Shown here in pieces: positions 1 to 64,000 of a stretch of DNA of 64,000 nt. Location: contig CM119266.1 in the NCBI GenBank assembly GCA_051294375.1, positions 16,796,087 through 16,860,086 on the forward strand, read 5' to 3'. The notes under the pieces are model-generated. The model saw only the letters and a list, made by a program, of their open reading frames with translations. It was not told the origin of the DNA and searched no databases. This DNA comes from Paraspadella gotoi (taxonomy: Eukaryota > Animalia > Chaetognatha). Position 1 is the stretch's first letter. Each line of letters begins with the position of its first letter. A program made the position numbers and the translations under genes.

Positions 1-1575
1 CGAAACCTTTTTTGTTTCTAGGAACTGTTTCAGAACTAATGAATTCTTTAGTTCCAGCAATTTTGTCATCGGTTATTTTTGGGTCTTCAGACAATTGCTT
101 ATGGCCATCAGACTTGTTGCCTTGATTCCAGCCAGGCACCATTTTTCCTCCCGGGGTCCTAGCTTGATAGTCTGTTGGATTTTGGGCGGAAAATAAATGA
201 AAGTTGCTCTATTTATTTTGTTTTATTTATCTATTTTAACGAGTGCGCCATCTAATTTTTTATCGACATCGGCGTGACACTTGTTGGCTAAAGCAGAAAA
301 GCAGCCCGTATAGCAAAAAGGAATCGTTTCTACTGCAACCGTCTAAACGTTTCTTCATCTTAGTTTTGTAATTACAAAGATAAAGATCTTTTAAAAATAA
401 ATCACTACTCATTAACAAGAACTATGAAAAACTGACCTCTCTGCTCAATGCTTTCCCTGTTCGAGCTCAATCTGCGAGTCCCGATTGCGGTAGAGTCGTC
501 GTCGCCCAGAGTTTCAAACTCCTCCGAGGAGAAGGCTCTGCTTATATTGCGACTTCGTCGGTCCAATTCATAATTGTTTTGGGCCTTCGTCCCCGATTTT
601 ATCATCGTTTCGCCTCCTCGTCCGCTTTCTTCTTTTTTACCACTTCCGCCGCTGATTGCACTTACTCTTCCTCCTCCTCCTCCTCCTCCTCCTCCTCCAC
701 CGACAGCCTTCGATGTTCTGGCACGGACCTTCCCCCAGGCGCACCGCTTCGCCACCCTTCTGTGCGCGCCGGCGCTTAACGGAAGAAATCTCCCGAGTTC
801 GTCTCGTGGACGGGATTTCGCCAAGCGACTCAACCGCCTTCTTTTGGCCGCCATCAATTGCGCGGGGCTCGATTTACACCCTGACGGTTTCCTTGCGTTT
901 CGCCTCGTTGGTTTTCCCAGAATCGTCGAATTTTAAAAAGGTCAAGCGCAAGAAATGCAAACTGTGAATTTAACTGCCAGTTGTGAATAATACAAATAAG
1001 TTGTCAAATATCATCGAGTTATGATAGAAGGTGTAACTACTACCAATTATGTTTTTTTTTATTAAAAGACGAATATTTTTTACTGCTTGGCCTATTTAAA
1101 ATCCCTCTCTCACCCTTAGCCTCATCAGAATCGCACTCCGAGGAAGTTTCCTCTGAACTCTCGTCTGACGATTCTGACGACGATTCGGACGACGAATCAC
1201 CGCAGTCATTTCTTTTCATTGAGCACCTCCTTCGGGCACAGAGGGCGCGCGTGCGATTGGCGCCCTCGCCGTGCCGTCGTGCACATCTCGGCGATTCGCC
1301 CGGGTCGCGCCCAGCGCCCGCGCATTTTAAGCGCGACGACAGGGTACTCTGTGAGGTCCGATAGTTGGAAAATGGAAAGTTATTTTTTAAACTTCCCTCC
1401 TAAGTTAAAATGAGAGAAGTAAAAAAATAACATTAAATAAATTTAAGCTTCCTATATTATTATAAAAATATCTTTACTTTTCTCTTTTATAAATTTGTTT
1501 ATTATTTTAGCTATAACTTTTTAAAAATTTTTTTATTAAACTCACCAGACCCCTTTTTATCGTGTGATGCATCAT
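1..1575 (-). CDS. Multi-exon gene for a basic Arg/Ser/Gly-rich protein with an acidic Ser tract; 3' end runs off the window
   Basis: Candidate exons: 1575-1546 (MMHHTIKRGL, donor GTGAGT); 1348-1114 (STLSSRLKCAG...CARRRCSMKRNDCGDSSSESSSESSDESSEETSSECDSDEAK, CAG/GTGAGA); ~880-437 (MAAKRRRLSRLAKSRPRDELGRFLP...polyGly..., donor GTCAGT); an open frame at ~158-1. The first junction is phase-compatible; later junctions are uncertain. Confidence 0.5.
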
Positions 1576-2170
1576 CGTCGCCAATCCATCGTCGATTTTC
1601 CTCACATGTCCATTGATTGGGTAAAGTGGCAAGAAAAGTTAAGGAAGGTCTTGAAACGTCAAGAGGATAAACAACTTGAAAACTAATAACAGTAAAGTAC
1701 TATTCAAGTAAATTATTTATTTACCGAATTTTACTACTAAATATTATTAAAACTAGAACTAACACTTTACCCAATCCTGGATCGGAATGTCCCAAAAAGT
1801 AAAAGATTCTAAGCACTGAAGTCTAAACTTAAATCTAGCTCTAAAGGCTCATTTTAACGTTCCTCAAGTGGCTAATTAAATCAATAATTTATTTCTCTCG
1901 TTTTTACTTCTTAAAGAAAATCAATAAACATGGAGTAAAAATTTTCGAGAACCAAAAGTCTACTATGCCGGTAAAGTTTAAAATTAATCACTTTGACCTT
2001 TCTTTCTGTCACAGACTAGTCTACACACGATTTCGAATTTTAAAGCAAAACTTTCAATTCAATGAAGTTCCTGTGTCACTGGAAATCAATCCACAGCTAT
2101 ATCACAAACAAAGCAAACAAAGAAAAAGATTCGAGTTTCAAAAAAACTTTAAAAACGTCTTTAATGATAG

Positions 2171-3236
2171 TTATAGATCGCTTTCGCCCAGGGTGCTCTC
2201 GCCAAACATATCGAAAGCGAAAGCTTCGTCATCGGTTCGCAGCGCCTCGTCTTCCGAAATATCCTGGAAGGTCTTCGCCAGCCCACCCCGGTCTTTAACG
2301 TCGTGATGGACAGACCGTTCTGATGGTTGGGCCTCGTTATCGTTCTCGTCGTTGCTTACGGTTTTAGGTGGCAAGACGGACTCTTCGCCGTCATTGGCTA
2401 AATTGCCACCTTTCGACTTACGCGGAGCTTTGCTTGTCGCTCGAGTTTTGGTTTTCTTTTTTCGCTTCGATGGAGTCCGCTTTTGTCCTGTGAGTAAAAC
2501 ATCAAATGAGACGTCAATATTTTAAGTGCAGTAAGTGTGGTTAAAAAATATTCACTCCAACTAGAATCGAAATGTAATATTTTTCAGTCCTACCTCTTTC
2601 GCCCCTGGCGGATGTGCGTCTTCCTCGTCCCTCGTATTCAGACTCCGATGATGAGTCCGAGGCGCAAGGAGTGCGAGTTCGAACATGTCGCTCCCTACAA
2701 CGGCTTTTCGCGTAACCGTAATCGATTTCTCGACAACGCTCGGCGCAAGTGCACCGATGATCGTCTTTATAGAACCTGAAACTTGGGTTCCTACTTCTGC
2801 ACTTCGTCTCACTGCCTTTTGACCAAGATATTCGACTTCTCTTCTTGCAACCTCGCTCACGGGGATTAAAGGCGCCACTTCGATTCCTTTCTCCAACATT
2901 ATGTTTGCTGCAATCAGACCGGGAAGTGGAACTGTAATTTCTTTCTCTGCAATCAGGCTCATTGCGGGCAGATGAAGAGCGTTGGTTTCTTTTTCTGCCA
3001 CGTCGATCAGGTCTTTTCCTGCAACCAGGCTCGTTAACGCTGGACGAGGAGCTTTTATTATTTTTCTGTTGACGAGTTAGCGAGGCGCCGGGGCTTCGAC
3101 TTCGGCACGGAGAGGGCCTGCTCCTTGAGCGACATCTCGAACGGCTCCGGAGAGAGCGAGATCTTGGCCTCGTTTGATGGCTGCATGGAGGCGGCGATTT
3201 AGACCTAGACGCCTGTCTTGATCGTTGACCCGATGT
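2171..3236 (-). CDS. Arg/Ser/Cys-rich basic protein (RS-like or protamine-like) with an acidic C-terminus; last two exons, start exon near 3300
   Basis: Exon 3236-2594 is open in a frame the ORF track does not list: TSGQRSRQASRSKSPPPCSHQTRPRSRSLRSRSRCRSRSRPSPCRSRSP...CASDSSSESEYEGRGRRTSARGER. A GTAGGA...CACAG intron joins it in phase 1 to exon 2487-2171 (GQKRTPSKRKKKTKTRATSKAPRKSK...ESTLGESDL*). Confidence 0.7.
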
Positions 3237-4423
3237 CTAACAACGGTAATAGAGAAAATTAATAGATGTATAAAAGTTCGCGTGGGACTAGTATTTACAT
3301 TCGACATCGTCGGTAGACATTCTTCACACAGAATAAGAGATAAGAATTAAAAAAGAAATAAAAAATCATAAACAGTAAGCGCTCGTTCGTCGAGGTTTTA
3401 ATACTGTTCATTTCTAACAAATGCAGTTTTTAAATATTGTTAAATATTGCGAAGAAAACCATGATGAACTCAGTGATTTATGGACCGTCAATCTTCCACC
3501 GAACTATCAGAACCGGGCCTGGCACTTGACCCCCGCGTCCTTCAATTCCAAATCCAATCGACGACTAATCCTATCAAATTCCAACAAAACCTCTTCGTGA
3601 TTTCGCGGTAAATGCGATGACGCAAAGACTTGCCTTTTTTAATCCTAAAATAACCGCTGCATCGACACAAAAAAAAAAGAAGAAAATTTACTATAACGAC
3701 CTGGAATAAATACAAAAAGCATCTATTTAGCCATTTTAAAACATTAATATTTATTAGAACAATATCTGTCTAGTATTAAAACAAAGAGACCGAATGTTTG
3801 TTTTCCTAATCTATTCCTTGATTTTTTTTAAAAAACTGGATTCGGTTCCGCATTCAATCATTCGATTTTCAAGCAGTTTTTGTTATACGAAAAGCGGCCG
3901 AGAGAATATATACGAAAAAGAAGGAATAATTTTCACTGTGTAATTATATTAATGATCTCAAAACTAAGTATTAAACTTTGTTTGGACTCGAAACTTCAAG
4001 CATTTATCTATTCCTCAAATCAGATAATCATTTTGTCTTGTTTTTTTCGCCTTATCTTCATTTGCACTCTTTCAAAAAAATTAAGTTGATCATTCACCAA
4101 CCAAAAGTAAAACGAGCTGACCCGATTAAAAAAGAACCGGCTTAAAAGAAACTACCAACCTTTCTCGTATTTCCAAGGAAGGCTAGGATATAATAATATC
4201 TGTACATCCTCCTTTCATTTCCAAACTTACCTGGCTGCAAATTACCCTACTTTCATCGGTTAACGTCTAATGCGCCGCGGAGTTTATTACCCTCCTGGAG
4301 AATTACTCTCTTTCGTTATTTTACTCTCTCGTTCTTTATTTTTCTCTTTCTTGCTTTCTCTCTCTCCCTCTCTCTCTCTCTGTCACACTCCAAGCTTACC
4401 TTTGAAAGTCTTCCTCTGCTACG

Positions 4424-5743
4424 ATGAGTCGGCGACCTCGCCGCAGAGAGGACAAGACGACCTCCCAAGACTCCGTCGAGTTGGTAAGTCAAGAGTTAAG
4501 ACAAAAGTCCGAACATCTTCTCAAAGCGGATTCGAAAAAAACTCTGCCAATCGATAATTTTTTGAAGCGGACGACAACGTTCTTGATTGCGCTTTGAGTC
4601 AAAATATATAAGTATACATTTAAAAATTATAATTACATTTATAACGATCGTTTTAAAATGAAAAGAAAACACATAGATATAGACTATACATAGTTAATAA
4701 ATTTTAAAAGTAAATAAAAAATATCAGAGTATAAATTTACAAGGTTCATGGATGTTTTCTCTAAATTTCTGTATTTTTCGACGAATATCACACAAACTCG
4801 CCAAAAAAAAACAAAAAACAAAAAACAAAAACAACGTTCCTGTTCAGTTGTTCAATATAAATATTTTTTAACAGACGGCTATGCATTCCAAAGACGCGAT
4901 TTACGAAAACAACAACCCCAACCAAGACGACCGTGTCTCCATCGACGAGTATGAGGACCACGTCAATGAACCCACCTACATCAACGTGAACACTTTAAAA
5001 GGCCGACCGACGAAACGCCGCAGCCACGGATCATCCAGCGGACGGTTTTGATTGGTCGCCAAAGAATCATTCAAGATTCGAAGAGTCGGACTGGCCGGAC
5101 GAGACGCCGCCGCCAACGCCCTCTAACACTAACGTCTATCTCACGACGCTGCCAAAGAACGTACGTCGAGACGGCCGCAGCGGCGGCGAAAGCAGCGGCG
5201 GAGCGACGCCGGAAAAACTCGGAGTCGCTGATGATTCTATAGAACTTGAAAAAGAATTGCTTAAACGCCGGTTTCGTGTTAGACGAATCTAGAGTGAGTT
5301 TTGTTTTGGATTTATTTTTTTGAGATTGCGATTTAAACATAACTAAAGCTACATTTTTATATGCAAATTATCTTCTTTACAAGCTCCAACACACCCTCGC
5401 CAGCGCCAGCTCTCCCATTCTTCCTCTTCCGCCCAAGCCCCGACGATGGAACCGTCGCCTCCTTCTCATCCTCATCCTCCTCGCGTTTTTGATTCCCACG
5501 ATTCTCGCGGCGACGGCGCTCAACATCGCGTTGACGACGTCATCGGAATCTAAGGACACGGGTCCATGTCGCTCGGGGGCGTTGAGACTCAGACGCAACG
5601 TGACGCTGTCCACGGCGTCCACGGTGACGACGACGTCTTCAACGTCGACGAATGGAACTTCGATGGAACCGACGACCGAAGTCAACACCTCCGCTTCGTC
5701 GATCTTCGGAGGCGACGATTCCTTTCCGACGAAAGAACTTTGA
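4424..5743 (+). CDS. Small type II single-pass membrane protein: Tyr/Pro-motif cytoplasmic N-terminus, short glycosylated ectodomain
   Basis: Exons 4424-4483 (MSRRPRRREDKTTSQDSVEL, donor GTAAGT), 4875-5293 and 5384-5743 join in phase 0 if two extra A's in homopolymers (~5000 and ~5264) are treated as errors. The protein has YEN, YED and YIN motifs, LPLPPKP, the TM segment LLLILILLAFLIPTILAATALNIAL, then RLRR and NVT/NGT/NTS sequons. Confidence 0.65.
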
Positions 5744-6101
5744 TCGGGTTGAAGCCTCGATTCGAAAAGACGCCCAACTTTTGCGCTTGTCCCTGTTCGA
5801 CGGAATAGAAAAATCATGTCACGTGATCGAGGATCTCGTGAACGCCGCTTGTCAACTCGGCCCCGTTGAATTTGGCGTCGTGAAAGCGACGGAGACGCAA
5901 ATCGTGGTGACGACGCCGCCCTTGGCAGGTCGACTATTATCGCCTGGACAATTTGTTCCTTTTCGTAAAAATATACATGTGAAGAGACAGTGATAATTGT
6001 TATGTGTTTGTGACAGAACCGTTCAATGTAAGGTGAGCTTCGGATCAGGCTGTAACACCGTGTTACAGGCGGGTTAAGCGCCCCGTCCCTCTTAACTGCT
6101 A

Positions 6102-6174
6102 GACGGCCACCGGGCTAGAACCCCGGACCTTTGGGTTGGGAGGCGAATGACTTGCCTCCGGCACCAATGGCCGC
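6102..6174 (-). ncRNA. Second copy of the tRNA-like sequence, in the 3' LTR
   Basis: Same sequence with a few changes. The T-arm CCGGG/CCCGG pairs perfectly in this copy. Confidence 0.6.
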
Positions 6175-6521
6175 TGATGAACGGTTGGTGGATTTTAGTC
6201 CTCCATACATCCCCCCCTTCCGTAGGGAGAAGTCTGTTGCGTCTCTTCAGTGAATTGTTGTTGTTGGTGGAAATGCGTCACCAAGTTGAGGCATGTCGCC
6301 TGATATGTTGTGGGCGGAAAGTGCATCGCCAGGTTGAGGCATGTCGCCTGAAAGTGTTGTTGTTGCTGTTGTGTTCGGAAGTCGGGCTCACCAATGAAGA
6401 GACAGTGATAATTTTTATGTGTTAGTGACAGAACCGTTCAATGTAAGCAATTCCTGAGCTTCGGATCAGGCTGTAACACCGTGTTACAGGCGGGTTAAGC
6501 GCCTGTCCCTCTTAACTGCAA

Positions 6522-6593
6522 GGCGGCCACCGGGCTAGAACCTCGGACCTTCGGGTTGGGAGGCGAATGACTTGCCTCCGCACCAATGGCCGC
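6522..6593 (-). ncRNA. tRNA-Gly(CCC)-like sequence in the 5' LTR (tRNA-derived, probably not a functional tRNA)
   Basis: GCGGCCATTGGTGCGGAGGCAAGTCATTCGCCTCCCAACCCGAAGGTCCGAGGTTCTAGCCCGGTGGCCGCC is 72 nt, with a perfect 7-bp acceptor stem GCGGCCA/TGGCCGC, an A-box-like TGGTGCGGAGG, a loop CTCCCAA and a B-box-like GGTTCTAGCCC. Confidence 0.65.
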
Positions 6594-7264
6594 TGATGAA
6601 CGGTTGGTGGATTTTAGTCCACCATACATGCATATTAATTGAAAAAAAAGTCTAACAAAGTTTAACTTAATGCTACATAAAAACGAAGGGTTCGTTCAAT
6701 GGAGAAGAATCATAGCTCTCGTTATTGTGTAGTGATAAACTAGTGATAAACTACCCTTCTGTTTTTTTTAATTTTTTTTTATTTTAGTGTTAGGTAGCGT
6801 TAAGGTAAAACCTTTCTTCTTGACACTTAATGCTTGAATGAGAGAGGGCAGCGTTCTGTGAAAATAGGGCTGAAAATGGTCATCTAATCCGTTTATGAGG
6901 GGAAATGCGCCAATTACGTAATTCGTATATCGTATTCAGTACTATATTTACAAGATCCGATCAAGTTTTTTTTTTTCTCGTTGATGGTTGTTCATTGATT
7001 GTTATTATTATATACATTGGGATAATAATTAAAGTGTTTTATAAAAATAACTTTTTTTTTTCTTCAAACCAAAATCGATCACCTCCTTCATAAATTTTCA
7101 ATTGATTGTCTTTAAAAATATTTTACTGAAATTTCATTGATAGATCGAATTGCAATACATGCACAAAGTTTTTTGTATTGGATTTGAGTGCTAAACTAAA
7201 GCATTTTTACATTCTTTTAAATAAAATCGATTCATAATACAACTTTCTATTCTTCAAAAAAATT

Positions 7265-9887
7265 TACAAAAGATTATATTGAGTGTCAGGCGAAATAACT
7301 CTATCACTTTATCAGTCTTTAATTTATTGATGAGAATACCACAAACGTTAAGTCAGCAATTTTGATTGATAAATATAAATTTACACTGGCTGGCACAATT
7401 TAATCTTTAATTCGAAATACAGTTTTTGTGGGTATAAGACAGTGTCATTTGTCTGAAGACAAATGTTGACGCTAAAGCGACATCTACTAATACATTGCTG
7501 TAACTTTTTTAAAAGAAAAAAGAACAGCGGAAAATGAGCCAAAACTTAAGCAATAAGCATTGCAATTAAACAAAAGCATTGAAATTCAGTTAGTTTCTCT
7601 GAATTTTGGGTTGATAAGTCTTTATTATTAATTATGACTAATGGACTTTTATCCAATTAGCCTGTTTGCATCGACTGCCGATGATAATCAAGGATTGCCT
7701 TATCTCATTTACCACCTTTTTCTTCCCCTAAATTATCCTTCATCCTATTTAAACTCCGCCCTGTCCTCGATCTCCCCAGCCTCATATCCTGAACACATTA
7801 ACTCTTTTCCAACCGGTGATTGGATCCTCCTTTCTTCTTTTCGACCAAATCTGTTTTCTCTCAAACAAAAGGTACGTCTGACCCGGCCAGACTTTCTATT
7901 CTATTCCGCGACTAATGAGAGCGACCCGAAAATTACTCTACCAATACAGTCAATTTATCTATTTGAAAATATTTTTTTTTTACTATTTGTCAATAGTAAT
8001 ACGATATTTACATTTGTAGCAAAATTGCCATTTTTTAATAGATCTAGTTTTAAGAAAATATTATCCACACTACTCACAATAAAATTCAATTTTAAATCTT
8101 TTAGCAATAAAATCCTTCACAGTTAACATAAGAAAAATAGGTTAATTTTGTTTAGATTTTGCGCGTGCCGAGGAAAAGAAGAAAAATCTATTTCCCTTTT
8201 TTTTTATTTCCGGAAATCATTGACGGGATTAATGGATTAATGGATCTCGTCTTGTCAGCGGCGAAAAGGACAACTAGTCGCCGACGATTTCTCCACTCTT
8301 TCGTTCTGCTTAAGTTAAAGCAATCAAACATCGGTAAAATAGATTTGAAACGATGGGCTCGATGCGCCGAGGGCTAAGGGAGCAGAAGCGGTAAAAAGAT
8401 AAAAAAAAGATCAAGGCGGAGTTTTTTAATTAGCAATTCGACGAACAAAACTTTTTCTGCTTCTACCGGAACCTTGCCGATAGGATCAATCTCTTAACTA
8501 CAAAAAGAATGTGATTGAATTATTAAGATCGACTTAGCTATTCGGGTATTCTAATGAATAAGAAGGGGAAACGTCATTTAAAAAATCTTATAAAGTGTTG
8601 TAAATCGCTTCGGCGATTTACTTTACCCTTGAATTTCGGTATTTTTTTTCTTTTTTTTTTTCGTTCGTCATTTTTTTTCTTTCGTACTCTTCTCTCCTAC
8701 TAGAGGTTTTCTTTTATTTTTTATAAATAGCATTTTGGTTCAGATTCCTATTGATTTTTATAGAGATTTGCTCTTTTGTCTGCACCCATCTATTCTCACT
8801 TGTATTGCTTTATACAAAATAGTATATTTGCATATTTTAACCTTAGTTTTCCAGAGGGCACCATAAACAATAAAAAATTGTTAGGACAAAAGAATCTCTT
8901 CTCCAGAGGTCCTTTTTTTTTAGTGAAACAAAATAATAATTCAAATTAATTTTTTTTTATATTTTAAGCTTTATTTACTAAAGAGGCTCCCCAAAACAAA
9001 AGAGCATTCAATAAGATAAGATAGCACTTTTGATTAAGTTTTAAAAATTACTATAGCAGATATCTTATTCTTTTTTAAGAAACAAAGAAAACATACATAA
9101 TAAATTTTGATCTGCATCTACTCGATCTTCTTTTGCACCTGCTTTTATACAAAATAGCAAATACAATGATGCAAGTTAAAAAAAATATACAGATTAAAAA
9201 AAATAATACAAAGGTTAAAAAAATAATGAAAGCTAAAAAATAATGCGAGTTGAAAAAATGATGCAAGTTGAAAAGAATGATTTTAGTTGAAAAATGATGC
9301 AAGTTGAAAAGAATAATGCAAGTTAAAAAATGATGCAAGTTAAAAAATGATGCAAGTTAAAGAGAATGGTACAAATTAAAAAAAAATAATATAAAAATTA
9401 AAAAAAAGATATTATTAATGACGCAGTATCAGTTCAGTTTAAGCCCTTGAAAGCGATTTACATGTATGGCGTAGCCACTGGTTATTCTAGTTTTTTTGTT
9501 TTTAAATCTATTCTCCCGTTTGAAAGCAAATTAGGAATTCCAGGATCTTAATTAACTTAATGGAGTAAAGGTAAAAAATTTTCATTGAGAGAAGAGTGAA
9601 ATATTTAATTTGTCAAATTCCTCATCTTTTCATTCCTCCTGTTCCATATTCCCACCCCCTCGCCACCCCCTCGCCAACCCCTCCCTCCCTATGAACCAGA
9701 CCAGTCGTCTCGTCCTGCTAGTAGGCCGCCTCGTTCCCAGATGAATATTTCATTTAGTTTCCTCTCGTTTTGACATGGCTACTGAATGCACTTCTGCCTT
9801 CCCTCTTTCTCATAAGCCCAAAACTTTCAGACTTACCTTACCTTTCCCTTTCGACCTCTCTCTCCCTCTTCTCATCTCTCTCTCTCG

Positions 9888-9937
<50 letters not shown>

Positions 9938-12900
9938 CTTCTCCTCTCTCTCTCTCTTCTCTCTGCCGCGTTAATCGTTCCGATATCCTCTTCCTCTTCC
10001 TCCTTCTTATCTTTGAAACGCGGCTGATATCGCCGCGAATTCATTTTCGTCGTCGTCGTTGTCGTCGCTCGTCATCGATGTCATCGTCATCGTCATCCTT
10101 CACCACCCGCCAAAGTGAATATAAAAAAACGAAATTGAAGTCAACGTTTTCCGTTTAGTAATTTATGTATTCCACGGCTATTCGTGGTTGTAGTATGTTT
10201 ATTATGAAACAAGTTTATNNNNNNNNNNNNNNNNNNNNNNNNNAAGAAGACGAGATAATAAGCTGGTATGTGCGGTGGCTTCAGGCCGAATACTACTACT
10301 CACATTGTATCAGTCTTAATTTATTGAATGAGGACATCAGGTGACGAGGACAAAGATGCGAGCGAGGCTTGTGATCGGTTGGGAGTGGTTTCTAAAGTAT
10401 CAGGTTGATATTGTACAGCTGTGCTGGACATCTATAGACAGTCGTCTAATTCGAAAATACAAGTCTTTCGCCTGGGTACCTAACTTTTGACTTAGCATGC
10501 ATTCTATGCGTATCACGGTTGATCATTTAATCAATGAACATAGCATATTAAGGATTAGTTCGTTGATTGTCCTGATAGGCACAAAAGTGTCTGAACGATC
10601 TATCGCGCGTACATCGACTGTAATACACACTTGTATGCACTTACTTTTACGAAATGATGGATATATATGAACGAGAGCTGGAAATAGAGAGTGACTATTT
10701 TCCAAGCAATCTTATATTGCACATTGCTATATGGTGATATAATCAGACTCTACAGAAGCCACATGGATAGTGTCGAATTCTTGTAGTTATGGTCGATCTC
10801 TGAAGTTGCTTGCTGTTGAGTTATATGAGTATCTTTGTGGCCTATTTTTAATTAGATCGTGACTGAAATTTCATGAGATTGTTTAAGTTTTTGTAAGAAT
10901 GATTTTAATTTATTCATAGGGTGGATGTTTCATGATTTATCTCTGGTTAGGTGTTCAATGCGACTGTGCCGTCTGATGATGCGCATCATCATATCTGGAT
11001 ATGTTGACCATTATGCGTACTTGCGAGTGGTATCCGCTCAATTCTTTTTTTTCCCTTCGCTTAGATTTATCCTTTAATCAAGTTCAGCTATTATGTAGTA
11101 TACTTCTTAGCGGTCTCTCGTGCCCTGTCTGGTACTCTGAGCTTCCGCTCAGGCTGCGATGATCCATTGTAGGAGCGATATCATATAATCTCTTTGGTCT
11201 TATACCAACCTCTTGGAGTTGTTGTGGTTAGTTCCTCTCTTTATTTTGCTATTCTCTTTGACGCTAAGCATTCTGTAGTTCATGTGCATCGCGAATATCG
11301 GATACTGTTCTGACCGGCCTAGCACTTTATAAGTTTGGCGTTATTATGTCGTCTCTACCTAATTGAAGATGTAGCGAGGCGCGCGAAGAATTACTCTGCT
11401 TATCGCGGCTTTTTTAGGTCATTTTTGATTCGTTATTGGAATGATTTTACTTATTCGTGCTTGATACGCGTACTGTATATGTCAATCAGTGGCGCATAAT
11501 TGGAGCGGTCTTTATTAGTTCAGTTGTGTAGGAGATTTACGCCATGTTTATAATTAGTATTCTTGTACGTTTGTATAGAAAATATTATCTCCGACACTAA
11601 ACTCAAGGCGTCGAGTCGAGAGAGATGTCCTATATTTTGAGAGTCTGATAGGCTAAATTAAAGAAATCGTCGCGATCATGGTGATTAACATAGTAGTAGA
11701 GAGTATAGTTTATAGAATGTTTTCTGTTTAGTACTTTGTACTCTGTTGTCTGTGTGCGAGGCTGTAAAGATTAAGTATAATCTATTTCCCTTTTTTTTTT
11801 TTCTATCTGCCGTGAGAATTCATTGTACTGACTTTGTTGTGATATAATTGAGGCATGAAATGTGAATGTCGGTACTGATCAGCTGTCTGTCTGAAGTGTC
11901 TATCAAACGTTGGAAGATCGCCCGACGGACTTCACTCCACTCTGTGCGAATCTTCGTGTCTCTGTGCTAGAGTTGAGGCTTCAGGAAAGTCATATCTAAT
12001 TTTCATATACATTCTGGGTTTAAACGCACATAGATTTTGGAGAAACGATGGCTCGGCAGTATAGCGCAGTACGTGGTCGCTTAGGTGACCGGTATCTTGA
12101 TCGCGCTACGTATGCAGGTTAGAATAAAGATTGTCATGTCTTATACAGCTGTGTAGTAGAATAGTTAATAAACTAATTTTGTACTTACTATAGATGCGTG
12201 GAGTTTTTTAAATTAGCAATTCGACGAACAAAACTTTTTCCTGCTTTCTACCGGAACTTTGCCGATAGGATCAATCTCTTAACTACAAAAGAATGTGATT
12301 GAATTATTAAGATCGACTTAGCTATTCGGGTATTCTAATGAATAAGAAGGGGAAACGTCATTTAAAAAAATCTTATAAGTGTTGTAAATCGCTTCGGCGA
12401 TTTACTTTACCCTTGAATTTCGGTATTTTTTTTTCTTTTTTTTTCGTTCGTCATTTTTTTTCGTCACTCTTCTCTCTACTAGCAGGTTTTCTTTTATTTT
12501 TTATTAAAAGCATTTTGGTTCAGATTCCTATTGATTTTTATAGAGATTTGCTCTTTTGTCTGCACCCATCTATTCTTCACTTGTATTGCTTTATACAAAA
12601 TAGTATATTTGCATATTTTTTAACTTAGTTTTCCAGAGGGCACCATAAAAATAAAAAATTGTTAGGACAAAAGAATCTTTCTCCAGAGGTCCTTTTTTTT
12701 GTGAAACAAAATAATATTCAAATTAATTTTTTTTAATATTTTAAGCTTTATTTACTAAAGAGCTCCCCAAACAAAAGAGCATTCAATAAGATAAAGATAG
12801 CACTTTTGATTAAGTTTTAAAAATTACTTAGCAGATATCTTATTCTTTTTTTAAGAAACAAAGAACATACATAATAAATTTGATCTGCATCTACTCGATC

Positions 12901-14220
12901 TTCTTTTGCACCTGCTTTTTATACAAAATAGCAAATACAATGATGCAGAAGTTAAAAAAAATAGTACAGTACAGATTTAAAAAAAATAATACAAGGTTAA
13001 AAAAATAATGAAAGCTAAAAAATAATGCGAGTTGAAAAAATGATGCAAGTTGAAAGAATGATTTTAGTTGAAAAATGATGCAAGTTGAAAAGAATAATGC
13101 AAGTTAAAAAAAAATGATGCAAGTTAAAAAAATGATGCAAGTTAAAGAGAATGGTACAAATTAAAAAAAATAATATAAATTAAAAAAAAGATATTATTAA
13201 TGACGCAGTATCAGTTCAGTTTAAGCCCTTGAAAGCGATTTACATGTATTGGCGTAGCCACTGGTTATTCTAGTTTTTTTGTTTTTAAATCTATTCTCCC
13301 GTTTGAAAGCAAATTAGGAATTCCAGGATCTTAATTAACTTAATGGAGTTAAAGGTAAAAATTTTCATTGAGAGAAGAGTGAAATATTTAATTTGTCAAA
13401 TTCCTCATCTTTTCATTCCTCCTGTTCCATATTCCACCCCCTCGCCACCGCCGAGCCATCGACGCGACTGCCCATCGAGGCCCACCCGGGAGCGCGCACT
13501 GCCCCCTATACGGGAGACCAACAACCAAGTATCGTCTCTGGTCCTGTATAGGCGGAGGGCCGGCCATCGTTCCAAGATGAATATTTCATTTAGTTTCCCT
13601 ACCGTTTTGACATGGCTAACTGGAATCGCATTTCTGCCTTCCACTCTTTCTCATAAGCCCAAAAACTTTCAAGACTTACCCTTACCTTCCCTCTTCCGAA
13701 CTCTCTCTCCTGCTTCTTCTCTCTCTCCTCTCCTCATCTCACTCTTTCTCTCTCGTCTCTCTCTCACTCATCATCTCTCTCTCTCTCTCTCTCTCCTTCT
13801 CTCTTCTTCTCTCGCATCTCTCTCTCTCTCTCCTTTCTTTTATTCTGGGTTACTCTCTCCTCAACGGCGTATGTATCGGTTCCGAATAGATCCCTCATTC
13901 CCTCTTCCTCCTCACTTATACTAATAGAGGAAACGCGGGCTGAATATCAGGAGCTAATACGCGCAATTTCATTTTTCGGGTCCGTCGGTCGTTGTCGTCG
14001 ATCGTCATGTCGGGTCATCTTCCGGACGTCATCGTCCAAACGTCGACAGAAACGAAAAGGAACGCCACCGGACACAAAAAAGTAGGGAAAAAAGTAGAAA
14101 AGACGGGAAATTGAAGGTCAAAAAAACGTTTAGTGAACAGTTTAGAAATAGTAATATGTAGTATTCCACGGTATTGCGTGGTTGTGTTATGTTTGAGGTT
14201 CCATGAAACAAAGTTATATA
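7265..14220. repeat. Tandem duplication across a 25-N gap: ~7265-10218 is repeated as an error-rich copy at 10244-~14220
   Basis: 8418-9660 is near-identical to 12200-13440. The rest of the second copy matches with dense single-base insertions typical of an unpolished long read. Confidence 0.85.
9165..9390. repeat. Degenerate 17-19-bp minisatellite (AAAAATGATGCAAGTT); second copy at ~12940-13170
   Basis: Repeated aatgatgcaagttaaaa / aatgatgcaagttgaaa units are directly visible. Confidence 0.8.
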
Positions 14221-16044
14221 TATTAAAAAAAATTGGAGATCAATTATATTTTTTCAAGGGTAAAAAAATAAATACAACAAAAATGTATTTTCTTTATTGG
14301 ACAAAAGACTGCTGAACGGAAGAGAAACGCGGAATCTTTTGCCCCAGACACCCGTTAGAGAATTGTTTTCTGGTTTGATTAGTATGTAGAGCAGGGACGT
14401 GGGCGAGAACATATTCAGTCGCAGCGAATTTCGACCTTTCCGTCCATAAAAATGGGACAGTCATATCGGAAGCTGATGAGTATAATATATCAAATCATCG
14501 GCCTGGGATTTACCTATTTTTGTTCTTCGCCGGCGTCCCTCTTTGGCAATAGTTAATAACCACGGGAGCGCGCATTCTATCCTTGATATCTCTAGATGAC
14601 TCGCGGCTTCATGTTCCTCCGAATTAATTCATAATTTCTCTGTGTTATTTATTACGTTTCTTACTGGTCTTCTCCGGTTAATTTCTCTCTCTCCCTTTCG
14701 GGCCTTTCGCCGCCATAGTCCGCCGCCCCTTTCCGTCCTCAGCCGGTTCGGGCGCTTTTGTCTTACCCGAGAGTATCACAGCTCCTTGTTCTTCGGTTTT
14801 GCCTAAATGACGAGCTAATTTCAAGCGATCAGGGCCATCACTTACCCGAAACGCGCCACTCCTCTCTGACGATATCCCGAATCTCGCCTTTCTCTCATCT
14901 CCTCGACATCAATCTCCTCTTCTCACCTCGATCTCTCACACATCAACTCTCATCAACTCAAAATGAGAGATTGGAGCATGGGAATTCTGAATAACAATTT
15001 TTAAAAGAAATAGACGGGTAATGTGAAAACACCTACCCGTCACTGCCTCTTGGCTACCTCTCTCTCCGTCTCTTTCCTCCTCTCACTACAGATGTCCGAT
15101 GATCGCCCTCCCGTCCTCGCTTCATCTCTCCATCTCATCTCTTCACTCTCATCTCAATCTCTCTCCTCACATGTCCTCGTCGGTCTCTTCTTTGGTCCTT
15201 CTGTCTCTCCTCTCGATCTCACCTAGCCTCCTCCTACTCTCCTCTTCCCGAACGTATTTTGCTACATCTAAGCATCCGATCTAGTGAGGATTCCTCCATA
15301 GGCTCTTAAATCGTTAATTTGTATTATTTATTTTTCTTCTCTGATAATTCTTTCTCCTCTCTCTCCTCTCAGGTCCACTCTGGGACAGACAGATCGGAGA
15401 TCCCTTTGGAAACAGGGCGACGGCAGCCAGTAATAGAAAGCAGATTAATCCGTCCTTTTGTGAGGAGGCCGAGTGGGCGAGGTTTCGATACCGTTTCACT
15501 GGTGCGTCGGAGAATCACAGTCTTAGCATTTCTCTTGCGTCTCGCCACAGAACCCTTCCCCAACAACCAACAGTTACTTCCACACGAGTCTCCAACTCGA
15601 CGTGAAAAACATTTACGTTCTGAGGATGAAGATTTGCATTTTACCGCGGGTTTTGCGCATGCGCGTATTAATCACGTCGAACTCGTAACTCGAAAATGGC
15701 GCCTCGATTATCCGCCGAGAACGGCGTTCCGGCGGCGCAGGTCGCCGAGTTTTCCCCAGCCGTGCGAAACGACGACGCCCGAACTGGTCGAACGTGGACG
15801 CGAACGTCGCCGGACTTATCATCCGCGCGTGCGATGCATGCGCGCATTTCGTCGCACGTAACTGAAATAAAAGGAGTTGAAGACTGCACGATTCCATCGG
15901 CGACGCCCGTTTCTTCCTTAACGACGCGCGCCATTTCGACGCCGGGTCGAAGAGACTCGAGATTGAGAAGAGACTCAGAATCGTCGACCCTTTCGACATC
16001 GCTGTCGACAATGTCTTCAACGTCGTTGTCTTTATCAACAACGA

Positions 16045-16060
16045 TATCATCATCATCAAT

Positions 16061-16099
<39 letters not shown>

Positions 16100-16232
16100 G
16101 ACATCAACATCATCATCATCATCATCATCATCCTCATCATCGACATCAACATCATCATCATCATCACCATCATCATATCATCATCATCATCATCATTCAT
16201 CATCACAATCATCATCCATCATCATCATCAAC
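16045..16232. repeat. (ATC)n microsatellite
   Basis: Imperfect CAT/ATC run that produces the poly-S, poly-M, poly-D and poly-H ORFs in the track. Confidence 0.9.
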
Positions 16233-16299
16233 ATCGTCACTTCCGTCGCCATCTTCGTCAGTCTCGCCAACGCCGTCATCTTCTCCAAAAATCCCATCT

Positions 16300-58519
<42,220 letters not shown>

Positions 58520-60282
58520 ATTGATGAGTGGGTTGTAAAAAGAAATGAAAACAGCCAACGCATTTTATCAGTCAAATTCAAACCCCTATAGTCTATGATA
58601 ATGATTTTTTTAAGTCTTAAAGGGTAATCCGAAAGTGAGCATTTACGTCGTGACAAAATAAAGAGTGATTATTGATTAAGTTCCATTTTCATGTCTAATA
58701 TTCACTTTCTTACCCTCGCATCCCCCCCTCGCCCCACCCGGCTGCTCTTGCGAACGACCTTACCTACTTATCCTGACCCCGGTGACGTTTCCGTCCGAAA
58801 TACGAAAACCACAAACGTCCAGAAAATCCTTGTGCCTTTTTTATTTGGGAGTAATCTTTTTTTTTTTTTTGTACAGGTTTCTCGCATTCAAATGAATATT
58901 GTTGGTGGGAAGTTTTTGTCACTTCAGTCGCCGAATCCCTAAAATGATCACTTTTATAATCAACCCAACTTCTTCTTTTCGCAAAAGTCTCTACTTATTT
59001 TACTGTAGGAAAAATTGTAGCTCCTCGAGTTACCGGATCCATTTTCGAACTTATCCAATGCAAGAAACTGTCGCACGCGTGCACGGGAAATGATTTTTTT
59101 TTATTTATTAAAAAAAAAACAAAAACAAAAAACTGTGGTTGTCTCAAATTGAGGCGTAGTTAGAATGCAATGTCCAATAAATACACACGCTAAACAAATG
59201 CGTTTCATTTGCCCGTTTGACGACTACCGCGTTTGTCTGCTATATTATTGTTACACCATTTCATCCTAACATTCCGATAAATAAACATATCAAATTTTTG
59301 TGTATAGACTTCTTTTAACTTTCTCAGCCTAGACACTAAGGAAACATTTTGACGGCTGAAAAAAAGTGAATGTAGTGACTAAGTGTGAGTCGAGAAAATT
59401 TTAAAAAACCACTGCCGCTTGTCAGCAGATTTTGATTACTAATAATAAAATCGATATCCTTGGAATGGGAAAATGATTCAAAATTACAATATTGGGCGAA
59501 AAAAAAATGTGACTAAAGGCAAAGCCTTCAACATTCTTTGGTTATGATTAAAAATTATATAATTCAGTAATTAATCGTTTATTTTTATCGTTATCAAATT
59601 AGTTTTCGTCTTCGCTATCGTCCCAGCCGATGTCATTTCCGACATCTTCGTCGTCCTGGCCGCCATCGTCTCCCTAATCGTCGGCAAATGAGGGATCGAG
59701 AATCGACAAAAAAAAAAATCACAGCGTAACTCGTTGTTGAGAATCTAAGGGCGGGAATCGCCTCCACCGCCGCCGCCGCCGCCGCCGCCTCCACCACCGC
59801 GGCTGGCCGAAAGCGTTAGACCGAATATCGAATCGGGAGCAGAAAATCTCGCCTTTAATTCTCCCCAAAAAAAAGAAAAAATTTCAGTCGCCCAAAAGTC
59901 GGGGAAAAAGTGGACGTAAACAAAATTATAATTATAAAAAATATTTCGGGCCGAATTAAAGAAGAGAGAGAGAGAGAGAGAGAGTGAGAGTGAGAGTGAG
60001 AGTGAGAATGAGAAAGAGAGAGACAATGATGGTCAGACAGAAAGGGAGATGTTAAATTCTGCGCCTAATTCGTCCCTTTTTTTTTATTTTTCACTTCCCT
60101 TATTTATTTCACGAAGACAAATCTTATTCGTCGTACTTTTTTCTCGATCGAAAGAAACATAAATAATGAAAACAAAAAAGACATTCATTGACTTGAAACG
60201 ACTTTTGTCTGCTTTCGGCTCAAAAGGAGGTGATTATTAGTTTAGTTTGGCATCACTAATTCACTTATTCATTTGTTTTAAG

Positions 60283-61204
60283 ATGGAAAGCGACATAATA
60301 GAAGCTCCAAGTGCGGCAAATGCGGATACAATAAACGACACACAAGACCCGTTTTACTCCGAGGTCCCAGCTTTTGACGCTGCGACGTCGCCAACTTCAG
60401 CCGACAACGTATTGTATTCGTCCCCATGGAGACAAAGCGACATCTATGTAACTAAGCCGGAGACGACGACTTCGTTGCGGCAATCTGTGATAATCGACCC
60501 GCTCAGCGACGCCACCGTCTACTCATTCGTTTATCCTCCTCAGAATTCCTCAGCCGAGGACTTCTCTTCCTTCTCCGCTTGTCCCATCAGCTCTGCCAAT
60601 TCTTCTCCGATCTTTGTCCCACCGACATCCGATGAGGGCGTTCTCACTCCTTCCGACTGCGCCACGCCCTCTTGCGGAATCAATCCGGCGTCTCACTCGA
60701 CTTCTTCCAATTCGCCACGGATCGCGACGCCCGAGCTGCCGCAGAAGATGAAGCGATTATCCACGTCGATGTCCATCTCCATGGAGAGGTCCGATATTTT
60801 TATTTCCCTTTAAATATACTATTTAGTTTTATATTCTTTTATATATTACTTTTTTTTTTCCTTTTTAAAGAATCCCAATTACTTTTAAAAACCCAATCGT
60901 ATATATATATCGTTGGGCCACATGAGCGGCAGAAGGAGACCCCTAACTTATGATATGTACAACAATGTATTAATTTAGTTTACGAATTCCTACTCCAATT
61001 AAATCCGGATAATCATGATAAAACTTTTATTTCGATTTCGAAAAATGAGGGCAATGCGGGCGTCCAATCGACTATGCATCATCGCATTTATTGTAACGTT
61101 ACGTGTTTAGTTCTACAATTATTTCTTTTAGTATATTTTACGGAAGTCATCTCCATTCTCCAACCCACTTAGCGACTTACTACTACTTAAAATAACGTTT
61201 TATA

Positions 61205-61250
<46 letters not shown>

Positions 61251-62163
61251 CTGATTGACGGATTGATTTAATTTATTTATTTTAGGATTTTCTCATCTTT
61301 TTCTGGTTTTGAAAAAAAAGTATTTGTTTTGTTCACTGAAAACGAATTTGTTTTATTTTCAGAAAAGAAATTCGTTGTCCGTGAACAAAAGAACAATTTT
61401 CCTTTATTTCTAATTTTAAACGCAACGAAATGATCAGCATGACAACGACTCTTAATAAACATTCTTTGTTAGTTAGCAGCTCTTTCACCTCGATATAGTT
61501 TCGGTATCCGTAGCCAGTTTTTCAACCCCACCTTCTCTAGCTATGAGATGTTAATCATTTTAACCCTGACAGCGGCGACATCTATTGCGTCTCAGTCTCC
61601 GAAAGACCGGAATTGGCGTCGACGCAGAAGAAGTTACCGGAGATCGATTTGCATCCGACGCCGCCGCCAAGAAAGCTCCATCCAAAGGTTGGTGGATTAG
61701 TTGAGGGGACTTCGCTTTGAATTGGTAGACTCTCGGTATGGATAGGTGTTAGTGGGTAGTGGGTAGCTAGAGGAGTTAGCTGACGTATTTTGGACGTTAA
61801 GGTCCTGATTTTGGTTAACAAGGTCTCTTAAAGCTTAAGAGAGATTTTTTTTTCAGTCGGTTGAGCTAACTTTAGAAGATTCACTTTCACTTTTTTAATG
61901 CCTTTTTTTTTCGGTAATGTGCACTTAATGCTCGCGTTCAAAGTTGAAAAAAAGTAGTTTTATTTTCCCCATGAGAATCTAAATCGTTCAACCTCAAAGT
62001 AGGACAATTTCAGGACCTTTAAGACTTCAACTTTTATCCATGAGCGATTTCTCCCATGGGCCGAAATAAAACCGCTGAGAATGAATCTCGCGATTTCGAT
62101 GTCGAATGTTAGGACATCGAACTTTCGTTTACGATGTTCGATGACGAAAGCTTTTTTTTTCCT

Positions 62164-62196
<33 letters not shown>

Positions 62197-63346
62197 CCCG
62201 TTTAGTCATCCGCCGCTCGTTCATTGGAATTTCCCCTCATCCGTCTAATTGGGTCATTCGAACCAGATTTTAGGCTTCTTTATTTTTTTTCCTACGACAC
62301 ACGCGCCGTATTTCCGCGGTACATCGTCGTATCTTTTACTTTGCGGCTTTGCTTAGTTTTTCTCTTCGCGATTCGTGACGTAGAAATCGTCGAAACGATA
62401 AAAACCAGTTTGTCTCCATGGAAGTCGATGAAAACCTTTCGCATTTTGGGATCGTTTCCGTTATTCAATCGTCGACTTTAATCTAAAACGATTAAAGACC
62501 CGAACTTTCGATTAAAAAAAAAAAAAGAAATTGGTTGTTATTCGATTACAATTGTTTTTAAAAATTAAAAGTACTTTTTTTAAAATTTTCTGACCTTTGA
62601 CAATCAGTTTTCACGGATCGAAGAAAAATTTAAATTATACGAACGAATATTTCACGGTAATAATGAAATCGTTTCCGACGGGGATTAAACGATAGAAACG
62701 TTGCGAGCCCGATGCGCAGTTTGGCTAATTTATAATGATCGAAGACAAATAGCGAAATCGTTTACGAAAATCGTTCTTTTGGGTTTGTGAAACAAATTTA
62801 TAAGAAAGTTAATTAATAATTATATCTTCGCGATCGTCATGTTTCGAAAAAAGTACGAAAAATTCTCTCCAAATAAAAAAATGGAAAAACGAGAAGGCGC
62901 CTTCTATATTGCGTACACGAGGGTAAGTGGCTCAATTTGTCGGCTCTCTCGTTCAAAAAAGTTAATAAATTAATAAATTGTACTAATCCAGTAATTTCAA
63001 TTTTTTTTAAAAAAGTTGATAGCTTACGTTATAGAAATTTAAAAAAAATCGGTTGTATTGTATTGTAGTTGAACATAGTCGTTAACCTTAATTCTATTAC
63101 TCCTTCAGAGAGAATTAGCTGTGGACCCGCAGCATCGCCTCCCTTTGACGGCCACCGTTTCCTCCAGCGCTAGTCTGCCCGCCTCTTCTTCCCCGCGCCA
63201 CGTCGTTTCACCCCGGCCCGCGACTCTGCCCGCCGCCGCCACTCACCACGTCACCGTCGCCAGTTCGGTGCCACGACTCGGTCGGTCGGTCGCTCTAGCC
63301 TCGACGGCGGCCGAATTCGTACCGCCACTGCCTCATAACTTTATAG
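60283..63346 (+). CDS. Ser/Pro-rich disordered protein with several Tyr and PxxP motifs; incomplete, no terminal exon found in the window
   Basis: Exons 60283-60788, 61573-61687 and 63109-63346 are phase-compatible (2, then 0). Motifs include FYSEV, LYSSP, IYVTK, TVYSFV, IYCVS, PELPQK, PTPPPRK and VPPLP. Confidence 0.7.
61207..61267. repeat. (TTGA)n microsatellite
   Basis: Directly visible. Other microsatellites include (TC)n at 51887-51998, 53791-53877 and 44120-44243, (GCC)n at 51350-51400 and (GAAA)n at ~57212-57275. Confidence 0.9.
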
Positions 63347-64000
63347 GTTCGTCATTGATTTGCTTTTTTCTTCCTATTTATTAAAATACTTTTCCTTTTT
63401 TTTCTACTTTTTTATAATCACTACATTAATTTCAACTTTTAACGTCATTTGTTTTTTTTTTACGATTAAACTCAAAAAGTGACATCTGTCAGAATTCTCG
63501 GAATGCGGAATCACCTCGATCATTTACCGTTTTTGTTTTTTGAAATTTTTTTTTGATGAACTGCGCTCCCGTAAGAAATTATTAGAAAAGCAACCAGAAA
63601 AATTTAGTTGATTATGCGATTATGTTAGATTACTGATACTATCAGCGCAGTTGTAAAATGAATAATTTCATTTGATTTATTTTCGACTGTTTTCGTTCCC
63701 GCCTCTGTTCGACCATAATCTTTCCCTTTCTTAACTCCTTTTTGTACAAGTTTTATCGCTTTGTATTGTTTTGTAAACCCCTTCCCTCCCCTAAGATCCT
63801 CCAGCCGAACCAGGGAAGGAACCCGACGCAAACGCCCCAACTCCCAGGCCGCGCACACGACGGTTCTTCATAGAAAAGTCCACCAAACCAGCGATCACAC
63901 AAAAAAATAAGATTCGCCGAGATATCTGATAAAAGAGTTTTCTATGCTCTGAAAAAGAATCTAAAAAACCGCAGTGACAACTTTGAGATCTGAAGATGCC

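Follow-up and report, generated by a model that had tools for sequence, protein, structure and literature searches.

The window, a stretch of 64,000 nucleotides analysed as a whole, contains a number of probable or possible host exons, several repeat blocks and, on its minus strand, a short mobile element. A probable host coding exon lies at 5324-5965 on the plus strand and encodes a transmembrane-like stretch and a Ser/Thr-rich stalk. A GT follows it at 5965, its three one-base gaps are filled by contigs of three sequencing runs, and two of its pieces gave no Pfam match. Judged from this exon edge, the element likely sits about 15 nt into a host intron, in antisense orientation. A multiple-EGF-repeat exon at 57347-58519 on the plus strand is WIF1/teneurin-like (best hit 47%), and its eight protein hits are mostly animal-named, with identities of at most 47%. 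Domain matches also mark laminin G exons at 42.6-43.2 kb and TSP1 exons at 37.9 and 52.7 kb, and the EGF, laminin G and TSP1 exons possibly belong to one extracellular-matrix gene. Exons of these three kinds mark the host as an animal, one with few relatives in the protein collections. The laminin G exon had no homologue in the protein collections searched, and none was found for a 540-aa ORF. A 557-codon open frame at 54067-55740 on the minus strand, featuring a Cys-rich part and repeats of a helical-looking unit, matched no Pfam family, no homologue and no Atlas entry. Segmental repeats of 1.6-4.3 kb, with 83-90% identity, lie at 18.5-22.5, 28.9-33.1 and 36.1-39.6 kb and at 8.4-10.0 and 12.2-13.8 kb; they are partly inverted, and the larger ones are close to TSP1-like exon pieces. 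Units of about 43 bp are arrayed in tandem over approximately 47.0-51.1 kb, with many one-base indels of the sort typical of long-read error.

The mobile element is genuine, comprises 647 bases without a gene, carries a tRNA-like sequence in each of its long terminal repeats (LTRs) and occupies many genomic sites. Read on the minus strand, a 5' LTR of 232 bp (6395..6626) and a 3' LTR of 228 bp (5980..6207) enclose a non-coding interior of 187 bp (6208..6394), in which a 48-bp unit is repeated 2.1 times at 6259-6360. Contigs come loose at 6626 and 6395 for the 5' LTR and at 6207 and 5980 for the 3' LTR. The LTR pair is about 96% identical, with 217 of 226 aligned bases shared, nine substitutions and eight gap columns (219/228 when the bounds proposed earlier are used). 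A primer binding site (PBS) of tRNA-Trp type lies at 6381..6393, one base past the CA of the 5' LTR, and a polypurine tract (PPT) sequence lies at 6210..6221, separated from the 3' LTR by a TG dinucleotide at 6208..6209. A direct LTR pair, a total length below about 1 kb, no coding capacity and a PBS and PPT in place are the features of a miniature LTR retrotransposon (TRIM). The sequence-only reading had described this layout on the minus strand, and the PBS and PPT were both found where it had put them. The window holds no second copy of the element, and inspection of the element revealed no self-priming structure.

The 5' boundary was examined with two starts, 6626 and 6628, each combined with target duplications of 4, 5 and 6 bp. 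Only one of these six tests gave a match, namely a perfect 4-bp duplication with the start at 6626, which reads CATG at 6627..6630 on the 5' side and is paired with CATG at 5976..5979 on the 3' side; start 6628 gave none at 4, 5 or 6 bp. Contigs are likewise clipped at 6626. Because the duplication and the contig junctions both set the 5' end at 6626, the element is 647 bp long, has TA...CA ends and contains an interior of 187 bp. It had previously been placed at 5980..6628, with TG...CA termini and an interior of 185 bp. The 3' end at 5980 holds, whereas the 5' end, the termini and the interior length are corrected here, the apparent TG at 6627-6628 being the end of the CATG target duplication. 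The proposed search for a duplication of 4-6 bp was thus successful at the studied copy. Annotation that relies on TG...CA ends would miss or misplace such an element, as the first reading did. The TG at 6208..6209 lies outside the integrated LTR and is missing from most genomic junctions listed for the public contigs; it was likely trimmed off by integrase.

We compared contigs of public sequencing runs (X1, X5 and X9) with the element and used the best-supported rows of one pass. At the 5' end, X1 contigs departed at 6626 (n=109), at the equivalent LTR position 6207 (n=55) and at 6627 (n=33), and there were no departures at 6628 among the best six X1 rows listed, the smallest of which had n=21. 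Among the rows listed for the other runs, X5 gave 13 departures at 6626 and 2 at 6628, and X9 gave 18 at 6626. Departures at the 3' end, again among the rows listed, fell at 6395 (n=133 in X1, n=28 in X9) and 5980 (n=28 in X1). The loose flanks were mixed at both termini and represent different genomic sites, because they agree with one another at merely 0.42-0.46. The element belongs to a dispersed family with fixed ends, and the expectation of dispersed copies was confirmed by more than 100 mixed-flank junctions at each end in X1. The junctions of the studied locus itself are present at both ends in X1 and X5 and at one end in X9. The majority flank letters beside both element ends are ATAT in the contigs; the 4-bp duplication was observed in the studied copy, and the flanks of the other copies are known singly and unpaired.

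Summed contig depth over the interior exceeded that over the flank by about 2,300-6,100x in X1, 60-180x in X5 and 1,400-1,700x in X9, which is more than 50-fold in all three runs that cover both. Summed contig depth is no copy number, and we read it only as a family size of hundreds to thousands. The X1 junction counts of more than 100 per end provide a firmer floor on the number of copies, to which alleles of pooled animals may have added. Given the 4% divergence between its LTRs, the studied copy is not brand new. In each of the three runs the LTR had more than twice the summed depth of the interior (about 3-7x in X1, about 9x in X9 and about 30x in X5), a hint of solo LTRs or of LTRs with other interiors; depth of this kind does not measure copy number, though, and no solo LTR was seen whole. 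One 255-nt contig of X5, with a depth of 300 (flanks 9-20), fuses 6608 at the LTR start to 6141-6167 of the tRNA-like part and to 6236-6382 of the interior. The PBS and all other parts of the LTR are missing from it, and it seems to be a deleted derivative that has itself been amplified. No cluster of loose ends was seen at the boundaries of the tRNA-like segment among the best 18 rows listed for the three runs. A run with another organism label (X10) gave one 151-nt contig of depth 5, which we did not count as evidence of a second host, and the LTR-PBS junction had no exact match in metagenome contigs. Decay by CpG methylation was considered as the source of many G>A and C>T variants and was rejected, since only 6 of the 16 listed sites are CpG and the window shows no CpG depletion (o/e 1.35).

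The tRNA-like segment occupies 72 nt of the 5' LTR (6522..6593) and 73 nt of the 3' LTR (6102..6174), both on the minus strand. Ahead of it lies a stretch of 33 nt (6594..6626, minus strand), which is predicted to fold into a short hairpin and would serve as U3; behind it lies a folded tail of 127 nt, and the 5' LTR as a whole folds strongly (z -4.15). Within the segment the 7-bp acceptor stem is intact, the D and anticodon stems are broken and the T loop is one base short, and the minimum-energy fold differs from a cloverleaf. A degenerate A-box-like sequence at 6575..6585 (minus strand) matches three of the five letters of TRGCY and has the YGG. The B-box-like motif at 6533..6542 (minus strand) contains the GGTTC core at 6538-6542 (6118-6122 in the 3' LTR) and departs from the B-box consensus in one place, where the consensus has a purine and the element has T. 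Both boxes are kept at tRNA spacing in both LTRs, and the stricter form of a combined A and B box pattern matched twice in the window, only in the two LTRs. No variant falls within 6107-6201 among the best 40 of 187 rows, which is a weak observation.

Standard searches for tRNA were negative: ARAGORN at default settings found no tRNA genes, and Rfam gave no tRNA match over 5 kb (E 1), in the 5' LTR (E 10) or in the 3' segment (E 10). Relaxed ARAGORN settings produced a cloverleaf at 6522-6593 whose score, 92.3, heads the 33 obtained in the window; the second copy, in the 3' LTR, scored 88.1, within the background range of the window. Dinucleotide shuffles of the whole LTR reached these scores in 3/2000 cases for the 5' copy and 13/2000 for the 3' copy, and shuffles of the segment alone in 0/2000 and 2/2000, respectively. 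We then compared the window with a set of 158 distinct phage tRNAs (71-78 nt, score at least 105), which were assembled from 138 viral loci by means of a generic T-loop pattern. With an HMM of these tRNAs, no place in the 64 kb other than the two LTR segments exceeded the threshold; the 5' copy had 12.8 bits (E 0.006), the 3' copy 12.7 bits (E 0.007) and the next match 3.4 bits. We also built a covariance model from 90 of these tRNAs, with up to six per type. It ranked the LTR segments first and second in the 64 kb, at 19.8 bits (E 0.004) for the 3' copy and 13.5 bits (E 0.22) for the 5' copy, with rough E-values and the next match at 10.5 bits. Covariance-model support for a tRNA origin, as asked for earlier, came from our own model and not from the Rfam tRNA model.

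These scores, together with the intact acceptor stem, the broken D and anticodon stems and the short T loop, indicate that the LTR segment is a decayed tRNA and not a working one. Two patterns derived from the element, both chosen after the fact, retrieved mainly tRNA genes: one had 77 of 124 matches inside called tRNA genes, all Met, and the other 106 of 115 (70 Val, 29 Ile and 7 others). Neither pattern retrieved a Gly tRNA from the collection searched, in which animal tRNAs are sparse. A blastn search with the segment against phages returned 18 records, all with E 3 or worse and none of them a tRNA. The triplet CCC stands at the anticodon position and makes a Gly parent possible. The sequence-only reading had proposed a full-length tRNA-Gly(CCC)-like cassette of 72 nt with A and B boxes in each LTR. 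The tRNA origin, the acceptor stem and the box-like motifs stand; the segment is degenerate, and the Gly label is tentative, CCC being simply the triplet at the anticodon position. Copies of such elements can inflate tRNA pseudogene calls.

We consider it quite probable that this is a dispersed, non-coding TRIM in which the decayed tRNA segment of each LTR likely acts as an internal Pol III promoter, and which is likely copied in trans by an autonomous Gypsy element. The cycle that we propose is inferred from what is established for LTR retrotransposons and for Pol III. TFIIIC would occupy the internal boxes, with Pol III initiating near 6593 and reading the LTR tail, PBS, interior, PPT and 3' LTR. 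Since the sense strand of the element has no T4 run, transcription would continue to the first T-run of the flanking DNA, which in the studied copy is a T5 at 5967..5971 (minus strand), nine bases past the end and a candidate Pol III stop, to give an RNA of about 625 nt. The lack of T4 is compatible with read-through and is not proof of it; as a selected feature it was rejected, because 56% of shuffles also have no T4. The 3' end of a host tRNA-Trp would prime at the PBS, and the resulting strong-stop DNA of about 200 nt would jump to the equal sequence of the 3' LTR, which would also supply the 33-nt U3 again. Plus-strand synthesis would be primed by the PPT, beginning at the TG, and the integrase of the helper would trim two bases per end to leave TA...CA and insert the product in AT-rich 4-bp targets, mostly ATAT. 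With the promoter 33 nt from the LTR start and no internal T4, the model makes a sharp prediction, an uncapped RNA of about 625 nt. None of the runs recorded as RNA contains the stretch; X9, whose RNA nature is no more than a guess and which continues unspliced from the exon into the element, was left out of the expression evidence. A Gypsy helper is pointed to by the 4-bp duplication together with a putative PBS for the 3' end of a tRNA. The PBS shares 12 of 13 letters, and the same one-base spacer, with the Trp PBS of Gypsy-32_NVi and Helenus-2_SyJa (Kojima Fig. S2), and has one mismatch to the honey-bee tRNA-Trp given in PMC10886601, a bee tRNA that may not equal that of the host.

The same TRIM, with the same tRNA ancestry, might be transcribed by Pol II or by read-through from the host, the segment being either a dead passenger from an old SINE insertion or a packaging structure. 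Such a role would accord with the degenerate A box, the non-consensus B box and the sub-threshold tRNA scores in default ARAGORN and Rfam, with the strong folding of the whole LTR (z -4.15) into pairings unlike a cloverleaf, and with the likely intronic position of the studied copy. The sense strand of the element, however, has no TATA or AATAAA-type motif, the tRNA-like segment is preceded by only 33 nt, and both boxes have been kept at tRNA spacing in both LTRs; the lack of variants at 6107-6201 among the best 40 of 187 rows counts weakly in the same direction. We regard such transcription, with the segment as passenger or packaging structure, as unlikely, though it is the main rival reading. 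It is far less credible that the resemblance to tRNA is due to chance and reflects a GC-rich cluster of hairpins within the LTR of an ordinary TRIM. Chance would explain the negative Rfam and default ARAGORN results and the broken D and anticodon stems, but would have to produce sequence-only HMM E-values of 0.006 and 0.007 and a lead of 9 bits over the next match, 19.8 bits in the covariance model, ARAGORN scores that local shuffles reach in 0 and 2 of 2000 cases, and matches of element-derived patterns, post hoc as these are, of which 106/115 and 77/124 lie inside called tRNAs.

The nature of the primer was also considered. Over its last 10 letters the PBS is exactly complementary to a stretch of the Met(CAT) anticodon arm, and in fungal Helenus elements the primer is such an arm, from an initiator-type tRNA-Met that has been cut (PMC10886601), a Copia-style half-molecule that would imply a Copia helper here. 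The matching Met(CAT) tRNAs come from prokaryotic-virus contigs, though, and the PBS opens with TGG one base past the LTR, the layout expected for a 3'-CCA end. The duplication is also 4 bp here as against 5 bp in Copia-linked Helenus (PMC10886601), and we attach very little probability to priming of this kind.

TRIMs with a tRNA-derived segment are known as Helenus (TRIMp3) and have been recorded in six animal phyla as well as in fungi and a plant, while Ajax is a 5S-derived group from nemerteans (Kojima 2024, Biology 13:119, PMC10886601). The sequence-only reading had the two names swapped, taking Helenus as a 5S type and Ajax as a tRNA type from oomycetes. In a 2026 meeting report (PMC12859917) the known cases are still Helenus and Ajax. 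Most Helenus families have an A box with TRGCY and YGG, the core of the B box is GGTTC, and animal Helenus elements have 4-bp duplications and PBS types common with Gypsy elements; Pol III transcripts have been shown for Cassandra alone, and there is no Pol III experiment for any Helenus (PMC10886601). The element studied here has a tRNA-derived segment in each LTR, the GGTTC core and a 4-bp duplication. It is of the Helenus type: the kind was known, the example is new.

Comparison with animal Helenus elements shows a TRIM within their size range (647 bp here, 311-1263 bp in animals), with a tRNA-like LTR segment, GGTTC, a putative PBS for a tRNA 3' end, a PPT, a 4-bp duplication, a non-functional tRNA fold and a high copy number. 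In contrast to these, 33 nt separate the tRNA part from the 5' end of the LTR, a tail of 127 nt follows it, and the A box fits only three of the five letters of TRGCY. Judged by eye, a T4 stands behind the B box in 22 of 25 LTR entries in part 7 of the supplement, but not here. By eye, a 5'-placed tRNA part also occurs in two cynipid-wasp families and a ctenophore family, and the layout is not unique; the T-run behind the tRNA part is also missing in the fish Helenus families examined by eye. TA...CA ends are likewise seen in five wasp Helenus LTRs (Kojima 2024 supplement, by eye) and are described in PMC9804982 for 548 lotus Copia copies. None of the animal Helenus entries in the supplement was alike in ends or interior when viewed by eye. 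A short-sequence search of the supplement gave no match for five of six terms and five occurrences of the sixth, of which the two viewed were fungal and internal, and a literature search made without a host name found no description of the family. Judged by eye against the listed families, the element probably represents a separate, undescribed family, and this family probably had a separate origin within Helenus. The earlier suggestion of an undescribed metazoan family is thus likely to hold at the level of the family, tRNA-bearing LTRs of animals having already been described (PMC10886601). A bolder reading, which we put forward only tentatively and think doubtful as a whole, is an independent Helenus lineage outside the six recorded phyla, with a terminator-free Pol III unit at the LTR start, a whole RNA made by read-through, a nearly whole LTR serving as R and hundreds to thousands of copies. 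If true, it would offer an unusually clean system for tRNA-type Pol III promoters that drive LTR retrotransposition.

The cynipid-wasp elements Helenus-2_SyJa and Helenus-2_SyUm share with the studied element a Trp-type PBS (12/13), an LTR whose 5' half contains the tRNA part and a long structured tail, but have 277-bp TG...CA LTRs, an interior of 485-487 bp and no evident sequence likeness. By eye, the wasp tails contain a hammerhead-like core, which is absent from the studied element. If this core is real, the two wasp elements combine a tRNA-type promoter with a retrozyme-like ribozyme; hammerheads appear in the main text of PMC10886601 only within a reference title. Rfam gave no hammerhead match in the studied element, and a core followed by stem II and GAAA is absent from both of its strands, so that it was rejected as a retrozyme. 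Fish Helenus elements related to LTR-11_DR (e.g. Helenus-1_ChCh) resemble it by eye in the middle of the tRNA-like segment, including CCC at the anticodon, but differ in their His-type PBS, 43-48-bp interior and other LTR ends, and in having the tRNA part within the 3' half. Like it, Cassandra and Ajax are TRIMs with a Pol III-type promoter in the LTR. Their promoter, in contrast, is derived from 5S rRNA, they occur in plants and nemerteans, and the Ajax duplication is 5 bp. Identity with either was rejected, since Rfam scans of the element gave no 5S match and the segment scores as tRNA; a 12-nt word that the element shares with both Ajax LTRs, found by eye, was dismissed as being at chance level. 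Finally, tRNA-derived SINEs (SINE2) also join a tRNA-derived head with A and B boxes to an unrelated tail, whereas the studied element has two LTRs, a PBS, a PPT, fixed ends and a 4-bp duplication, and no poly-A or simple-repeat tail. The known kinds of mobile elements are unchanged by this finding, which adds a high-copy family to a class defined only in 2024, by computation alone.
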